Of a stretch of DNA of 64,000 nt, positions 1 through 64,000 are shown one piece after another. The position numbers and the translations under genes were made by a program. The stretch covers positions 1 to 64,000 of the forward strand of contig CAZCRK010000001.1 of assembly GCA_964501035.1 (NCBI GenBank). The letters run 5' to 3'. Position 1 is the stretch's first letter, and every line of letters starts with the position of its first letter. The notes beneath the pieces were generated by a model that did not search any database, had not been told where the DNA came from, and was given only the letters and a program-made list of their open reading frames with translations.

Positions 1-443
1 AAATATTGGAACATCCCAGCATCAACATATGTAGCAGGATAGTCTAAAATATCACCAGTAGAAACGTAATGTGGTATGTTTACTTGCTGAGATTTTGACA
101 GAAGTTCACTATCGTTATAGCTTCCATAGTCTAAAATATCAAACCGAACTGAATCGTTGTTGCTTCTCCAATATTCGATGTTATTTTTATATATCACACC
201 CCACATTTTAAGATTTTTTAGGTCTGAATTTAGAATAGTAGTGTCGGGAGGGGAGCCCCAGGAATCCACGAGTTTTGTATAATAAAAACACTCATGAGCA
301 TCTAATATATTATCTTGTTCAGTGTATGAAAATTCAATCACATAGTAGCTTGCTAAAATAAGCGTAATCGTTAAAATTAAGAAAAGTGTCCCCAGTTTTA
401 AAAAGAGACTCTTTTTTATAGTTTTGACAAAAGGAAGGCTAAT
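1..443 (-). CDS. Probable sensor histidine kinase, N-terminal part (runs off window start)
   Basis: Manually translated open frame directly after the OmpR-family gene: ISLPFVKTIKKSLFLKLGTLFLILTITLILASYYVIEFSYTEQDNILDAHEC... (basic N-terminus, TM helix, periplasmic region). Kinase domains lie outside the window. No ATG/GTG/TTG before the TM helix, so the start is uncertain. Confidence 0.55.
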   Translation of the reverse strand, partial: MSLPFVKTIKKSLFLKLGTLFLILTITLILASYYVIEFSYTEQDNILDAHECFYYTKLVDSWGSPPDTTILNSDLKNLKMWGVIYKNNIEYWRSNNDSVRFDILDYGSYNDSELLSKSQQVNIPHYVSTGDILDYPATYVDAGMFQY

Positions 444-1128
444 TTTTTACTATTCCTATAAATTTATAGCCCACTCCGTGCACTGTTTTAATAAAACGAG
501 TTCGGGAAGGAGTTTCTCCTAATTTGTTTCTTAGTCTACTGACCAAAACATCCACAGATCGATCGTATGACTGCCACTGAATTCCACGTAAGTTTTCAAC
601 TAGTTTTTCCCGGTCCAAAATTTGCCCAGGATTTTCAACAAACATTAGCAATGCTTCATATTCGGTTGTGGACAAATGAACAACCCCACCCTCTAAAAGA
701 ACTTCTTGTTTCAATTTATCAACTTGTAAATCTTCAAATTCAACAATGTCTTGCATGGATTCAGGTGAAAGACTTCTTCTTAAAATCGATTGAATTCTTG
801 CAAGCAACTCTCTTGGTTCGAAAGGTTTTGGTAAATAATCATCTGCCCCAAGCTCAAGCCCCACAATTCTATCTGTTACTTCACCTCTGGCCGTCAACAT
901 CATCACGGGAACAGAAGAATTTTCTCGAACTTTTCGTAACACCTGAAAACCATCCATCCCAGGCAACATAATATCCAAGACAATCAAGTCAATCTCATTG
1001 TTTTCTAAATAGCCCAACCCCTCTTCAGGGGTATGTTTTGCATGTATTTTAAAATTAAATGAGCTCAAAAACTCATCAAGCAGTTCCGTTAACTGCTCAT
1101 CATCATCTATAATTAAGATATTGTCCAT
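439..1128 (-). CDS. OmpR/PhoB-family response regulator
   Basis: Receiver domain (IIDDD, LDIMLPGMDG, MLTARG, GADDYLPKPF) plus winged-helix domain (DRSVDVLVSRLRNKL, IKTVHGVGYKF). Confidence 0.95.
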   Translation of the reverse strand: MDNILIIDDDEQLTELLDEFLSSFNFKIHAKHTPEEGLGYLENNEIDLIVLDIMLPGMDGFQVLRKVRENSSVPVMMLTARGEVTDRIVGLELGADDYLPKPFEPRELLARIQSILRRSLSPESMQDIVEFEDLQVDKLKQEVLLEGGVVHLSTTEYEALLMFVENPGQILDREKLVENLRGIQWQSYDRSVDVLVSRLRNKLGETPSRTRFIKTVHGVGYKFIGIVKN

Positions 1129-1146
1129 TTTACCCCCAGTTAATTA

Positions 1147-2481
1147 TTATGAAATGTCACTTTTCATATTTTCAATATTATGTGCAAACTCTGCATCTGA
1201 TTGAATTTTACCCTCGATTGTTTTACAGGCATGAATTACCGTAGAATGATCACGCCCACCAAAGTGAGAGCCAATATTTATCAACGACAAATCTGTTAAC
1301 TCTCGTGCAAGAAACATCGCTGTTTGACGAGCAATAGCAACATTTTGTTTTCTGCCCTTGCCCGACATTTGGCGTTCACTGACTTTCATTTCTTTACTCA
1401 CACATTTTATGACATGATCTATATTCACCTTATTGAAAGCAGATTTTCCAAGCATATCAACCAACACTTTTTTTGCCATTTCCATTGTAATGTCCAGATG
1501 TGAAATTGACGACAAGGCTAATAAGCGAATTAGTACGGCCTTCATTCTACGAACATCATTTTTTACGCTAAACGCAATAAACTCAGTTACATCGTACGGA
1601 ATGTCCAAACAGTCATCGTCAGCCTGCTTTGACAATATAGCAATGCGTGTTTCAAGGTCTGGAGCCTGAATATCAACAATTAACCCAGATTGAAACCGCG
1701 AAACCAACCTATCTTTAATCCCTTTAAGCTCATTTGGATGCCTGTCTGCCGTTAAAACAATTTGTTTACCTCGCTGATACAAATCATTGAATAAATGAAA
1801 AAATTGTTCTTGTGTTTGGTCTTTTTTTTGAAAAAACTGCACATCATCTAATAATAATATGTCAACGTTTCTATACGTTTGGGCAAATTCCGTCGATTTG
1901 TTCTTTTGAATAGCAGAAATAAACTCCTGCATAAACTTTTCACTGGTTAAATAGACTACCCTGGTGCTCGGTTTTTTTTGAAGGATATGGTTTCCAATTG
2001 CTTGGAGTAAATGGGTTTTCCCAAGGCCCGGGTTACTATAAATTAACAACGGATTAAACGGTGTTTGTCCTGGAGTATCTGATACCGAAAAAGCTGCTGC
2101 CTTTGCAAACTGGTTATCTTTTCCCTCAATAAAATTTTCAAAAATATATCTACTATTGAGTTGGGATGATTGGTGATAACCTTTTGGAATTGGTTTTTCG
2201 GTTTCTTGAAGCTTTGGGATTTCTTCTGTAGACTTATTGCTAATGACAACACTATAATTAACAACCATGGGATTATTAAAATGTTCTTTGATAGCACTAT
2301 CAATTAAATGGCGATACTTAGACTCAAGCCATTCATAATGAAATTGATTCGGCACCTGAAGGGTTATTGCCTCTTCTTGAATGGACGATGCAATTACAAC
2401 ATCATCAAACCATGTTTGAAAGGCTTGTTCGGGGATTCTTTCCCGAATATACTCCAAACAATTTTGCCATTTTTCCATCAA
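1147..2481 (-). CDS. dnaA: Chromosomal replication initiator DnaA
   Basis: Domain I (AFQTWF), Walker A GLGKTHL, Walker B LLLDDVQF, DRLVSRF, domain IV GGRDHSTVIHA. Confidence 0.95.
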   Translation of the reverse strand: MMEKWQNCLEYIRERIPEQAFQTWFDDVVIASSIQEEAITLQVPNQFHYEWLESKYRHLIDSAIKEHFNNPMVVNYSVVISNKSTEEIPKLQETEKPIPKGYHQSSQLNSRYIFENFIEGKDNQFAKAAAFSVSDTPGQTPFNPLLIYSNPGLGKTHLLQAIGNHILQKKPSTRVVYLTSEKFMQEFISAIQKNKSTEFAQTYRNVDILLLDDVQFFQKKDQTQEQFFHLFNDLYQRGKQIVLTADRHPNELKGIKDRLVSRFQSGLIVDIQAPDLETRIAILSKQADDDCLDIPYDVTEFIAFSVKNDVRRMKAVLIRLLALSSISHLDITMEMAKKVLVDMLGKSAFNKVNIDHVIKCVSKEMKVSERQMSGKGRKQNVAIARQTAMFLARELTDLSLINIGSHFGGRDHSTVIHACKTIEGKIQSDAEFAHNIENMKSDIS

Positions 2482-2513
2482 TTGTCTTATCTCTTTCTAA
2501 TTTATTAACGAAC

Positions 2514-2522
2514 TTATACACA
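2514..2522 (+). promoter_or_regulatory. DnaA box (TTATACACA) in the dnaA upstream region
   Basis: Matches TTWTNCACA about 33 bp upstream of the dnaA start; consistent with autoregulation. Confidence 0.55.
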
Positions 2523-2616
2523 TATTTGTATATTCAAAATTCGCATAATATAACAGTATAAAACAAGCCCTTTAGGTGCGAATTATTAACCTTTTTGTTG
2601 TAAATTTTCTGCTCAA

Positions 2617-3438
2617 ATGACAATATTATTTTTACTAATTATTATAATTTGTACAATTTTTTGGTTTTTTTTATCAAGCTGGAAACCACAAGCACACACC
2701 CTTTTTAAGAATAATAAACCAACGGTGTTTGGACACAGGGGGTGTCCAATCCGAAAAACTGAAAACACCCTCCCCTCGTTTAAAGAAGCACTTACTGCAG
2801 GAACAGATGGCATTGAGCTAGATATCCAATGGTCTAAAGATAAGCAACTAGTTGTGTTTCATGATTTTGACTTAACATCCTTAGGCCACCCAGAAAAGCT
2901 TGTTTCCTCGCTTACATATGAAGAAATCAAACAATTAAGCTCACAATTTTATGATAAACCCAGCACATATATTCCACTTTTACAAGAGGTTGTACAGATT
3001 TTACCCCAAAATCAAGTTATCAACATTGAAATTAAAACAAATCAGATTTTCTGTTCTGGGATTGAGCAAGAAGTTGCAAACCTTATAAAGAACTCAAACA
3101 TTGAAGCACAAACTTTAATTTCATCATTTAACCCTTTTGTTTTAAAAAAGATAAAACAAATTATTCCCAACGTAAAAACCGGACTTTTGTGGAGCAGGGA
3201 AGATCAAAGTTATTGGTTTCTGCCACGCCACTGGGCATATTTTTGTAAGCCAGATACATTTCACCCAGATATTGAATTTGTATCAGAAAAACAAGTAAAT
3301 TGGGCACATGAAAAAGGAATGTTGGTGTTTGCCTTTACTGTTAATTCGTCAGAACAAATTAATAAGGTCAAGTCCTATAACATTGATGGAATTTTTACAG
3401 ATGACCCCAAAACAATGAAGGAAAAACTAGTAGTATGA
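2617..3438 (+). CDS. Glycerophosphodiester phosphodiesterase with N-terminal membrane anchor
   Basis: GHRG, ENTL, GIELDI, VVFHD, NIEIK, GIFTD motifs; N-terminal TM helix. Confidence 0.9.
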   Translation: MTILFLLIIIICTIFWFFLSSWKPQAHTLFKNNKPTVFGHRGCPIRKTENTLPSFKEALTAGTDGIELDIQWSKDKQLVVFHDFDLTSLGHPEKLVSSLTYEEIKQLSSQFYDKPSTYIPLLQEVVQILPQNQVINIEIKTNQIFCSGIEQEVANLIKNSNIEAQTLISSFNPFVLKKIKQIIPNVKTGLLWSREDQSYWFLPRHWAYFCKPDTFHPDIEFVSEKQVNWAHEKGMLVFAFTVNSSEQINKVKSYNIDGIFTDDPKTMKEKLVV

Positions 3439-5150
3439 AATATTTTGTATTTATTGCATTGTTTATCTTTGGCTGCACCCACCAAACAACGAATGAACTT
3501 ACAAAAGATGATCTGATACATCATATTGGTTGGATGGCACATGATAAAATGGGTGGTCGATTAGCTGGTTCAAAAGAAGAGCTAAAAACAGCAGCGAAGA
3601 TATCAAAATATTTTGAGAGTGCTGGTTTAGAGCGTGTAAACCATTCATATCTACAGTCCTTTGAATTTTTAGTTGGAGGAAAGCCAAATGCTGATTTTAC
3701 ATTTTCTATTAATAATACAAATATTCAAGGTGTTGAGTTTTTGAGGTTTTCATCTTCAGGAAGCGTCGTTGGCAACGTAGTGTTTGCAGGTAATGGAGTT
3801 ACAGAACCGCAATATGATTTTGACGATTATAATTCACTCAAAACTGAAAACAATGTGGTGATATTATTAGCAGGCAACCCAAACGAGACCAATTGGCCAT
3901 TGCGAAAAAAAGCAATGAATGCACGCGAACATGGTGCTTCCGCCGTGTTGTTTGTGGCCGAAAAAGAACATTCTATTGATGCCTATGTTAACATAAAACA
4001 AAAAATGTTCGACAATGTAGGAATACCAACTGCAATTGCAAGCTTTGAAACTCTAAGAAATATTTTAAGTGAAAATCAAATTGACCTCTTATCCATTATT
4101 TTAAACATGAAAGAAAATCCACACAAAACACATGGCTTTGAAACGAATATTCAAGTTGAAATAAGTGTAACCATGGATTCAATAAAAAAAACATCGCATA
4201 ACGTTTTGGGAGAGTATTGTCCCCCCAACACTCTCAGCGATTCATATATTATTTTGGGAGCGCACATGGATCACCTTGGTTTTGGCGGCCCAGGAAGCGG
4301 GTCTTCAGCACCAAACATTCATGCTGTACACAATGGGGCAGATGATAATGCATCCGGAGTATCTGCAATGTTGGAAATTGTTGAATTCATAGGGCATACC
4401 CAACCGCCTCTTGATTGCAAACTTTTGTTTGTTGCTTTTGGTGCTGAAGAGCAGGGATTAATTGGATCGTCTTATTTAGCAGAAAACCTTCCGTTTGACA
4501 AAGATAATCTAAAAGCCATGATAAACATGGACATGATAGGTCGAATGGAAAACCAAACCCTGGTGTTGGGAGCTGTGGGTACAGCAATGGAGTGGAAGAC
4601 CATCATAGCAGAAATTACACCATATAATTTGAATATTGTTTTTGACGATGAAGGCTTTGGTGCAAGTGATCATCAATCTTTTATTTTAGAAGATATTCCC
4701 TCATTGTTTGTATTTACAGGTGCACATGAAGACTACCACAAGCCATCCGACGACATTGAAAAAATTAACCCTGACGGCTTATTGCAGGTTACTGAGTTTG
4801 TAAATGAACTGCTGTTCACTATATCTGCATCTGAGCAACCCATTACCTTTAAAAAAATCAACCCCCGCATGCAGAAGGGCAAAAGAAGTTCTGTAAAACT
4901 AGGCACGATACCAGATTATACCTATAATGGTGATGGCATGAGAATCAAAGGTGTTTCTTCTGATAGCCCTGCTGAACAAATTGGATTACAAAAAAATGAT
5001 GTTATTATTTCACTCGGTGGTGTTGAAATACATAGTATATATGATTATATGTTTGCCCTTCAAGGGGTTCAGGTTGGTGAAAAAACCAACATTGGCATTA
5101 TCCGAAATCATCAAAAATTTAATAAACAAATCACCCCAGCAAAAAAATAA
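3435..5150 (+). CDS. M28 family aminopeptidase lipoprotein with PA and C-terminal PDZ domains
   Basis: Lipobox IFGC; GAHMDH, NGADDNASG, GAEEQG, NMDMIG, SDHQSF, DYHKPSD; PDZ segment SPAEQIGLQKNDVI. Confidence 0.9.
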   Translation: MKYFVFIALFIFGCTHQTTNELTKDDLIHHIGWMAHDKMGGRLAGSKEELKTAAKISKYFESAGLERVNHSYLQSFEFLVGGKPNADFTFSINNTNIQGVEFLRFSSSGSVVGNVVFAGNGVTEPQYDFDDYNSLKTENNVVILLAGNPNETNWPLRKKAMNAREHGASAVLFVAEKEHSIDAYVNIKQKMFDNVGIPTAIASFETLRNILSENQIDLLSIILNMKENPHKTHGFETNIQVEISVTMDSIKKTSHNVLGEYCPPNTLSDSYIILGAHMDHLGFGGPGSGSSAPNIHAVHNGADDNASGVSAMLEIVEFIGHTQPPLDCKLLFVAFGAEEQGLIGSSYLAENLPFDKDNLKAMINMDMIGRMENQTLVLGAVGTAMEWKTIIAEITPYNLNIVFDDEGFGASDHQSFILEDIPSLFVFTGAHEDYHKPSDDIEKINPDGLLQVTEFVNELLFTISASEQPITFKKINPRMQKGKRSSVKLGTIPDYTYNGDGMRIKGVSSDSPAEQIGLQKNDVIISLGGVEIHSIYDYMFALQGVQVGEKTNIGIIRNHQKFNKQITPAKK

Positions 5151-5303
5151 ACACATAAACTCTCGACGACAAAATATCGTTTTTTAACATATTATGATAT
5201 TATGACCTTCATATCACAATAGTTGTGTTTTAAATTAGCATATTCGATATAGTGGTATAAATATCTACTAGTTGAATATTCATTAATAACACTGGAGAAA
5301 AAA

Positions 5304-6764
5304 ATGAAAAACTGGATGAAAATAATTGGAATGATATTGGTATCTGCTACAATGGTGTCCATAGTGTTGGCTGATAGAACAATTCCTTCTGAAATGAGCG
5401 AGGCAACAGCTGAATGCTTAGAGTGCCACAAAGAGGATAATGTGAGCTTGTTTCAGCAATGGGGCAAAAGCAAACATTATGGCGCAAATGTTGGTTGTTA
5501 CGAATGTCACATGGCAAACGAATCAGATGTAGATGCGTTTGAACATGAAGGCTATACAATTTCTGTAATTGTATCACCAAACGATTGCGCACGATGTCAT
5601 GAAAACGAAGTAGAAGAATTTGCAAATTCTCACCACTCAAAAGCGGGCAGAATCATGGGTTCACTTGACAACGTACTTGCTGAAGTGGTAGAAGGCAACA
5701 ATGGCTTGGTTACACCTGGATTTCCACACGGCAACTCTGCAGCCGCAGTAAATGGTTGTTGGCAATGTCATGGTTCAGCGGTTAAGGTGCTAGATGATGG
5801 TTCATTAGATCCTGCAACCTGGCCAAACACAGGTATTGGACGTGTAAATCCAGACGGCTCTGAAGGGTCTTGCTCAGCATGTCACCAACGACATGAATTT
5901 TCTGTAGCACAAGCAAGAAACCCAGAAAACTGTGGTAAATGCCACATGGGTCCAGATCACCCACAATTGGAAGTATATAATGAATCTAAACATGGTATCA
6001 ACTTTAGAGCAAATATTGATAATATGAATTTAGAATCTTCTAAGTGGGTAGTAGGTGAGGATTATTCGTCTGCACCAACATGTGCAACATGTCATATGTC
6101 TGCAACACCAAATCAACCCGTTACACATAATGTGGGCTTACGAATTAAATGGAACAACAGACCACCAATTTCTAAACTGGCCCATGAAACAGATAAGAAA
6201 TGGGGACTTGAATCTGCCAATATTCACGCGGACACCCGACGAGAAAACATGGAAGACGTGTGTATTGCATGCCATAATGGAAACTTTACAGATAATTTCT
6301 TTATTCAGTATGAAGGTTTGATTGATTTGTATGTTGAAAAATATGCAAAACCAGGTTTGGCTTTATACAACGCTGCCATACCGCTTATGAAAAAAGATGC
6401 AGACGGTAATAAAATTAAATTTGCCGAACCTATTGATTTCACATGGTTTGAATTATGGCATCATGAAGGACGACGTGCTCGTCACGCAGCCTCAATGATG
6501 GCGCCAGATTATACACATTGGCACGGTACTTATGATCTTGCAAAGCACTTCTATGCTAAATATATACCTGAATTAGAAGAGCTTATTGAGCGAGGCATGC
6601 ACTCGGGCGACAATGCGCAAATAAAAGCAGCAAAGCAATTACAGTTTGTTTTAGATGAAACCCTAAACAGTTCTGACCACGAATGGTACTTGGGTAAAAT
6701 GGACCCTGCTGAAAAAGCAAGGCGCAAAAAAGCATCTGACGAATTTAAATCTCGATATAAATAA
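5304..6764 (+). CDS. Octaheme c-type cytochrome, hydroxylamine oxidoreductase (HAO)-like family
   Basis: Signal peptide; 8 CxxCH motifs (CLECH, CYECH, CARCH, CWQCH, CSACH, CGKCH, CATCH, CIACH); GPDHPQ, YNESKHG and C-terminal APDYTHWHG segments typical of HAO-like proteins. Confidence 0.85.
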   Translation: MKNWMKIIGMILVSATMVSIVLADRTIPSEMSEATAECLECHKEDNVSLFQQWGKSKHYGANVGCYECHMANESDVDAFEHEGYTISVIVSPNDCARCHENEVEEFANSHHSKAGRIMGSLDNVLAEVVEGNNGLVTPGFPHGNSAAAVNGCWQCHGSAVKVLDDGSLDPATWPNTGIGRVNPDGSEGSCSACHQRHEFSVAQARNPENCGKCHMGPDHPQLEVYNESKHGINFRANIDNMNLESSKWVVGEDYSSAPTCATCHMSATPNQPVTHNVGLRIKWNNRPPISKLAHETDKKWGLESANIHADTRRENMEDVCIACHNGNFTDNFFIQYEGLIDLYVEKYAKPGLALYNAAIPLMKKDADGNKIKFAEPIDFTWFELWHHEGRRARHAASMMAPDYTHWHGTYDLAKHFYAKYIPELEELIERGMHSGDNAQIKAAKQLQFVLDETLNSSDHEWYLGKMDPAEKARRKKASDEFKSRYK

Positions 6765-6778
6765 GAAAACATGGAAAG

Positions 6779-6804
6779 AATGGGGTGCTTAGTTGCGCCC
6801 CATT
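6779..6804 (+). other. Intergenic GC-rich hairpin without U-tract
   Basis: AATGGGGTGC-ttagtt-GCGCCCCATT between the cytochrome and porin genes; more likely an mRNA stability element than a terminator. Confidence 0.5.
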
Positions 6805-6840
6805 GTCCATCAAACAGAAAACAACAAAAGGAGAATCGTA

Positions 6841-7392
6841 GTGAGAAAAGCTACTATAATAGGAATGTTACTAATGCTTGGTGTATCAAGCGCATTGTTT
6901 GCTATAGATAATGTTAAATTTTCAGGTCAATTGCGTCACAGATATGAAATGAGCAATAAAGATTTCGATGCAACAAACGATGCATCAAATACATCATATC
7001 TTAGATCACGGTTTAATGCGGTATTTCAACCATCATATGATGTGAAGGCAATGCTACAAATACAAAACACAAAAACACTTGGAAGCAATTCTGGAACATT
7101 AGCCTATGCAGATGATGATAGATTGTTTTTTCACCAAGGATATGTGCAGTTAACAGACCTCTTTTTTAATAACTTTGATTTTAAATTGGGTCGTTATGAA
7201 GTTGCATATGGTCCTCAACGTTTAATTGGCGCAGTAGGATGGCACAATATTGCTCGTAGTTTTGANNNNNNNNNNNNNNNNNNNNNNNNNNNNNNNNNNN
7301 NNNNNNNNNNNNNNNNNNNNNNNNNNNNNNNNNNNNNNNNNNNNNNNNNNNNNNNNNNNNNNNNNTATTTAATGACAATTATAAACTTCTAA
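6841..7392 (+). CDS. Outer-membrane beta-barrel, alginate-export (AlgE-like) porin family; interrupted by assembly gap
   Basis: GTG start after AAGGAG RBS; signal peptide; KFSGQLRHRYE, FHQGYVQL, KLGRYEVAYG, RLIGAVGWHNIARSF; post-gap fragment ends YLMTIINF* (terminal Phe beta-signal). Confidence 0.75.
   Translation: MRKATIIGMLLMLGVSSALFAIDNVKFSGQLRHRYEMSNKDFDATNDASNTSYLRSRFNAVFQPSYDVKAMLQIQNTKTLGSNSGTLAYADDDRLFFHQGYVQLTDLFFNNFDFKLGRYEVAYGPQRLIGAVGWHNIARSFXXXXXXXXXXXXXXXXXXXXXXXXXXXXXXXXXXYLMTIINF
7266..7365. other. Scaffold gap (100 N)
   Basis: Run of N. Confidence 1.
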
Positions 7393-7415
7393 GTCTCCTT
7401 TGTTGTTATGTGGTT

Positions 7416-7447
7416 AAAAAAAGGGCGGTACACAACCGCCCTTTTTT
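7416..7447 (+). terminator. Intrinsic terminator (possibly bidirectional)
   Basis: AAAAAAAGGGCGGT-acaca-ACCGCCCTTTTTT. Confidence 0.85.
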
Positions 7448-7467
7448 ATTTTCTACTAATATTAAAC

Positions 7468-7500
7468 AACCTTTCAAAGGTTTCAAACCTTTGAAAGGTT
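7468..7500. repeat. 33-bp palindromic REP-like element, copy 1
   Basis: AACCTTTCAAAGGTTT-C-AAACCTTTGAAAGGTT; degenerate second copy at 55295-55327. Confidence 0.75.
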
Positions 7501-7539
7501 ATAAATTACCTCATCACTTTTTGACTATTTCAGGGAATT

Positions 7540-8460
7540 ATGGCAGATATTTTTTCACAACTTGAACAATTAAAGCAAAAACGCAATGCGGTCATTCTTG
7601 CTCATTATTATCAAGACCCAGACATTCAAGATGTTGCTGATTTTATGGGAGACAGTCTCGCTCTTGCTAAACATGCCCAGCAGACAGATGCGGATGTCAT
7701 TCTGTTTTGTGGTGTTCACTTTATGTGCGAAACTGCTAAAATATTAAATCCAACCAAACGAGTTATATTGCCCGATATTGATGCAGGATGTTCTTTAGCA
7801 GATAGTGCACCACCTGAGCGCTTTAAACAGTGGATTGATGCACATCCAAACCATACTGTGGTTAGTTATATCAATTGCTCAGCTGAAATCAAAGCTATGT
7901 CGGATATTATTTGCACATCTTCGAATGCTGAAAAAATTGTAAACAGTTTGCCGTCTGATGAACGTATTTTATTTGCCCCCGATAAATTTTTGGGTGGGTA
8001 TATTAATTCACAAACAGGACGCAATATGACATTGTGGGACGGCGCGTGTCAAGTCCATGAAATCTTTTCTGAAAAAGAATTAGTGAAGCTAAAAACAAGG
8101 CACCCCAAATCTAAAGTTTTAGTACATCCCGAATGTGATGTCAACATTTTACAATATGCAGACCATATTGGCTCTACAACATCCATAATTAATTTTGCAA
8201 AATCATCAACTTCTGACTCCTTTATCATTGCAACAGAGCCGGGAGTGATACATACCATGCAAAAAGAAAATCCAAATAAAACATTTATTCCACTTCCAAG
8301 CAATGATGGTTGTGCCTGTAATGAATGCCCTCATATGCGGTTAAATACAATTGAAAAAATGGTGAATGCACTTGAAAACATGTCGCCAGAAATAAGTATG
8401 TCAGAAGATTTGCGATTACAAGCTCTGAAACCCTTAGAACGAATGCTGGATTTAAGTTGA
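7540..8460 (+). CDS. nadA: Quinolinate synthase
   Basis: ILAHYYQ, GDSL, FCGVHFM, AGCSLA, SYINCS, CQVH, HPEC, CPHM motifs. Confidence 0.97.
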   Translation: MADIFSQLEQLKQKRNAVILAHYYQDPDIQDVADFMGDSLALAKHAQQTDADVILFCGVHFMCETAKILNPTKRVILPDIDAGCSLADSAPPERFKQWIDAHPNHTVVSYINCSAEIKAMSDIICTSSNAEKIVNSLPSDERILFAPDKFLGGYINSQTGRNMTLWDGACQVHEIFSEKELVKLKTRHPKSKVLVHPECDVNILQYADHIGSTTSIINFAKSSTSDSFIIATEPGVIHTMQKENPNKTFIPLPSNDGCACNECPHMRLNTIEKMVNALENMSPEISMSEDLRLQALKPLERMLDLS

Positions 8461-9320
8461 TAGTTTATCCACAACAAACAACATTAGATGAAAAATTTGT
8501 AAGAAAGCAAATTGCATTTTTTATGCAAGAAGACATGCCAGATGGAGACAAAACAACAGAGAGCACTATTGGTAAAGATGCTTTATCCACAGCAGAAATT
8601 CAAGCTGTTGAAGATATGGTGTTTGTAGGTGAGCATGTGATTCCTTTCAGCTTTGGTACAGATTGTGATGTGTATTTGAATCCTAGCGATGGTGATGATA
8701 TTAAAGCAGGCGATATAATTGGGACTATTACAGGCCCTTCACGTGCTATTTTATCATATGAGCGGGTGATGCTTAACTTAACACAACGATTATGTGGAAT
8801 TGCAACCAATGCGCGTATGTATTCAGAGCTTGCCAAACCCTTTAAAGTCAAAATTTTAGATACACGCAAAACGACACCTGGTTTAAGACTGTTTGAAAAA
8901 TATGCGGTATGCTGTGGGGGCGCATTTAATCATCGGCTCAACCTTTCAACAGGTGTTTTGATAAAAGATAATCATTTAAAATCTGCAGGAAGCATTGCAA
9001 AAGCAGTATCAATGTCGAAGCAAGAAGGACACAAATTACATATAGAATTGGAAGTAGATACTTTGGCTCAAGTAAAAGAAGGTCTATCTGCGGGTGTAGA
9101 TGGTTTTTTATTGGACAACATGTCACCCAAACAAATCCAAGAAGCTATAGCAGTTATTCGGCAACATCCCGGCGGAGATAGTATTTTTGTTGAAGCATCC
9201 GGTGGAATTACTATTGAAAACATTCATGGCTATTTGGATACTGGCATCAATGCAATTTCTATTGGAGCATTAACACATGCTGTTAAGAGTCGCGATATTC
9301 GTTTGGAGTTCATCCGCTGA
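8457..9320 (+). CDS. nadC: Nicotinate-nucleotide diphosphorylase (quinolinate phosphoribosyltransferase)
   Basis: DTRKTTPGLR, NHR, LIKDNH, ELEVDT, LLDNM, EASGGI, ISIGALTH. Confidence 0.97.
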   Translation: MIVYPQQTTLDEKFVRKQIAFFMQEDMPDGDKTTESTIGKDALSTAEIQAVEDMVFVGEHVIPFSFGTDCDVYLNPSDGDDIKAGDIIGTITGPSRAILSYERVMLNLTQRLCGIATNARMYSELAKPFKVKILDTRKTTPGLRLFEKYAVCCGGAFNHRLNLSTGVLIKDNHLKSAGSIAKAVSMSKQEGHKLHIELEVDTLAQVKEGLSAGVDGFLLDNMSPKQIQEAIAVIRQHPGGDSIFVEASGGITIENIHGYLDTGINAISIGALTHAVKSRDIRLEFIR

Positions 9321-10873
9321 AATTCTTAGAATCAGATGTATTGATAATTGGAAGTGGTCTTGCTGGGGCAACATCAGCAATTACTGCCGCCGATGAAAAT
9401 AAACATGTAATTTTAGTTACTAAAACAAAAGATTTAAAAAGTGGCAACACTCCCAACGCACAAGGTGGAATCGTTTATAAAGGGTTAGATGATTCACCCG
9501 ACAAATTAAAAAAAGACATCCTCGATGCCGGGGCAGGACACTGTTGGTCGTCTGCTGTTGATCAAATTTGTGAACAAGGTCCAAAACTTGTTGAAGAATT
9601 TTTAATAAAGAGACTAAATGTAGATTTTGACAACTCAAGTTCATGCAAAGATGGTTTAAGCAGAACATCTGAGGCAGCACATAGTGATGCTCGTATTATT
9701 CATAGTAAGGACAGAACTGGTTCTGCAATTCACGATGCTATAATCAATGCATTAGAAACTCATCCCAACATTACTATTATAAAAAACCATACAGTGAATG
9801 ATATTTTAACTCTTTCGCATCATTCTTCGTTATCCAAAGATATATATAAAAAGCCCGCATGTTTTGGAGCAATGGTCATAAATAACGATTCATGTGAAAT
9901 TTTTCCAATATATGCAAAACGGACTATTCTAGCTACGGGTGGCCTTGGACAAATTTATTTACATACATCAAATCCTATTGAATCAACGGGTGATGGCATT
10001 GCGATGGCTTGGCGGGCAGGTGCACGATGTTTTAACTTGCAATATATTCAATTTCACCCCACCACTTTGTTCCATGAACGGGATAGGTTTTTAATTTCAG
10101 AATCTGTTCGTGGTGAAGGTGGAAAACTAATCGATGTACATGGTAATGAATTTATGCCAGCTTTTCATAAATTGGGTTCATTGGCACCGCGTGATATCGT
10201 GGCTCGTGGTATTCATCAAACCATGCTTTCAACACAACACCCCTGTGTCTATTTAGATATTTCATTTAAAGGGTTAGAGTGGGTAAAAAAACGCTTCCCA
10301 CTTATTTTGAAAAACTGCACGGAACGGGGAATTGACATTACCAAAGAACCCATTCCAGTTGTGCCCTCTGCCCACTACAGCTGTGGTGGTGTTGGGGTAA
10401 ACCTAAAAGGACGCACATCTTTGAAAAGATTGTATGCAGTCGGTGAAGTTGCCTGCACGGGTGTACATGGTGCCAATCGTTTAGCGAGTACATCTTTATT
10501 AGAAGCACTTGTTTGGGGTTATATTGCCGGCAAGGATGCAACACAATTTAGGGAAGGAGATGATCATTTTCCGGAAATGCATCCATGGGTAGTAGAGAAA
10601 GAAATAATTGACCCAGCCCTTATAGCACAAGACTGGCTTACCATTAAACATACAATGTGGAATTATGTAGGATTAATTCGAACCCGCCAACGCTTACATA
10701 GAGCCCAACTAACATTGAGGCATTTACAAACCGAAATTGAAGATTTTTATCAAAAAGCAAAACTAACACCAGATATTATTGGACTTCGTAATGGAATCCA
10801 AACCGCTGTGGCAATTGTTTCGGCAACTCATGAAGCAAGAGAGAGCCGCGGAACCCACTTTCTACAAGAATAA
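9317..10873 (+). CDS. nadB: L-aspartate oxidase
   Basis: IIGSGLAG, AQGGI, LATGG, QFHPT, ESVRGEGG, LAPRDIVAR, GVHGANRLASTSLLE, ESRGTH. Start extended to an in-frame CTG at 9317 (see findings). Confidence 0.95.
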   Translation: MKFLESDVLIIGSGLAGATSAITAADENKHVILVTKTKDLKSGNTPNAQGGIVYKGLDDSPDKLKKDILDAGAGHCWSSAVDQICEQGPKLVEEFLIKRLNVDFDNSSSCKDGLSRTSEAAHSDARIIHSKDRTGSAIHDAIINALETHPNITIIKNHTVNDILTLSHHSSLSKDIYKKPACFGAMVINNDSCEIFPIYAKRTILATGGLGQIYLHTSNPIESTGDGIAMAWRAGARCFNLQYIQFHPTTLFHERDRFLISESVRGEGGKLIDVHGNEFMPAFHKLGSLAPRDIVARGIHQTMLSTQHPCVYLDISFKGLEWVKKRFPLILKNCTERGIDITKEPIPVVPSAHYSCGGVGVNLKGRTSLKRLYAVGEVACTGVHGANRLASTSLLEALVWGYIAGKDATQFREGDDHFPEMHPWVVEKEIIDPALIAQDWLTIKHTMWNYVGLIRTRQRLHRAQLTLRHLQTEIEDFYQKAKLTPDIIGLRNGIQTAVAIVSATHEARESRGTHFLQE

Positions 10874-10878
10874 TTAAA

Positions 10879-11310
10879 ATGAATAATCAGCAAATATTAT
10901 ACCCATTTTTTGGGATGATTTTACTATCATTTTTAACAATTTATCATCATCTTTTTACCACATTGAAAGCCGTCAGAAACAAAGAGGTGCGATTTTCCTA
11001 TTTCAAATTATTTTCAGGAACCAGTGCTCCAGATTATTTAGAAGCATCAAGAGAACATTATAAAAATATTTTTCAAATTCCCATTTTATTTTATGTACTC
11101 GTTTTGTTTTTGTTTGTTTCTGATGCAGTGCAGTTCCAAGATTTAATATTTGCTTATGCATTTTTATTTTGGAGAGTGCTACACTTTTTAACCCGAGTGT
11201 TTGTTTATGAGTTTATACGATTACGATTTTATTGTTTTGTATTTGGTGTGATAACAATCACCATTCATTGGGCTATTGTTTTCAACAGGTTCATTACGCT
11301 TGCAGAATAA
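10879..11310 (+). CDS. MAPEG family membrane protein
   Basis: Several TM helices; HYKNIFQIPILFY and R-x-x-H motif (WRVLH). Confidence 0.75.
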   Translation: MNNQQILYPFFGMILLSFLTIYHHLFTTLKAVRNKEVRFSYFKLFSGTSAPDYLEASREHYKNIFQIPILFYVLVLFLFVSDAVQFQDLIFAYAFLFWRVLHFLTRVFVYEFIRLRFYCFVFGVITITIHWAIVFNRFITLAE

Positions 11311-11539
11311 GCAAAACTAACCAAGGTGTAAAATTAAAAAATGTAATTAAAAGCTTATAATTTGCTAAATATTTATACATTGCAACAACTACACTCTTTT
11401 CTTCCATATTGAAGGCCCACTTATGTACTTTCACAACAAAAGCTCTAAAAGCAACAATAGATATTGAAGTAATCAAATACACACATATGTTTATTATCAT
11501 GCTCCAAAAGAAAAACTCCTGTAAGTTTGAATATGTCAT
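11294..11539 (-). CDS. Small membrane protein (DUF6868-like)
   Basis: 81 aa, two TM helices, YKLLITFFNFTPWLVL tail; AGGA upstream of the start. Confidence 0.6.
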   Translation of the reverse strand: MTYSNLQEFFFWSMIINICVYLITSISIVAFRAFVVKVHKWAFNMEEKSVVVAMYKYLANYKLLITFFNFTPWLVLLILQA

Positions 11540-11630
11540 TATGCCATCCTTGATTTAAATAACTAATCTAAAATTACAAAAATCAAAATTGAGGAGCAAA
11601 GTAAACTTTTGTTTTATAATGAAACTTGAT

Positions 11631-12467
11631 TTAGCTACAAATTATATTGTCTATCAATCGTACTTTGCCAACATACACCGCAAGACTTATTAGCACTGTG
11701 CCCTTAACTTCTGTTTCAACTTCAATCAACGTGTTAATATTAGCAATTGAGATATAGTCAATTTTAGAGTTTGGGATTGAATTCAGAGCATCAAACAATT
11801 TTTGTTTTATTTTAAGCACATTTGTTTCACCATTTAGAATTACACTTTTTGCATCAACAAGGGCATGGTATATTTTGGAAGCTTCCATTTTTTGTTGTGC
11901 TGATAAATGTGAGTTTCGAGAACTCATTGCCAGCCCGTTTTGCTCGCGAATAGTTTCACATGGAATGATAGTTACTTGATAATTTAATTGTTCCACCATA
12001 GCTTGAATAATCAAAAGTTGTTGGGCATCTTTTTGACCAAAGAAGGCATGGCTTGGCTGGAATAAATTAAACAATTTTGCTACGATTGTACAGACACCAT
12101 CAAAATGACCTACACGGCTTTTCCCTTCAAGGCTGTGAGATAGTTTGTTTTCGGAAACACTAATTGAATGATGTTTCTTGTACATTTCTTCAGAACTAGG
12201 GATAAAAACAGCATCAACATTGTATGTTTCGAGTAATTGTAAATCTTGTTTTATAGAAATAGGATAGTTTTTAAAATCATTAGCATCTGTAAACTGTGTA
12301 GGGTTTACAAAAATACTTACTACAGTTTTTTTACAGGTTTTTAGAGACTTTTCAACAAGAGATATGTGTCCATCATGAAGCGAACCCATAGTTGGAACCA
12401 ACCCAATGGTGCTACTTGTTTGTTTTCTCCACATTATGCACTCTGAAACCATGGAGAAAGTTTTCAT
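11631..12467 (-). CDS. panC: Pantoate-beta-alanine ligase
   Basis: VPTMGSLHDGH, SIFVNPTQF, GHFDGV, FGQKDAQQ, GLAMSSRN, RLIDN. Confidence 0.97.
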   Translation of the reverse strand: MKTFSMVSECIMWRKQTSSTIGLVPTMGSLHDGHISLVEKSLKTCKKTVVSIFVNPTQFTDANDFKNYPISIKQDLQLLETYNVDAVFIPSSEEMYKKHHSISVSENKLSHSLEGKSRVGHFDGVCTIVAKLFNLFQPSHAFFGQKDAQQLLIIQAMVEQLNYQVTIIPCETIREQNGLAMSSRNSHLSAQQKMEASKIYHALVDAKSVILNGETNVLKIKQKLFDALNSIPNSKIDYISIANINTLIEVETEVKGTVLISLAVYVGKVRLIDNIICS

Positions 12468-13297
12468 TGCTGTAGAGAATTAATTATATCCATCGCAATA
12501 TGTGCTGAATGCTGTTCAGATGGAAACTGACCGCTTTCAACATCATTTTTATACGCTACCAAGTGTTCTGATATAGATTCACTTAGCTTTGAATATTGAT
12601 GGGTATGCTTTGGCACAAACGTTCCGAACAGGCCTAAAATATCATGATAAACCTGTATTTGACCATCACAATATGGGCCGGCACCAATTCCAATGGTTGG
12701 AATGGAAATAGAATCTGTGATGAGTTTTGCAAGTTCCGCCGGAACACCCTCTAAAACGAGAGCAAAGGCCCCCGCTTCTTCTACCGCCCTTGCATCAACG
12801 AGTAATTTTTTTGCAGATTCAACGTCTTTGCCCTGTACTTTATAACCACCCATTTGATGGAATGATTGAGGCGTGAGACCAATATGTGCTAAAACAGGTA
12901 TTCCTGCACCCACAATTGCTTCAATTCTATCACAATAAATTTTTCCGCCCTCAAGCTTGACAGCTTCAACGCCTGAATCTTTAATAAATCGACCTGCATT
13001 TTTTACTGCATCTCCAACCGAAGTTTGATACGACATGAATGGCATATCAGCAACCACAAAAGCCGTTTTAACTCCTCGTGAAACGGACCGAGAAACAAGC
13101 AACATTTCGTCCATTGAAATAGGGATAGTTGTATCGTATCCATACATAACCATTGCAGCACTATCACCGATAAGTATTAAGGGAATGCCGGCATTATCTA
13201 CAAGCTGAGCTGAAGTAAAGTCGTAGGCTGTTAGTGTAGAAAAAGGTTTAGTTTGATGCTTAAACTTTTGAAAATCTTGAACGGTAATTTTTTTCAC
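12464..13297 (-). CDS. panB: 3-methyl-2-oxobutanoate hydroxymethyltransferase
   Basis: LTAYD, LIGDS, ADMPFMSY, VKLEGG, HIGLTPQ, IGIGAG, DGQ. Confidence 0.97.
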   Translation of the reverse strand: MKKITVQDFQKFKHQTKPFSTLTAYDFTSAQLVDNAGIPLILIGDSAAMVMYGYDTTIPISMDEMLLVSRSVSRGVKTAFVVADMPFMSYQTSVGDAVKNAGRFIKDSGVEAVKLEGGKIYCDRIEAIVGAGIPVLAHIGLTPQSFHQMGGYKVQGKDVESAKKLLVDARAVEEAGAFALVLEGVPAELAKLITDSISIPTIGIGAGPYCDGQIQVYHDILGLFGTFVPKHTHQYSKLSESISEHLVAYKNDVESGQFPSEQHSAHIAMDIINSLQQ

Positions 13298-13300
13298 AAA

Positions 13301-13678
13301 TTAATAAACTAATGTTTCTGCTGTTTCGGTTGAAACTACAGAATTTGATTTATCAACGTGAACAATTGTTGGAGTATGTGAAGAGGCTTCAACTTGAGTT
13401 AATTGGCAATATGACACTATTATCACCAAGTCGCCCTGTGTTACCAGGTGTGCAGCAGCACCATTAATGCAGATTTCACCCGACCCGCGTTTACCCTTAA
13501 TAACATACGTTTCTAAACGATTGCCATTGGTAATATCCAACACATGTACTTTTTCATATTCAATTAAACCGGCTTCATCCATCAAATTTTCATCAATAGT
13601 GATGGATCCGACATAATCTAAATCTGCTTCAGTCACTGTAGCGCGATGAATTTTACATTTCATCATTTCAATAATCAT
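13301..13678 (-). CDS. panD: Aspartate 1-decarboxylase
   Basis: [16 protein letters not shown] (G-S self-cleavage site), [15 protein letters not shown]. Confidence 0.97.
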
Positions 13679-13879
13679 AATTTCCCCATGATACAGACGT
13701 CAAATTTAATAGTTTTGTCTAATAAATACCAAAATATCAAACAATGATAATAAATTGTCTGAATTTATTAATTATCTGCGAGAAATTGTTTGTTATTCGC
13801 CTAAAATCTTAATATTTTTCCTGCTATAGTTTCAGCTATAGATTACTTCAATGATGGCCAAAACAAGGTTAAAAGAAAA

Positions 13880-14788
13880 ATGCTAAACAGATTTAAACTT
13901 TCAATAATTGTATTACTACTTCCACTTTTTGTTCTAAATTGTGGCTATTTAGGTCTCTCAAAATCAACAAAAAAAGAGACAAATACCGAAGAGAAACAAG
14001 AAAAAGCAAAACCAAAACCAGCCGGAAGTAAAAAATCAATAAAAAAAGAGACTCAAAAACCTATTAATGAGAGTGATATGCAGACTATCATTGATGATTT
14101 GAGTATTGAAATTAAAAAACTTCAAGCAAATCAAGCCCGTAATCAAGATCAAATTGATGAACTCAAAGCACAAGCTGCAATTTGGGGAAACCCCTTTTCT
14201 ATATTTAACAAAGAAATTCTGTTAGATAACGGAACAACCGTTTATGGCAAGATAACCTATCAAGATACAGATTTGATAAAAGTAGAAACATTGATTGGTA
14301 CGCTAACTATTGATCGAAAAACGGTTATAAGAGTTGTAGAAAATACAACATCTTTAGAACCCGTTCAGGGTGAAGAAACAACTGAAAACGAAATTGTCCT
14401 CTCTGAAGAAACACCAGTTGTTGAAAGCGGTGTGGACTTAATTGAACGTCGGCAGGGCGGGCCAGTTGCAAACCTTATATTAATGGGTACAATTTCAGAA
14501 AACAAGGATAGTTCCGGCAACACCTCACTAACAGGTGAAATCAAAAATATTGGCACACATCGTGCAGATTTTGCTAAAATTAATTTTATAATCCGACAAA
14601 ATTGGTCAGGTCAAACCAAAACATTAACTGCATTTGTTAAAGGGTCATATCATACATTTGATTCAGATATCACATCAGATTCAAGCATTATGCCAGGTGA
14701 AACAGCGACCTTTGAGCTTATCATTCCAAGTGGTTTTGGCTCATTTATTGGATACTCGTATACCATAGATTGGGAGCAATATGATTAA
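13880..14788 (+). CDS. Putative lipoprotein with coiled coil and C-terminal Ig-like (FxLYD/DUF3426-like) domain; first gene of motor operon
   Basis: Signal peptide ending VLNC; Lys-rich linker; coiled coil; LTGEIKNIG...IMPGETATFEL beta-sandwich pattern. Confidence 0.6.
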   Translation: MLNRFKLSIIVLLLPLFVLNCGYLGLSKSTKKETNTEEKQEKAKPKPAGSKKSIKKETQKPINESDMQTIIDDLSIEIKKLQANQARNQDQIDELKAQAAIWGNPFSIFNKEILLDNGTTVYGKITYQDTDLIKVETLIGTLTIDRKTVIRVVENTTSLEPVQGEETTENEIVLSEETPVVESGVDLIERRQGGPVANLILMGTISENKDSSGNTSLTGEIKNIGTHRADFAKINFIIRQNWSGQTKTLTAFVKGSYHTFDSDITSDSSIMPGETATFELIIPSGFGSFIGYSYTIDWEQYD

Positions 14789-15395
14789 CCCGCGATTTGG
14801 ACATCTTGTCCTTTACGTGATATTGTTGGGCTTTGTTTTTTCAAAGGATGTTATTTTATGGGATTTGGGTATTGTAATTTCAGATAATCCCCCAAATACT
14901 AATATTCATCAACCAGACGAAACTCTAATTATTAAAGAAAAACAATTGGGTGTGATATCATCACCAATGCAAGCTTCTGTTCATAAAATAGAAAACAATT
15001 TAGTTTCCGCTACAACAGCTAAATCACAAAGTCAATCATTGAGTGAAACAAACCAGCCAACACCATCATTTAAAAACGCAAAACAAGCAGTGTTAAAAGG
15101 TAAATATATAGAAGCACTTGATATTTTTAATTTAATAGATGCAAATTCAATTCAGATTTTAACTTGGCATGTTACTGCATTGGATAGATTAGACAAGCAT
15201 AAAGAAGCGCTTCAATTAATTGAAACATCAAATTTTATGAATGATAAAGTACTTTTTATGAAGGGGCAACTCTTGAGTTCAGCAGAAAATGTTCCAGCAG
15301 CCTTGGATTGTTTTAGGGGGCTGGTGGCTGAATATCCTCAAAGTGATTATTTAGCAAGTGCAAAAATTCAAATTTCTATGTTGGAGAAGAAATGA
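14781..15395 (+). CDS. Exported TPR-repeat protein (CpoB/BamD-like C-terminus)
   Basis: Signal peptide; C-terminal LFMKGQLL...FRGLVAEYPQSDY TPR pattern; overlaps both neighbours. Confidence 0.65.
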   Translation: MINPRFGHLVLYVILLGFVFSKDVILWDLGIVISDNPPNTNIHQPDETLIIKEKQLGVISSPMQASVHKIENNLVSATTAKSQSQSLSETNQPTPSFKNAKQAVLKGKYIEALDIFNLIDANSIQILTWHVTALDRLDKHKEALQLIETSNFMNDKVLFMKGQLLSSAENVPAALDCFRGLVAEYPQSDYLASAKIQISMLEKK

Positions 15396-16735
15396 ATCTT
15401 AAAACGTTATATTATTTTGGACTACTTTTAACGTTAACATTTGCAAACTCACGCGTATCGTTCTCTAGACCCGGTTCTATGATGAGTATTCCAGGATACT
15501 CACTATCTGAGACAGATAATTTGTTTTCTGTTGGGATTGCAACAGAAATAGTGGATTTAAATGAATCTAATCAATCAACATCTGCATATTTTAATTCAAT
15601 TACTAACTCGGGTGTTGGGCTTGGCCTTTCTGTTGTTCAACATGCCAACCCATTTTCGCCTATTGATGAAGACTTTGCCAATTATGAACCCACGACAGAA
15701 GTGGGTATCCATTTTCAAAAAAAGGTATATTCTTATGGCAATGTAAAAATTGATTTAGGTGTTCAAGATGTAATTTATGAAAGTGAATCCACCAATAATA
15801 CATTATCTCTTTTTGCAAATTTTTCTAGTCATAAAGAGTTTGATAATTTTGCACTAACATCATTATTGGGGTTCGGAACAGGTAAAATATCGAATGACCC
15901 TCAAAATTTTGCAAACACAAATGGTGAAGATGAAGAAAGTTCATCGGGTGTTTTCTTGGGCTTTCATCTGAATACTCCATATCTCAAAAATAATGGTGGT
16001 GTTAACATTATTGCAGAATATGATGGCCAAGGTGTAAATATGGGATGTGAAATTCCTCTTACATCAGAATACAGAGTTGGTCTAGGAATTACAAATTTTC
16101 AAAACTTAAGTGAGTTTGGCACCCAAGGAGATACTGAAGCTGAAGACAGATCTCTTCTTGCAGATGCTCCAGCAATTTCATTTGGAATTAGTATGAACAT
16201 TCCTCGAATTAAATCATCATTTGATGAGACATCAGGCCCCATTAGCAACTCATACGAATTGCCAGAAGACTTAGTATCAGCAGAACATGCCTATAAGCAA
16301 GCTGGAGATATTATTGCAAATTTAAGAGACTCTCTTAAGGTTGCTCAATTTGAGCTTGATAACATATCAGATTCAAATATTAACTTAGCTCAAAAAACGC
16401 ATGTTTTAGAAGATTCAACAAGAAAACATTATCTAGATGTACAGATTTCAAAATCAAATTTAAACGCAGCTATGCGACATCTTTCAAAATCACTTCGATT
16501 ATTTTATGAGCAAGAATATAAAGAAGCTTTAAAAGAAGCGAATCGAGCAATTGAGTTAAACCCAGAATTAGCGATTGCTTATGCGCGAAAAGGGTCTATT
16601 TATTTCAAACTTGGCGATCAACAACGAGCAACTATTAATTGGAATATAGCACTTAAACTTGATCCGGAATATAGTGAAGTGAGAGATATGTTGCAGGCGA
16701 TCAAGGAAAACAGATTGCGTTCAGTAGAATTATAA
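15392..16735 (+). CDS. Predicted outer-membrane beta-barrel (YjbH-like) fused to coiled coil and C-terminal TPRs
   Basis: Signal peptide; amphipathic beta-strands (FSVGIAT, LGLSVV, VFLGFHL, IIAEYDGQGVNMG, ISFGISMNIP); coiled coil; TPRs (AIELNPELAIAYARKGSIY, ALKLDPEY). Confidence 0.6.
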   Translation: MNLKTLYYFGLLLTLTFANSRVSFSRPGSMMSIPGYSLSETDNLFSVGIATEIVDLNESNQSTSAYFNSITNSGVGLGLSVVQHANPFSPIDEDFANYEPTTEVGIHFQKKVYSYGNVKIDLGVQDVIYESESTNNTLSLFANFSSHKEFDNFALTSLLGFGTGKISNDPQNFANTNGEDEESSSGVFLGFHLNTPYLKNNGGVNIIAEYDGQGVNMGCEIPLTSEYRVGLGITNFQNLSEFGTQGDTEAEDRSLLADAPAISFGISMNIPRIKSSFDETSGPISNSYELPEDLVSAEHAYKQAGDIIANLRDSLKVAQFELDNISDSNINLAQKTHVLEDSTRKHYLDVQISKSNLNAAMRHLSKSLRLFYEQEYKEALKEANRAIELNPELAIAYARKGSIYFKLGDQQRATINWNIALKLDPEYSEVRDMLQAIKENRLRSVEL

Positions 16736-16745
16736 AGGGGAAACA

Positions 16746-17549
16746 ATGGATTTAGCCACAATATTAGGATTGTTTACGGGACTAGGGCTCATAGTAAGTG
16801 CTGTGTTTGTTCAGTCTTCAGGTAATGATGCCTTAGGACTTGTTGATTTTTATGATACTGCAAGCTTATTGATAGTTTTGGGTGGAACCTTAGCTGCAAC
16901 TGCAGTTGCTTTTAGGTTAGCCGAGGTAAAACGTGTAATTTTTCTAATAAAACTAGTATTTCAAAAACCTAATTTTAATTTTAAAGAAATCGTAGAAGAT
17001 ATTGTTCGCTTAACAGAAGTAAATAGAAGTTCAGGCATCAAGGGTTTAGAGGACGAAATATCCAAAACCAATGACCCCTTTTTACGTGATGGAATTGAGT
17101 TTATCACCTATGGATATTCACTTGAAGATATCAAAGATATCCTTGTTCAAAGAGAACAATTTCGCTTTAAAAAAGAATCCCATGAATCTGATATGATTAA
17201 AACATTGGGAACATATTCACCTGCTTTTGGAATGATTGGAACGCTCATTGGCTTAGTTTTAATGTTAAAAGGAATGGGTGCCGGAGATAGTGGCGGAATG
17301 GAAACCCTAGCTTCTTCAATGGCTGTTGCTTTGGTTACAACATTTTACGGTACTTTTTTTGCCAATTTAATATTTAATCCTTTTGCAGAAAAGATTAAAT
17401 CACGCAACAAAGACAATAGCCAAAAAGCAAAATTAATTATTGAAGGTGTGTGTCTTATTCAACAAAAAATACACCCAATTCAAGTACGAGATAAAGTAAA
17501 CTATTGTATTTCACCTGCAGAGCGTAAAACAGATGACGGATCTAAATAA
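16746..17549 (+). CDS. motA: Flagellar-type stator subunit A (MotA/PomA family)
   Basis: MDLATILG, LIVLGGT, PFLRDGIE, PAFGMIGTLIGLVLML, MAVALVTTFYG, ANLIFNP, IIEGV. Confidence 0.92.
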   Translation: MDLATILGLFTGLGLIVSAVFVQSSGNDALGLVDFYDTASLLIVLGGTLAATAVAFRLAEVKRVIFLIKLVFQKPNFNFKEIVEDIVRLTEVNRSSGIKGLEDEISKTNDPFLRDGIEFITYGYSLEDIKDILVQREQFRFKKESHESDMIKTLGTYSPAFGMIGTLIGLVLMLKGMGAGDSGGMETLASSMAVALVTTFYGTFFANLIFNPFAEKIKSRNKDNSQKAKLIIEGVCLIQQKIHPIQVRDKVNYCISPAERKTDDGSK

Positions 17550-18270
17550 TCAAATAGAAGAACAATCTTCCGGAGAAACTCAGTCGTGGTTAATGACCTA
17601 CGCAGATATGATGACGCTTTTGTTTGCATTCTTTGTATTATTGTATTCAATGTCATCTCCTGATCCAGTAAAAGTTTCTCAAATGCAAGAAGCGGTTGCT
17701 AAAGATAAAGGTCTTACAACTGATGATAGTGAAAGTGTTCGAGAAGAGTTAAAATCTCAAAGTGAGATTCATGAAGAATTTAAAGACATTGTTGAAGATT
17801 TAAATCTTGAAGACGTAGCATCTGTAACACATGATCAACGTGGTGCTGCTATTGAGTTAAATGGTGACTTTTGTTTTGCTTCAGGGAGTACGGATCTTCA
17901 TGAAACATTGGTTGAGCTATTAGATAATGTTGCTGAACGATTACTATCAAATAAAAATGATTATAGACAGGTCATTGTTGAAGGGCATACAGACAATGAA
18001 CCAATTCCTGGGAAATTAAGATTAAAATATCCAACAAACTGGGAATTATCTGCGTCAAGAGCATCAATTGTAGTAAATTATCTTATTAATAAATCGGTAA
18101 TGTCTGGTAGATTAGTTGCTTCTGGCTATGCAGATAGATGGCCGGTTGAGGCGAGTTGGCATGATGTAAGAAGTGGCAAACTTGATGAAAACTTGATTGC
18201 CTCATTTAATAATACAACGGAACAGAAACGTAAAAATAGACGAATAAAAATTATTTTTTCAAAAAATTGA
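17533..18270 (+). CDS. motB: Flagellar-type stator subunit B (MotB/PomB family)
   Basis: WLMTYADMMTLLFAFFVLLYSMS with conserved Asp; OmpA-like peptidoglycan-binding domain (VEGHTD, NWELSASRA, KNRRI). Confidence 0.92.
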   Translation: MTDLNNQIEEQSSGETQSWLMTYADMMTLLFAFFVLLYSMSSPDPVKVSQMQEAVAKDKGLTTDDSESVREELKSQSEIHEEFKDIVEDLNLEDVASVTHDQRGAAIELNGDFCFASGSTDLHETLVELLDNVAERLLSNKNDYRQVIVEGHTDNEPIPGKLRLKYPTNWELSASRASIVVNYLINKSVMSGRLVASGYADRWPVEASWHDVRSGKLDENLIASFNNTTEQKRKNRRIKIIFSKN

Positions 18271-18295
18271 AACAAAGTAGGAGCTAATAGTAAAC

Positions 18296-19651
18296 ATGCT
18301 AAATAAAATGAAACATTTAATCTTTTCATTGTTGTTTTTGGTGCCGCTTATCAGCCAAGATACACATTATTTAACAAGTAAAATTGCAATTGAAACATCT
18401 ATACAAGATAAAATTACGTTTGCCATAAATAGAATTATGGATAGATCTGATTTTGTCGTCATGGTAAATGTTGGAATGCAAAAGGGGTATTCACTGAGCT
18501 CATCCGAGAAAACCCAACCTACACCCGATTCTGGTTCATTACAAAACACTTCAAATTCATCGGGCTACACACCTATTCCGGGACTACTTCCAACCGTACC
18601 AAATACAGATGCAACAGTGAATGATAATGCGCAACCAAACCCCAATACGTCAACATATATTTCTGGTTCTAATGGATATCAACTAACTCGTGTTGATATT
18701 GCAGTATATTTGGAAGAGTCTAAGGCTACTGCTGGAGCACAACAAAATATTGAACGACTTATTAGAGAAACTGTACCAGAAACTGCAAATTGTTTTGATT
18801 GCATTCGGTTTGAAACTATGCGCTTTAAAAAAGAAGATGGGAAATCAGAAAATTATAAAGAATTGTTGGCTAAAATTGAAGAACTTGAAAAAGAAAGAAT
18901 TGATGCAGAAAAACAAATTTCTAATTGGAAGTTCGACCAACTCGAAGAACAACTAGCTTCTGCTGAAGACGCTCGGAAAGAATGGGAAGAGCAAGCTAGA
19001 CGAAGAGAATATATTCAATATTTACAAGATTCTACAAGAATGGCTAATCTTGAAGCATTTGAAGTAACACAAAGGGCCAAACAAGATTCACTATTAAAAG
19101 AAACAACATTAAAATTAGATACATCCATAAGCGGGAGGATTGAATCTGAATCCAACACAAAAGATGATTTAATTGATTTGTTAAAATTACAAATCACAAA
19201 CGGCACATTACCTGAAAGCGACGAGTCAGCTACAAACGGATTGTTGGGTATGAAGAAATCAACTCCTTCATCTTCAAATATATTACTTTATGTGTTAATT
19301 GCTGTATTAGGTGTTGCACTGTTGTTCTTATTTTTTCACAAAAAACAACCCCAACCAATATATTTAAAACCAAAGAAGAAACCTGCACCGCAGCCTGAGG
19401 TAGCACCACAACCAGCTGTACAAAAAGAAACACCCAAACCTCAGCCTGTTGAGTCCAATTTAAATCCAACAAGTGCAGATGAAAATGATGATGTAATGCG
19501 TGCTGAAATTAAATCTATTCGCCAATCAGCCGTTTCCATGAGCGTGGGTCAAAAAGAGGGCGCAACCTCAATTGTAAAAGATTGGCTTGATGATACTCCT
19601 TCACCAGAAGCTGATTCAAGCAATGACACTGACGATAAGGATAAGCAATGA
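18296..19651 (+). CDS. Reduced FliF-like ring protein (signal peptide, RBM3-like domain, coiled coil, single TM, FliG-binding-like tail)
   Basis: IETSIQDKI..VVMVNV...LTRVDIAVYLEE...NIERLIRETV resembles the split FliF RBM3/SpoIIIAG domain; TM NILLYVLIAVLGVALLFLFF; tail QKEGATSIVKDWL resembles the FliF C-terminal WL motif; stop overlaps fliG start. Confidence 0.6.
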   Translation: MLNKMKHLIFSLLFLVPLISQDTHYLTSKIAIETSIQDKITFAINRIMDRSDFVVMVNVGMQKGYSLSSSEKTQPTPDSGSLQNTSNSSGYTPIPGLLPTVPNTDATVNDNAQPNPNTSTYISGSNGYQLTRVDIAVYLEESKATAGAQQNIERLIRETVPETANCFDCIRFETMRFKKEDGKSENYKELLAKIEELEKERIDAEKQISNWKFDQLEEQLASAEDARKEWEEQARRREYIQYLQDSTRMANLEAFEVTQRAKQDSLLKETTLKLDTSISGRIESESNTKDDLIDLLKLQITNGTLPESDESATNGLLGMKKSTPSSSNILLYVLIAVLGVALLFLFFHKKQPQPIYLKPKKKPAPQPEVAPQPAVQKETPKPQPVESNLNPTSADENDDVMRAEIKSIRQSAVSMSVGQKEGATSIVKDWLDDTPSPEADSSNDTDDKDKQ

Positions 19652-20580
19652 TGACCTTGCAAGAAAATTTAACCGGACTAGATAAAGCAGCTATTTTGTT
19701 TCAAGTTTTGGGCGAATCATTAGCGCTTACATTATTTCGAGATATTCCAGAGTCAGATATTTTACGCATTCGTGTTAGGTCAAGAGAATTGCGACACATT
19801 TCTATATTGTTAAAAAAATCAGTATTAGAAGAATATTATTTTAAAATGATGTCAGATAAATATAGAAATAATAATAAAAAAGAAACAGGCAAGTTGTTTG
19901 GTTTTTTAGATGAATTAACAAATGAACAAATCCAATATTTACTTGCAAACGAATCTACTCGAGTTGTTGCTTTAGCAACAGATCAATTATCAGAGGATCG
20001 AAAGACAGCTTTCCTTTCAAAATTAGATTCAGAAGAAACCAATGAAATAATTTTTGAGTATGGCAATTTATCTGATATTCCATTAGAGGCAGTTGTAAGT
20101 ATTGCCAACGAATTAAAGAAAAAAGTAACCTTCTTACCTGAACCAAAGGAATTTTCAAGAGGTGGTGGTAAAAGTATTGCAAATATTTTGGGGAATATGT
20201 CTTCTGATGAAGCAGAACAGTATTTAGTAAAAATTAGTCAAGAAGACCCTGAACTGTATGCTGAAGTAAAAAAATATTTCATTACATTTGATGATTTATT
20301 AGATATGCCAGAACATATTATGAGCGAATTTTGGATGAATCCCGATATTGACATTGATGCTTTAGCGAAAGCGCTAAAAGGCTTAGACGAAGACGAAGTG
20401 AAATCTATTGTTGAATATTTACCAAAACGCAAACAGGCTATGTTTACACCTGTTGAAAAACCACTATCTAAAAAAGAGGTGGAAAATGCTCAGCTATCAA
20501 TAGTTGAATTGGCACGAGCAATGGAAAAAGAGGGAAACCTTGATATTGAAGATATTCTCGGCGGCGAATTAATAGAATAA
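19648..20580 (+). CDS. fliG: Rotor protein FliG homolog (divergent)
   Basis: FliG-N LTGLDKAAIL..LG; GG linker (RGGGKSIANIL); DPELYAEVKKYFITFDDL; C-terminal KALKG and EVENAQLSIV..ARAMEKEG. Confidence 0.85.
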   Translation: MMTLQENLTGLDKAAILFQVLGESLALTLFRDIPESDILRIRVRSRELRHISILLKKSVLEEYYFKMMSDKYRNNNKKETGKLFGFLDELTNEQIQYLLANESTRVVALATDQLSEDRKTAFLSKLDSEETNEIIFEYGNLSDIPLEAVVSIANELKKKVTFLPEPKEFSRGGGKSIANILGNMSSDEAEQYLVKISQEDPELYAEVKKYFITFDDLLDMPEHIMSEFWMNPDIDIDALAKALKGLDEDEVKSIVEYLPKRKQAMFTPVEKPLSKKEVENAQLSIVELARAMEKEGNLDIEDILGGELIE

Positions 20581-20600
20581 TTTTAGATAAAAATGCAAAA

Positions 20601-20630
20601 TAAAAAAGGCACCATTTGGTGCCTTTTTTA
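20601..20630. terminator. Bidirectional intrinsic terminator ending the motor operon
   Basis: TAAAAAAGGCACCA-tt-TGGTGCCTTTTTTA between convergent genes. Confidence 0.85.
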
Positions 20631-20639
20631 TACTAACAA

Positions 20640-20680
20640 AATCTGTTAATCTGTTAATCTGTTCTTCTGTTAATTTGTTA
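20640..20680. repeat. Short tandem repeat, 8-bp unit (AATCTGTT) x about 5, degenerate
   Basis: aatctgtt aatctgtt aatctgtt cttctgtt aatttgtt. Confidence 0.7.
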
Positions 20681-22204
20681 TGGTGTTAATATAACATTCA
20701 CTAACAATACCACGTCCAGTACATTTAATGCTCCATCACCATTCATATCTGAACATGCATCATAATTATCTGGACAGTCTGCACACAATATCATATTTAC
20801 TGTAAGCACAACATCTAAAACATTGAGGGTATTGTCGCCATTTGAATCGCCCAACAGACACTCAGATCCACCACCATACGTAAAATCTAAACTAGTTGTA
20901 AAGCTCTCATCATCACCATCACTAAACGAGAATGTTGCCGTATAGTCACCGTCAGTTAGTCCAAGATCACTTAATGGCAAAACAAACTCTGCACCGATGC
21001 CATATTCATGACTTAGTGGTATCATTAAATGACTGGTTCCATTCACTGAAACCAAGCGTTCAACAACCAAATTTGTGTCTGCATCTGAGTAAGTTACTCG
21101 GAGTTCATTTAACTCGCTATTATAATATGCATCCGTTAAAATTGGTAGTGTATTACCGTCTTGAAATTGTGTACTTAACAGCATTAATCCAGGTGTGGTT
21201 TCGTCTAATATCTCAGTTGCAACCTCTGTACCATTTAATCCTGCTTCAATCGTCATACCCGTTGTAATAATTCCACCGTAGGAGTTTGGCCAAACACCCC
21301 AATCAGTATCATTCACAATATAGCTTTGCATCAAAGTAGTATGAAGAGTATTACCAGACACATTATAACTAATATTTGTGGTTACATAATCAAAAGATTC
21401 AATTTCACCAGTATCTAAGTTTCCAACAATTTTTATAAGACCAGGCGTTAATTGCCCAAAGCCACCATCTCCATATCCTACCGCATAGGCAACTGGAGCT
21501 TCAGACTCAGGGTTTACAATACCAACACCATATAAATACCATGGACCAAACAGACCACCTTCATCGCAGCAACCACCATTCATTGAAATAGACAGATAAA
21601 ACCTATCATCGTTATATGTACCTCTTACTGAATAAATATCTTGATCTGATGGTGCATCACCAGTTGGCTCATCAGTTAATTCTTGCAATAAATTTTCACC
21701 CGGTGGCCAGTTTCCACCAACATTTTTCGGTGTTTGAGTAACATACATACTTTCGTATTCTACGCCAAATCCTGTACCATCAACTATACCTGTAATATAG
21801 TATGCAACATTATCACCACCATTTGTGGATGCGGTACAATCCCAAGTATTTTCATACCCTACATCATCCATTTCAAAACACGTTGCATCTACCCAAGATG
21901 ATTGTCCATTTGTTGAAACATGAGCCACTGCTGTTGGATTAGCTTCTAACAATTCTTCTGATACATCTGCCTGTACTACAAACTCTTCTCGCGGCGCAGA
22001 TGATGAAAGATTCTCTAAAAAGTCCTCACGTGATTGGTTTTGTACGGCTTTAAAATCACTTCGTGCTTTCATTGCTTGGTCATAAATTTTTTGCATCATT
22101 TGATGCATAGCCTCTCGACCTATTGCCTCATTTTCTGGTGTTTCAGCGGTTATTAACGACAAAGATAAAATGGTTATCATGCCATAAAACATCCATTTTT
22201 TCAT
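20678..22204 (-). CDS. Secreted acidic protein with C-terminal dockerin type I domain
   Basis: Signal peptide; duplicated Ca-binding repeats GDSNGDNTLNVLDVV and SDMNGDGALNVLDVV. Confidence 0.8.
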   Translation of the reverse strand: MKKWMFYGMITILSLSLITAETPENEAIGREAMHQMMQKIYDQAMKARSDFKAVQNQSREDFLENLSSSAPREEFVVQADVSEELLEANPTAVAHVSTNGQSSWVDATCFEMDDVGYENTWDCTASTNGGDNVAYYITGIVDGTGFGVEYESMYVTQTPKNVGGNWPPGENLLQELTDEPTGDAPSDQDIYSVRGTYNDDRFYLSISMNGGCCDEGGLFGPWYLYGVGIVNPESEAPVAYAVGYGDGGFGQLTPGLIKIVGNLDTGEIESFDYVTTNISYNVSGNTLHTTLMQSYIVNDTDWGVWPNSYGGIITTGMTIEAGLNGTEVATEILDETTPGLMLLSTQFQDGNTLPILTDAYYNSELNELRVTYSDADTNLVVERLVSVNGTSHLMIPLSHEYGIGAEFVLPLSDLGLTDGDYTATFSFSDGDDESFTTSLDFTYGGGSECLLGDSNGDNTLNVLDVVLTVNMILCADCPDNYDACSDMNGDGALNVLDVVLLVNVILTP

Positions 22205-22274
22205 TATTAATCTCCTAAAAATTTATAGTCAAACTTAATACTGCTTCATTGACATTCCACACAATTAAGTTTTA

Positions 22275-22293
22275 ATGTAACAAGTTGTTACAT
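22275..22293. promoter_or_regulatory. 19-bp palindrome, candidate transcription-factor operator
   Basis: ATGTAACAA-G-TTGTTACAT in the intergenic region upstream of the dockerin protein gene. Confidence 0.45.
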
Positions 22294-22294
22294 C

Positions 22295-24991
22295 TTAGTT
22301 GTTTAAGACAGATTGAGCTGCTGACAACCTAGCAATAGGCACTCTATAAGGAGAACAACTTACATAATCTAATCCAGCATTGTGAAAAAATTGAATTGAA
22401 TTTGGATCACCACCATGTTCACCACATACACCAATTTTTAATGTTGGATTTTTACACCTGCCTTTATCTACCCCCATTTTTACTAATTGTCCAACACCAC
22501 ATTGGTCAATAGATTGAAACGGATCACCAGGAAGCATTTTTTCAGATAAGTATAGAGGGAGAAATCCGCCTATGTCATCACGTGAAAATCCAAATGTAGT
22601 TTGAGTTAAATCATTGGTACCAAAGGAAAAGAATTCAGCAACACCAGCAATTTCATCTGCTGTGAGACATGCACGAGGTAATTCAATCATAGTTCCAACC
22701 AAATACTTAAATTTTGTACCTGTTTCTGTCATAACATGTTCTGCCACAGATGTAACAATTTTCTTTTGATGGGTTAGTTCTTTATCCGTTCCAATTAGAG
22801 GAATCATAATTTCTGGGAATGGTTTATATCCCTCTGAAATCAGTTGAGCTGTAGCCTCACATATAGCTCGTGATTGCATCTCGGTTATTTCAGGATATGC
22901 AATTCCTAGCCTGCAACCACGATGACCTAACATTGGATTCAGTTCATGAAGTGCTTCAATTCGTTTTGCTAAATCATCACTTTTGATTTGCAAGTCTTGA
23001 GCAATTTCTTCAATTTTATGTTCATCTTGAGGTAGAAATTCGTGTAATGGGGGATCCAATAGACGAATGGTTACTGGATGTGGAGCCATTGCTTTCAGAA
23101 TACCGTAAAAATCTTCTCGTTGGAAAGGTAGCAGTTTCATTACAGAATTTCTACGGTCATTTTTGTTATCTGACACAATCATTTGACGCATTATTCTGAT
23201 TCTTTTCGGGTCAAAAAACATATGCTCTGTTCGACACAACCCAATTCCTTCAGCGCCAAAGTTACGTGCAATTTGGGCATCATTTGGGCTATCTGCATTC
23301 GTACGGATGTTTAGCTTTCTGATATCATCAGCCATTTGCATTAATTCGATGTAGTTTGGATTTTCTTCCAAAACGGGGTCAACCAATTTTAATGCACCTA
23401 AGTACACATTACCACTAGAACCATTGAGTGTTAACCAATCGCCCTCTTTTAACACTGTATCATCAACGGTGAGTGTTTTATGTTCATTATCAATTTCCAG
23501 AGAAGCACAACCAACCACACAACATTTTCCCCAACCTCTTGCAACCAAGGCAGCATGCGATGTCATTCCACCCCGTGCAGTTAAAATTGCCTCCGATGCA
23601 TGCATTCCGTGGATATCTTCAGGTGAGGTTTCGCTACGAACTAGTACAACTTTTTTGCCTTTTGCTTTCCACTGTTCGGCATCATTTGCAGTAAAAACAA
23701 TTTGCCCAGAACCTCCCCCTGGTCCTGCTGGAAGACCCGTTGCAAACAATGTTGCATCTTGCTCTGCACTTGATTGAATCATTGGGTGCATAATTTCATC
23801 TAATTGAGATGGTTTCACGCGCTTTATGGCTTCTTCTTTAGAAATTAATCCTTCTTTTTTCATTTCAATAGCCATTCGAATTGAAGCGGTTCCGTTTCGT
23901 TTACCCTTTCGTGTTTGGAGCATCCATAAACGTTTATTTTGAATGGTAAATTCAATATCCTGCATATCTCGATAATGTGCTTCTAACTGATTACGAATAC
24001 CGACTAATTCATTATACATCTCAGGAAAATTGTCCTCAAGACTAATTAAAGTAGCTGATTCTGAATTTCGGCTATCGTTATTCAATGGATTTGGGGTACG
24101 CGTTCCAGCAACCACATCTTCACCCTGAGCATTGATGAGCCATTCACCGTAAAATGCATTTTCTCCTGTTGCAGGATTGCGAGTAAAGGCAACTCCTGTT
24201 GCACTATCTTCACCCATATTTCCAAATACCATAGCTTGAATATTGACGGCTGTTCCCCATCGGTTTGGAATGTTTTCTATTTTACGATAGTTAACTGCCC
24301 GCTTTCCATTCCAAGATTTAAACACAGCTGTAATTGCTCCCCAAAGTTGTGCGTTTGCATCATCTGGGAAATCTTTATGTAAGACACTTTTTATCGTTTG
24401 TTTAAACAAATTTGCAATTTCTTTTAAATCATCAACGGATAATTCTGTATCCAAAGAAATTCCCAATTCATGTTTCTTTTTGTCCAAAATTAACTCTAAT
24501 TGTTCCCGAATACCATGTCCATCATTTGGCTCAATACCTTCAGATTTTTCCATGACTACGTCTGCATACATCATAATTAGTCGTCGATATGCATCGTACA
24601 CAAATCGAGGGTTATTTGTTTTTTCAATCAACCCCGGGATGGTTTTACTGGTTAACCCTACATTTAAAACAGTTTCCATCATACCCGGCATTGACTGACG
24701 AGCCCCAGACCTAACAGAAACTAAAAGAGGGTTTTCAGAAGAACCAAAGGATTGTTCCATTACATCTTCAATTTTATTCATTTGAGAAAAACATTCATCT
24801 TCTAAGTGTGCAGGATACGAAGTGTTGTCCATAAAATAGTTACACACATCGGTAGTGATTGTAAAGCCCGGAGGTACTGGAATGTTAAGCCGTGTCATTT
24901 CAGCGAGATTTGCTCCTTTCCCTCCCAATAGATTTCTATCGTTGGATGTTCCATCAGCGTGTCCCGAACCAAAAAAATATACATATTTCAT
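22295..24991 (-). CDS. ppdK: Pyruvate, phosphate dikinase
   Basis: LLGGKGANLAEM, LLVSVRSGA, GGMTSHAA (phospho-His), GIGLCRTEHMF, NPMLGHRGCR, SFGTNDLTQ, GVCGEHGG. Confidence 0.98.
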   Translation of the reverse strand: MKYVYFFGSGHADGTSNDRNLLGGKGANLAEMTRLNIPVPPGFTITTDVCNYFMDNTSYPAHLEDECFSQMNKIEDVMEQSFGSSENPLLVSVRSGARQSMPGMMETVLNVGLTSKTIPGLIEKTNNPRFVYDAYRRLIMMYADVVMEKSEGIEPNDGHGIREQLELILDKKKHELGISLDTELSVDDLKEIANLFKQTIKSVLHKDFPDDANAQLWGAITAVFKSWNGKRAVNYRKIENIPNRWGTAVNIQAMVFGNMGEDSATGVAFTRNPATGENAFYGEWLINAQGEDVVAGTRTPNPLNNDSRNSESATLISLEDNFPEMYNELVGIRNQLEAHYRDMQDIEFTIQNKRLWMLQTRKGKRNGTASIRMAIEMKKEGLISKEEAIKRVKPSQLDEIMHPMIQSSAEQDATLFATGLPAGPGGGSGQIVFTANDAEQWKAKGKKVVLVRSETSPEDIHGMHASEAILTARGGMTSHAALVARGWGKCCVVGCASLEIDNEHKTLTVDDTVLKEGDWLTLNGSSGNVYLGALKLVDPVLEENPNYIELMQMADDIRKLNIRTNADSPNDAQIARNFGAEGIGLCRTEHMFFDPKRIRIMRQMIVSDNKNDRRNSVMKLLPFQREDFYGILKAMAPHPVTIRLLDPPLHEFLPQDEHKIEEIAQDLQIKSDDLAKRIEALHELNPMLGHRGCRLGIAYPEITEMQSRAICEATAQLISEGYKPFPEIMIPLIGTDKELTHQKKIVTSVAEHVMTETGTKFKYLVGTMIELPRACLTADEIAGVAEFFSFGTNDLTQTTFGFSRDDIGGFLPLYLSEKMLPGDPFQSIDQCGVGQLVKMGVDKGRCKNPTLKIGVCGEHGGDPNSIQFFHNAGLDYVSCSPYRVPIARLSAAQSVLNN

Positions 24992-25120
24992 GTTTTAATC
25001 CCTTAAAAGAATAAGATTTTCAAACTTAAATTTAGACAACTTAGTATTAATTTAAATAATTAAAATCTTATAATTTATTCCTTTAAAACATCACTTGTTT
25101 TTAAGGTAAATTCTCACTGT

Positions 25121-26641
25121 ATGCCACGATTAATTCTACTACTCATTATCATTTTTGCTACTGCCTGTCGGATTGAACCGGACAACACCCAGCTTGCATT
25201 AGTAATGCCTGGTGATCCAAAGAGTTTAGACCCAGCATTTGCAACAGATGTTAGGTCGGGCCAGCTTGTAGCATTACTGTACGATAATTTGGTGAAATTT
25301 GGACATGGGAATGATATTCTTCCCTCTATTGCTTCATCTTGGGATATTAGCGATGATGGTACGAATTATATATTTTATTTAAGAAGTGATATCAAATTTC
25401 AAAACGAACAACTATTAACAGCCAAGGATGTTCAATTTTCGTTTGAACGAATTTTAAATCCACAGACAAAATCACATCGAAAATGGTTGTTTTCCAATAT
25501 TAAAGGTGCACAGTCATTTGTTGATGGAAAAACGAACAGTGTTGAAGGAATAAAAGTTTATAATGACACAACGTTAACAATTATTCTCGAAAATGCATTT
25601 ACTCCTTTTATAGGGTTTTTAGCAATGCCGTCGGCTTCTATTGTTACTATTGATAAAAAAAATCAAATCGTAGGAACAGGACCGTGGAAACTGAAAGAGT
25701 GGATTCATGATGGTCATATTTTACTTGATAGAAATGAGAATTATTTCAGTCAACCATCAAAATTGTCTTCACTAAAAATACGCATATTACCCGAAGCATT
25801 ACCACGAACAGCAGAATTTATTACGGGATATTTAGATATAATGGATGTTCCAGAATCTGAATATAGTTTATGGGAATCTGACTCAGAATGGGCTCCTTAT
25901 ATTCAAAAAACAAACGACTTAAACACCTACTATATTGGTTTGAATTGTAGCCGTCCTCCTTTTGACAATAAGTTGGTTCGCCAAGCGGTAAATTATGCTG
26001 TCAATATTGATGCAATTATTACATCGGTAAAACATAATAATTGTCAGTTTGCAAAGGGACCCACACCCCCGGGACTTCTACCAGAAAAACGTGACAAGGT
26101 ATATTATTATAATCCTGAAAAAGCAAAATCTTTGTTGGTTCAAGCTGGTTTCGATAATGGATTTGAAGTGGATTTGTGGCAAAGTCAGTCATCTGATCTA
26201 TTATTTGTTACGGAAGCGATACAAGCACAATTAGCAGAAGTGGGTATTACGGTAAACATTATTCGTAATGATTGGAACATGTACAGCAAAGCAGTTCGAG
26301 AAGGTGTACCTGATATGTATTATCGGTCGTGGTATGCTGACTATCCAGATGCAGAGAATTTTTTAACACCATTATTTGAATCAGAAGTGAGTAAAAAACG
26401 ATGGACTCGGTATGCTAATAGTGAATTAGATTCAATAATTTATCGAATTCAAGTTGAGTTAGATGAAGATGTGAGAGATAATCTTATCATGCATGCCAAT
26501 CATATTTTGGTTAAAGATGCTCCGTGGGTTTACTTATGGCATTCTCAATCTGTTGTAATTACAAACCCAAAACTGCGTGGGTGGTCTCCAAGTTTAATGT
26601 TTAATGCAGAAAAATATACCGAAGTTTTTAAACATGATTAA
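25121..26641 (+). CDS. Peptide/nickel ABC transporter substrate-binding lipoprotein (family 5)
   Basis: Lipobox ATAC; SLDPA, LYDNLV, ASSWDIS, GTGPW, PFDNKLVRQA. Confidence 0.92.
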   Translation: MPRLILLLIIIFATACRIEPDNTQLALVMPGDPKSLDPAFATDVRSGQLVALLYDNLVKFGHGNDILPSIASSWDISDDGTNYIFYLRSDIKFQNEQLLTAKDVQFSFERILNPQTKSHRKWLFSNIKGAQSFVDGKTNSVEGIKVYNDTTLTIILENAFTPFIGFLAMPSASIVTIDKKNQIVGTGPWKLKEWIHDGHILLDRNENYFSQPSKLSSLKIRILPEALPRTAEFITGYLDIMDVPESEYSLWESDSEWAPYIQKTNDLNTYYIGLNCSRPPFDNKLVRQAVNYAVNIDAIITSVKHNNCQFAKGPTPPGLLPEKRDKVYYYNPEKAKSLLVQAGFDNGFEVDLWQSQSSDLLFVTEAIQAQLAEVGITVNIIRNDWNMYSKAVREGVPDMYYRSWYADYPDAENFLTPLFESEVSKKRWTRYANSELDSIIYRIQVELDEDVRDNLIMHANHILVKDAPWVYLWHSQSVVITNPKLRGWSPSLMFNAEKYTEVFKHD

Positions 26642-27575
26642 CTTTATAATCAAACGCATATTGCAAGGGATACCGGTAATTTTGGGTGTACTTACTATCT
26701 CATTTTTACTTATGAATGTAGCACCTGGCGATCCTGTCCTTGCAATGGTGGGGGACTACTATGATGAATCAACCCTAGAATCTTTACGAGAAGAACTGGG
26801 GTTGAATGAACCACTTCCAATTCAATATGTACATTTCATTGGAAACATTTTAAGTGGTGATTTTGGCACATCATTTATGACTAATCGTCCTGTTGTTTCT
26901 GACCTTTTACAAAAGATACCATTTACCCTTCAGTTGGCGATATCCGCAATGTGTATTGCAACCATATTTGGAGTTTTGTTAGGGATATTTTCAGCACTAA
27001 AAAAGGGTTCTATTTGGGATAGACTAGCCATTATAGTTTCATTAGGTGGAATTTCTGCTCCGGTATTTTGGATTGCATTATTATTGATTTTATGGGTGGG
27101 AGTGCATTTACAGTGGTTACCTCCTACAGGATATGGAGGGTTATCATTTTTAGTACTTCCAGCTATTGCACTAGGAACTCGTTCCATGGCTATGCTAGCG
27201 CGTACATCACGGGCATTTATGTTAGACGTTTTAAGCGAAGATTATATGCGAACAGCACGTGCTAAAGGATTGTCAGAAACAGTCGTTGTTTTAAAGCACG
27301 GACTTCGAAATGTACTGATTCCCCTAATTACAATTGTTGCTATGGATTTTGGAAGTTACTTGTCGGGTGCAGTTCTCACTGAATCAATTTTTGGATGGCC
27401 AGGAGTAGGACGGTTTGCACTCAATGCTATCATGAAACGAGATTTTCCTGTGATTCAGGGGACCGTATTGTTTATGGCAATTATTTTTGTCTGTATCAAC
27501 ATTTTAGTGGATATTTTGTATGCTTGGACCGACCCTCGTGTAAGACGTTCATTATTGGGCAATAAACATGAATAA
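26634..27575 (+). CDS. Peptide ABC transporter permease (DppB/OppB-like)
   Basis: PGDP, GDFGTS, DYMRTARAKGL, RDFPVIQG; ATG at 26634 preferred over the ORF-track start. Confidence 0.92.
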   Translation: MINFIIKRILQGIPVILGVLTISFLLMNVAPGDPVLAMVGDYYDESTLESLREELGLNEPLPIQYVHFIGNILSGDFGTSFMTNRPVVSDLLQKIPFTLQLAISAMCIATIFGVLLGIFSALKKGSIWDRLAIIVSLGGISAPVFWIALLLILWVGVHLQWLPPTGYGGLSFLVLPAIALGTRSMAMLARTSRAFMLDVLSEDYMRTARAKGLSETVVVLKHGLRNVLIPLITIVAMDFGSYLSGAVLTESIFGWPGVGRFALNAIMKRDFPVIQGTVLFMAIIFVCINILVDILYAWTDPRVRRSLLGNKHE

Positions 27576-28401
27576 GCAAAAACCAATTATACATAAAATA
27601 ATGAGATATACATCTATTCAAATCGGGTTGGTTATTATAATTATGTTCATACTTGCAATGATGTTTTCAATCAATCTCCAATCTCCATTAACCCAATCGT
27701 TGGAAAACAGATTACTTCCATTTAATTCTGAGCATCATCTACTTGGCACAGATCACTTTGGACGGGATGTGTTTAGTCGAATTGTAAGTGGGGCATTTGT
27801 GTCATTGCGTGTGGGCATTCTCGCAAGTAGTATTTCAATGATAATTGGTGTTTTGTTGGGATTATTATCAGGATATTTTGGTGGTAAAATAGATTCAATT
27901 ATTATGCGATTTACCGATATTATGATGGCATTTCCAGTACTTTTATTTTTGATTGCAATTTCTGCAACATTTAACCCAGGTATTGATACAGCACTATTTG
28001 CAATTGGTTGTGTTTCATGGCCACCCATGGCTCGACTCATGCGAGGACAGGTATTAAGCATTCAAAGCAAAGAATTTGTGCAATCTGCTCATGCAATGGG
28101 GTACGCACATTTCAGGGTGATTTTTCATCATATTTTACCTAATTGCATTGCACCAATAATTGTAACCTTTACCCTGGGGATATCCGGTGCAATAATGGCA
28201 GAATCAAGTTTGTCATTTTTGGGATTAGGTGTTCAACCTCCAACACCAAGTTGGGGGGCCATGATTAATGAGGGCAAAGATTTTTTACGTATTGCTCCCT
28301 CAATGTCACTTTTTCCCGGCCTGGCCATTGCTCTCACTGTTTTAGCATTCAATTTGATTGGCGAGGGGTTACGAGACGTGTTGGATGTTAAACAAAAATA
28401 A
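27568..28401 (+). CDS. Peptide ABC transporter permease (DppC/OppC-like)
   Basis: LLGTDHFGRDVFSR, HILPN, ESSLSFLGLG, PSWG. Confidence 0.92.
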   Translation: MNKQKPIIHKIMRYTSIQIGLVIIIMFILAMMFSINLQSPLTQSLENRLLPFNSEHHLLGTDHFGRDVFSRIVSGAFVSLRVGILASSISMIIGVLLGLLSGYFGGKIDSIIMRFTDIMMAFPVLLFLIAISATFNPGIDTALFAIGCVSWPPMARLMRGQVLSIQSKEFVQSAHAMGYAHFRVIFHHILPNCIAPIIVTFTLGISGAIMAESSLSFLGLGVQPPTPSWGAMINEGKDFLRIAPSMSLFPGLAIALTVLAFNLIGEGLRDVLDVKQK

Positions 28402-28537
28402 TCAGAAATTGAAAAACACTGAAAACCAGTAAATTCAGATTTTGCGAGTGCACAACATGACAATTCTGTTACAATCCTTTACGAAATACTCGCTATAAAT
28501 CTGTGTAATTTATAATGGTTTATTTTAGAAAGGTATT

Positions 28538-30061
28538 ATGAAAACGCAATTTCTATTTTTATGGGTTTTGAGCATAACTTTTATGTTTGGAAACATTCAA
28601 CCCCAGCATGTGTGGGTGTTTTTAAATGATAAAGGTCCCCATGTTATTTCAGAAAAATTAACTATTTTACAAAATATTGAATCCAATTTAGGCTCACACA
28701 CTAAATGGCGACGTTCTAAGGTGCGTACACATTCAATTGTTGATGAAAAAGATATACCTGTATTCCAACCTTATATTGATTCAATATTAGAAACTGGTAC
28801 CCAATGGCGAACCACATCTAAGTGGTTAAATGCGGTTTCAGTTTCTGCAACTGATGCTCATATACACCAAATTGAACACCTTCCATTTGTAGAATCTATT
28901 CAAACCGTACGCTCCGGAAAACGCAAAGACATTGCATCAAATAAAACAAATATACCATATTCTAACCGAACTGAATACGGACCATCTTGGAATCAACTTA
29001 ATCAAATTAACATAATTGAAGCACATGAAGCTGGATATACTGGACAAGGGGTACGAGTACTTATGTTAGATACGGGGTATTTTACCGACCATGAAGCAAT
29101 ACACGAAGAGCAAATTATAGCAGAGTGGGATTTTATTAATAATGATGGTGAAACCCAAAATGAAGCATTAGACCCCGAAGGTCAACACGACCATGGCACA
29201 TTAACATTATCAACTTTAGGGGGGTCGTTTGAAGGAAGTTTATATGGCCCTGCCTACAATGCAGAATTTTTACTCGCCAAAACAGAAGATATTTCACAAG
29301 AACAACCCATAGAAGAAGATTGGTATGTTGCTGGTTTAGAATGGGGAGAATCATTGGGTGCAGATATTGCTTCATCATCACTTGGGTATATCGATTGGTA
29401 TAATTTTGAAGATTTAGACGGACAAACCGCAGTAACAACCATTGCTGTAAATATTGCAATTGAAAATGGAATGATTATCACAACTGCTGCGGGAAATGAT
29501 GGTGAAGAAGGAATCATTGCACCAGCAGATGCGCTAGACGTTATCACTTGCGGAGCCGTAGATGAGTTTGGAGAAATTGCATATTTTAGTTCATGGGGAC
29601 CAACTGCAGATGGACGAATCAAGCCCGAAGTTTGTGCACGAGGATATTATACGTATTGTGCATCTCCAAATGGTGTAAACGAATACACAGAAGCAAATGG
29701 AACCTCTCTATCAACACCACTCATAGGAGGTGCATGTGCTGTAATTTTAAGTGCCCATCCCGACTGGACTCCTCAAATGGTTCGAGAGTCCCTTATGATG
29801 ACAGCCTCACAACACTCTGAACCCAATAATCAATATGGGTGGGGAATAATCAATGTTATGGATGCAATAAATTATGTAGAACCCCTATTTGATGTCAACA
29901 ATGATGGTTCGACCAATGTACAAGATTTGGTTCTTGTTGTAAACTATATTATGGGTACAAGCGCCCCTACATCAGATGAGTTTGTTACTTCGGATGCAAA
30001 TAATGATGGCTCACTAAACGTGCTTGACCTTGTAATTATTGTCAATTATATCGTACAATAG
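28538..30061 (+). CDS. S8 subtilisin-like serine peptidase with C-terminal dockerin domain
   Basis: Catalytic motifs LDTG, HGT, AAGN, GTSLSTP; dockerin repeats DVNNDGSTNVQDLV and DANNDGSLNVLDLV. Confidence 0.92.
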   Translation: MKTQFLFLWVLSITFMFGNIQPQHVWVFLNDKGPHVISEKLTILQNIESNLGSHTKWRRSKVRTHSIVDEKDIPVFQPYIDSILETGTQWRTTSKWLNAVSVSATDAHIHQIEHLPFVESIQTVRSGKRKDIASNKTNIPYSNRTEYGPSWNQLNQINIIEAHEAGYTGQGVRVLMLDTGYFTDHEAIHEEQIIAEWDFINNDGETQNEALDPEGQHDHGTLTLSTLGGSFEGSLYGPAYNAEFLLAKTEDISQEQPIEEDWYVAGLEWGESLGADIASSSLGYIDWYNFEDLDGQTAVTTIAVNIAIENGMIITTAAGNDGEEGIIAPADALDVITCGAVDEFGEIAYFSSWGPTADGRIKPEVCARGYYTYCASPNGVNEYTEANGTSLSTPLIGGACAVILSAHPDWTPQMVRESLMMTASQHSEPNNQYGWGIINVMDAINYVEPLFDVNNDGSTNVQDLVLVVNYIMGTSAPTSDEFVTSDANNDGSLNVLDLVIIVNYIVQ

Positions 30062-30107
30062 CCCTTTTCATTTTTACTTTCATATAAATCGGTAATAAAT
30101 TCATAAC

Positions 30108-31451
30108 ATGAAAAAGCAATGGGCACTAGATACATGGAAGCAATTTCCAATCCACCAGCAACCAAATTGGCCAGATAAGGCAATTTATGAAAAAGTATTA
30201 GATGAAATATCTACATATCCACCCTTAGTTTTTGCTGGAGAGGTACGCGCATTAAAACAGCAATTAGCTGATGCTACTTTGGGCAAAGGTTTCTTAATTC
30301 AAGGGGGAGATTGTGCAGAAACATTTAGTGATTTTAAAGCCAATTCTATTCGTGATAAGTTAAAAATATTACTTCAAATGTCTGTTGTATTAACATACGG
30401 GGCATCATATAATGTTATAAAAGTAGGTCGGATTGCAGGGCAATTTGCAAAACCACGTTCAAGCGATGTTGAAATTAGAAAAAATGTTTCGCTCCCATCT
30501 TATCGTGGTGATGCAGTAAACTCGATTGAATTTAACGAAAATACTCGCGCACCTAATCCAAAACGTATGTTGCGAACCTATAATCAATCTGCGGCTACAT
30601 TAAATTTACTACGAGCTTTTACAAAAGGTGGATTTGCTGATTTAAACAAAGTTCATTTTTGGAACCAAGAATTTATAGAATCTTCACCCCAAGGGAAACG
30701 ATATGAAGAGATTGCTAAACGTATTGATGATTCTTTAAAGTTTATGCGCGCTGTTGGTATATCATCAAGTAATACATCTGCATTAAAACTTACTGAATTT
30801 TATACATCGCATGAAGCACTGTTAGTAGGATACGAACAAGCTTTAACAAGACAAGATTCACTCACAGGTGAATGGTATGATTGTTCAGCACATATGCTTT
30901 GGATTGGTGAAAGAACTCGCCAATTAGATGGAGCTCATGTTGAGTTTTTATCAGGTGTCCACAATCCTATTGGAATCAAATTAGGTCCAACTGCAAATGC
31001 TGACGATATTGTAAAATTATGTGAGATATTAAATCCTAACAACGAACCTGGTCGAATATCACTCATAACGCGTATGGGAGCTGACAAAATAAATGAGGTT
31101 TTACCTACACTGATTCAAGGAATAACCGCATCGGGGCAAAATGTACTTTGGGTATGTGATCCAATGCATGGAAATACTTTTAAAACCGAAACTGGTTATA
31201 AAACACGACATTTTAATACCATCCTAAAAGAACTTGAAAATTTCTTTGCTATACATAAATCAGAAGGTTCGTTTCCTGGAGGAATTCATTTTGAGCTAAC
31301 GGGTGACAATGTTACCGAGTGTTTGGGTGGTGCTCGTGATATCAGTGATTCAGATCTTCGGGAACGGTATGAAACAGCTTGTGATCCCCGCTTGAACAAC
31401 GAACAAAGCCTTGAACTTGCATTTTTAATTTCAGATTTACTTCGTGAATAA
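30108..31451 (+). CDS. Class II DAHP synthase
   Basis: QGGDCAE, GRIAGQFAKPRS, LPSYRGD, WIGERTR, DPMHGNT, CDPRLN. Confidence 0.96.
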   Translation: MKKQWALDTWKQFPIHQQPNWPDKAIYEKVLDEISTYPPLVFAGEVRALKQQLADATLGKGFLIQGGDCAETFSDFKANSIRDKLKILLQMSVVLTYGASYNVIKVGRIAGQFAKPRSSDVEIRKNVSLPSYRGDAVNSIEFNENTRAPNPKRMLRTYNQSAATLNLLRAFTKGGFADLNKVHFWNQEFIESSPQGKRYEEIAKRIDDSLKFMRAVGISSSNTSALKLTEFYTSHEALLVGYEQALTRQDSLTGEWYDCSAHMLWIGERTRQLDGAHVEFLSGVHNPIGIKLGPTANADDIVKLCEILNPNNEPGRISLITRMGADKINEVLPTLIQGITASGQNVLWVCDPMHGNTFKTETGYKTRHFNTILKELENFFAIHKSEGSFPGGIHFELTGDNVTECLGGARDISDSDLRERYETACDPRLNNEQSLELAFLISDLLRE

Positions 31452-31552
31452 GTTTTACTTTTAGTTAAGAAAAGTTTTAAAGCTGAAATTAAAAACTACT
31501 TAAATTTCTCACCTATTTAGTTCAATATTTTTACTATTTTGGAGAGGTATAT

Positions 31553-32884
31553 ATGTCTGATGTAAACATTCAAGGATATGGCGACGATTTAACAATCAAC
31601 GGTACACGGATTGGAGACCTATCTCCAACAGATCATGAAAATATAGAGAAACAAAAAGGTGGCAGAAACTATAACCCACTTGAAAATGTAGTTGTTTCAC
31701 ATGTTAAAGATTCCTCCACGCTAATTTGCAGGAAACCATCAGCTGATGAAACAAAAGCGTTTATTGAAGAAGAATTAATTGATGGATTGTGCTGCTACTC
31801 TGCTGTAAATCAAGGTCAATTAAATCAAACCATAGTGGATGCGGTTGTACATCATTTAACCCAAGACAAACTTCCGACCGTACCTCGATCTATACGACAT
31901 AAATACATGAGTGCATTTTTAATGGCAGTTACAGAAATCACTAAAATGGATAGGGTGGTTCCAAAAGTTGCAGGAGTTGAGGCACCTGAATTGATGTTTA
32001 AACTATCTCGTAGATGGGGATATAGAGAAAAAGGTATTCCAAGTGGTGAAGCAATAGTTGTAGCAGCCAAAGGAAATTTTCACGGTCGCTCAATGACAGC
32101 TATATCTATGTCGGACGACCCGGATGCACGGGATGATTTTGGTCCATTTGTTCCTGGAATAGAATTAGTACCATTTAACGATATTGAAGCACTAGAAACT
32201 CTGTTTAAAGAAAAAGGTGATAGGATTGCATCCTATTTGGCAGAGCCAATTCAAGGAGAGGCAGGCGTAATTGTGCCTGATAATGACTATTGGAAACAAG
32301 TCCGAGCTTTGTGTGATGAATACAATATTTTATTAGCAATGGATGAAGTTCAAACTGGTTATGCCCGTACAGGTGCAAATTTCGCCCATCAATTGTTTGA
32401 TGTAAAACCAGATATTATGGGATGTGGAAAAGCCGCAGGTGGTGGAATTCTTCCCGTATCGTTTGTAGCTGGACGCGACGATGTAATTGGTGTTTTAACT
32501 CCAGGTTCAGAGGGTTCAACTTTTGGAGGGTATCCTCTTGCTTCTGTTGTTTCAGTGTATGCCATCAAGGTTATGGTAGATCAAGAATTAGCAAAGAATG
32601 CACGGGTACGCGGAGCTCAGCTGCTAAATCACTTTGAAGAAGTTAAAGCAGAATTTCCAGATAAAATTAAAGAAGTTCGTGGACGCGGGTTGCTAACTGC
32701 ATTTGAAATGCATAATGCACCAGAATTAGATGGTCATCATGTTTCTGTAGAGTTACTTAAAAGAGGTGTTTATGCTAAAGAAACACATCATTCCACCGTT
32801 CGGATTGCCCCAGCTCTAACAATTGAAGCATGGCAAATAGATGATATTGCAAATGCAATTCGTGATGTAGTAAAATCACTTTAG
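31553..32884 (+). CDS. Class III aminotransferase, ornithine aminotransferase-like
   Basis: YSAVNQG, NFHGRS, EPIQGEAG, DEVQTG..RTG, PLP Lys in GKAAGGG, GSTFGG. Confidence 0.85.
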   Translation: MSDVNIQGYGDDLTINGTRIGDLSPTDHENIEKQKGGRNYNPLENVVVSHVKDSSTLICRKPSADETKAFIEEELIDGLCCYSAVNQGQLNQTIVDAVVHHLTQDKLPTVPRSIRHKYMSAFLMAVTEITKMDRVVPKVAGVEAPELMFKLSRRWGYREKGIPSGEAIVVAAKGNFHGRSMTAISMSDDPDARDDFGPFVPGIELVPFNDIEALETLFKEKGDRIASYLAEPIQGEAGVIVPDNDYWKQVRALCDEYNILLAMDEVQTGYARTGANFAHQLFDVKPDIMGCGKAAGGGILPVSFVAGRDDVIGVLTPGSEGSTFGGYPLASVVSVYAIKVMVDQELAKNARVRGAQLLNHFEEVKAEFPDKIKEVRGRGLLTAFEMHNAPELDGHHVSVELLKRGVYAKETHHSTVRIAPALTIEAWQIDDIANAIRDVVKSL

Positions 32885-32994
32885 ATTAAATGAGATGCAA
32901 ATCTTAGCATCTCTTCAACATATTTGGCTCTTGTCTCACCATGTAATTCGTTGTAAATTTATCCTTTATTAGGAATAAATTTGCTGCAAAATCT

Positions 32995-35900
32995 ATGTTA
33001 TTGATAAATATTCATCATATACTCCCCCTATCAGCTCTTGTCATAAATTTTATGGTTATGGCTTTTGTTTTTGCCAAAGATAGCAAGTCTCCTTCAAATC
33101 GTTCATATCTACTCTTCTTAATATTTTTACAGATATTTTGCGCCGGAGATTTGTATCTTCGATTTATAACTACACCAAATTATTCAAATGGTATATTTTT
33201 GAAATTATTTCCCATCTCTTATCTAGTTGTAGGGTTTCTGTTTTTAAATTTCATTTATGTTTTGTTTAACAAGAAGAAAAATTTCATATATTATATGTTT
33301 TTCTTTTTGAATGTGATTGTTTTACTTCTTCATTTTTTTACTGATTTAATAGCAGATGGTTTTGAACATTATCCTTGGGGAAATCATATTAGTCCAGGAA
33401 AACTTGCAATTTATACAAACTCCGTGCTTTCCTTATTACCCATATTATTTTCATTATGGTTTATTGCGGTTGAAACCAAAAAAACAGAATCAAACGATAG
33501 AAGGGCATCATTATTGTTTTTGTTTTTTGGAACAACCATTGCATGGTCAATATCCGGATATTCAAATATTTTTTATAGAACCCTTTTTGATTCAACAGAA
33601 CATATTCGATTAGCAAGTTCATCTTCGATAATTCAAACTTTATTTATTATTCCAGCATTATTAAAATATAATTTTTTACATAAACCAATTGCTTCAATAT
33701 ATCATGACCTTTTTAACCATTCGCCCGATGGAGTTTTAATTACGGATTCTGGGGGGCAGATAATTAAAAGTAATAAAATTGCACTTGAAATTATTGGTGA
33801 TGCTTCAAATGTTAATCAGCTATTTGATTCCAAACAATTCTCAATTAAAAGTGAATATTCAAACAAAGAATTTCATCTTCTAGCAGGACAAACAATATCA
33901 TTAAGTCAGTCCAAAATAATGCAAGGTACACTTGCACTTGGAATGTTGTTAATAGTAAGAGATATTACTGATAAAGTTGAGATTCAGAAAGCGTTAATAA
34001 AAAATGAAAACCATCTAAGAGAAGCTCAATCAATTGCAAATATTGGTAGTTTTGAATACGATTTAGAATTTGATAAAATTTCATGGTCAGATGAATTGTT
34101 CAACCTTTTTGGATTAGATTCAAAATCATTTTTACCTACAAATGATTATTTTTTAAATAATATTCTCCATCCTGATGATAAGGCTTATGTCGTTGAACTA
34201 ATAGAAAAAGCATATAAAAACAAATCACCATTAGATTATTTCCATCGCATAATTCGAAAAGATGGTGATATACGGTTTATGCATTCCCAGGCTAAAATTT
34301 ATTTTAATGAAACAGGTGTTCCAATAAAAATAAATGGAACAACACAAGATATTACAGAACTTGAATTAACCAAAAAAGAGCTTGAACAAAGTGAAAAAGA
34401 GTACAAAACTCTAGTAGAAACATCTCCAGATTCAATAATAATTGCAAATATTGATACATTTTTTTATGTGAACAATGCCTTTGTGAAAATGATGCGAGCT
34501 GATTCAAAAGATGATTTTACACATCGCACACCACTTGACTTTTTGTTTCCTGAAAATCACAATTATGTTAAAGATGAAGTTAAAAAAGTACTCTCTGGAA
34601 ATCCAGTTGAAAAAAAGACATTTAAATATAAACGCTGTGATAATACAGAAGGATATATTGAAATACGTGGCGTGTTAACCCATTACAAATCAAAACCTGC
34701 TTTTTTAGGTGCAATACGAGATGTGTCTGAAATGATTAATGTTCAAGTTGAATTAACAGAAAGTGAGAAAAAGTATAGATTTCTCATTGAAAACTCAACA
34801 GATATCATTTATAATACAGATTTAGATGGAAATTTTACTTTTGTTAATTCTGCATTTGAAAAATTATCAGGTTATAAAAAAGATCAAGTAATAGGCAAAG
34901 ATTCCAACATTCATGTTCGAAGTGACTTCAGAGAAAAAATAAAAGAAATTTATCATAAACAGTTCATAACAAAATCTCAAAACAACGTTTTAGAAGTTCC
35001 AGTAATTGGTAAAGGTGGACAAAATTATTGGCTAGAGTTAAATGTTAATTTAGTGTGGAATGGGGATAAGATTTCTGGGTTTACAGCTGTGTGTAGAAAT
35101 ATAACTAAAAGGCGAAAAATTGCAAAAGAGTTAGCTGAAGCACATAAAAAGCTTGAAAGTCTTTTCAAAGCAATGCCTGATATATTTTTCATGTTAGACT
35201 TTGATGGTGTTGTCGTTGAATATAAAGCCAATGACCACAACAGATTATATGTACCACCTGAACAATTTTTAGGAAAAAAAGTTACCGACGTGCTGCCAAA
35301 ACCAGCTTCAACTAAAATTCAAAAATCGATAGATAGTTTTGGAGAAAATAAAAAACAACTGGTTACCTTTGAATATTCTTTACAGGAAAGTGATAAAATT
35401 GTTTATTTTGAAGCTAGACTATTTCCTTTTCAGGATAAATTTATTATTTCAATCGTAAGAGATATTACCGAAAATAAAGTGCTTGTGCAAGAACAAAAAG
35501 AAATCGAAGAGCGATACAGATTATTAGTTGAATCATCACCAGATGGAGTTATGCTCCATAATACTCAAGAAGTTTTATTTATCAACGAGGCAGCCTTGAA
35601 ATTATTAGGTGCCCCCAATAAAGACGTTATTATTGGTAGAAATCCAAATTCATTTATTCATGATGATTATCTTGAAATGGAAAATGAAAGAACAGAAAAA
35701 ATTTTAAATGGTGAAAACCTAGACCCTATATATGAAAAAATGTTACGTATTGATGGAACAGAAGTTATGGTTGAGGCAAAAGGAGTTTTAACGCATTTAG
35801 AAGGAAAGCCTGTAATTCAAACTACAATTAGAGATGTGTCCCAAAGAATCAAAGCTGAAAATGAAATAAAAAAATCACATGATGAAATTCGTAAACTTGC

Positions 35901-36531
35901 TATTCATTTACAAAACCTGCAAGAAGATGAAAGAGGACAGATTGCAAAAGAAATTCATGATGAATTAGGGCAAACATTAACTGGAATTAAAATGGACTTA
36001 TCATTTTTACAACAAATAAATGATGATGAGAGCGTATGTGAGAGACTTGAAGTTGTAGATGGTTTAGTTGATAGAACAATTAAAACTGTTCGCAAAATCA
36101 GCTCGGGGTTGCACCCACCAGTATTGGATGACTTAGGATTAAAAGCAGCAATAGAATGGCAAACACAAGAATTTTTTGCTAGGTCAAAAATAAATTATGT
36201 TTTAGACCTTCCTGACTATAATATTGAATTTTCTAAAGATAAGTCACGTGCAATTTTTAGAATTATTCAAGAATCTCTAACCAATGTTGCTCGACACTCT
36301 AATGCAACTACAGTTACCATTACATCTAAAGTTGATAATCAAAATATGATATTTAGTATTACCGACGATGGGATTGGAATATCTCAATCAGTAATAAATG
36401 AAAATTCTACTTTTGGAATAATAAGCATGAAAGAGCGTGCATTGGTGTTTGATGGAGAAGTTGAAATTACTGGAAATAATAAGGGAACCTTAGTAAAACT
36501 AACCATTCCTTTAGAAAAAATTGGGAGCTAA
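32995..36531 (+). CDS. Sensor histidine kinase: 7TM N-terminus, multiple PAS domains, HisKA_3 and HATPase
   Basis: Hydrophobic N-terminal region of about 230 aa; repeated PAS starts (VETSPD, IENSTD, FKAMPD, VESSPD); IAKEIHDELGQ, QESLTNVARH, DDGIG. Confidence 0.92.
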   Translation: MLLINIHHILPLSALVINFMVMAFVFAKDSKSPSNRSYLLFLIFLQIFCAGDLYLRFITTPNYSNGIFLKLFPISYLVVGFLFLNFIYVLFNKKKNFIYYMFFFLNVIVLLLHFFTDLIADGFEHYPWGNHISPGKLAIYTNSVLSLLPILFSLWFIAVETKKTESNDRRASLLFLFFGTTIAWSISGYSNIFYRTLFDSTEHIRLASSSSIIQTLFIIPALLKYNFLHKPIASIYHDLFNHSPDGVLITDSGGQIIKSNKIALEIIGDASNVNQLFDSKQFSIKSEYSNKEFHLLAGQTISLSQSKIMQGTLALGMLLIVRDITDKVEIQKALIKNENHLREAQSIANIGSFEYDLEFDKISWSDELFNLFGLDSKSFLPTNDYFLNNILHPDDKAYVVELIEKAYKNKSPLDYFHRIIRKDGDIRFMHSQAKIYFNETGVPIKINGTTQDITELELTKKELEQSEKEYKTLVETSPDSIIIANIDTFFYVNNAFVKMMRADSKDDFTHRTPLDFLFPENHNYVKDEVKKVLSGNPVEKKTFKYKRCDNTEGYIEIRGVLTHYKSKPAFLGAIRDVSEMINVQVELTESEKKYRFLIENSTDIIYNTDLDGNFTFVNSAFEKLSGYKKDQVIGKDSNIHVRSDFREKIKEIYHKQFITKSQNNVLEVPVIGKGGQNYWLELNVNLVWNGDKISGFTAVCRNITKRRKIAKELAEAHKKLESLFKAMPDIFFMLDFDGVVVEYKANDHNRLYVPPEQFLGKKVTDVLPKPASTKIQKSIDSFGENKKQLVTFEYSLQESDKIVYFEARLFPFQDKFIISIVRDITENKVLVQEQKEIEERYRLLVESSPDGVMLHNTQEVLFINEAALKLLGAPNKDVIIGRNPNSFIHDDYLEMENERTEKILNGENLDPIYEKMLRIDGTEVMVEAKGVLTHLEGKPVIQTTIRDVSQRIKAENEIKKSHDEIRKLAIHLQNLQEDERGQIAKEIHDELGQTLTGIKMDLSFLQQINDDESVCERLEVVDGLVDRTIKTVRKISSGLHPPVLDDLGLKAAIEWQTQEFFARSKINYVLDLPDYNIEFSKDKSRAIFRIIQESLTNVARHSNATTVTITSKVDNQNMIFSITDDGIGISQSVINENSTFGIISMKERALVFDGEVEITGNNKGTLVKLTIPLEKIGS

Positions 36532-36532
36532 G

Positions 36533-37165
36533 ATGATACAAATTTTGTTAGTTGATGACCATGAAATTGTAAGAGATGGATTGAAACGAATAATTAATGA
36601 TAGCCCTAATCTAGAAGTCAAAGCTGAGGCCAATGATGGCATTGAAGCAATTCAACATCTTAGCAATTCAGTATTTGATTTAGTTATTTTAGATATTTCA
36701 ATGCCAGGCAAAAACGGAATCGAAGTATTGAAAGAGTCAAAAAGCATTCATCCAAAGATACCAGTTTTAATGTTAAGCATGCATGAAGAAAAACAATATG
36801 CTATTCGTTCATTTAGAGCAGGAGCATCTGGGTATTTGACAAAGGATATTGCCTCAAAGGAACTTGTTAAAGCAATTTTACATATTATGGATGGCCATAA
36901 ATATATAAACCCTCAAGTTGCCGAAGTTTTAGCAACATCACTAGATAAAAATGTAGAAAAACCCTTACATTCGTTTTTGTCTGATAGAGAATATGAGGTA
37001 ATGATTCAAATTGCTTCAGGTTTTTCTATTACAGATATTTCGAAACGTTTATCGCTAAGCGACAAAACCATTAGTACCTATAGAACAAGGATCCTAAAAA
37101 AAATGAATTTTAAAAACAATTCAGAGTTAACCCATTATGCCATATCGCAAAAATTAACAGATTAA
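36533..37165 (+). CDS. NarL/UvrY(GacA)-family response regulator
   Basis: VDDHEIVRDG, LDISMPG, GASGYLTK, LSDREYEV, LSLSDKTISTYRTRILKKM. Confidence 0.93.
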   Translation: MIQILLVDDHEIVRDGLKRIINDSPNLEVKAEANDGIEAIQHLSNSVFDLVILDISMPGKNGIEVLKESKSIHPKIPVLMLSMHEEKQYAIRSFRAGASGYLTKDIASKELVKAILHIMDGHKYINPQVAEVLATSLDKNVEKPLHSFLSDREYEVMIQIASGFSITDISKRLSLSDKTISTYRTRILKKMNFKNNSELTHYAISQKLTD

Positions 37166-37206
37166 TGTAAGTATTTTGACTACAGTAAAATCATAGTTTC
37201 ACTTAT
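37166..37206 (+). promoter_or_regulatory. Candidate response-regulator box 1 (TGTAAG-N7-ACTACA plus second element)
   Basis: Aligns with 37716-37756 at the same spacing; resembles the GacA/UvrY box TGTAAG-N6-CTTACA. Confidence 0.5.
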
Positions 37207-37259
37207 TTTACCACATAAGTTAATTTATCTAACCTTTTAGCAGATATTTAGAGGGTTTA

Positions 37260-37637
37260 ATGATAGAAAAGAAAGAAATCGTGATTATTGAAAATTCATC
37301 TACATTAGGTAAAAAATTAACTACTGTAGTGAATTCTTTAGAAAATATAAACGTATCTTTCCTTAAAGCTGATCCAATAAATTGTTGCGAATTTATAAAT
37401 GGCCACAAACCAGACATATTAATTCTAGGAGTAAATATTGCTACAAAAAAATGTTTAGAACAACTCCGTAAAACTAAAAATAGTAATCCTGAAATTCAAA
37501 TAATAGTTTTGTCAGACAATCCATACGATCAACTTAAAAAAGTATGCATGCATGCAGGAGCAGATTACTTTTTAGATAAATCTCATGATTTAAACAAGGT
37601 AATTGAAATTTGTTCAACTGAAACGGTAAATAATTAG
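37260..37637 (+). CDS. Stand-alone receiver domain lacking the phospho-acceptor Asp (pseudo-receiver)
   Basis: IVIIENS, KPDILILGV (D to G at the phosphosite), GADYFLDKS. Confidence 0.8.
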   Translation: MIEKKEIVIIENSSTLGKKLTTVVNSLENINVSFLKADPINCCEFINGHKPDILILGVNIATKKCLEQLRKTKNSNPEIQIIVLSDNPYDQLKKVCMHAGADYFLDKSHDLNKVIEICSTETVNN

Positions 37638-37639
37638 AG

Positions 37640-37716
37640 ATACCCTTGTCCCAAGACTCCTCCTCTTCTTGCAAGGGGTATTGTGTGGGCTACTCCTCCG
37701 GTAGCCCACTTTGTTT
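37640..37716 (+). ncRNA. Candidate two-hairpin sRNA or 3' UTR element with CUCCUCC loops
   Basis: Hairpin ATACCCTTG..CAAG-actcctcctctt-CTTG..CAAGGGGTAT, then GTGGGCTAC-tcctccg-GTAGCCCAC followed by TTTGTTT. Confidence 0.45.
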
Positions 37717-37756
37717 GTAGGAAAAATACCTACAACACAATCAGACTTCCCCTGAT
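37716..37756 (+). promoter_or_regulatory. Candidate response-regulator box 2 (TGTAGG-N7-CCTACA plus TCAG-N8-CTGA)
   Basis: Perfect 6-bp inverted repeat; same layout as 37166-37206. Confidence 0.55.
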
Positions 37757-37789
37757 ATTTTTATAAAACCGAATAGATGTAAGTTTTGT

Positions 37790-37881
37790 CTGGAAAAAAG
37801 TCGACTCCTTTCTTCTTTTTCCTCCTTCAAGGTAAGTTAAAGTAAATTAGGTTGGTAGCCGTTCCACCAACCTAATTTTTT
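37790..37881 (+). ncRNA. Candidate sRNA (CU-rich with CUCCU motifs) ending in an intrinsic terminator
   Basis: GACTCCTTTCTTCTTTTTCCTCCTT, then AAATTAGGTTGGT-loop-ACCAACCTAATTT plus T-run; preceded by a TAAGTT -10-like hexamer. Confidence 0.45.
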
Positions 37882-37967
37882 ATTTAGAACAAATATTTCT
37901 TGGTATTGTTACTAAAGACATTGAAATTTTACCAACCTTTAACACATAATTCTAAGGGGTTTACATA

Positions 37968-38309
37968 ATGAAACGATGTTTTGCAGTATTTTTTGCAGTA
38001 TTTTTTATGGCTTGTAATTCAAAGGTGGATTTATCTATTGAGAGGGGAATCCATTATTTTGAAGCTGGACAAACAAACGAAGCAATTTTAGAGTTTAAAC
38101 AAGCAATCCAACTCATGCCAAGTGACCATAGTCAGCTAAGTATTGCTGAAATTCAATTACTTTCACAAGCATATCACAATTTAGCGGTTGCATATGCTAA
38201 GAATAAGTGGTTTAATGAAGCAGAAAGTTCTGCCCAAACAGCATTTGACTTAGTTCCATCTGCAGAGAACAAAGAAGTACTTGAATTGATACAAACAAAG
38301 AAAAACTAA
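37968..38309 (+). CDS. TPR lipoprotein
   Basis: Lipobox FMAC; TPR helices (AYHNLAVAY). Confidence 0.75.
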   Translation: MKRCFAVFFAVFFMACNSKVDLSIERGIHYFEAGQTNEAILEFKQAIQLMPSDHSQLSIAEIQLLSQAYHNLAVAYAKNKWFNEAESSAQTAFDLVPSAENKEVLELIQTKKN

Positions 38310-38381
38310 TTTTAGTAAACCATTTTTCTTTAAAAACAATTTATAGGATATTTTAACGACATTCTATATACTGCTACAAAG

Positions 38382-39158
38382 CTACCCAGTTATATCTTCA
38401 CCACCATCAGCTCTAATTGTATTTCCTGTAAGCCATGTATTTTCAGATAATCCTAACAATGCAACAACCTTTGCAACATCTTTAGGTATAGTTAACCTTT
38501 CTGCAGGATTCACACTTAACGCATGTTCAATCATATCTTCATTACCTGGAATTTTTCGAAGTGCAGGTGTATCCGTTACACCAGCTTGAAGCGCATTTGA
38601 TGCAATTCCATGTTTGGAAAATTCAAATGCCAATTGTCTGCAATACGATTCTAAGGATGCTTTTGCAGCAGAAACAGCACCATATGCTTTCCATTGTCTA
38701 TGTCCACCAGAACTTGTCATTCCAAAAATTTGACTCCCTTTTTGAAGCAGTCCAGCAAAAAAGAGATCCTGCGCCCAATATACAATACTGCTAGCCATAA
38801 CATCTAGGGTCATTTCAATTTGTCGTTGTTGAAGGGATGTAGAAAGGTCATCACTTAAAACAGGTTTTAGAGCCCCAAATGCAAGAGAATGCATTAAAAT
38901 TTTAACACGTACATTTCCAATTGCGTTTAGCTCATCTATAACACTTGCACGTTTTTCAGCATCTGTTGCACTCATATTGTTAAAAATTACACGAACACCT
39001 TCATTTTCTAGCTCTACTTTTAATGCATCAATGCGTTCCTTTGCACCACGTCTATCGAGATGCACGCCATAAATATTGATACCTTTTTTGGCAAGTTCTC
39101 GTGCTGTTGCCTCTCCAAAACCACTTGATGATCCTAAGATTAATGCCCAATCAGACAT
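38382..39158 (-). CDS. SDR oxidoreductase, enoyl-ACP reductase (FabL-like)
   Basis: LILGSSSGFG, YGAVSAAK (Y-x6-K), TDTPAL, ADGGE. Confidence 0.8.
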   Translation of the reverse strand: MSDWALILGSSSGFGEATARELAKKGINIYGVHLDRRGAKERIDALKVELENEGVRVIFNNMSATDAEKRASVIDELNAIGNVRVKILMHSLAFGALKPVLSDDLSTSLQQRQIEMTLDVMASSIVYWAQDLFFAGLLQKGSQIFGMTSSGGHRQWKAYGAVSAAKASLESYCRQLAFEFSKHGIASNALQAGVTDTPALRKIPGNEDMIEHALSVNPAERLTIPKDVAKVVALLGLSENTWLTGNTIRADGGEDITG

Positions 39159-39226
39159 ATTTCCCCTTTCTGAAAAAAATTATTGTGTAAAATTTAAAAA
39201 ATGAATCTAGTGTGAAAATAAGAAAA

Positions 39227-41704
39227 TTATTTTTTTCGTTTAAATCGACGTTTCGTTGGTCCTTTTGCTCTTTTTTCTTCTATTAATTTCTTTGCTACTT
39301 CTAGAGTTACATCATCGTGTACAAGTGTTTTAGGAAGTGTAGCATTAATTTTTCCATCCGTTACATATGCACCATAACGACCATCTTTCAACTGAATATC
39401 ATCCCCAAGTTCTTTTAAAACAGATGTTCCTTTTTTCTTATCATTTTTTAATAAGATAATCGCCTGTTCTTCGGTTATTTCTAATAAATTTATATCATTG
39501 GGAATTGAACGCGTTTCTTTTCCACAACGAATGTATGGACCAAACTTCCCAATATCTTTCTTAATATCTTGCTCTTCCCAAACTCCTACGTTCGTTGGCA
39601 ATGCAATTAAAGCCAATGCAACTTCAGGCGTAACCTCACTTTCAGTCATTCCAGGTAAAAGAGATTTCATTTTTTTCCCAGATTGAACATAGGGCCCAAA
39701 CCTACCATTTTTCAACAAAATTGGTTCACCTGTTTCTTCAAACTCACCCATTTCAATAGGACCTGCTTCTTTTTTCTCAATTAGCTCTTTAATTGCACCA
39801 TTCATAATTTCACTGGGTGGGATTGCATCGTCAAGAGTTATTCGAGTACCCTCTTTATCAGCATAAATTCCATAACGTCCGATTCTTATTTCAGATGTTT
39901 TCCCATCGTCACAATTTACTGTCATGATTAATCGAGAAACATTTTTATCAAATTCTTGTTCTAATTTTTTTTCAAGTCCTTCGTATTGAGCGCTTCCAAA
40001 ATAGAAATTGTTTAAATACTCAACATAATCCACTTTTCCCAGTGAAATTTCATCTAATGAATCTTCCATATCCGATGTGTATTGCAAATTCACTAAATCT
40101 ATAAAATACTTCTCTAAAAATTGCACAACTGCATATCCTGTAAAAGTTGGAATCAATGTTCCTTTAACCCAGTTTACATATCCTTTATCCTGGATACGCT
40201 TCATAATACTTGCATAGGTAGATGGTCTGCCAATACCCAAAGCTTCCATTTCTTTTACAAGTGATGCTTCAGTGTATCGGGGCGCAGGTTTGGTAAAATG
40301 TTGTTTTTGTTCAAAGGCTGTTCCATCTAATGTTTGGCCATTGGAAAGAGGTGGTAATACAGACTCCATATTATCCAGTTGACTGTTTGGGTCATCTGAA
40401 CCTTCAACATATACTTTTAAAAACCCAGGAAACACAATAATTTTCCCGGTTGCTTCAAAAATATGTTTTCCGTCAGAAATTACTACTTTAGTTTTTTCAA
40501 GTTGTGCAGAACTCATTTGTGAAGCAAGTGTTCGTTTCCAAATTAAATTATAGAGTTTCCATTCATTATCAGTTAGAATTTCTTTTAGTGTTTCTGGATG
40601 TTTAAAAGTTGACCCAGCAGGCCGAATAGCTTCATGTGCTTCTTGTGCATTTTTTGCTTTACTTTTATATACCCTCGGAGATGCTGGCATAAATTTTTCA
40701 CCATACAATTCACCGATTGCTTTACGAGAAGCTACGGTTGCTTCATTGGACAAACTTACTGAATCTGTTCTCATATATGTAATATACCCGTTTTCATACA
40801 AACTTTGAGCGGTCCGCATTACAAGTTGTGGACCCATTCGCAACTTTCTTATTCCTTCTTGCTGCATTGTAGATGTAATAAAAGGAGGGTATGGATGTTG
40901 CTTTGTAGGTTTTTTTTCAAGTGAGTTAATAGTCCATTGCTTATCTAATAATTCTTCAGATAATTTCTGTGCAATTTCTTTATCTATAACCACGTTGTTT
41001 TTTCTACTTAACTCACCCGTAGTTTTATCAAACGCATTCCCAGCTGCAACTCGTTCATCATCAATATACGTAAGCTTTGCTAAAAAGGAGTTATCATTGT
41101 TGGCATTAAAGGTTCCTGTAATACTCCAATATTCACTCTGTTGGAACTTTGCACGTTCACGTTCTCTATCAACTAAAATTTTAACTGCTGGACTTTGAAC
41201 ACGGCCAGCAGACAATCCACCTTTAACATTAAACCACAAAGTTTCTGATACTTTAAAACCATACAATCTATCTAAAAATCGCCTAGCTTCCTGAGCATTC
41301 ACAAGAGACATGTCCATATCGCGAGTATGTTTAAAGGCATCTAAAATAGCTGTTTTCGTAATCTCATTAAAGACCAACCGCTTTATAGGAATTTTAGGTT
41401 TGAGCAGATCTACTAGATGCCATGCAATTGCCTCACCTTCACGATCTGGATCTGTTGCTAAATAGAGTTCATCCACTTTTTTTAACACAGATTTCAGATG
41501 AGTTACCACTTTTTTGCTATCCGATTGAACCACGTATGTGGGTTTAAAGTTATTATTAATATCGATACCTAAATCTTTTTTGGCAAGATCTCGAATATGT
41601 CCAACAGATGCTTCAATTTGATATCCGTCGCCTAAAAATTTCTTTAATGTTTTTATCTTTGAGGGTGACTCAACGATAACAAGTTTTGTATTTTTCGTAG
41701 CCAT
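39227..41704 (-). CDS. topA: DNA topoisomerase I with Topo_C repeats
   Basis: LVIVESPSK, ATDPDREGEAI, SAGRVQS, GYITYMRTDS, AQEAHEAIRP, GRPSTY; C-terminal GRYG/GRFGPY repeats instead of Zn ribbons; ATG at 41704. Confidence 0.97.
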   Translation of the reverse strand: MATKNTKLVIVESPSKIKTLKKFLGDGYQIEASVGHIRDLAKKDLGIDINNNFKPTYVVQSDSKKVVTHLKSVLKKVDELYLATDPDREGEAIAWHLVDLLKPKIPIKRLVFNEITKTAILDAFKHTRDMDMSLVNAQEARRFLDRLYGFKVSETLWFNVKGGLSAGRVQSPAVKILVDRERERAKFQQSEYWSITGTFNANNDNSFLAKLTYIDDERVAAGNAFDKTTGELSRKNNVVIDKEIAQKLSEELLDKQWTINSLEKKPTKQHPYPPFITSTMQQEGIRKLRMGPQLVMRTAQSLYENGYITYMRTDSVSLSNEATVASRKAIGELYGEKFMPASPRVYKSKAKNAQEAHEAIRPAGSTFKHPETLKEILTDNEWKLYNLIWKRTLASQMSSAQLEKTKVVISDGKHIFEATGKIIVFPGFLKVYVEGSDDPNSQLDNMESVLPPLSNGQTLDGTAFEQKQHFTKPAPRYTEASLVKEMEALGIGRPSTYASIMKRIQDKGYVNWVKGTLIPTFTGYAVVQFLEKYFIDLVNLQYTSDMEDSLDEISLGKVDYVEYLNNFYFGSAQYEGLEKKLEQEFDKNVSRLIMTVNCDDGKTSEIRIGRYGIYADKEGTRITLDDAIPPSEIMNGAIKELIEKKEAGPIEMGEFEETGEPILLKNGRFGPYVQSGKKMKSLLPGMTESEVTPEVALALIALPTNVGVWEEQDIKKDIGKFGPYIRCGKETRSIPNDINLLEITEEQAIILLKNDKKKGTSVLKELGDDIQLKDGRYGAYVTDGKINATLPKTLVHDDVTLEVAKKLIEEKRAKGPTKRRFKRKK

Positions 41705-41802
41705 ATTTTTTAATTTAATGCTAACTGATTCAAACAATGCAAAACAAATTATAAATTATTTTCAAATTGCTGCACATTTACTAAGCCGTGTAATTTGACC
41801 CC

Positions 41803-42600
41803 ATGGTTTTTACTGGGACAATTGAAAAAATGTGCACGAAATTAGATAATCCAGTGCAGTATGAATTACCTATTGATAATGAATGTATATCAATGAATGA
41901 TTTGATTGGAAAGTATATTGATTTTACATTTTTAGATGAAATTTATTGTATTGGGTGTGGTAGAAAAACATCTCGTTCATTTGCACAAGGGTATTGTTTC
42001 CCCTGTTTACAAAATGCACCTGAAACATCAGAGTGCATTTTACGCCCTGAACTTTGTCAAGCACATGAAGGAATCTCTCGGGACATGGAATGGGCAGAAC
42101 ACCATTGTTTGCAACCTCATTTTGTATATTTAGCAATTAGTAGCGGATTAAAAGTTGGGGTTACACGCAAAGACCAAATCCCAACCCGCTGGATAGACCA
42201 AGGTGCAAACTATGCAATAAAATTAGCAGAAACACCCAACAGATATACTGCTGGCCTCATAGAGGTAATACTAAAAAAAGTAGTTTCAGATAGAACCAAT
42301 TGGCAACGGATGTTAAAAAATCAAATTCCAGAAAATATTGATTTGGTTGCAGAAAAAATACGATTGATTGAATTTCTATCACCTGAATTGCAATATTATG
42401 TTTCAGCAGATGATACTATAGTTGATATTACTTATCCCGTAAATGAATTTCCCACAAAAGTGAAAAGTGTTGGGTTTGATAAATTAAATGAAATTTCTGG
42501 AAGATTGTGGGGAATTAAAGGGCAGTATTTAATGTTTGATGATGGTCGAGTATTAAATATCCGAAAACATAATGGGTATAATGTTACGTTTGAATGTTAA
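41803..42600 (+). CDS. DUF2797 family protein
   Basis: CIGCGRKT..SFAQGYCFPC, HFVYLA, KVGVTR, TRWIDQGA, GIKGQYL. Confidence 0.85.
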   Translation: MVFTGTIEKMCTKLDNPVQYELPIDNECISMNDLIGKYIDFTFLDEIYCIGCGRKTSRSFAQGYCFPCLQNAPETSECILRPELCQAHEGISRDMEWAEHHCLQPHFVYLAISSGLKVGVTRKDQIPTRWIDQGANYAIKLAETPNRYTAGLIEVILKKVVSDRTNWQRMLKNQIPENIDLVAEKIRLIEFLSPELQYYVSADDTIVDITYPVNEFPTKVKSVGFDKLNEISGRLWGIKGQYLMFDDGRVLNIRKHNGYNVTFEC

Positions 42601-42606
42601 AAGTAT

Positions 42607-43494
42607 ATGAAAATTTTAGTTTCTAAATTACCTAAAAATCCATGGTGGGGTTTTGGAACACCCTCCTATGAAAACAATCCAGCTATGAAAGAAGGGGTTG
42701 TTCCAAATCAAACAATAGCACAAATGGAAATTGCCAATTTTCACAAAACCCTACTTTCTCTTCCTGTTTCTGTTGATATAATTGAATTTCCACATTCATT
42801 AGATGGAAATACAAAAGAAACTCAAAAACATGATTTTGTTTTTTTGAGAGATTTATTTATCAGCAATCAAAATGGTGATATTGTCATTTCTAATTTTCGT
42901 GAAACGGAACGGCAAATAGAAGCAGAAATCATGGGCGATTTTTTATCTAATTTAGATGTTAAAATTCATCGATTACCTCAAAAATCAACTTGTTTTGCCG
43001 AAGGAGGTGAGTTTTATTTTGCGCCAAATGAATCAATTTTGTTTAGCGGTTTAAGCAGAAATAGTTTATATGGTGTAGAAAAGACATCCGAATCTTTAAA
43101 TGTAAAAGAAATGGTATTAATTGAATCAAAGTCATTTCATCTCGATACGATTTTCACCCCATTGTTAGATGCTGATTCAAATCTATGTGGACTCATTGTA
43201 TGCTTAGATTTAATTACTAAACAATCGGCTAATAATTTGAAAAATATTGCATTAAAACTTAACATTCCTTTAATTGAAATTAATCCATCAGATGCTATTG
43301 GTTTAAACAATAAATTAGGAAAATTTTCTGTTAATTGCTTACCAATTCCAGGTCAATTGATAGGTCCAGCACCCTTTTCAACACATGGGGTAATGCAACA
43401 AATTACAAATCTTGAAATACAACACCATATGGTTGAATTATCCCAGTTTAGATTAAGCGGTGGAGCAGTGCATTGTTTGACCAACGAACTCTAA
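42607..43494 (+). CDS. Amidinotransferase / dimethylarginine dimethylaminohydrolase superfamily protein
   Basis: DFVFLRD, EGGE, FHLDT, C-terminal GGAVHCLT (catalytic Cys). Confidence 0.8.
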   Translation: MKILVSKLPKNPWWGFGTPSYENNPAMKEGVVPNQTIAQMEIANFHKTLLSLPVSVDIIEFPHSLDGNTKETQKHDFVFLRDLFISNQNGDIVISNFRETERQIEAEIMGDFLSNLDVKIHRLPQKSTCFAEGGEFYFAPNESILFSGLSRNSLYGVEKTSESLNVKEMVLIESKSFHLDTIFTPLLDADSNLCGLIVCLDLITKQSANNLKNIALKLNIPLIEINPSDAIGLNNKLGKFSVNCLPIPGQLIGPAPFSTHGVMQQITNLEIQHHMVELSQFRLSGGAVHCLTNEL

Positions 43495-43521
43495 GATTAG
43501 ATATATCTCAAGAAATTACAA

Positions 43522-45066
43522 TTATTTTTTAAAGACAATTTCGCCATTTACAATAGTATATAATATTTCAGTAGTTAAGATTTCTTGCTCTTTACACTGG
43601 GTAATATCATTAGACAGGATAGTAAAATCTCCATCAAACTTATTTTTGATTTTTCCACGCTTGTTTTCTGCAAATTCACCATAAGCTGCCCATGTTGTAA
43701 ACATTTTTAATGCGTTAATTCGAGAAACTTTTTCGTGTGCTTGCCATCCTTCTTTTGGGAGTCCTTCGTGGTTTTTACGGGTAACTGCAGAATAAAATTC
43801 AAATAAAGGATTGCCATCTTCAACAGGGCAGTCTGATCCCCCGGGGATTTTCACCCCTTGTTGTATCAATGTATTCCAACGAGATATTTCATTCAATCTA
43901 TGCTTCCCAATTCGTTTTTCGATCCACGGCATATCACTTGTACAATGTGTTGGTTGCATTGCCGGTAAAATACCATATTTACTAAACTTACCAATATCAT
44001 CATCATGTACCATTTGAGCATGTTCAATACGCCATCTATGGTTATGTAAATTCTGTAAAACATCAGCGTATATATCTAACACCAACCGATTTGTTCTGTT
44101 GCCAATTGCATGTGTGCAAAGTTGGAATCCAGCATTTTTACAACGGTTTGCAAACTCAGTAAATTCATCCGCAGTTTGAAGAATCAGCCCAGAGTTATTG
44201 GAATCATCACAATAAGGGTCTAATAAAGCTGCTCCTCTACTTCCGAGCGCACCATCCATAAAAATTTTTACGGAACGGATTGTATGAAATTCAGAAGCAA
44301 AAGGCCCCTTATCAAAATATTTTTTGAGTAAAGTATCATCGTTGTTTGCCAACATGCCATATACTCGAAGAGGTAATTCATTTTTCTGTATTAATGATGT
44401 AAGTCCACGTATAATATCTGCATCTTGCCATGCATCATGAACATTTGTTATGCCCATTGATACTAATTTTTGTGATGCAATACGAATCCATCGTTGGATA
44501 TCAACATTCGAATCTTTAGGAATAATTTTACTGATGGGGTTCATAGCATTATCAATTAAAATACAACTATTTATAATCTCTCCACCATTTGGACAATTAT
44601 CATCATTCAGTCCCGCCAATGTTAAGGCAAGATTATTGACCCAGGCGGAATGCCCATCAACCCGTGTCAAAAAAACAGGATGATTGGGGGCAATTTTGTT
44701 TAATATATCTTGTCTTGGGAATGATGAATTATTCCACGTGGCTTGATTCCATCCAAATCCCTGAATCCACGTTCCTTTGGGTTGTTTTTTACATTGTTCC
44801 GCAACTAAATCTGCAATTTCATCAGCAGAACGAGCATCCTTTAACTGTAATAACTCCATTCGTTTACCCATATTGGTTAGGTGCATATGTGCATCCACAA
44901 AACCAGGAATTACGGTGGCACCTTTGCAATCAATTGTAAAGGAAGATTTATCAACACTGTTTATAGCATCAATTTTTCCGTTTTTAACAGATACAGATTG
45001 CGCAACTGGGCAAGCACTATCCAATGTAATTATATGTGCGTTTATAAGATTTATTGATTGGCTCAT
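43522..45066 (-). CDS. Amidohydrolase (Amidohydro_3, YtcJ-like)
   Basis: PGFVDAHMH, RVDGH, KIFMDGALGSRGA, THAIG, RIEHAQ, GSD. Confidence 0.9.
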   Translation of the reverse strand: MSQSINLINAHIITLDSACPVAQSVSVKNGKIDAINSVDKSSFTIDCKGATVIPGFVDAHMHLTNMGKRMELLQLKDARSADEIADLVAEQCKKQPKGTWIQGFGWNQATWNNSSFPRQDILNKIAPNHPVFLTRVDGHSAWVNNLALTLAGLNDDNCPNGGEIINSCILIDNAMNPISKIIPKDSNVDIQRWIRIASQKLVSMGITNVHDAWQDADIIRGLTSLIQKNELPLRVYGMLANNDDTLLKKYFDKGPFASEFHTIRSVKIFMDGALGSRGAALLDPYCDDSNNSGLILQTADEFTEFANRCKNAGFQLCTHAIGNRTNRLVLDIYADVLQNLHNHRWRIEHAQMVHDDDIGKFSKYGILPAMQPTHCTSDMPWIEKRIGKHRLNEISRWNTLIQQGVKIPGGSDCPVEDGNPLFEFYSAVTRKNHEGLPKEGWQAHEKVSRINALKMFTTWAAYGEFAENKRGKIKNKFDGDFTILSNDITQCKEQEILTTEILYTIVNGEIVFKK

Positions 45067-45196
45067 ATTAAAATTTACTGGTGAATCACCGAAATCTAAA
45101 ATTAATACCGAAAATTTATTAACTTCTATTCGTAATCAGGGGTAATCGTATTAAATTTGCCCTCTGTCTAATAAAATAAAAAGGGAAATAACTTTC

Positions 45197-46669
45197 ATGG
45201 GAAAAGGCGTAACACCAAAAAGTCAAGATTATTCAAAATGGTACACAGATGTAATCACACATGCTGAATTAGCAGACTATGGTCCGGTAAAAGGAACAAT
45301 GGTTATTCGTCCATATGGACATGGAATTTGGGAAAATATTCGTGACGCATTTGATAAGAGGTTTAAAGAAACAGGACATGTAAATGCCTATTTTCCATTG
45401 TTTATTCCTAAATCATTCTTATCCAAAGAAGCAGAACATGTTGAAGGATTTGCCAAAGAATGTGCTGTCGTAACACATTCACGACTAAAAGCAACTGATG
45501 ATGGGACTGGTGTTGAGGTGGATCCAACGTCTAAACTTGAAGAAGAAATAATTGTTAGGCCAACTAGTGAAACGGTGATTTGGTCTATGTACAAAAAATG
45601 GATTAACTCATATCGAGATTTACCATTACTTATCAATCAATGGGCAAATGTTGTTAGATGGGAAATGCGAACACGTTTGTTTCTTAGAACGAGTGAATTT
45701 TTATGGCAAGAAGGTCATACAGCACATGCTACCAAAGAGGAGGCATTGGAAGAAACCAGAAAAATTCTCGAAGTATATCGTGAAGTTGTCGAAGATGTAT
45801 TAGGTGTACCCGTGTTAACCGGGCGAAAATCTGAATCTGAAAAATTTGCAGGTGCAGTTGAAACTCTTTGTATTGAAGCATTGATGGGTGATAAGCGTGC
45901 TTTACAAGCAGGAACATCCCATTATTTAGGACAAAATTTTGCCAAAGCATTTGATGTGAAATTCCAAACTGAAAACAATAATGAAGAATATGTGTATGCT
46001 ACAAGTTGGGGTGTAAGCACTCGACTTGTGGGTGCTCTTATTATGGTACATGGTGATGACAAAGGACTTAGACTACCGCCTAAAGTTGCATCTATTCAAG
46101 TTGTTGTTATTCCAATTGCCCGTGATGACGAAACTCTCGCATCTATTAACAATTATATTGACCCTTTGATTTCAGAATTACGCACAAAAAATATTAGAGT
46201 ACATATAGATAGCCGTAAAAAAATGTCTCCAGGGTTTAAATTTAATGAATGGGAAATGAAAGGTGTACCTATTCGAATTGAAGTTGGACCACGAGATATG
46301 CAAAACAAACAAATTTTTACTGCTCGAAGAGATACGGGTGAAAAATTTGGAATTGATATGGATGCTGCATCCGAAAAAATTCCTTCTTTGTTGGATGAAA
46401 TTCAGGGAAACATGTTTGAACAAGCACTAACATTTAGAGAAGAAAACACATTTGTGGCTTCAAATTATGAAGACTTTAAAACGAAAGTAATGAACGGTGG
46501 GTTTGTTAAATGTGGGTGGGATGGTTTGTCAGAAACTGAAGATGCAATCAAAAAGGATACTAAGGCGACCATACGTTGTATTCCATTTGATGAAAACCCA
46601 ACCAACTTAAAATGTATTTATTCTGGTAAACCAGCAAAGCATGAAGTTGTTTTTGCAAAAGCATATTAA
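45197..46669 (+). CDS. proS: Proline-tRNA ligase (archaeal/eukaryote type)
   Basis: [45 protein letters not shown], terminal FAKAY. Confidence 0.97.
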
Positions 46670-46687
46670 TTTACATATTTAATTTGA

Positions 46688-47431
46688 ATGATTAAAACTT
46701 CTGAAGCAATCACACTCAGATTAATTCCATATAGTGAAACGAGTTTGATTTCTCGGGTTTATACAAAAGAACAGGGCAAAGTGTCCTTGATGGCCAAAGG
46801 TGCACGGCGTAGTAAAACTGGTTTAACGGCAATATTAGAACCTGCTAGTTTAATTTCAACTACTTATTTTCACAAAGACAATCGGAGCATGCAAACCATT
46901 AAAGAGGCTTGTTTTATTGAACGTTTTTCATCAATGAAAAATAATTTTACAGCACTTAACTATGGATTAGCAGTTGTGGAGATTTTAGATAAAACCAGTC
47001 ATGACAATGACCCGGTTCCTATATTGTTTAGATTAATAAATAGTGTATTAGCACACTTGGATATTGACTCAACCAATAAAGATAATATTTTTGGTTTTTT
47101 TTTGTATCAATTCGCATTAAGGCAAGGATTTAAACCAGAAATAAAAGTATGTTCTAATTGCAATGCACCATTTCATATTGCTTCTTTTGATAATAGAAGC
47201 GGTGAACTATCTTGTAATAATTGCAATAGACAATCACAATTAAGATTAGAAAATGATGCACTTCGCCTTTTATCTGAATGGAGTTGCAAACATTTAAAAG
47301 AGGTTTCTCAACAAAAGACTGAAACAAAACCAATGAAGCAAAGTTTACAATTCCTTATTATGTTTTTAAAATATCATATTGAAGGGATGCAACATATTAA
47401 ATCATTAAATACTTTGGAGATTTGTCAATGA
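46688..47431 (+). CDS. recO: DNA repair protein RecO
   Basis: YSETSLI, GKVSLMAKGARRSK, Zn finger CSNC...CNNC. Confidence 0.9.
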   Translation: MIKTSEAITLRLIPYSETSLISRVYTKEQGKVSLMAKGARRSKTGLTAILEPASLISTTYFHKDNRSMQTIKEACFIERFSSMKNNFTALNYGLAVVEILDKTSHDNDPVPILFRLINSVLAHLDIDSTNKDNIFGFFLYQFALRQGFKPEIKVCSNCNAPFHIASFDNRSGELSCNNCNRQSQLRLENDALRLLSEWSCKHLKEVSQQKTETKPMKQSLQFLIMFLKYHIEGMQHIKSLNTLEICQ

Positions 47432-48189
47432 ACCATACAGCACAATTTGATCCCAACAACTATGAATTTAATCCTGAAAGTAAAAAAGGGGTCTATATTA
47501 TTCATGGTTTCTCAAGCACCACTTACGAGATTAAAGCCCTTGCAGAATTTCTAGCAGAAGCGGGTTTTCATGTAAAAGCTGATAATCTGCCTGGCCATGG
47601 GACTACAGTTGATGATTGTAATAGTACAAAATTTACCGATTGGTTATCTCATGTTGATCAAGGAGTAGCAGAGTTGTCTTCTTCATGTGATGCGGTGTAT
47701 GTGATTGGAATTAGTATGGGTGGGGTGCTTGCTCTTCACTTAGCAAGTATGTTTCCATTAAATGGAGTTGTGGTTGCGGCCACAGTATTAAAATTTAAAA
47801 AAGAGTTTATGACTCGAGTCGTAAACAAACTTTTACATAGATTTTTTCCAAAATTGGATAAAGCAAAAATATATGATTCAAAAGATTTAGTAAACATGAA
47901 GTTTTATGGATACAATCAATACCCTATGATAGCTTTAAATGAAATGCGCAAGATGACGAATAGGGTACGAAAAGAATTACCAAAAGTGACCGCACCAATT
48001 TTAATAATTCATACCATGATTGATAAAACTTCTATCTACGAAAATGTTGAAATTATTAAAAACAATATTAATTCTAAAGACACACAAGAGTTAATAGTAC
48101 ATAAAGCTGAGCATAGTTTGTTTGATACAAATGAAGATCAGAAGCAAATATTCAACGAAACATTAGATTTTCTTAATAGCCATTCATGA
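47428..48189 (+). CDS. Alpha/beta-hydrolase carboxylesterase
   Basis: IHGF, LPGHG, GISMGG nucleophile elbow; ATG overlaps the recO stop (ATGA). Confidence 0.88.
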   Translation: MNHTAQFDPNNYEFNPESKKGVYIIHGFSSTTYEIKALAEFLAEAGFHVKADNLPGHGTTVDDCNSTKFTDWLSHVDQGVAELSSSCDAVYVIGISMGGVLALHLASMFPLNGVVVAATVLKFKKEFMTRVVNKLLHRFFPKLDKAKIYDSKDLVNMKFYGYNQYPMIALNEMRKMTNRVRKELPKVTAPILIIHTMIDKTSIYENVEIIKNNINSKDTQELIVHKAEHSLFDTNEDQKQIFNETLDFLNSHS

Positions 48190-49022
48190 GATATCAATAT
48201 ACTAGTCCAGGGTATAGAAGAAGCTTCCAGTCAAATTACTCTACTCCAAACGGAGTAAAATATCTTATACTTATCAATATTATAGTGTTTGTTTTGGTTG
48301 AAATATCCGGAGCTAAATACAGTTATTTTTTCCAACAGTTTGGACTTGTCCCCCAAAAAGTGTTGACTGAATCAGCAATTTGGCAACCATTTACGTATCT
48401 TTTTTTGCATGGTGGATTTGTTCATATCTTGTTTAATATGTTTGTTCTTTGGATGTTTGGGAAAGATTTAGAAAGAGTATGGGGACAAACAGAGTTTTTC
48501 AAATACTATTTTATTTCGGGCTTTGGAGCTGGATTAGTTACCATTTTGTTTTCATCAAACTCACACGTACCCATTGTAGGAGCAAGCGGTGCAATTTATG
48601 GTTTATTACTTGCTTACGGTTTAATGTATCCCAATCGATTGGTTTATTTATATGGAATTTTTCCAATTAAAGTAAAATTTATGGTTGCTGCCTTAGCTCT
48701 CATAGCATTTTTTGCATCATTGTCTCCAGAGCAAAGCACTATAAGTCATTTAACTCATCTCTCAGGAATGGGTATTGGTTTTTTATATTTACGTTCCGGG
48801 ACACTCAAAAAAAGATTGCGATTGGTTCATCTAGAAAAAGAAATTAAAAAGGAACAATCTAGTATGAAAAATAAACGGAATATGGATGTTGAGTTTAGAA
48901 AAAAAGTAGATTCTGTCTTAGAAAAACTTAATGAAACAAGTTGGGAAGAATTAACCAAAGAAGAACAACATATTTTGCAAGAAGCCAGTCAACGATTTCA
49001 CCAAAACAGACCTCCGAATTAA
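48186..49022 (+). CDS. Rhomboid intramembrane serine protease
   Basis: WQPFTYLFLH, HILFNM, GASG, HLSG. Confidence 0.92.
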   Translation: MRYQYTSPGYRRSFQSNYSTPNGVKYLILINIIVFVLVEISGAKYSYFFQQFGLVPQKVLTESAIWQPFTYLFLHGGFVHILFNMFVLWMFGKDLERVWGQTEFFKYYFISGFGAGLVTILFSSNSHVPIVGASGAIYGLLLAYGLMYPNRLVYLYGIFPIKVKFMVAALALIAFFASLSPEQSTISHLTHLSGMGIGFLYLRSGTLKKRLRLVHLEKEIKKEQSSMKNKRNMDVEFRKKVDSVLEKLNETSWEELTKEEQHILQEASQRFHQNRPPN

Positions 49023-49210
49023 GTAGGAAATGTTAAAAGTGGAAAGTAACAAAGGTAACAATTGTTCCATATATCAACATTTAAGTGGATCTTCTTATAT
49101 TAGAGGAGATTAAAAAACAACTCGAGTTTTATGGTTGAAAAAGAATATTTATCCTGCCCCTCAGGGTAGGGTTTACACATATGTAAAACGTGGGTTTTAG
49201 CTCAACAGTT

Positions 49211-50311
49211 CTAAACGTTAAATTTAAAGAAAATTACATCCCCATCCTTAACGATATATAATTTTCCTTCTTGTCTAATTTTACCCGCATCTTTCAATGC
49301 CAATTCAGAGTGGTATTGCATTAAATCGTTAAAATGATATATGTCTGCTTTAATAAATCCACGTTCAAAATCACTGTGAATTTCACCCGCTGCTTGAGGA
49401 GCCGTAGCACCTTTTTTAATAGTCCACGCACGTACTTCTTTTTCACCTGCTGTAAAAAATGTTTCTAATCCGAGCAAAGAATAGGCAGACCGAATCAAGG
49501 TATGTAAACCGGGCTCACTGAGGTTGTATTCCTCCAAGAATATGATTTGATCTTCAGTATCCATGGTTGAAATTTCCATTTCAATATTTCCACAGAGTTG
49601 AATAGCTGAGTTATCTTCACTTTTTGCCAAGGCAAACACATCTTCCACCAGCTGATTTGGATTATCAGCAGTGATTTCATTTTCGTCCACATTTGCAACA
49701 TACAGAGTTGGTTTATCCGTAATCAAATGTAACGAGTTCAAACGTTCTCTTTGTGTTTCATCAAGTTGTATATTTCTTACCATTGTCCCATTATTCATTT
49801 CTTCCTGAATAATTTCTAATACATTGAGTTCAGCAATGGATGATTTATCTCCAGAACGTGCTGTTTTTTGAACTTTGGGAATTCGTTTTTCAATGGACTC
49901 AATATCACGCAAGAGTAATTCTGTTTCAATGACCTCAATATCTCGAACTGGGTTAATACTACCTTCGACATGGGTAATATTATCATCTTCAAAACATCGA
50001 ACCACGTGAACAATTGCATCAACATTTCGGATATGCGACAAGAATTGATTTCCCAACCCTTCTCCCTTACTTGCCCCTCGAACGAGTCCAGCAATATCAA
50101 CAAATTCGATAGTGGTTGGAACCACAGATTTTGGTTTAATAAAATTGCAAATTTTGTCCATTCGTGGGTCAGGTATTTCTACTATTCCTACGTTTGGGTC
50201 AATTGTACAAAACGGATAATTCTCGGCTGGTATTCCCGACTCTGTTAATGCATTAAATATTGTGGACTTGCCTACATTGGGCAACCCAACTATTCCTACT
50301 TGTAATCCCAT
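49211..50311 (-). CDS. ychF: Ribosome-binding ATPase YchF
   Basis: GIVGLPNVGKST, NYPFCTIDPN, DIAGLV, GEGLGNQFL, FFTAG, IHSDFERGFI. Confidence 0.98.
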   Translation of the reverse strand: MGLQVGIVGLPNVGKSTIFNALTESGIPAENYPFCTIDPNVGIVEIPDPRMDKICNFIKPKSVVPTTIEFVDIAGLVRGASKGEGLGNQFLSHIRNVDAIVHVVRCFEDDNITHVEGSINPVRDIEVIETELLLRDIESIEKRIPKVQKTARSGDKSSIAELNVLEIIQEEMNNGTMVRNIQLDETQRERLNSLHLITDKPTLYVANVDENEITADNPNQLVEDVFALAKSEDNSAIQLCGNIEMEISTMDTEDQIIFLEEYNLSEPGLHTLIRSAYSLLGLETFFTAGEKEVRAWTIKKGATAPQAAGEIHSDFERGFIKADIYHFNDLMQYHSELALKDAGKIRQEGKLYIVKDGDVIFFKFNV

Positions 50312-50428
50312 CGCTAAAATTACAGAGGCTTGGTTTAATAGTTCATCCAGTTTCTTTTATCTAAATTCAAATATTGAATTGTTTGTAATTTTTATCTTTA
50401 TTTTCATGTAGGATTAACAGGAAAGATA

Positions 50429-52072
50429 ATGGCGCAAGAAAAAAACAACACATCTTTAATGGATAAAGTGATTTCTCTTTCAAAGCAAAGAGGTTACGTA
50501 TTTCAAAGTAGTGAAATTTACGGTGGTCTTAAATCTGCATATGATTATGGACCGCTTGGTGTTGAGCTCAAACGAAACCTAATGAATGAGTGGTGGCGTT
50601 CAATGGTTCATGAACGTGAAGATGTGGTTGGGATTGATGCTTCCATTATGATGCACCCAAAAGTATGGCAAGCATCCGGTCATTTGGCAGGTTTTTCTGA
50701 TCCACTTGTTGACTGTTTAATTAGTAAAGAACGATTCAGAGCAGATAAAGCACCTCGTCCTACAGCTGGAGATGAACTCCCCATTACGTGCAATGATAAA
50801 GGGCAAGCTAAAAATTATCAAGACGCTATCAAAAAACGATTTGACATTGAACTTCGTAGAAGCGGAAAAGTACTTAAAGGATTACGAGTTATCGATGAGA
50901 AAACATTTGGGTATTTTGAGGAATCTGCAGACACAACCACAACTACATTCCCGTATGCTGGATATGTTGGGCCGACATTTGGTTGCCCCTTTTTAAGTGA
51001 AGAACGGCAATTTAATTTAATGTTTCGAACTCAACTTGGTCCGGTAGATGTGATGGGTGAAGTATCCAAATTTATTGAAAACAATAAAGAATTAGAAAGT
51101 AAAGAACTCCGCAAGGGATTAGAAAAAATTATCGACAAATCAGCTGTTCATTTACGACCAGAAACAGCCCAAGCAATGTTTGTTCAATTTTTAAACTGTC
51201 AACAGACAATGTCTATGAAAGTACCCTTTGGAATTGCACAAATGGGTAAGAGTTTCAGAAATGAAATCACTACAGAGCATTTTATTTTTAGATCGTGTGA
51301 ATTTGAACAGATGGAAATGGAATTTTTTGTTGAACCCGGAACTCAAAAAGAGTGGTTGAACTATTGGCGAGATAAACGCCTAGATTGGTGGAAATCCTAT
51401 GCCAATCACCCAGAAAAGTTTATCTATCGTGCTCATGAAGCGGATGAACTTGCTCACTATGCCGATGCATGTTATGATATTGAATATGAATATCCATGGG
51501 GGTATGATGAACTTGAAGGGGTTGCCAGCAGAACAGATTATGACTTACAAAAACATGCAGAATATTCTGGTGCAAAACTCAGCTATTTTGATCAACAAAA
51601 ACAAAACCCTGAAACAGGGAAAAATGGTTGGAGATATACACCCTATGTTATTGAACCAGCAGCAGGCGCCACGCGTGGGTTACTAGTATATTTACTAGAT
51701 GCGTATCATGAAGAAACAGTTAAAGATGCAAAAGGTAATGATAGCACACGAGTAGTTATGAAACTACATCCTAGATTAGCACCCATAAAGGTAGCTGTTT
51801 TACCCCTCATTAAAAAAGATGGAATGCCTGAAATTGCACGTGATTTGGTTTCAACATTTTTCAAAGCAGGTATTAATGCAAAATACGATGAACAACATGC
51901 GATTGGAAAACGATACCGCCGTCATGATGAAGCAGGCACACCATTTTGCTTAACCATTGATGGTCAAACCAAAGAAGATGGAACGGTTACAATCCGAGAC
52001 CGCGACACAATGAAACAAGACCGAATTTCACTAGAAGAAGCATTGAGTGCTGTACAAAAAAGATTGTTGTAA
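50429..52072 (+). CDS. glyQS: Glycine-tRNA ligase, homodimeric type, with insertions
   Basis: YDYGPLG, WQASGH, FNLMF, LRPETAQ, GKSFRNEI, EFEQME, IGKRYRRHDE. Confidence 0.95.
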   Translation: MAQEKNNTSLMDKVISLSKQRGYVFQSSEIYGGLKSAYDYGPLGVELKRNLMNEWWRSMVHEREDVVGIDASIMMHPKVWQASGHLAGFSDPLVDCLISKERFRADKAPRPTAGDELPITCNDKGQAKNYQDAIKKRFDIELRRSGKVLKGLRVIDEKTFGYFEESADTTTTTFPYAGYVGPTFGCPFLSEERQFNLMFRTQLGPVDVMGEVSKFIENNKELESKELRKGLEKIIDKSAVHLRPETAQAMFVQFLNCQQTMSMKVPFGIAQMGKSFRNEITTEHFIFRSCEFEQMEMEFFVEPGTQKEWLNYWRDKRLDWWKSYANHPEKFIYRAHEADELAHYADACYDIEYEYPWGYDELEGVASRTDYDLQKHAEYSGAKLSYFDQQKQNPETGKNGWRYTPYVIEPAAGATRGLLVYLLDAYHEETVKDAKGNDSTRVVMKLHPRLAPIKVAVLPLIKKDGMPEIARDLVSTFFKAGINAKYDEQHAIGKRYRRHDEAGTPFCLTIDGQTKEDGTVTIRDRDTMKQDRISLEEALSAVQKRLL

Positions 52073-52081
52073 AAATCGAAG

Positions 52082-52537
52082 TTAAAATAGTATTTCCAGT
52101 ACATCCTTTGCATGTGATTTTGTTTTCACTTTTTCGAACACATGTTCAACTTTTCCCTCTTTAGATACAATATAGGTGATGCGGTGGATTCCCATGTATT
52201 CTCGCCCCATAAACTTCTTTAATCCCCATGCATTGTATGCTTTGAGCATTTCTTTATTTTCATCAGATAAAAGAGGAAATGGAAATTTATGTTTACTGCT
52301 AAATTTTTCCTGCTTAGTGACAGAATCTGCAGAAACACCTAATATTTGAATTTTCAAATCTTTAAATTGTTGGAATTCATCACGGAACCCCTTACCTTCA
52401 ATGGTTCAGCCAGGTGTACTTGCTTTTGGGTAAAACCAAATGACCACTTTTTGTCCCAAGAAATCTGATAAAGACACATCATTACCATGTTGATCCTTTA
52501 AAGAAAATGGGGGTGCAGTATCTCCAATGTTAAGCAT
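52082..52537 (-). CDS. bcp: Peroxiredoxin Bcp/PrxQ, selenoprotein (Sec44)
   Basis: [55 protein letters not shown] continues in frame into the ORF-track 52082..52357 protein; the TGA (52408-52406) sits at the peroxidatic Cys position. Confidence 0.9.
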
Positions 52538-52615
52538 AATAAAACTCCAATCGCTATAGTTTCTGTTCTAAATAGATATGATAATCTGCGTAAATTATGA
52601 CATTAGTTGAAAGTG

Positions 52616-52724
52616 ATAGTTCGACAGGCTCACTATTCAGTTGAAAGTAAAAAAGTAAAAAGTATTAAAGTGAAAAGCAGGATTTCACTCTTCACTCTTC
52701 AAACTTCAAACTTTAAACTTCAAC
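52616..52724 (+). repeat. Composite repeat: TTCGACAGGCTCA REP-like motif plus AAAGT-type heptamers and complementary tract
   Basis: Inverted homolog at 55384-55470. Confidence 0.7.
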
Positions 52725-52782
52725 ATTATGCCCCAGTGTTTCTGTGGTAGGTTAAAAAAACAGGTAAAATAGAAAGTAAAAA

Positions 52783-53037
52783 ATGATTAAAATTTATTCA
52801 ACCAGTTGGTGACCATCATGCATCGCAGCAAAACAGCTGTTAGATAGCAAAGGTTTGCTATATGAAGAAATAAATATAGAAGAAATTAATATGAGTCGAG
52901 ACGATTTGGTGAAAATTACTGGCGGAAGAACCGTTCCACAAATTGTCATTGAAGGGGCGCCCATTGGTGGATTTGATGCTTTAATGAAACTAAATCAAAA
53001 TGGAAAACTAGATCAGTTTCAAGTAGAAAGTGGTTAA
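52783..53037 (+). CDS. Glutaredoxin (GrxC-like), selenoprotein with UPSC motif (Sec10)
   Basis: MIKIYSTSW-TGA-PSCIAAKQLLDSKGL... in frame with RTVPQI and IGGFD; the TGA (52810-52812) occupies the first Cys of CxxC. Confidence 0.9.
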
Positions 53038-53081
53038 AGCATTATAGTGAAAAGTAGTAAAGTTGAAAGTTATTAACTTTT

Positions 53082-53429
53082 ATGGTAAAAATAAATAAAT
53101 TTGAAGATATAATTGCTTGGCAAAAGTCAAAAAATTTAACTCTTACTATTTATGAGCTATTTAGTGATAGCAACGACTTTAGTTTTAAGAATCAAATTCA
53201 GCGTGCATCAGTTTCGGTTATGAACAATATTGCAGAAGGATTTGAAAGACAATCCACAAAAGAGTTTAAGCAGTTTTTATATATTGCCAAAGGATCATGT
53301 GGAGAGGTTCGATCAATGCTATATCTTTCATTTGAATTACATAAAATCTCAAAGGAGGATTTTGAAACCAATCTAGATTTATGTAAGGAAATTTCTAAAT
53401 TATTATCAGGATTTATTAAAACATTATGA
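53082..53429 (+). CDS. Four helix bundle protein (23S rRNA IVS protein family)
   Basis: FEDIIAWQKS, QIQRASVSVMNNIAEGFER, FLYIAKGSCGEVRS; flanked by inverted heptamer tracts. Confidence 0.93.
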   Translation: MVKINKFEDIIAWQKSKNLTLTIYELFSDSNDFSFKNQIQRASVSVMNNIAEGFERQSTKEFKQFLYIAKGSCGEVRSMLYLSFELHKISKEDFETNLDLCKEISKLLSGFIKTL

Positions 53430-53502
53430 TAATTTTCAACTTTACATCTCATTTTTCACATTATTTACTTTCTACTTTAATACTTTATCTACTTTTAACT
53501 CC

Positions 53503-54696
53503 ATGAATTCTTTGTTTAACAATAAAAGTTTTCTCATTTGTGTTACAGGCTCTATTGCTGCCTACAAAGCATGTGAGGTAATTCGAATTTTACGTAAAGA
53601 AGGTGCATCTGTACAGGTTATGATGACAGAATCTGCAGAGAAATTTGTTGGGAAGGCTTCATTTGCCGCATTGACAAACAATGAAGTCATAACAGAAATA
53701 TTTCCAGATACACCTAAAGCAGGTCTTGAGCATATTGAAATGGCAATAGGGCTAGATGCAGTGTTAGTGTTGCCTGCTACTGCAAATATTTTAGGAAAAG
53801 TAGCCTCAGGAGTTGCTGATGATATTGTTTCAACGACATTATCTGTTTGCGAACAACCGACTTTATTTGCTCCTGCAATGAATTTTAGAATGTGGCAAAA
53901 CCCTGCAATTATGGATGCTGTTGATACACTGCGTGAACGTGGTAAGTTTGTCCTTGACCCAGAAAGCGGTCCACTTGCGAGTTTACATGAAGGGGAAGGA
54001 CGTCTTCCTGAAATTTCAGGAATTATGAATGCAATACGCCAACTGTTTGATAATCCTACCCCTCTTAGTGGTAAAAAAGTACTTGTAACAGCGGGTCCAA
54101 CACGTGAAGCAATTGACCCAGTGCGGTTTATTTCAAATCGATCTAGCGGTCAAATGGGGTTTGCGTTGGCAGAGACGTGTAGAGATTTGGGTGCTGAAGT
54201 AACATTGGTTTCAGGTCCAGTAAAATTACCCAATGTTCCAGAAGTGAATATGGTAAAAGTCGAAACAGCAGAAGAAATGTTGAATGCAGTCAAACTATGC
54301 ACCAATGTTGATTATATTTTTATGACGGCTGCTGTTTCAGATTATCAGGTAAAATCATCCTCACCTATGAAATTAAAACGTTCAAAGAAGGAATTTTCTC
54401 TAAAACTAGAACCTGCTCCTGATATTTTAGCATCAATAAAAGATAAAACAGAAGCACAAATAATTGCTTTTGCACTAGAGACCGAAAACGGGGAAAGTGA
54501 AGCAAAACGCAAAATGAAAACCAAAGGAGCATCTCATATTGTACTCAATTATGCAAATGAAGTAGGTGCCGGATTTGATGTTCCAACCAATCGGGTAGAA
54601 ATTTACTCTGAAAATGGAAGTTCACTAGAATTAAAAAAAGATAGAAAAGATAGAATTGCCAAAAAAATTATAGAATATGTCCTCAAAAACAGTTGA
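53503..54696 (+). CDS. coaBC: Phosphopantothenoylcysteine decarboxylase/ligase
   Basis: TGSIAAYKA, PATAN, APAMN, VTAGPTRE.IDPVRFISNRSSGQMG, AAVSDY, FALET. Confidence 0.95.
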   Translation: MNSLFNNKSFLICVTGSIAAYKACEVIRILRKEGASVQVMMTESAEKFVGKASFAALTNNEVITEIFPDTPKAGLEHIEMAIGLDAVLVLPATANILGKVASGVADDIVSTTLSVCEQPTLFAPAMNFRMWQNPAIMDAVDTLRERGKFVLDPESGPLASLHEGEGRLPEISGIMNAIRQLFDNPTPLSGKKVLVTAGPTREAIDPVRFISNRSSGQMGFALAETCRDLGAEVTLVSGPVKLPNVPEVNMVKVETAEEMLNAVKLCTNVDYIFMTAAVSDYQVKSSSPMKLKRSKKEFSLKLEPAPDILASIKDKTEAQIIAFALETENGESEAKRKMKTKGASHIVLNYANEVGAGFDVPTNRVEIYSENGSSLELKKDRKDRIAKKIIEYVLKNS

Positions 54697-55091
54697 GACT
54701 ATATGTGCTGGTGGGGTTGTTCTTAATAAATTTGGTGATGTTCTAGTTGTCAATCAAAATGGTGATTCTTGGTCACTACCCAAAGGACATATTGACCCTG
54801 GCGAAGACAAACTAACAACAGCAAAACGAGAAATTTATGAGGAATCGGGTGTTTCTTCGTTGGAATTGTTGCAAGACTTAGGGTGTTATAAACGATATCG
54901 AATTGCGTTGAATGGTGGAGATGATACAAGTGAACTAAAAACAATTCACTTTTTTTTATTTTCTACTGATCAAATGGAGTTAAAACCAATCGACCCCCAT
55001 AATCCAGAAGCAAAATGGGTATTGAAAAACGAAGTTTCTCAATTACTCACTCACCCTAAGGACAAAGCATTTTTTGATTCAATACGTGACA
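54677..55091 (+). CDS. NUDIX hydrolase (3' end in assembly gap)
   Basis: WSLPKGHIDPGEDKLTTAKREIYEESG Nudix box. Confidence 0.88.
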
Positions 55092-55191
55092 NNNNNNNNN
55101 NNNNNNNNNNNNNNNNNNNNNNNNNNNNNNNNNNNNNNNNNNNNNNNNNNNNNNNNNNNNNNNNNNNNNNNNNNNNNNNNNNNNNNNNNNN
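55092..55191. other. Scaffold gap (100 N)
   Basis: Run of N. Confidence 1.
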
Positions 55192-55470
55192 AAGTTAGAA
55201 GAGTGACCTCCCATTTTTTCACTTAAATACTTTCTGCTTTACTACGTTTTCACTTTCAACTAAATAGTTGCCCACTTAACTCGAAGTAATACACACCCTT
55301 TCAAAGGTTCAAAATCTTTGAAAGGTTAAACCAGTTCTGCCCTTCGACAAGGCCAGGTTGACAAATATGAAGTATAAAGTTAGAAGGGTGAAACCCCTGT
55401 TTTTCCACTTTTATACTTTCTACTTTACTACGTTTTAACTTTCAACTGAATAGTGAGTTTGTCGAACTAT
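55192..55470. repeat. Repeat cluster: two imperfect direct copies of about 78 bp (55192-55268, 55377-55454) enclosing a REP-like palindrome (55295-55327) and a CCCTTCGACAAG motif
   Basis: Both copies read AAGTTAGAAG.GTGA...TACTTTCT.CTTTACTACGTTTT.ACTTTCAACT.AATAGT. Confidence 0.75.
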
Positions 55471-55480
55471 TCAACTTTTT

Positions 55481-56077
55481 TTAAAGCGCGTATCCAGCAC
55501 CAATCATTATGCTTACAAACCCACTTTCGTTTGGCACAACACCCTCTAAGAAGTTGTATCGTAATTTTGCATTAAGTGAGATTGGAACTAACCATGGTTT
55601 TGCTCGTGCACCACATTCTAAAAAGTAACCGGTTTTAGTTTCTAAATTGTCTTTTATAAAATTTTCAACGTTATTTTCACTTACACTACTATTATCTATT
55701 AAGTCACTATAATTATTTGGTACAATTTTATTTTGACTTAATCCTGCACCGTAATAGAATTTTACCATAGGAAGTTTAAAAAGTTTTCGTTGTACACCAA
55801 CAAACCAACCTGCTTTTTTAGGCAAGCTAAAACTACTTATGTCATCCTCGCCAATGTTATAGGAAAATGTTGTTTCCCCAAGGATATCAAATCCAGCTTC
55901 CACATCAATAAATGGTATGACGTCCACATATACATACCCACCAAAACCACTCGTAGAGGCACCATCTTCTATTGCCTCAAAACCGTCCTTCAAAAAATAC
56001 CCACCAAAACCAGCAATTGCAAAGAGGGGAGTCATGCAAAATAGAGTTAAAACCAGTGTTAATTGTAATCGTTTCAT
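55481..56077 (-). CDS. Small outer-membrane beta-barrel protein
   Basis: Signal peptide, alternating beta-strands (FYYGAGL, LNAKLRYNF), terminal IGAGYAL. Confidence 0.65.
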   Translation of the reverse strand: MKRLQLTLVLTLFCMTPLFAIAGFGGYFLKDGFEAIEDGASTSGFGGYVYVDVIPFIDVEAGFDILGETTFSYNIGEDDISSFSLPKKAGWFVGVQRKLFKLPMVKFYYGAGLSQNKIVPNNYSDLIDNSSVSENNVENFIKDNLETKTGYFLECGARAKPWLVPISLNAKLRYNFLEGVVPNESGFVSIMIGAGYAL

Positions 56078-56152
56078 TTTATCTCCAAATAATTATATGG
56101 AAATCTAAGTAATTTTATCCCTCAAATTGTACTTCTTTATTAATCTTACACG

Positions 56153-57097
56153 ATGAAATTTGATCGAAAACAAATATTATCCGACTATCCTTGGCTTGCC
56201 GAACGCAAGCATCGGTTTATCATATCAGCAGACTATGATGGCATCATCTGTGCATCCTTACTTCATCATATTTTGGGGTGGAAATTGGAAGGATATTATA
56301 ATCTGCAATCGATTTGGGTATCTGATGAAGCCATGAAACATAGAGATGATATTATCTGGGTGGATCTAAATATTTTGCCTAAACAGGGTCGCGCAATCGG
56401 CGGACATATTGTGTCAATCCAAAACGAACTTCCAGATGGATTTCAAACGTCGTGTAATCCCAATATTTTAGCAGGACTTTCGTCCAAAGATTTTCATTCA
56501 AAATTTCCATTTTCAACATTAATATATTTAATGTGGCTTCACAATATTCCTGTACGAAATGAATTATTTGCTCGACTACTTGTACTTCATGCAGATGCAA
56601 CGTGGTTAAAAATGCAACATTACCCCAAAAATTTCAATGTTTGGAAATCAAGATTAACAGATTACTCATGGAAACATCTTTTTCAACGCGTGAACACCTC
56701 TCTTTTTGATAAACGTATTGACCAATTGCTATACACGAAATTAAAAGAACTCGGAGTTTATACAAAAAAAGGAAAATTAACAAGTACATTTTCCAAAATT
56801 AAATCTGTGCAATATCAATGTAATCCAGATTGGGATGAAGATGTTATTATAGCATTGTTTCACTTAATTGGAAATCATCTTAAATGGACACCCCCCTCAT
56901 TGCCCAAGATTACCAAGAGAATAGATGGGGTTCGCAATAAAGTTCCACTATCTGAGGTAAAATCAATTGGATTGAATGTGTTTATTCGTACTCGGAAAGT
57001 GTTTTCCTATGCCATTCCTTCTCCACGGATTTTGAATTATACTTCATTTGGTTATGTCAAAAAATCACCTATGAAAGATACCCATGCCAAGCCTTGA
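56153..57097 (+). CDS. Hypothetical protein, possible DHH-phosphoesterase-like fold
   Basis: N-terminal SADYDG (DxDG), WVDL, GGH, NPN, HAD; no intact DHH triad. Confidence 0.4.
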   Translation: MKFDRKQILSDYPWLAERKHRFIISADYDGIICASLLHHILGWKLEGYYNLQSIWVSDEAMKHRDDIIWVDLNILPKQGRAIGGHIVSIQNELPDGFQTSCNPNILAGLSSKDFHSKFPFSTLIYLMWLHNIPVRNELFARLLVLHADATWLKMQHYPKNFNVWKSRLTDYSWKHLFQRVNTSLFDKRIDQLLYTKLKELGVYTKKGKLTSTFSKIKSVQYQCNPDWDEDVIIALFHLIGNHLKWTPPSLPKITKRIDGVRNKVPLSEVKSIGLNVFIRTRKVFSYAIPSPRILNYTSFGYVKKSPMKDTHAKP

Positions 57098-58307
57098 ATC
57101 ACTTATTCAAAAACATGGTCGTCCAGATGCGATTATTGACCATTGGAATGATGAGCAATCACAATTTGCTGTTTGGGGATTTGAAACAGTATTTGAATTT
57201 AATAATTCAACAATTTTGATTGACGGAGACCCTGTACAAGGAAATCCGTTAAACCTATGGCAAGCGTGGGTAGATAAATGTAAAATCAACTCGAATAATG
57301 TATCCGCAATAGGTTGGTTGTCATATGATTTTAAGCAATCATTATTTCCTCATATTTCTTTTAAACAACATGTATCACCATTTCCACAAATATGGTTTGC
57401 CAAGCCCAAATTAATACGATCATTTTCAAACCTCCAACATACAAACAATTGTATTCAAAAACCGATGTTCACCTGCATCCAAGATATTCCAAATTCAGAC
57501 CAATATGAAAAAGATATTGCCAAAATTAAATATTATCTAGAACATGGGGATGTATATCAAATCAATTATACACATCCTAAAGTATTTAATCATGTACAAA
57601 ACCCATGTGATTCTTATCTTGCAATTCGGCAAAATGCAAAACCACATAATGGGTATTTTATTCAATCTGGACACCATAGTATACTCAGTTTTTCCCCCGA
57701 ACGTTTTTTTAGAAAAAGGGATGGAATTATTGAAACGTACCCTATGAAAGGAACCAGTCCCAGGTACGACAACCCAGAAGAAGACAAACAATCAGCCTTT
57801 ATTTTATCACAAAGTCAAAAAGACAAAGCCGAACATTTGATGATAGTGGATTTACTACGAAATGATTTAGGCAAAGTATGTAATTTTGGCTCTGTTAAGG
57901 TGGAAAATTTATACAACGTGGAATCTTTCGAAACAGTACATCAAATGGTAACTCGAGTATATGGTATATGCAATACAAACTCAACTGAAAGTGATATTAT
58001 TCGAGCATTATTCCCAGGCGGGTCTATTACAGGTGCACCCAAAGAGAGAGCCATGACCATTATTGATGAAATAGAAACATCCTCACGAGGAATTTATACA
58101 GGTGCTATTGGCACGATTAAATCAAATGGGGATATGGACTTCAACATTGCGATTAGAACCATGACAATTGAAAATCACATAGCCAAATATCCTGTAGGTG
58201 GTGGAATTGTGTGGGATTCAGATCCAAGATTAGAATGGGAAGAAGCACACACAAAAGGGGCTATTTTGCATCCGTTTATAAAAAAGGAAGGGGTTTTAGT
58301 TGCCTAA
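57084..58307 (+). CDS. pabB: Aminodeoxychorismate synthase component I (chorismate-binding)
   Basis: GDVYQIN, SFSPERFF, PMKGT (PabB-type), KAEHLMIVDLLRNDLG, FPGGSITGAPK, NIAIRT, GGGIVWDS. Confidence 0.85.
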   Translation: MPSLESLIQKHGRPDAIIDHWNDEQSQFAVWGFETVFEFNNSTILIDGDPVQGNPLNLWQAWVDKCKINSNNVSAIGWLSYDFKQSLFPHISFKQHVSPFPQIWFAKPKLIRSFSNLQHTNNCIQKPMFTCIQDIPNSDQYEKDIAKIKYYLEHGDVYQINYTHPKVFNHVQNPCDSYLAIRQNAKPHNGYFIQSGHHSILSFSPERFFRKRDGIIETYPMKGTSPRYDNPEEDKQSAFILSQSQKDKAEHLMIVDLLRNDLGKVCNFGSVKVENLYNVESFETVHQMVTRVYGICNTNSTESDIIRALFPGGSITGAPKERAMTIIDEIETSSRGIYTGAIGTIKSNGDMDFNIAIRTMTIENHIAKYPVGGGIVWDSDPRLEWEEAHTKGAILHPFIKKEGVLVA

Positions 58308-59136
58308 TCAGACAGTATATATCAACGGAAGTTGGGTAAATGAATCAAAGGCATTGATACCATTAAATGATGCAGGGTTTTTGTTTGGGGACGGACTTTT
58401 TGAAACGGTACGTTTTCAAAAAGGAAAATTGTTTCGTCCAGAGAAACATTTCCTCCGTTTAAAAGATGGATTAAATTCTATTCATCTAAAACCATCCTTT
58501 GATGACAACCAATTTCATTCTCTACTTAATTCTATCATTGAGAAAAATACAATTGAATCAGGATTAATTCGATTTATGGTAACGCGTGGTGAAATAACAT
58601 CAACTCCATGGAATCATACAGGTGAATGCTGTGTGTACATTATTATTCGACCGCTTTCACCCTTACCAAACTACCCAGTTAAAGTTACATTTTTACAAGA
58701 ATCAGACTACCCCATTATTCGTTTTAATCCAGCTATTAAATCACTTAACTATGTGGGGAATATGCTTGCTAAAAAAACTGCAGAAGAACAGGGTGCTTAT
58801 GAACCTGTTTTTATAAACACAAACGGCATCGTTACGGAATGTGCAATACGAAACATATTTTTCATCAAAGAAAACACGTTGTTAACACCCCATACTGACC
58901 TGGGTGTTTTGCCAGGTGTTATGCGGGATACCATTTTGGAAATAGCTCATAAACGACAATTGGATATTTTAGAAACACATATCCCTGTTAACAATATTCA
59001 CAAGATGGATGAAGCATTTGTGTCATCAACAGGAATTGGCTTACTACCTTGCGTTTGGGATGATTGGACATCTGAACATAAAATTACATTTCAGTTGATG
59101 TCTCAATTGCAAGGATTAATTGACAATATTTCATGA
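58300..59136 (+). CDS. Class IV aminotransferase, probable aminodeoxychorismate lyase
   Basis: GFLFGDGLFET, HFLRL, IKSLNY, LPGVMR; coupled to pabB. Confidence 0.85.
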   Translation: MPNQTVYINGSWVNESKALIPLNDAGFLFGDGLFETVRFQKGKLFRPEKHFLRLKDGLNSIHLKPSFDDNQFHSLLNSIIEKNTIESGLIRFMVTRGEITSTPWNHTGECCVYIIIRPLSPLPNYPVKVTFLQESDYPIIRFNPAIKSLNYVGNMLAKKTAEEQGAYEPVFINTNGIVTECAIRNIFFIKENTLLTPHTDLGVLPGVMRDTILEIAHKRQLDILETHIPVNNIHKMDEAFVSSTGIGLLPCVWDDWTSEHKITFQLMSQLQGLIDNIS

Positions 59137-59170
59137 TGAAAATTAGGTAAAAAATACCTAATTTCGACCT

Positions 59171-63127
<3,957 letters not shown>

Positions 63128-63183
63128 AATCCGTGATGTTTCTCACAAAATTAATACAAATTCATAAATTTTTAATATTTTCC

Positions 63184-63212
63184 TTGTACAATTCACTAAG
63201 TCTTAATAAGTT
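63184..63212 (+). promoter_or_regulatory. Sigma70-type promoter TTGTAC-N17-TAAGTT
   Basis: 17-bp spacer; the predicted transcription start falls at or near the GTG of the leader ORF. Confidence 0.55.
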
Positions 63213-63220
63213 TTTACCCC

Positions 63221-63328
63221 GTGATTAATGAATATTCAAATCTAAAGGCAAATGATTTAACTGTGACAACTGACCATAGCTGTTGTTGTTGCTGTTCTAT
63301 GTTCGGAGGAGGAGACTTGCCCAGATAA
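63221..63328 (+). CDS. Cysteine-rich attenuator leader peptide (35 aa, five consecutive Cys)
   Basis: MINEYSNLKANDLTVTTDHSCCCCCSMFGGGDLPR*; TGT TGT TGT TGC TGT at 63281-63295. Confidence 0.75.
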   Translation: MINEYSNLKANDLTVTTDHSCCCCCSMFGGGDLPR

Positions 63329-63350
63329 AGGATTTGAATATTGATTATAT

Positions 63351-63388
63351 AACCCCTTTTGTCGGTAAGGCAAGAGGGGTTTTTTTTT
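63351..63388 (+). terminator. Attenuator terminator upstream of cysteine synthase
   Basis: AACCCCTTTTGTC-ggtaa-GGCAAGAGGGGTT followed by a T-run, 11 nt before the ATG. Confidence 0.85.
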
Positions 63389-63399
63389 AGAAAGAAAAA

Positions 63400-64000
63400 A
63401 TGAAAAGAAGTAATAATATATTAGATTTAATTGGAAACACACCACTTTTAGATATAAGTAATCTCTTTGACAGTGAGCAAACCAATATTTTTGCAAAAGC
63501 TGAGTGGGCAAATCCCGGAGGTTCTCTAAAAGACAGACCCGTTAAGCGCATGTTGTTAGAGGCAATTAAGGATGGAAATCTAACTAAAGATAAAACACTG
63601 ATTGACTCAAGTAGTGGAAATGCAGGCATTGCCTATTCAATGATCGGAAATGCACTAAGGTATAATGTAGAAATTGTTATCCCTGGAAATGCGAGTTTAG
63701 AACGAAAAAATCGAATGAAAGCACATGGAACAACCATTATTGAAACTGATCCAATTGAAGGCTATGATGAAGCGTTGCGTCATGTACATCAACTTGTGGA
63801 TGAGCACCCAGATAAATACTTTTTCTGTGATCAATATGCAAACGATAATAATTGGTTGGCACATTACCACACAACTGCTGAAGAAATAATTACTCAAGTT
63901 GGCGGTGAGATAAATTATTTTGTTGGGGGAGTAGGAACTGGAGGATCAATTACTGGAATTGGACGCAAACTGAAAGAAAAGTTTCCCAATATTAAAATTA
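63400..64000 (+). CDS. Cysteine synthase family protein (CysM/CysK-like), truncated by window end
   Basis: Manual translation: LDLIGNTPL, AKAEWANPGGSLKDR, DSSSGNAG, DQYAN, GVGTGGSITG. Confidence 0.92.
   Translation, partial: MKRSNNILDLIGNTPLLDISNLFDSEQTNIFAKAEWANPGGSLKDRPVKRMLLEAIKDGNLTKDKTLIDSSSGNAGIAYSMIGNALRYNVEIVIPGNASLERKNRMKAHGTTIIETDPIEGYDEALRHVHQLVDEHPDKYFFCDQYANDNNWLAHYHTTAEEIITQVGGEINYFVGGVGTGGSITGIGRKLKEKFPNIKI

Follow-up and report, generated by a model that had tools for sequence, protein, structure and literature searches.

The core of the flagellar motor is formed by the FliF MS-ring, FliG and the stator (MotA5B2 or PomA5B2), and the four motor proteins encoded by the gene cassette analyzed here are all homologous to these components. 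The cassette MotA and MotB are of the full-length flagellar type, its FliG shows the N, M and C domains with a Gly-Gly hinge, its FliF-like protein (g6) has the RBM3 fold, a C-terminal transmembrane (TM) helix and a FliF-like tail, and fliG comes directly after the ring gene, which is also the canonical fliF-fliG arrangement. However, the export gate, rod, hook, filament and FliM/N were not found in the genome that carries the cassette, RBM1 and RBM2 are missing from g6, and the motor genes share their operon with genes for a lipoprotein and an outer-membrane barrel-TPR protein. The cassette also resembles the Tol-Pal system (TolQRA, TolB, Pal, CpoB/YbgF) in having an ion-driven 5:2 stator, a long periplasmic helix, a lipoprotein and TPR_6-type proteins, but the cassette stator is of the MotAB type and not of the TolQR type.

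Three further groups of systems are comparable in part. In TonB-ExbB-ExbD, ion-motive energy of the inner membrane is delivered to an outer-membrane barrel, as would be the case here, but the cassette barrel (g3) has 12 strands instead of the 22-strand fold of TonB-dependent receptors, and no TonB-like protein is present in the cassette; a separate ExbB-ExbD-ExbD-TonB cluster is encoded on a different contig of the genome. The GldLM (type 9 secretion and gliding) and Agl-Glt machineries combine an inner-membrane stator, a periplasm-spanning element, outer-membrane TPR proteins, lipoproteins and barrels, and as generally described they have this design logic in common with the cassette; to our knowledge, neither uses a FliG or FliF homologue. 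The alpha-beta-beta-alpha-beta ring-building fold of g6 also occurs in the type III secretion and sporulation proteins SctJ/PrgK/EscJ and SpoIIIAG, and SpoIIIAG and FliF RBM3 share with g6 an insert between strands. Unlike g6, however, SctJ/PrgK/EscJ and SpoIIIAG lack both a stator partner and a tail that binds FliG, and they match it less closely (Z 7.8-8.5) than does FliF RBM3 (Z 10.7-12.2).

The cassette lies in a SAR406/Marinimicrobia MAG that is 95.7% complete in 167 contigs, within a window of 64,000 nucleotides, that is, the whole stretch of DNA analyzed. Seven co-oriented ORFs, overlapping or near-adjacent, occupy 13880-20580 of its + strand in the ORF listing:

13880..14788, + strand: g1, lipoprotein, outer-membrane-type, 302 aa
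14781..15395, + strand: g2, degenerate TPR protein in a variable slot, 204 aa
15392..16735, + strand: g3, predicted 12-stranded outer-membrane beta-barrel with a long helix and a C-terminal TPR
16746..17549, + strand: g4, flagellar-type MotA stator subunit, 267 aa
17533..18270, + strand: g5, MotB stator subunit, 245 aa
18296..19651, + strand: g6, cut-down FliF by predicted fold, 451 aa
19648..20580, + strand: g7, FliG paralogue with N, M and C domains, 310 aa
20600..20631, strand not assigned: hairpin terminator common to the convergent cassette and dockerin gene

The genes overlap by 8, 4, 17 and 4 bp, the last being the overlap of the g6 stop with the FliG start, or are separated by gaps of 10 and 25 bp. 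The terminator, located between the convergent FliG and dockerin genes, has a 14-pair stem with 5 GC pairs, a 4-base loop, and A and T runs on both sides. Both the ORFs and the hairpin thus agree with the preliminary description of seven tightly packed genes closed by a terminator, and the Pfam matches of the flanking genes confirm that the neighbors are unrelated, with panD, panB and panC at E 4e-52, 6e-110 and 8e-98, respectively, and the dockerin protein at 24.4 bits for PF00404 (cutoff 22.9). GC content is uniform over the region (0.32-0.36), and promoter-like matches were at chance level (30 found, 30.6 expected). A look for RNA runs that include this stretch found none among those listed.

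Profile searches of the 95.7%-complete assembly gave 0 matches each for FlhA, FliP, YscJ_FliF, Flg_bb_rod, Flagellin_N and FliMN_C, and each of these flagellar-family searches was positive in four flagellated control genomes; CheW also gave 0 matches, and g7 was the sole FliG_C match. Therefore, the earlier claim that the window holds no other flagellar genes can be extended to the whole assembled genome, and no flagellar set was found elsewhere in it. In a survey of 151 genomes of the phylum, FliG_C was detected in 111, the g6 family in 96 and FlhA over its cutoff in 38. By hand cross-tabulation, 71 of the g6 carriers were FlhA-negative, while 25 of the 38 FlhA-positive genomes carried the cassette and canonical fliF-fliG as well. 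In these dual-system genomes the paralogous FliG adjoins g6 and the canonical FliG adjoins a FliF of 520-534 aa, and the flagellated genomes hold their own fliF-fliG-fliH-fliI alongside the cassette. Because both gene sets coexist in those 25 genomes, the cassette is judged to be a separate paralogous system and not a simple flagellar relic. It was not found in 55 of the 151 genomes, including the whole lineages f7 (0/7) and g30 (0/22), and hence is not indispensable to the phylum.

The cassette order, g1-(0-2 TPR genes)-g3-MotA-MotB-g6-FliG, was the same at 9/9 loci of close relatives and in 6/6 distant genomes of the phylum, and in the latter the flanks differ but the six-gene core order is unchanged. 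Accordingly, the linkage of the upstream genes in relatives was retained for g1 and g3 at all of these loci, but not for g2, which was seen at just 5 of the 9 close-relative loci that span its position. In the 6 distant genomes the g2 slot is occupied by 1-2 ORFs each, 10 in total; g2 is a variable component, with a copy number of 0-2, and not a constant part of the cassette.

The stator genes are of flagellar type. MotA (g4) matched PF01618 at 1.8e-23 and, over its full length, the solved Clostridium MotA (8ucs/6ysf) at E 2e-42, compared with E 6.5e-5 only for TolQ; its cytoplasmic-loop R and LE aligned with identical residues of the Clostridium protein. MotB (g5) has the plug (PF13677, 1e-17) and an OmpA-type peptidoglycan-binding domain (PF00691, 1.8e-15), and its TM segment bears an Asp within 'TYADMM', which we take to be the counterpart of the ion-binding Asp. 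All NCBIfam equivalog matches of MotA (e.g., MotP, 180 vs. 394) and the MotD/MotS/MotB matches of MotB fell below their cutoffs.

In its AF2 model, g6 comprises a signal peptide or TM1, one RBM3-like ring-building domain (about residues 25-178) with a disordered insert (66-124), a single helix of 117 residues (184-300) between this domain and the membrane, in which it differs from FliF, and a TM helix (327-348). An invariant YLKPK motif is also present, as is a cytoplasmic tail (398-432) that resembles the FliG-binding end of FliF and aligns with canonical FliF tails from the same phylum. FliF MS-ring chains took 18 of the first 20 ranks listed by Foldseek, and VIA-align gave Z 12.2, 11.6 and 10.7 to FliF (rmsd 2.2-2.5 A over about 100 residues) vs. 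about 8 to PrgK, EscJ and SpoIIIAG. With FliF RBM3 ranked top by two structure aligners, g6 is FliF-like by predicted fold. At the sequence level, the window g6 gave nothing with PF01514 or in a PDB sequence search, and its match to PF08345, the FliF M-ring model, reached 17.3 bits (cutoff 23.8) for the excised N-terminal fragment only. PF08345 matched 0/9 full-length close orthologues but 9/10 divergent family members, 8/10 above cutoff, which had been recruited with profile E-values between 3.2e-33 and 2.4e-18; when the family profile was compared with one canonical FliF by hhalign, the probability was 1.2%. Apparent g6 truncations at two loci (L006 and L009) stem from a masked run and ambiguous bases and not from gene decay.

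FliG (g7) passed the Pfam models of the N, M and C domains (4e-13, 1.8e-8 and 4.9e-19), scored 96.4 on TIGR00207 (cutoff 226.7), and had T. maritima FliG (1lkv, 3.5e-15) as its closest PDB match. Aligned with its paralogues and canonical FliG of the phylum, it keeps the Gly-Gly hinge, but its N-M linker is shorter by about 26 residues and only the Glu of the EHPQ site is kept. In this clade the C-terminal helix has also lost 4 residues and lacks the acidic 'EDE' that is kept in distant paralogues and canonical FliG, so the textbook stator-rotor charge pairing may not apply to it. Complex prediction of the g6 tail with FliG_N scored 0.47, while the best of 3 controls scored 0.01, with contact agreement of at least 63% between runs and partner pLDDT of at least 60. 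The mark that it passed is reached by 116/157 solved complexes and 2/215 mismatched pairs, but passing scores of 0.60 or lower comprise only 18 of the 157 solved complexes and both passing mismatches. FliF-tail/FliG_N complexes have already been solved structurally, and the pass may reflect likeness to these only; the prediction lends weak support to binding.

The three upstream genes encode envelope proteins. In g1, the Cys after the signal peptide (Cys21) is invariant in 14/14 orthologues, which identifies it as a lipoprotein; this Cys is followed by a linker of low complexity, a short coiled coil and two beta-rich domains that are conserved. No Pfam family matched g1, its sole NCBIfam match was weak (Leptospira LA_0442 N-terminal domain, 25 bits vs. 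cutoff 43), and its Atlas neighbors are hypothetical proteins of Fidelibacterota only. The description of g2 as a TPR protein did not hold at threshold for the window protein, whose Pfam YfiO/TPR matches are all sub-threshold (E 0.011-0.085; NCBIfam BamD and YbgF, E 2.4e-4 and 0.041), but it did for the distant slot proteins, with TPR_6 above cutoff in 10/10 (E 4.7e-10 to 3.6e-19) and YfiO in 4/10. The g3 model, of modest confidence (mean pLDDT 61), has a barrel (about residues 45-270), a 94-residue helix (296-389) and a TPR (392-438). Its 34 Foldseek PDB matches at E<=1e-3 were nearly all outer-membrane barrels, with a target TM-score of 0.73-0.76 to KdgM, and VIA-align gave Z 16.2 to KdgM (rmsd 2.6 A over 166 residues), 14.5 to NanC and 14.3 to FapF. 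Residues 390-443 matched TPRs at Z about 8, and TPR_2 scored 31.9 bits (cutoff 27). By modeled fold, g3 is an outer-membrane barrel plus TPR.

With no flagellar set found in the assembled genome and the linkage kept, these results support the proposal of a stripped-down stator-rotor-ring machine outside the flagellum. Flagellar motor parts and outer-membrane proteins in one operon, without a flagellum, point to an undescribed envelope machine, and no description of such an operon was found in the literature searched. The operon probably encodes a flagellum-independent, envelope-spanning motor whose rotor and stator are paralogues of the flagellar ones. We infer that g6 forms a ring that rotates and contacts g1-g3 as its load. 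In this scheme, the RBM3 domain would mediate ring assembly of g6 in the inner membrane, and the g6 tail would dock the FliG N-domain, placing a FliG ring beneath the membrane. MotA5B2 units anchored to peptidoglycan would use H+ or Na+ flow to push the FliG C-domain and turn the ring. The motor would be switchless, because neither FliM/N nor CheW was found and FliG has lost the EHPQ site that binds FliM. The rod would be replaced by the 117-residue helix of each subunit. With a length of about 17 nm (0.15 nm per residue), this helix would place the RBM3 ring deep in the periplasm, where contact could be made with the g1 lipoprotein, the TPR and long helix of g3, and the g2-slot TPR proteins. 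Work would thereby reach the outer membrane, with the g3 barrel gated or driven, or an outer-membrane complex moved or tensioned.

Alternatively, the stator and FliG might pull or cycle the g6 helix without continuous rotation, tethering or constricting the outer membrane through the lipoprotein, TPR proteins and barrel, and so replace Tol-Pal, which is mostly missing in the phylum. This is unlikely, although the parallel extends to the 5:2 stator, the long helix that an inner-membrane protein sends into the periplasm, a lipoprotein of the outer membrane and the TPR_6/BamD-like g2-slot proteins, with the TPR_6 and YfiO matches given above and that of the window g2 to YbgF. TolB and Pal were not found over cutoffs in this genome, where the only matches to the Pal model at E<=0.001 are the two MotBs, TolB occurs in just 9/151 genomes of the phylum, and the cassette is retained in small planktonic genomes. 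However, the distributions are not complementary, as 6/9 TolB-positive genomes also carry the cassette and the cassette-free lineages f7 and g30 are also without TolB. In addition, the energy route would have to run via FliG in the cytoplasm and a ring-building domain, both rotor hallmarks, instead of the TM-TM contact of Tol/Ton, and g6, with its C-terminal TM helix, is oriented in the membrane opposite to TolA.

A motor for surface movement, by gliding or by adhesin transport along the cell as in Bacteroidota GldLM or Myxococcus Agl-Glt, appears more doubtful still. A particle-associated lifestyle is attributed to many SAR406 members, the design logic of an ion-driven stator, periplasm-spanning element, TPR proteins and outer-membrane barrels is the same, and a secreted dockerin-domain protein adjoins the cassette and is syntenic among close relatives. 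But that neighbor is unlinked in the distant genomes (no tblastn match at 6 loci), the conserved core has no adhesin or track gene, and the sole cultured member of the phylum, a possible carrier of the cassette, is described as non-motile (PMC11652737). It is highly improbable that the cassette is a flagellar relic, or a second rotor/stator set working only with flagellar parts: the ancestry of the four motor genes is flagellar, flagellated members occur in the phylum (FlhA over its cutoff in 38/151), and absence is unproven in a 167-contig MAG, but the ORFs are intact and conserved in 96/151 genomes (71 without FlhA), flagellated genomes have their own fliF-fliG-fliH-fliI beside the cassette, the paralogous FliG shares only 26% identity with canonical FliG from the phylum, the linkage to non-flagellar envelope genes is fixed, and the apparent g6 truncations are no sign of decay.

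We favor a motor without a switch, driven by ions and acting on the outer membrane. A role at the envelope level is preferred to locomotion, since small planktonic genomes without detected chemotaxis or flagellar genes keep the cassette. These abundant ocean bacteria have retained, in one operon with outer-membrane proteins and not with a flagellum, an ion-driven stator, a rotor protein and a cut-down ring protein.

Seven ORFs were listed on the + strand between 13880 and 20580, with junctions that are either overlaps (8, 4, 17 and 4 bp) or short gaps (10 and 25 bp). The cassette and its downstream border comprise:

13880-20580, + strand: genes g1 (lipoprotein), g2 (TPR slot), g3 (barrel-TPR), g4 (MotA), g5 (MotB), g6 (FliF-like) and g7 (FliG paralogue)
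20600-20631: 14-pair hairpin with A and T runs on its flanks, between g7 and the convergent gene
20678-22204, - strand: secreted protein of 508 aa with a C-terminal dockerin domain (PF00404, 24.4 bits vs. a cutoff of 22.9)

The genes flanking the cassette are unrelated to it, namely panD, panB and panC (Pfam E-values of 4e-52, 6e-110 and 8e-98, respectively) and, downstream, the dockerin-domain gene with a pyruvate phosphate dikinase gene beyond it. The ORFs, the hairpin and the Pfam matches on the flanks thus bear out the preliminary description of seven co-oriented, tightly packed genes closed by a terminator and set among unrelated genes. GC content was even across the region (0.32-0.36), and a promoter scan gave no more hits than expected by chance. 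The dockerin protein adjoins the cassette and is syntenic in all 11 close loci, while tblastn found no match to it in six distant loci.

The stator and rotor identities proposed for g4, g5 and g7 were confirmed by Pfam domains. g4 matched PF01618 (1.8e-23, 83.1 bits), g5 matched the MotB plug/TM domain PF13677 (1e-17, 63.9 bits) and the OmpA domain PF00691 (1.8e-15, 57.5 bits), and g7 exceeded the Pfam cutoff for each of the FliG N (PF14842, 50.3 bits), M (PF14841, 34.9 bits) and C (PF01706, 69.0 bits) domains. None of the three reached the cutoff of an NCBIfam equivalog model (MotA, MotP, PomA, MotB, FliG), the best scores being 180 vs. 394 for MotP, 139 vs. 283 for MotD and 96.4 vs. 226.7 for FliG (TIGR00207), indicating that they are divergent members of their families. 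Residues 3-261 of g4 aligned with the solved flagellar MotA structures 8ucs/6ysf at 2e-42, vs. only 6.5e-5 for TolQ, and in the cytoplasmic loop an R and an LE pair with identical residues of the solved MotA; we take these to be the FliG-contacting charges.

The best PDB match of g7 was Thermotoga maritima FliG (1lkv, 3.5e-15), with the Gly-Gly hinge kept. The EHPQ of 1lkv reads ESTR in g7, and only the Glu of the EHPQ(R) site, presumably the FliM-binding site of the middle domain, is invariant among the FliG paralogues; two canonical FliGs of the phylum read EHPQ and ENPQ. The paralogue shares 26% identity with the canonical FliGs of the phylum and is missing about 26 linker residues. Its C-terminal "torque" helix, whose charged residues are assumed here to contact the stator, keeps Arg/Lys in the paralogues, and the acidic EDE of the canonical "R...EDE" is kept in four of six distant ones; in the clade of the window, a 4-residue deletion accompanies the loss of EDE. 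Relatives of the paralogue that are longer through fusion were looked for and none was found, which is weak evidence. At locus L018, the choice of start codon decides whether the paralogue carries a 34-residue N-terminal extension.

g6 received no name from any family library (Pfam, NCBIfam). PF01514 (YscJ_FliF, RBM1/RBM2) matched neither g6 nor anything else in its genome, a PDB profile search with g6 returned coiled-coil noise only (E ≥ 0.35), and hhalign of the g6 family against one canonical FliF gave a probability of 1.2%, over FliF 233-267. The identification of g6 as FliF-like depends instead on its fold and on divergent members of the family. The g6 orthologues share a common layout, which consists of a signal/TM segment, a helix-strand unit, a low-complexity loop with an invariant Pro-Gly, a strand-helix-strand unit, a long helix, a TM helix, an invariant YLKPK motif and, at the C-terminus, a peptide that is strongly conserved. 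An AlphaFold2 model built from 43 sequences (mean pLDDT 68) was confident for an alpha-beta-(loop 66-124)-beta-alpha-beta domain corresponding to a single RBM, for a helix at 184-300 (pLDDT mostly >90), for a TM helix spanning 327-348 and for a pair of helices in the tail (398-432). When this model was searched against the PDB with Foldseek, FliF MS-ring chains took 18 of the first 20 listed ranks (best E 5.6e-4). VIA-align, used independently against 48,161 chains, likewise placed FliF at the top, with Z-scores of 12.2, 11.6 and 10.7 and rmsd of 2.2-2.5 Å over 97-102 residues, followed by PrgK, EscJ and SpoIIIAG at Z 7.8-8.5. On this modelled structure, g6 is predicted to have the RBM3 fold of FliF.

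At the sequence level, the FliF M-ring profile PF08345 (RBM3/collar) gave indirect support, through divergent members of the family. Ten of these, chosen from an exhaustive profile search (E 3.2e-33 to 2.4e-18), were examined, and nine matched PF08345, eight of them over the cutoff and most across the full profile. Nothing relevant in Pfam was hit by whole g6, none of nine close g6 orthologues matched PF08345, and the excised N-terminal 195 aa of g6 scored 17.3 bits vs. the cutoff of 23.8.

The g6 tail aligned with the C-terminal ends of the canonical FliF proteins that two flagellated genomes of the phylum encode; it ends in "...KEGATSIVKDWLDD" vs. "...SPEATSLLRSWLMED" in one of them. The preliminary description had suggested modelling the FliF tail with FliG-N, and a complex prediction of the g6 tail with FliG residues 1-95 lent this pairing weak support, scoring 0.47, vs. 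0.01 for the best of 3 controls, with runs agreeing in at least 63% of contacts and a partner pLDDT of at least 60. Of 157 solved complexes, 116 reach the mark used, as do 2 of 215 mismatched pairs; at scores of 0.60 or below, where the score obtained lies, only 18 of the 157 reach it, as do both passing mismatches. Complexes of this kind have already been solved, so the pass may only reflect likeness to them. Taken together, we conclude that g6 is a cut-down FliF in which RBM3 is the sole ring-building domain, a 117-residue helix replaces the short membrane link and the tail is of FliF type.

Two further features of g6 were recorded, the first of which is located as follows:

18791-18802, + strand: CxxC (C166, C169), g6 residues 166-169

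This motif lies in the periplasmic RBM domain and is invariant in all 43 aligned g6 sequences of the class; the divergent high-GC members do not have it and read "...RGD...". The two cysteines might form a disulfide or bind a metal. The second is length, as the orthologues at six loci of other classes (L016-L021) were called longer, at 389-630 aa vs. 451 aa in the window, with the extra length mainly in the loop and helix regions. Apparently short g6 genes at L006 and L009 were rejected as real truncations because they contain a masked run and ambiguous bases, respectively, and the similarly short g6 of L014 has X in its translations.

Upstream of the motor genes, g1 carries a Cys after its signal peptide that is invariant in 14 of 14 orthologues, followed by a coiled coil and then by a pair of beta-rich domains that are conserved; no family match was found for it in Pfam, NCBIfam or among its Atlas neighbours. 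The model of g3 (pLDDT 61, modest) shows 12 strands, a 94-residue helix and TPR helices. Its barrel superposed on KdgM with Z 16.2 and an rmsd of 2.6 Å over 166 residues, NanC and FapF matched as well, and nearly all of its 34 Foldseek hits at E ≤ 1e-3 were outer-membrane barrels. The TPR gene assigned to the g2 position was upheld only in part. In six distant genomes this slot holds one or two ORFs each, and all 10 of these exceeded the TPR_6 cutoff (with the BamD-like YfiO model, E ≤ 0.01 was obtained for 8 of 10 and a score over the cutoff for 4 of 10), but g2 of the window gave only sub-threshold TPR hits, and of the 9 close loci spanning its position, 5 were found to carry it.

The preliminary description had seen no other flagellar genes in the window, and this holds for the whole genome, a 1.87-Mb MAG in 167 contigs that is 95.7% complete. 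Six flagellar families and CheW gave no match in it, namely FlhA (PF00771) and FliP (PF00813) of the export gate, YscJ_FliF (PF01514), Flg_bb_rod (PF00460) and Flagellin_N (PF00669) of the rod/hook and filament, and FliMN_C (PF01052) of the FliM/FliN switch; as positive controls, the six families were detected in 4 flagellated genomes and CheW in 8. The export gate, rod/hook/filament and switch of a complete flagellum were therefore not found in this genome. FliG_C matched once. MotA_ExbB matched three times, once in the cassette and once in each of two other loci:

Contig C16, L004:722-2196, - strand: second flagellar-type MotA/MotB pair, 271 and 220 aa
Contig C31, L002:2-2061, - strand: ordinary ExbB/TolQ-ExbD-ExbD-TonB cluster

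The second MotA/MotB pair is 29% identical to the cassette pair, lies downstream of enolase (eno) and an ftsB/ftsL-like gene, and has clear orthologues (E ≤ 2.7e-57) in 14 of 41 genomes of the class; one rotor might be served by two stator types. The C31 cluster lies downstream of an S41 C-terminal processing peptidase; this Ton-type system forms a locus apart from the cassette.

Records of the relatives were named Marinimicrobia/Neomarinimicrobiota (SAR406), or Fidelibacterota in the Atlas. In 11 close loci with FliG, nine of them reaching across the g1-g3 end and two truncated upstream, g1, g3, MotA, MotB and g6 were present wherever the contig reaches. Since the flanks of these loci are syntenic too, the close loci alone do not prove functional linkage. 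The six distant genomes have different flanks, and in all six the order g1-(TPR genes)-g3-MotA-MotB-g6-FliG was retained, so the proposed linkage of the upstream genes to the motor genes stood for g1 and g3. Locus L014 (NZNP01000075.1) is titled "Gammaproteobacteria bacterium"; it shows the panB-panD-cassette-dockerin synteny of the Marinimicrobia records with 53-61% protein identity, and its bin label is probably wrong.

In an evenly drawn sample of 151 genomes of the phylum, FliG_C was found in 111, the g6 family in 96 and FlhA in 39 (38 over the cutoff). By hand cross-tabulation, 25 of the 38 FlhA-positive genomes also carry g6, and 71 genomes have g6 without FlhA. Flagellated carriers have two FliG genes, the paralogue beside g6 and the canonical one beside a FliF of 520-534 aa, and behind the canonical fliF-fliG come ORFs that would be fliH and fliI by their position. 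The parts of the cassette are conserved as a unit, and independently of the flagellum. The cassette was not found in 55 of the 151 genomes, including genus g30 (0/22) and family f7 (0/7, genomes of ~1 Mb). The seven f7 genomes, of genus g9, are about 0.8-1.1 Mb in size and 95-99% complete, and no FliG, g6, FlhA, second MotA or TolB match was obtained in them; the cassette is dispensable in this most reduced lineage. Among 1.84 billion proteins, the g6 family had 379 representatives at E ≤ 1e-3, the best 150 of which were inspected. Eleven relatives of a divergent high-GC g6 member carried an organism name, ten of them from this phylum and one labelled Calditrichaeota, and two of the 11 were already auto-annotated as FliF-related.

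These components would fit an ion-driven FliG/FliF-like motor reaching towards the outer membrane, a general mechanism that we consider rather probable. g6 would form an RBM3 ring whose tail holds a FliG ring, and peptidoglycan-anchored MotA5B2 units would turn the latter through ion flow. Because FliM/N, the EHPQ site and CheW are missing, such a motor would be switchless. The 117-residue g6 helices, about 17 nm long at 0.15 nm per residue, would carry the ring towards the outer membrane, where it could be engaged by g1, by the helix-TPR portion of g3 and by the TPR proteins.

As to the output of such a motor, Tol-Pal-like envelope maintenance is a possibility, though a doubtful one. In its favour, TolB and Pal were not found in the host genome, where the best scores were 109 bits vs. 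343 for TolB and 25 bits vs. 125 for Pal, both Pal matches being MotB proteins, and TolB occurs in only 9 of the 151 genomes, all of family f21, so that the phylum seems largely to be without canonical Tol-Pal. However, six of the nine TolB-positive genomes also carry the cassette, which means that the distributions are not complementary; replacement of Tol-Pal on the basis of such a pattern was therefore rejected. Surface movement as the output appears quite unlikely, and a relic or flagellar accessory is very improbable, as the distribution argues against it. A bolder form of the motor mechanism is a working rotary motor in which the FliG/mini-FliF ring drives a periplasm-spanning helix cage acting on an outer-membrane barrel, and which represents an old sister lineage of the flagellar rotor, not a recent cut-down copy; we hold it to be unlikely.

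No description of the cassette was found in the open-access full text of PMC and bioRxiv, nor in passages of PMC13277936, PMC11652737 and PMC1586193; PMC11652737 calls the only cultured member of the phylum non-motile. We regard the cassette as a putative motor of flagellar ancestry whose architecture and output are both new. FliG, FliF and MotAB are familiar as components of a single machine, the flagellum; in the cassette the same module is kept for a different job.

The cassette is found in a bacterial group that ranks among the most abundant in the dark ocean, and some of its carrier genomes also encode a true flagellum while others do not. If the module does rotate, a flagellar rotor-stator works apart from the export apparatus, rod and switch, which would bear directly on the evolutionary assembly of the flagellar motor and would add a new output for 5:2 ion-driven motors (Ton, Tol, GldLM, Zorya). 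If the helix-cage motor in particular is true, it would be a new output class for ion-driven stators, and a living rotor-stator module that does without a type III export apparatus, of the kind that models of how the flagellum arose call for. The cassette offers a concrete testable target in a phylum with a cultured representative, and may account for part of the envelope biology of SAR406.

Follow-up and report, generated by a model that had tools for sequence, protein, structure and literature searches.

Selenocysteine (Sec) forms of peroxiredoxin (Sec-Prx, TxxU) and of glutaredoxin (Sec-Grx, UxxC) have been known since 2005 (Zhang, Fomenko and Gladyshev 2005, PMC1088965). In marine metagenomes, Sec-Prx (COG1225/PF00578) was reported as 43 genes in the Sargasso Sea (PMC1088965) and 253 in the GOS data (Zhang and Gladyshev 2008, PMC2398784), and the Sargasso Sea set also comprises 10 sequences of Sec-Grx (PF00462, UxxC) (PMC1088965). 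The first biochemical example of a Sec-Prx came from Eubacterium acidaminophilum (cited in PMC13188914), and the same 2026 review lists both families among the selenoproteins with established function. The Sec-Grx of Clostridium oremlandii reduces Sec-MsrA (Kim et al. 2011, as summarised in PMC13188914). No Prx/Grx pair is described in the accessible part of the GOS main text (PMC2398784). A full-text literature search combining Marinimicrobia, SAR406 or Marinisomatota with selenoproteins or selenocysteine gave incidental co-mentions only. Peroxiredoxins fused to a glutaredoxin or dependent on one are exemplified by the hybrid Prx5-Grx of Haemophilus and the type II Prx of plants, both of them glutathione-dependent Cys enzymes from the Prx5 subfamily.

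The locus described here is located in a window of 64,000 nucleotides (positions 1 to 64,000 of contig CAZCRK010000001.1, GenBank assembly GCA_964501035.1) and comprises two divergent genes, one for a PrxQ/Bcp-type peroxiredoxin (Bcp) and one for a glutaredoxin (Grx). Both are very probably genuine selenoprotein genes of a marine bacterium of the SAR406/Marinimicrobia type, as argued from their reading frames, their family membership, the Sec machinery of the genome, the conserved covarying hairpins and the pairs of Sec and Cys orthologues. The elements of the locus are the following:

52082..52537, minus strand: predicted Sec-containing PrxQ/Bcp-type peroxiredoxin, 151 aa, range including the TAA stop, one in-frame TGA
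52406..52408, minus strand: predicted UGA (Sec) codon 44 of the peroxiredoxin, peroxidatic position, context STPG-U-TIEG
52538..52782, no strand: shared intergenic region of the divergent pair, 245 nt
52783..53037, plus strand: predicted Sec-containing glutaredoxin, 84 aa, range including the TAA stop, one in-frame TGA
52810..52812, plus strand: predicted UGA (Sec) codon 10 of the glutaredoxin, N-terminal active-site position, context STSW-U-PSC
53082-53429, plus strand: four-helix-bundle protein gene (TIGR02436, 116 bits), between grx and coaBC

The Bcp shares with the Sec-Prx of marine metagenomes the fold, a PxxxTxxU motif with a predicted peroxidatic Sec, a candidate SECIS located within the coding sequence immediately downstream of the UGA, and the marine habitat. 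It differs from them in its assignment to a named lineage (SAR406/Marinimicrobia, for the most part a single class), in being entirely cysteine-free and in having its gene fixed beside a glutaredoxin. The Grx presents the fold and the UxxC active site of the known Sec-Grx, whereas its host shows neither gshB nor glutathione reductase and the Sec and Cys versions alternate among close relatives. The Clostridium Sec-Grx/Sec-MsrA couple is a precedent for a Sec-Grx serving a Sec enzyme without an efficient resolving residue, although the client proposed here would be a peroxiredoxin and not MsrA. The Haemophilus and plant systems are resembled in the proposed recycling of a peroxiredoxin by a genetically coupled glutaredoxin. 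Unlike those systems, the present one would consist of two separate genes, a peroxiredoxin of the PrxQ/BCP subfamily and selenium at one or both active sites, in a host with no detectable glutathione synthesis.

Under translation table 11 the peroxiredoxin frame is split into 52406..52537 (43 aa) and 52082..52357 (91 aa, TTG start), and the glutaredoxin is represented in the ORF list by a 60-aa tail only (52855..53037). When TGA is read through, a single frame is obtained for each gene, of 151 aa (52082..52537, minus strand) and 84 aa (52783..53037, plus strand), with exactly one TGA apiece. The original prediction had placed these TGAs at the catalytic Cys of both proteins, and they are indeed codons 44 and 10. 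It had also claimed intact homology on both sides, which is what the domain matches present: Pfam AhpC-TSA (PF00578) crosses the Bcp TGA (residues 4-132, profile positions 1-123/124, E 2e-38) and Pfam Glutaredoxin (PF00462) crosses that of the Grx (residues 2-58, E 9.1e-18, 64.7 bits against a cut-off of 22.9). Its description of the genes as hidden is fair with regard to gene calling, but not with regard to the families, which are both long-known selenoproteins. Its statement that both genes are truncated by standard callers agrees with the table-11 ORFs.

The best family match of the Bcp was NF006960, thioredoxin-dependent thiol peroxidase (187.1 bits, cut-off 140). Its active site reads P37-K-A-S-T41-P-G-U44, that is, PxxxTxxU in the wording of the review (PMC13188914). 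Residues P37, T41, P42, G43, position 44 and R119 are invariant across 20 orthologues. The whole 151-aa protein contains zero Cys residues, and the residue at +5 from the peroxidatic position, the place of the resolving Cys, is Lys; the Bcp is thus outside the atypical 2-Cys subgroup, the only group that a Cys at +5 defines, since it does not define the peroxiredoxin family. This Cys was identified in 63 of 68 Cys homologues versus 8 of 48 Sec-Bcp loci, the other 40 lacking it.

The Grx scored 84.1 bits against TIGR02181 (GRX_bact, the bacterial Grx3 equivalog), whose cut-off is 90; the scoring of U as C may cost a little here. The core of its active site is U10-P-S-C13 (UxxC), with position 10 and C13 invariant across 20 orthologues. 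The protein also contains TVP and GG-F-D (GG-x-D) motifs, which have a role in glutathione binding.

The genome assembly, of 167 contigs and 95.7% complete, was searched for selA, selB, selD and tRNA-Sec, the genes that the original prediction of a Sec-decoding organism had named as its check, and all four were identified. The tRNA-Sec reached 65.8 bits (Rfam gathering score 47) and was called by ARAGORN as tRNA-SeC with anticodon tca. The genes selA (523 bits) and selB (375 bits) adjoin on contig 6, and selD (379 bits) is located on contig C13:7047-7973 (plus strand), all three over their curated cut-offs. The genome therefore presents the bacterial Sec-decoding trait, tRNA-Sec, SelA, SelB and SelD in one genome. 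A single in-frame TGA is found inside selD, at GAG-U-ACK, so SelD would itself be a selenoprotein in this organism. Elsewhere TGA is an ordinary stop, as had been stated from a few genes: among long ORFs (stop-to-stop frames of at least 200 codons) it terminates 13 of 45 in the window and 229 of 1129 genome-wide.

The Bcp TGA is covered by contigs of the public runs X3, X4 and X6 and the Grx TGA by contigs of X3 and X4, with no differing letter at either codon. These runs are independent in the sense of being other than the two flagged as possible sources, and their contigs thus show TGA where TGC or TGT in the reads had been named as grounds for dropping the prediction. The same comparison does list strain differences nearby, none of them at either TGA. 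Two runs with a metatranscriptomic label are flagged 'probably DNA'; of the Bcp gene, their contigs span no more than parts. That the TGAs are real is argued more strongly by their conservation among orthologues than by these independent contigs.

The consensus bacterial SECIS, as modelled in bSECISearch, has a loop of 3-9 nt, a stem of 4-16 bp, a distance of 16-37 nt from UGA to apical loop and an MFE of -7.5 kcal/mol or lower (PMC13188914). Its loop carries a G within the initial two positions, followed by G or U (PMC13188914). One candidate element was identified downstream of each UGA:

52372..52391, minus strand: candidate bacterial SECIS hairpin of the peroxiredoxin, 7-bp stem, loop CGUGAU
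52844..52861, plus strand: candidate bacterial SECIS hairpin of the glutaredoxin, 7-bp stem, loop AGGU

With the U of UGA numbered as nt 1, the Bcp stem is formed by nt 18-24 with 31-37 and its loop starts 21 nt past the UGA, inside the consensus range. The Grx stem is formed by nt 35-41 with 46-52 and its loop is 38 nt past the UGA (37 when the loop is taken to include the closing A-U), which unlike the consensus is at or just past the 16-37 nt limit. Both agree with the consensus in the 7-bp stem, in loops of 6 and 4 nt and in a second loop nucleotide that is G, with U or G after it. As isolated hairpins they are slightly weaker than the consensus value of -7.5 kcal/mol, at -6.9 (Bcp) and -6.4 (Grx) kcal/mol.

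The evidence for both elements is comparative. Across 39 distinct Bcp orthologues, 91.6% of the pair cells form standard pairs, and when the stem is slid by 1-3 columns only 10-61% do so. Double changes were identified in 18 cells, and the observed values were reached by 0 of 500 shuffles. The clearest covariation couples the third base of a Gly codon to a Phe-to-Leu change on the opposite arm. The loop CGUGAU is common to 26 of the 39 orthologues, and a hairpin with at least 6 of 7 pairs is present in 37 of the 39 Sec forms versus 0 of 67 Cys homologues. For the Grx, all 49 cells are paired (100%) in the seven Sec orthologues; four of the seven pairs vary on both sides, with 0 one-sided changes. 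The hairpin is fully paired in 7/7 Sec forms versus 0/17 Cys forms (53 of 119 cells pair), and its loop varies among relatives as GGGU, GGGC and AGGG.

Folding of single sequences was less distinctive, with unremarkable Z-scores between -0.16 and -1.45. A 54-nt stretch of the Bcp folds at -9.0 kcal/mol. The corresponding 51-nt stretch of the Grx reaches -13.1 kcal/mol, but in another fold than the conserved hairpin; the MFE of that region prefers a different structure, and the SECIS candidates are identified by comparative analysis only. A permissive Rfam scan of 51500-53600 returned no SECIS family, all its matches being at chance level (best E 2.5). Nearer to the UGA of the Grx, several Sec forms have another hairpin (nt 16-31), whose register differs between them and which L070 lacks at that position; it was not counted as part of the element.

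The closest relatives belong to Candidatus Neomarinimicrobiota (Marinimicrobia/SAR406), and the comparison covered 41 genomes from the window's own genus, family and order. A Bcp match of at least 50% identity was identified in 32 of them, with an in-frame TGA in 32/32. All 36 Bcp loci retrieved from relatives carry the TGA after TPG (or T-S/L-G), and all 48 Bcp loci with U have it at the peroxidatic codon. In a scan of one genome per species, 12 of the best 80 Bcp loci contain the TGA; the remaining 68, from other phyla, have Cys (TGT/TGC) exactly at its place. In a phylum-wide sample the Bcp family model matched in 87 of 121 genomes, and the best match had an in-frame TGA, counted anywhere in the match, in 20 of 27 genomes of the window's class versus 2 of 60 in other classes.

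The Grx presents another pattern. An orthologue was identified in 32 of the 41 genomes, with a TGA in 7 and without in 25. At the aligned codon, TGA is found in 7 orthologues and TGT/TGC in 17, the Cys forms reading W-C-xx-C; the alignment of Cys-containing homologues, proposed in the original prediction as a further check, thus puts Cys exactly at both TGAs. On a protein tree of 20 Grx orthologues two Sec/Cys changes are required, but its resolution is poor and a single change is compatible with its well-supported branches. The genomes with a TGA in the Grx are:

G000 (the present genome), G001, G007, G018, G010, G020 and G025

Four Sec-Grx loci (L040, L042, L049 and L061, of G018, G007, G010 and G020) have W-U-G-S-C as the active site. 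A very abundant 'UGSC-containing' selenoprotein family lacking a Pfam domain was reported from GOS (PMC2398784).

Other candidate selenoproteins were identified in the same group. Loci L069, L071 and L072 (of G025, G013 and G021) encode another Bcp-like selenoprotein, more distant (identity about 40%) and with the motif FTPG-U-xK-x-A-C. As this type has the Sec together with a Cys at +5, Sec-Bcp would exist in the order in a 1-Sec and a Sec/Cys-resolving version. In the window's own genome no match of this type with an in-frame TGA was identified. In this genome, a frame of 640 aa at contig C73:364-2283 (minus strand) does have a single in-frame TGA, at the U of a redoxin-like motif (S-P-L-U-P-V-C) that is preceded by a long N-terminal repeat region and followed by two dockerin-like repeats. 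Several relatives have comparable frames, about 640-735 aa long and likewise with a single TGA. This frame is probably a secreted selenoprotein fusion of the Prx-like or thiol:disulfide oxidoreductase type.

Two readings that would deny Sec to these genes have to be weighed against this material. The explanation of the TGAs as sequencing or assembly errors, or as inactivating mutations in pseudogenes, has nothing in its favour beyond a bare stop codon. It is effectively refuted by the same-codon TGA in 39 distinct Bcp and 7 Grx sequences with frames intact on both sides, by the agreement of contigs from the runs of other studies, and by a hairpin that co-occurs with TGA and not with TGT/TGC. 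A decoding of UGA as something other than Sec, either as Cys by a tRNA-Sec-like tRNA or as Trp or Gly through partial stop reassignment, draws on the fact that the inserted residue is not readable from sequence alone. This too is very improbable in a genome with a complete Sec pathway, including SelA, SelD and a tRNA-Sec over the Rfam gathering score, and with TGA as the end of 229 of 1129 long ORFs. Here the UGAs are confined to positions of redox-active Cys, with conserved hairpins of the SelB type downstream of them. Under the selenoprotein reading, SelB with Sec-tRNA(Sec) would recognise the short mRNA hairpin just downstream of each UGA and selenocysteine would be inserted, at the peroxidatic position (TPG-U) of the Bcp and at the N-terminal active-site position (U-PSC) of the Grx.

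Neighbouring, divergent bcp and grx genes are present in 28 of the 41 genomes, and these 28 are spread over five families of the order. Exceptions are two genomes where both are present but apart (G025 and G032), three with Bcp alone (two of these at contig ends), two with Grx and without this Bcp (G026 and G030) and six with neither. The six co-absences are not taken as evidence, since adjacent genes can be lost or left unassembled together and related genomes are not independent. The flanks of the pair are the glycine-tRNA ligase gene (glyS) upstream and, downstream, the four-helix-bundle gene followed by coaBC. The four-helix-bundle protein belongs to TIGR02436, the '23S rRNA intervening sequence protein' type. 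Its gene looks like an insertion, since in one relative (L044, G040) coaBC comes directly after grx.

The intergenic region (52538..52782), which presumably holds both promoters, has 245 nt versus about 75-190 nt in relatives. A sigma-70-type scan gave 7 sites versus 7.3 expected, none of them inside 52538-52782. Between 52600 and 52735 the spacer is filled with direct and inverted repeats of the AGTTGAAAGT / AAAGTGAAAAG type, and a 13-bp terminator-like hairpin is located at 52667-52698. Similar repeats follow the grx stop (53022-53073), and AGTTGAAAGT has 27 occurrences in the genome. Contigs of other samples present a 7-nt deletion at 52697. These repeats may represent a small dispersed element that entered the promoter region common to both genes. 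In run X3, two short contigs of 81 and 126 nt connect the glyS end (52071/52073) with 52616/52618 and leave out 544 nt, among them all of bcp. The sides of the joint are only 30-41 nt long, and it could correspond to a bcp-less strain variant, to another organism or to an assembly-graph shortcut via the repeats.

The head-to-head arrangement had suggested a peroxidase with its reductant, and the chances that Bcp and Grx form one peroxide-reducing relay appear about even. Having no Cys, the Bcp cannot recycle itself and needs an outside reductant, for which the neighbouring Grx is the obvious candidate. In such a relay, peroxide would oxidise the Bcp selenol to a selenenic acid, the Grx would attack it with its own Sec to give a Se-Se intermediate, and Cys13 of the Grx would resolve this intermediate. 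Reducing power for the Grx would then come from thioredoxin reductase or from a small thiol, for instance gamma-glutamylcysteine. As 25 of the 32 orthologous Grx are Cys forms, the Se-Se step cannot be general.

Genes for the recharging step were searched in the genome. The genome encodes a thioredoxin reductase (TrxB, 416 bits), a glutamate-cysteine ligase of the GCS2 type (415 bits, cut-off 409) and another ligase that is YbdK-like. No E. coli-type gshA and no gshB were identified in it, and gshB is over its cut-off in 0 of the 41 genomes (this one and 40 relatives). Glutathione reductase was not found either, the best match being the dihydrolipoyl dehydrogenase Lpd (TIGR01350, 575 bits). 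Since neither gshB nor glutathione reductase was found, classical glutathione is unlikely as the thiol that recharges the Grx, and the candidates are thioredoxin reductase, gamma-glutamylcysteine and imported glutathione.

The pair may instead be made of real selenoproteins that are functionally independent, a possibility that falls somewhat short of an even chance. The Bcp would be recycled by thioredoxin and TrxB or by a small thiol, and the Grx would serve other clients, e.g. ribonucleotide reductase or protein de-thiolation; their arrangement would then reflect shared regulation under oxidative stress or inherited gene order. Consistent with this are the presence of TrxB, the naming of the best family match as a thioredoxin-dependent peroxidase and the use of thioredoxin by most PrxQ/Bcp enzymes. 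Adjacency alone is weak evidence for a relay: the block glyS - bcp - grx - coaBC could simply be a conserved order, the genes are apart in 2 of the 41 genomes, and the Grx occurs without the Bcp in another 2. Also against the relay, the Grx keeps its glutathione-type motifs, yet gshB is over its cut-off in none of the genomes. What speaks against independence is the divergent pair kept in 28 of 41 genomes across five families, together with a Bcp lacking any resolving Cys; among Cys-type 1-Cys BCPs, a missing resolving Cys goes with dependence on glutathione or Grx. The idea of a peroxidase with its reductant is plausible, and these two features strengthen it.

A more specific form of the relay can be proposed for SAR406/Marinimicrobia, although as a whole it is doubtful. 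It would be a dedicated, glutathione-independent peroxide relay of two selenoproteins, where a cysteine-free '1-Sec' PrxQ is regenerated through a diselenide with the Sec-Grx and the latter is recharged by thioredoxin reductase or gamma-glutamylcysteine. In it the Grx would have flipped between Sec and Cys several times in the order, with its SECIS gained or lost.

Both genes are ordinary members of two known selenoprotein families that automatic annotation probably misses, and knowledge of how Sec is decoded is left unchanged by them. The modestly new aspects concern the lineage of the host, the fixation of Sec in the Bcp throughout the class, the cysteine-free sequence of this Bcp and the apparent lack of glutathione synthesis. 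A further one is the conserved divergent neighbour of the Bcp gene, a Grx whose alternation between Sec and Cys is shared by its SECIS. The Grx, with Sec in 7 genomes, Cys in 25 and a SECIS only in the Sec forms, is a clean comparative set for Sec/Cys exchange, and a cysteine-free Bcp beside a Grx in genomes with no detectable glutathione synthesis poses a testable biochemical question. If the two-selenoprotein relay were true, the clade would offer a naturally occurring test of the contribution of selenium to a thiol relay. SAR406 is a very abundant lineage of the deep ocean. Since these genes are probably mis-called in ordinary annotation, its antioxidant capacity and its selenium demand would be under-counted.

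Follow-up and report, generated by a model that had tools for sequence, protein, structure and literature searches.

The 64,000-nucleotide stretch of DNA analysed here (positions 1 to 64,000 of contig CAZCRK010000001.1, assembly GCA_964501035.1; henceforth the window) ends inside the first gene of a four-gene operon. The order of the genes is a cysM-like cysteine synthase, a JAB/MPN peptidase (JAB), a ThiS-ThiF-rhodanese fusion and a DUF4395 protein, which together make up a known cysteine-synthase and sulfur-carrier set. The spacer that separates the cysM-like gene from the thioesterase gene upstream of it contains a short open reading frame (ORF) with a run of cysteine codons and an intrinsic terminator. 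The features of this leader, all on the forward strand, are as follows.

63184-63189, forward strand: -35-like box TTGTAC, read from the sequence
63207-63212 (extended, 63207-63214), forward strand: -10-like box TAAGTT, 17 nt after TTGTAC
63221-63328, forward strand: 35-codon leader ORF, beginning with GTG and closed by TAA (at 63326)
63226-63243, forward strand: 5' arm of helix P1, in codons 2-8 of the leader ORF
63247-63251, forward strand: 5' strand of helix P2, GGCAA, pairing with UUGCC
63259-63296, forward strand: hairpin H1, in which the Cys codons are paired with upstream ACAAC-type codons (RNAalifold consensus and single folds)
63281-63295, forward strand: five consecutive Cys codons, TGT TGT TGT TGC TGT, the control codons
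63296-63331, forward strand: H2, an irregular hairpin of about -7.5 kcal/mol
63305-63314, forward strand: G-tract GGAGGAGGAG, inside the 5' strand of H2
63317-63321, forward strand: 3' strand of P2, TTGCC (Leu-Pro codons)
63330-63347, forward strand: 3' arm of P1, straight after the stop codon and 3 nt ahead of the terminator
63351-63388, forward strand: intrinsic terminator, a stem-loop at 63351-63381 with nine T at 63380-63388
63400-64000, forward strand: 5' part of the cysM-like cysteine synthase gene, with ATG at 63400, 299 codons and its end at contig position 64299

A preliminary description of this DNA had listed the GTG, the 35-amino-acid ORF, the five Cys codons, the G-tract, the terminator and the cysM ATG, and all of these were indeed located where it had placed them. 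The GTG at 63221 lies 8 nt past the -10-like box, and the ORF, with its start read as M, translates to MINEYSNLKANDLTVTTDHSCCCCCSMFGGGDLPR, followed by the stop. The terminator stem consists of 13 pairs with an energy of about -20 kcal/mol (-20.1 to -20.6), and 12 nt separate the end of the terminator from the cysM-like ATG.

To place these features in a family context, 14 orthologous cysM loci (CysM at least 75% identical), from a family in Candidatus Neomarinimicrobiota, were compared. The in-frame conservation of the TGY run in relatives, on which the preliminary description had staked its reading, was found at 12 of these 14 loci, in each case with the terminator and then cysM following. 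The 12 leaders represent three genera (g1, 2/2; g4, 7/7; g8, 3/3), the two loci of a further genus, g9, being devoid of the module (0/2). These 12 strong matches were used for all structure and conservation counts; an alignment of 53 matches, in which most of the weak matches were terminators alone, was left out. The Cys run in the relatives is 3-6 codons long and in frame, with TGT and TGC interchanged, and the first Cys codon is found 51-60 nt from the start codon, in frame, at 12/12 loci. The peptides conform to the pattern [V/L/M]xx(x)[YF]S[ND]...C3-6..GGGxLPx*. Alignment gaps within the ORF are 12, 9 and 3 columns wide, i.e., multiples of three, and those after the stop codon are 1-4 columns wide. 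On such sequence evidence, coding constraint on the leader ORF is well supported. The terminator is also kept at all 12 loci (-15.5 to -20.1 kcal/mol, 7-9 U), one of its pairs showing a compensatory change from UA to CG, and the distance from terminator to cysM start ranges from 2 to 43 nt, the value in g8 being 2 nt. Upstream of the leader, g1 has the thioesterase gene, whereas another ORF takes this position in g4 and g8, and since the upstream genes thus differ between genera, the leader module travels with cysM and not with the upstream gene.

The relatives were also informative about the promoter, which had been proposed earlier as TTGTAC-N17-TAAGTT. Both boxes are present with this spacing, the TTG of the -35-like box keeps a constant distance to the start codon at 12/12 family loci, and TAnnTT(T) ends 7-8 nt ahead of the start codon, again at 12/12; however, each hexamer matches the sigma-70 consensus at only 3/6 positions, and the TTGTAC/TAAGTT pair was not listed by a consensus promoter scan. 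Because of this poor match, the support for the hexamers comes from their conservation in relatives. When read as TAAGTTTT, the -10-like box also resembles TAnnTTTG, which is named as a Bacteroidota -7 motif in PMC9723704. A conserved palindrome upstream of the leader was also observed, and may hint at additional protein control. As to initiation, the 5'-terminal start codon is TTG in 4/7 of the g4 loci, and internal in-frame ATG, GTG or TTG codons are also present in g4 and g8 leaders; because of these alternative starts, leaderless initiation is not the sole reading in these two genera.

The poor promoter hexamers would be in keeping with the view that the ORF arose by chance in an A+T-rich spacer, beside what is simply the terminator of the upstream thioesterase gene. 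Against this, runs of at least five TGY codons number three in the 1.87-Mb genome, where 0.10 would be expected from composition, and the in-frame conservation over three genera with different upstream genes already contradicts a chance origin, to which we attach hardly any credence. The other two TGY runs are in frames that have no start codon. When the whole genome was scanned crudely for terminator-adjacent short ORFs containing amino-acid runs, only one run of at least four Cys was detected, that of the leader ORF itself, plus one 'LCCCLF*' frame that has no start codon, and no convincing leader for Trp, His, Phe or other amino acids was revealed; two 'PRWWN' matches were rejected as leaders, one being a tRNA gene and the other the interior of a repeat protein. 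A second Cys leader was not detected in the genome by model R1, which matches at 63221-63386 only. Neither tblastn with the protein of G002 nor PF01077 detected, in this assembly (95.7% complete), the sulfite-reductase operon that is preceded by such leaders in relatives. Two contigs, one of 111 nt from run X2 over 63229-63312 (with adapter letters before it) and one of 250 nt from run X1 over 63650-63899, were discarded as expression evidence; the runs are labelled 'probably DNA', and neither contig can reveal a transcript start, a transcript end or expression.

Poly-Cys leaders were also found at loci other than these orthologs. The five metagenome loci of a clade designated X have a CCC run in a different peptide, with 48-51 nt from the start codon to the first Cys, and a GAGGGGUU sequence that mimics the 3' arm of the terminator. 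In seven genomes of the family, sulfite-reductase/PAPS-reductase operons are preceded by non-homologous poly-Cys leaders with terminators, and the sister species G002 has two such leaders in tandem before this operon. Poly-Cys leaders with terminators occur, furthermore, in three other families of the order, at six Bacteroidota loci and at one Chloroflexota cysM-like locus. The Cys run is the one feature common to these leaders, which are otherwise unrelated in sequence.

Folding of the leader RNA revealed a series of helices upstream of the terminator. The 190-nt leader had a fold z-score of -3.69 relative to shuffled sequences. P1 is a 17-nt inverted repeat of 94% complementarity; a helix of its type appeared in the unconstrained minimum free energy fold of 12/12 leaders, and three of its pairs are changed on both sides among the 12 sequences. 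It is the strongest conserved helix of the leader and is mutually exclusive with any antiterminator. In P2, 98.3% of the cells are paired over the 12 sequences, the middle pair being C-G, U-G or U-A; at the RNA level, the conserved 'LP' of the peptide is accounted for by this pairing. For H1 the corresponding value is 85.8%. The 5' strand of H2 begins directly after the Cys run and includes the G-tract, and its 3' strand includes the stop codon and the candidate antiterminator strand. In the structure as a whole, 87.9% of the cells are paired, compared to 40-56% when the partners were slid by 1-3 columns. Changes on both sides were seen at six pairs, a number of double-change pairs that 85 of 500 shuffles also reached; covariation is thus modest, the 12 sequences being closely related.

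The conserved non-Cys residues of the peptide could all be assigned to elements of the RNA, namely YSN to P1, LP to P2 and GGG to the G-tract. This assignment speaks against the notion that the ORF encodes a functional small Cys-rich peptide, either metal-binding or the precursor of a modified peptide, with the hairpin as its own terminator. Conservation of the ORF and the ThiF-type enzyme encoded nearby would be compatible with such a product; but the number of Cys residues varies from 3 to 6, unrelated Cys-run peptides precede other sulfur operons, and the neighboring genes are those of the known cysteine-synthase and sulfur-carrier set, so that we hold a functional peptide to be very improbable.

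The same helices raise the question of whether the leader is a structured RNA with a metabolite or a protein as its ligand, as in a riboswitch or in protein-dependent attenuation, the frame of the Cys codons then being incidental. The conserved long-range helices P1 and P2 would fit such an RNA, as would the GGAGGAGG tract, which is invariant at 12/12 loci, synonymous positions included, and the upstream palindrome with its hint of added protein control. On the other hand, a scan of 62900-63600 against Rfam (E up to 10) produced eight matches, none of which reached the threshold; the best was L10_leader at 26.6 bits (threshold 44), and His_leader (18 against 49) and Phe_leader (16.6 against 55) were likewise below it. 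These were set aside as evidence of family identity, being weak resemblances to leaders or terminators. Moreover, indels occur in multiples of three inside the frame only, the Cys codon count differs between loci with no loss of frame, and the Cys run is the sole common feature of leaders of unrelated sequence. A ligand-binding RNA of this kind thus appears quite unlikely.

The antiterminator is less clear in this window than in its relatives. The candidate pairing GGAGGAGG:CCCCUUUU has a duplex energy of -7.1 kcal/mol here, and pairing as strong was seen for 43% of shuffled segments and for 12.5% of those drawn at random from the genome; the other candidate helix, AGAUAAAGG:CCCUUUUGU, amounts to -5.9 kcal/mol. 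When the upstream part was swapped for random genomic DNA, 21% of the segments gave as much gain. A composite antiterminator, made of CUUGCC:GGCAAG and AGAUAAAGG:CCCUUUUGU, was rejected at only -3.8 to -4.6 kcal/mol. Whether the masked ribosome was placed on Cys2, the last Cys or the stop codon, equilibrium folds kept the terminator in 12/12 sequences, and because it survived in all, such folds cannot show a switch; among 153,133 suboptimal structures, none without the terminator came within 9 kcal/mol of the optimum. In the relatives, antiterminator pairing had p values of 0.010-0.015 against shuffles and 0.003-0.013 against random genomic segments in g8, at most 0.045 in clade X, and 0.010-0.015 in the sulfite-reductase leaders of g9; in the f3 cysM leader, it was equalled by 0/200 shuffles. 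The position of H2, which starts right after the Cys run, fits the role of an anti-antiterminator (1:2). For the antiterminator GGAGGAGGAG:CCCCTTTT of the preliminary description, the G-tract is invariant (12/12) and the pairing is significant in g8, but the pairing in the window itself, at -7.1 kcal/mol, was no better than controls. The RNA switch is the weak link of the attenuator reading in this window.

This weakness lends some weight to a variant in which Cys-tRNA is sensed, but the output is not a competition between terminator and antiterminator; cysM translation initiation, RNA stability or Rho would be affected instead, and the hairpin would be a constitutive partial terminator or a translational sequestor. 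There is precedent in a mycobacterial poly-Cys sORF, studied by experiment, that according to 10.1101/834739 sequesters the ribosome-binding site and involves no termination. In addition, the U-run of the terminator can pair with the A-rich region ahead of the cysM ATG (inverted repeat I7), and the hairpin and U-run lie upstream of the ATG by 12 nt here and by 2 nt in g8. Nonetheless, a canonical G+C-rich hairpin with 7-9 U is found at 12/12 loci and in all other leader types, the variation of the terminator-cysM distance between 2 and 43 nt speaks against a fixed sequestering geometry, and antiterminator pairing is significant in the leaders of g8, of clade X and of the g9 sulfite-reductase operon. 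We consider a non-classical output to be improbable.

We propose that the element is most probably a transcription attenuator of the leader-peptide type, mediated by the ribosome, which senses charged tRNA-Cys and controls the four-gene cysM-like operon, which is most likely turned on when cysteine-charged tRNA is short. The Cys-tRNA-sensing attenuation put forward in the preliminary description is supported by the conservation in the family and by the recurrence of the same design in further clades and sulfur operons. From the position of the promoter-like boxes we infer that the transcript begins with the GTG at 63221 or 1-2 nt upstream of it, and translation of the leader ORF would hence proceed on a leaderless or near-leaderless mRNA. 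With plentiful Cys-tRNA, the ribosome would reach the TAA at 63326, where it would cover or adjoin the strand able to engage the terminator's 5' arm in pairing; the terminator at 63351-63388 would then form, and transcription would end 12 nt short of cysM. RNA that is not translated would also terminate, as P1, P2, H1 and H2 would lock everything upstream of the terminator. The cysteine-dependent steps that we infer for the opposite state are that, with scarce Cys-tRNA, the ribosome would stall at 63281-63295, its leading edge would open H2, and the freed G-rich and stop-codon strands (63305-63331) could pair with the terminator arm CCCCUUUU before the 3' arm is made. With a putative antiterminator so formed, RNA polymerase would read through into cysM.

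The placement of P1 is without explanation in the classical attenuation model. Its 5' arm ends 38 nt upstream of the first Cys codon, which puts it about 20 nt, roughly the length of one ribosome, to the rear of the footprint that a ribosome stalled at the Cys codons would have. Since the 5' arm is outside this footprint, P1 could still form and block the antiterminator. One tentative solution, which we regard as possible though unlikely, is that the attenuator reads a queue of ribosomes and not a single stalled one, i.e., that it is a disome-dependent transcription attenuator. Read-through would then require that P1 be held open by a second ribosome, which could be one that initiates at the free 5' end or one that has run into the rear of the first. 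If this were true, the element would integrate the rate of translation initiation with the supply of Cys-tRNA, and the formation of P1 would close the element's own start codon. The placement of this closing helix, in any event, opens a specific, testable question on leaderless translation and ribosome queuing.

Overall, these results indicate a terminator-based, probably leaderless Cys attenuator in the uncultured marine Neomarinimicrobiota (SAR406), in which the design precedes both cysteine-synthase/sulfur-carrier and sulfite-reductase/PAPS-reductase operons, and which shares it with Bacteroidota and Chloroflexota. A poly-Cys leader thus provides a marker, readable from sequence alone, by which cysteine-regulated genes, the DUF4395 gene of unknown function among them, can be recognised in uncultured lineages. 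In the literature searched, the cases of Cys attenuation were those of mycobacteria (translational), Actinobacteria (terminator-less) and Rhodobacterales cysS (predicted) only, which agrees with the earlier suggestion that the element is undescribed in this lineage.

The classical leader-peptide attenuators are those of E. coli and Salmonella, namely trpL, hisL, leuL, thrL and pheL. Such attenuation of amino-acid operons is summarised in the introduction of 10.1101/834739. The present leader resembles these classical attenuators in that a short ORF has tandem codons for the pathway's final product, an intrinsic terminator is located ahead of the first structural gene, putative alternative pairings flank the terminator's 5' arm, and untranslated RNA is proposed to terminate by default. 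It differs in that the amino acid sensed would be cysteine, the start codon of the ORF appears to coincide with the mRNA's 5' end, with no Shine-Dalgarno sequence before it, P1 has its 5' arm in codons 2-8, 38 nt upstream of the control codons instead of overlapping them, and the antiterminator is weak in this window.

Mycobacteria have polycysteine leaderless sORFs, such as Ms5788A and Rv0815A (Canestrari et al. 2020, 10.1101/834739), for which, according to that report, reporters and proteomics showed cysteine-responsive release of attenuation; the Cys tract pairs with the Shine-Dalgarno sequence of the next gene, so that control is translational, with no intrinsic terminator, and Ms5788 is described as 'small (159 AA) and hydrophobic'. 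In common with these, the leader studied here is a GTG-start, probably leaderless short ORF with a Cys run upstream of sulfur or cysteine genes, but its Cys codons pair with upstream codons (H1), a strong intrinsic terminator precedes cysM, the peptides have no similarity and the phylum is different.

The predicted ribosome-mediated attenuator uORFC-8-2, upstream of cysS in Rhodobacterales (Brewer et al. 2021, PMC8632094), likewise combines tandem Cys codons with a terminator stem and a U-run after it. As characterized there, however, that motif has two Cys codons at positions 14-15, controls cysteinyl-tRNA synthetase and not cysteine synthesis, is alphaproteobacterial, is not leaderless as described, and is predicted only; the present leader lies outside it, as gene, lineage and position of the Cys run all differ. 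Lastly, the candidate Cys leader peptides of Actinobacteria (Seliverstov et al. 2005, PMC1262725) are similar in being short ORFs that lie ahead of cys and cbs operons and have their Cys codon runs close to the stop codon; for these, PMC1262725 reports that no terminator hairpins were found and proposes Rho-dependence, whereas an intrinsic terminator is present in the leader described here.

The window holds a compact module before the cysM-like gene, and every feature that the preliminary description had listed for 63184-63400 was found in its place by direct sequence reading and by ORF and terminator checks (all on the forward strand):

63184-63189, -35-like box TTGTAC, followed by 17 nt
63207-63212, -10-like box TAAGTT, read directly
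63221, GTG start codon, 8 nt past TAAGTT
63221-63328, leader ORF, product MINEYSNLKANDLTVTTDHSCCCCCSMFGGGDLPR and stop
63281-63295, Cys codons
63305-63314, G-tract GGAGGAGGAG
63351-63381, terminator hairpin, 13 pairs, -20.1 kcal/mol
63380-63388, nine T
63400, ATG of the cysteine-synthase-like gene

The window spans positions 1-64000 of contig C1. In its genome (1.87 Mb, 167 contigs, 95.7% complete, 33.8% G+C), three runs of at least five TGY codons were observed on both strands versus 0.10 expected, and the other two sit in reading frames that have no start codon. The leader also folded better than its shuffled versions (z = -3.69). Separately, a cysteine-rich open frame of 87 codons occurs on contig C37 at about 3400-3660 (+), reading …CCATCC…KCCCCSCCSDTCC….

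With a CysM identity of 75% or more to the window's protein as the criterion for orthology, 14 loci were obtained among the 42 genomes of the family. The same module was indeed found upstream of cysM in 12 of these, namely in both loci of the window's own genus, g1 (window counted), and in all seven of g4 and all three of g8, with three to six Cys in frame, as the preliminary description had proposed to look for in relatives; this in-frame conservation, together with the terminator, makes its reading of a cysteine attenuator very probable. The two cysM loci of genus g9 (L085, L087) lack the module and have another gene close upstream. The leader is also missing at L004, L005, L104, L106, L108 and L110, which together with the g9 pair carry cysM orthologues of 74-78% identity; at all eight, 130-150 nt separate the cysM orthologue from the end of the preceding gene. 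Even so, a poly-Cys leader stands before the sulfite-reductase operon of the g9 genomes. No such ORF precedes the 16 listed more distant cysK/cysM paralogues (34-38% identity).

Across the 12 loci the peptides have 30-35 residues and a common plan: [V/L/M]xx(x)[YF]S[ND], a variable part, the Cys run, 2-3 residues, and GGGxLP[ARV] before the stop. The first in-frame start codon falls in one alignment column at all 12, the start-to-first-Cys spacing is 51, 54, 57 or 60 nt, and alignment gaps span 12, 9 and 3 columns within the ORF versus 1-4 columns past the stop codon; the shared start, the in-frame spacing and the confinement of multiple-of-three gaps to the ORF argue for its translation. Within the Cys run, TGT and TGC swap. 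The module travels with cysM and not with the gene before it, which in g1 is a 4HBT thioesterase and in g4 and g8 a different ORF.

The promoter-like boxes are equally constant: at 12/12 loci, TTG precedes the start codon by 36-38 nt and TAnnTT(T) ends 7-8 nt short of it. From this box-to-start distance, the 5' end of the mRNA would coincide with the start codon or lie 1-2 nt ahead of it, and the leader is therefore probably leaderless. The start codon is GTG in g1 and three g4 loci, TTG, which is unusual as a leaderless start, in four g4 loci, and ATG in g8. An internal in-frame start is also present in g4 and g8; the sole one in the window, GTG at 63263, is missing from the sister species. 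The -10-like box also matches TAnnTTTG, the Bacteroidota -7 motif (PMC9723704).

Farther upstream, at a distance of 87 nt from the leader start codon, lies a palindrome, cGTGA-N6-TCACA (63133-63148), equally spaced in g1 (2/2) and g8 (3/3) and found in none of the seven g4 loci; TTGA-N6-TCACA variants occur upstream of the leaders of clade X (five metagenome loci with a different poly-Cys leader). GTGA-N6-TCAC has only 18 sites in the whole genome. The palindrome resembles a CRP/FNR-type operator, and may be a protein operator on the leader's promoter.

Single-sequence minimum free energy folds of all 12 leaders, an RNAalifold consensus and pair counts on a model-based alignment gave five structural elements:

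63226-63243 (codons 2-8) with 63330-63347 (just past the stop), long-range helix P1, a 17-nt inverted repeat, 94% complementary
63247-63251 (GGCAA) with 63317-63321 (UUGCC), helix P2, middle pair C-G, U-G or U-A
Cys codons with ACAAC-type codons upstream of them, H1
63296-63331, irregular hairpin H2, about -7.5 kcal/mol, its 5' strand beginning directly past the Cys run and containing the G-tract, its 3' strand containing the stop codon
63351-63381, the terminator

Overall, 87.9% of the cells were paired, compared with 40-56% when partners were slid by 1-3 columns. Both-sided changes were seen in six pairs; since the sequences are closely related and 85 of 500 shuffles reach six, covariation support is modest. 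These helices also explain the conserved non-Cys residues at the level of RNA: P1 underlies YSN, P2 underlies LP, and the G-tract underlies GGG. GGAGGAGG stays the same even at synonymous positions in all 12 loci.

In this model the closing helix P1 is oddly placed relative to the Cys codons. The 5' arm of P1 stops 38 nt short of the first of them, where a single ribosome stalled on the Cys codons would not cover it. P1 also cannot coexist with any candidate antiterminator, since its 3' arm falls within the antiterminator loop or overlaps it. The layout recurs in leaders whose sequences are unrelated. In clade X, the strand past the Cys run pairs with nucleotides 1-13, start codon included, and in all three sulfite-reductase leaders folded the 5' part of the ORF forms a helix with RNA beyond the stop. 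It is possible that a second ribosome, initiating or queued, covers the 5' arm, that the stalled ribosome sterically hinders P1, or that P1 shuts off the start codon once a first round of translation is over.

The preliminary description had also suggested that sequence following the Cys run could pair with a terminator arm as an antiterminator; comparison with relatives favored this, and the energetics in the window did not. Folds were computed with the RNA masked up to the stalled ribosome and the transcript cut ahead of the terminator 3' arm. In g8, the antiterminator GGAGGAGGUCCUUUACC:GGUAAAGAACCCCUUCC scored -18 to -23 kcal/mol versus -15.5 to -16.2 for the terminator, and in g4, GGAGGAGG:CCCCUUUU or UUUGCC:GGCAAA reached -10 to -17.6 kcal/mol in five of seven leaders (-7.0 to -7.8 in G005). 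In g1 the antiterminator appears weakly: the window's GGAGGAGG:CCCCUUUU amounts to -7.1 kcal/mol, equalled by 43% of shuffled and 12.5% of 2000 random genomic segments, and 21% of random segments gave an equal gain in a replacement test; an alternative helix, AGAUAAAGG:CCCUUUUGU, has -5.9 kcal/mol. The switch is the weakest part of the reading for the window itself. The counterparts of these fractions in relatives were:

g8, shuffle 0.010-0.015, random-segment 0.003-0.013, replacement 0.000-0.010
g4, shuffle 0.125-0.525, random-segment tests 0.03-0.09
clade X, shuffle at most 0.045
g9 sulfite-reductase leaders, shuffle 0.010-0.015
cysM leader of another family (f3), shuffle 0 of 200

R1, a model of the leader, matched 16 of 42 family genomes (E up to 0.001) and, across the order, 19 of 74 genomes (E up to 1e-4); its weaker matches are other terminator-bearing poly-Cys leaders. 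Seven family genomes (G002, with two in tandem; G006; G010, cut by a contig end; G024, G025, G027, G028) carry such leaders ahead of a NIR_SIR sulfite reductase, an unknown ORF and a PAPS reductase (Pfam from G002 genes). The tandem pair of G002, the sister species (L184 611-883, G002:C28:4010-4282), encodes MENKKTHTLVKFYNCCTCCCMKDTI and MNINNQIINCCCCCITGESF, each ending at a stop and each with one terminator. In other families, such leaders lie before the cysM-JAB-ThiS/ThiF operon again (G047, G048), a cysM-like gene (G055), or large ORFs that by eye resemble sulfite reductase (G042, G050). Clade X comprises five of 68 metagenome loci with enough upstream DNA, 12 of 80 having been left out for less than 120 nt. 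Reference genomes supplied 71 cysM-like loci, of which eight have upstream ORFs with at least three consecutive Cys (the sister species, six Bacteroidota of five families and one Chloroflexota), and all seven outside the family show a terminator-like hairpin 52-95 nt past the stop.

Four tightly packed genes follow the leader:

gene 1, a 299-aa PALP-family cysteine synthase, with cysM and cysK as top models, yet below their cut-offs
gene 2, a 145-aa Prok-JAB/MPN protein
gene 3, a 469-aa ThiS + ThiF/MoeB + rhodanese fusion
gene 4, the last, a 172-aa hydrophobic DUF4395 protein (Pfam E = 4.7e-33; C1 66108-66626, L002 3109-3627, outside the window), its start overlapping the end of gene 3 by 40 nt

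The closest solved relatives of the first product are cysteine synthases, and its named relatives are Candidatus Neomarinimicrobiota (SAR406) MAGs. Next-nearest (61-63% identity) are Gammaproteobacteria, namely Photobacterium, Amphritea and Hahella (L006-L010), which hints at possible gene exchange among marine bacteria. Past the operon, at L002 3825-7568 and outside the window, the next gene has a 1247-aa product whose C-terminal end looks, by eye, like a type IX secretion sorting domain. The gene set of the operon matches that of the sulfur-carrier (CysO-thiocarboxylate) cysteine route of Mycobacterium tuberculosis (mec-cysO-cysM with moeZ). Neither NIR_SIR sulfite reductase nor cysE scored above the curated cut-off in this 95.7%-complete assembly, nor was the G002-type sulfite reductase/PAPS reductase operon found in it. 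If NIR_SIR and cysE are truly absent, the organism would be unable to reduce sulfate, and CysM may take a substrate other than O-acetylserine.

Overall, the element is genuine, and its function is very probably that of a leader-peptide attenuator sensing Cys-tRNA; its start site, its response to cysteine and the details of its switch are predicted features. A full-text literature search returned no Cys leader peptides for Marinimicrobia, Bacteroidota or Chloroflexota. Cys leader peptides without terminators were predicted in Actinobacteria (Seliverstov et al. 2005, PMC1262725), a two-Cys leader with a terminator was predicted before cysS in Rhodobacterales (Brewer et al. 2021, PMC8632094), and a flavobacterial transcriptome paper mentions leader-peptide attenuation before amino-acid operons, cysteine being unnamed in the passage concerned. 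Experiments have addressed the polycysteine leaderless sORF of mycobacteria, whose authors noted in 2020 that no uORF-mediated attenuation had yet been described for cysteine; of Ms5788 they say only that it is 'small (159 AA) and hydrophobic' (10.1101/834739). That system is translational, sequestering a Shine-Dalgarno sequence, whereas the element in the window is terminator-based.
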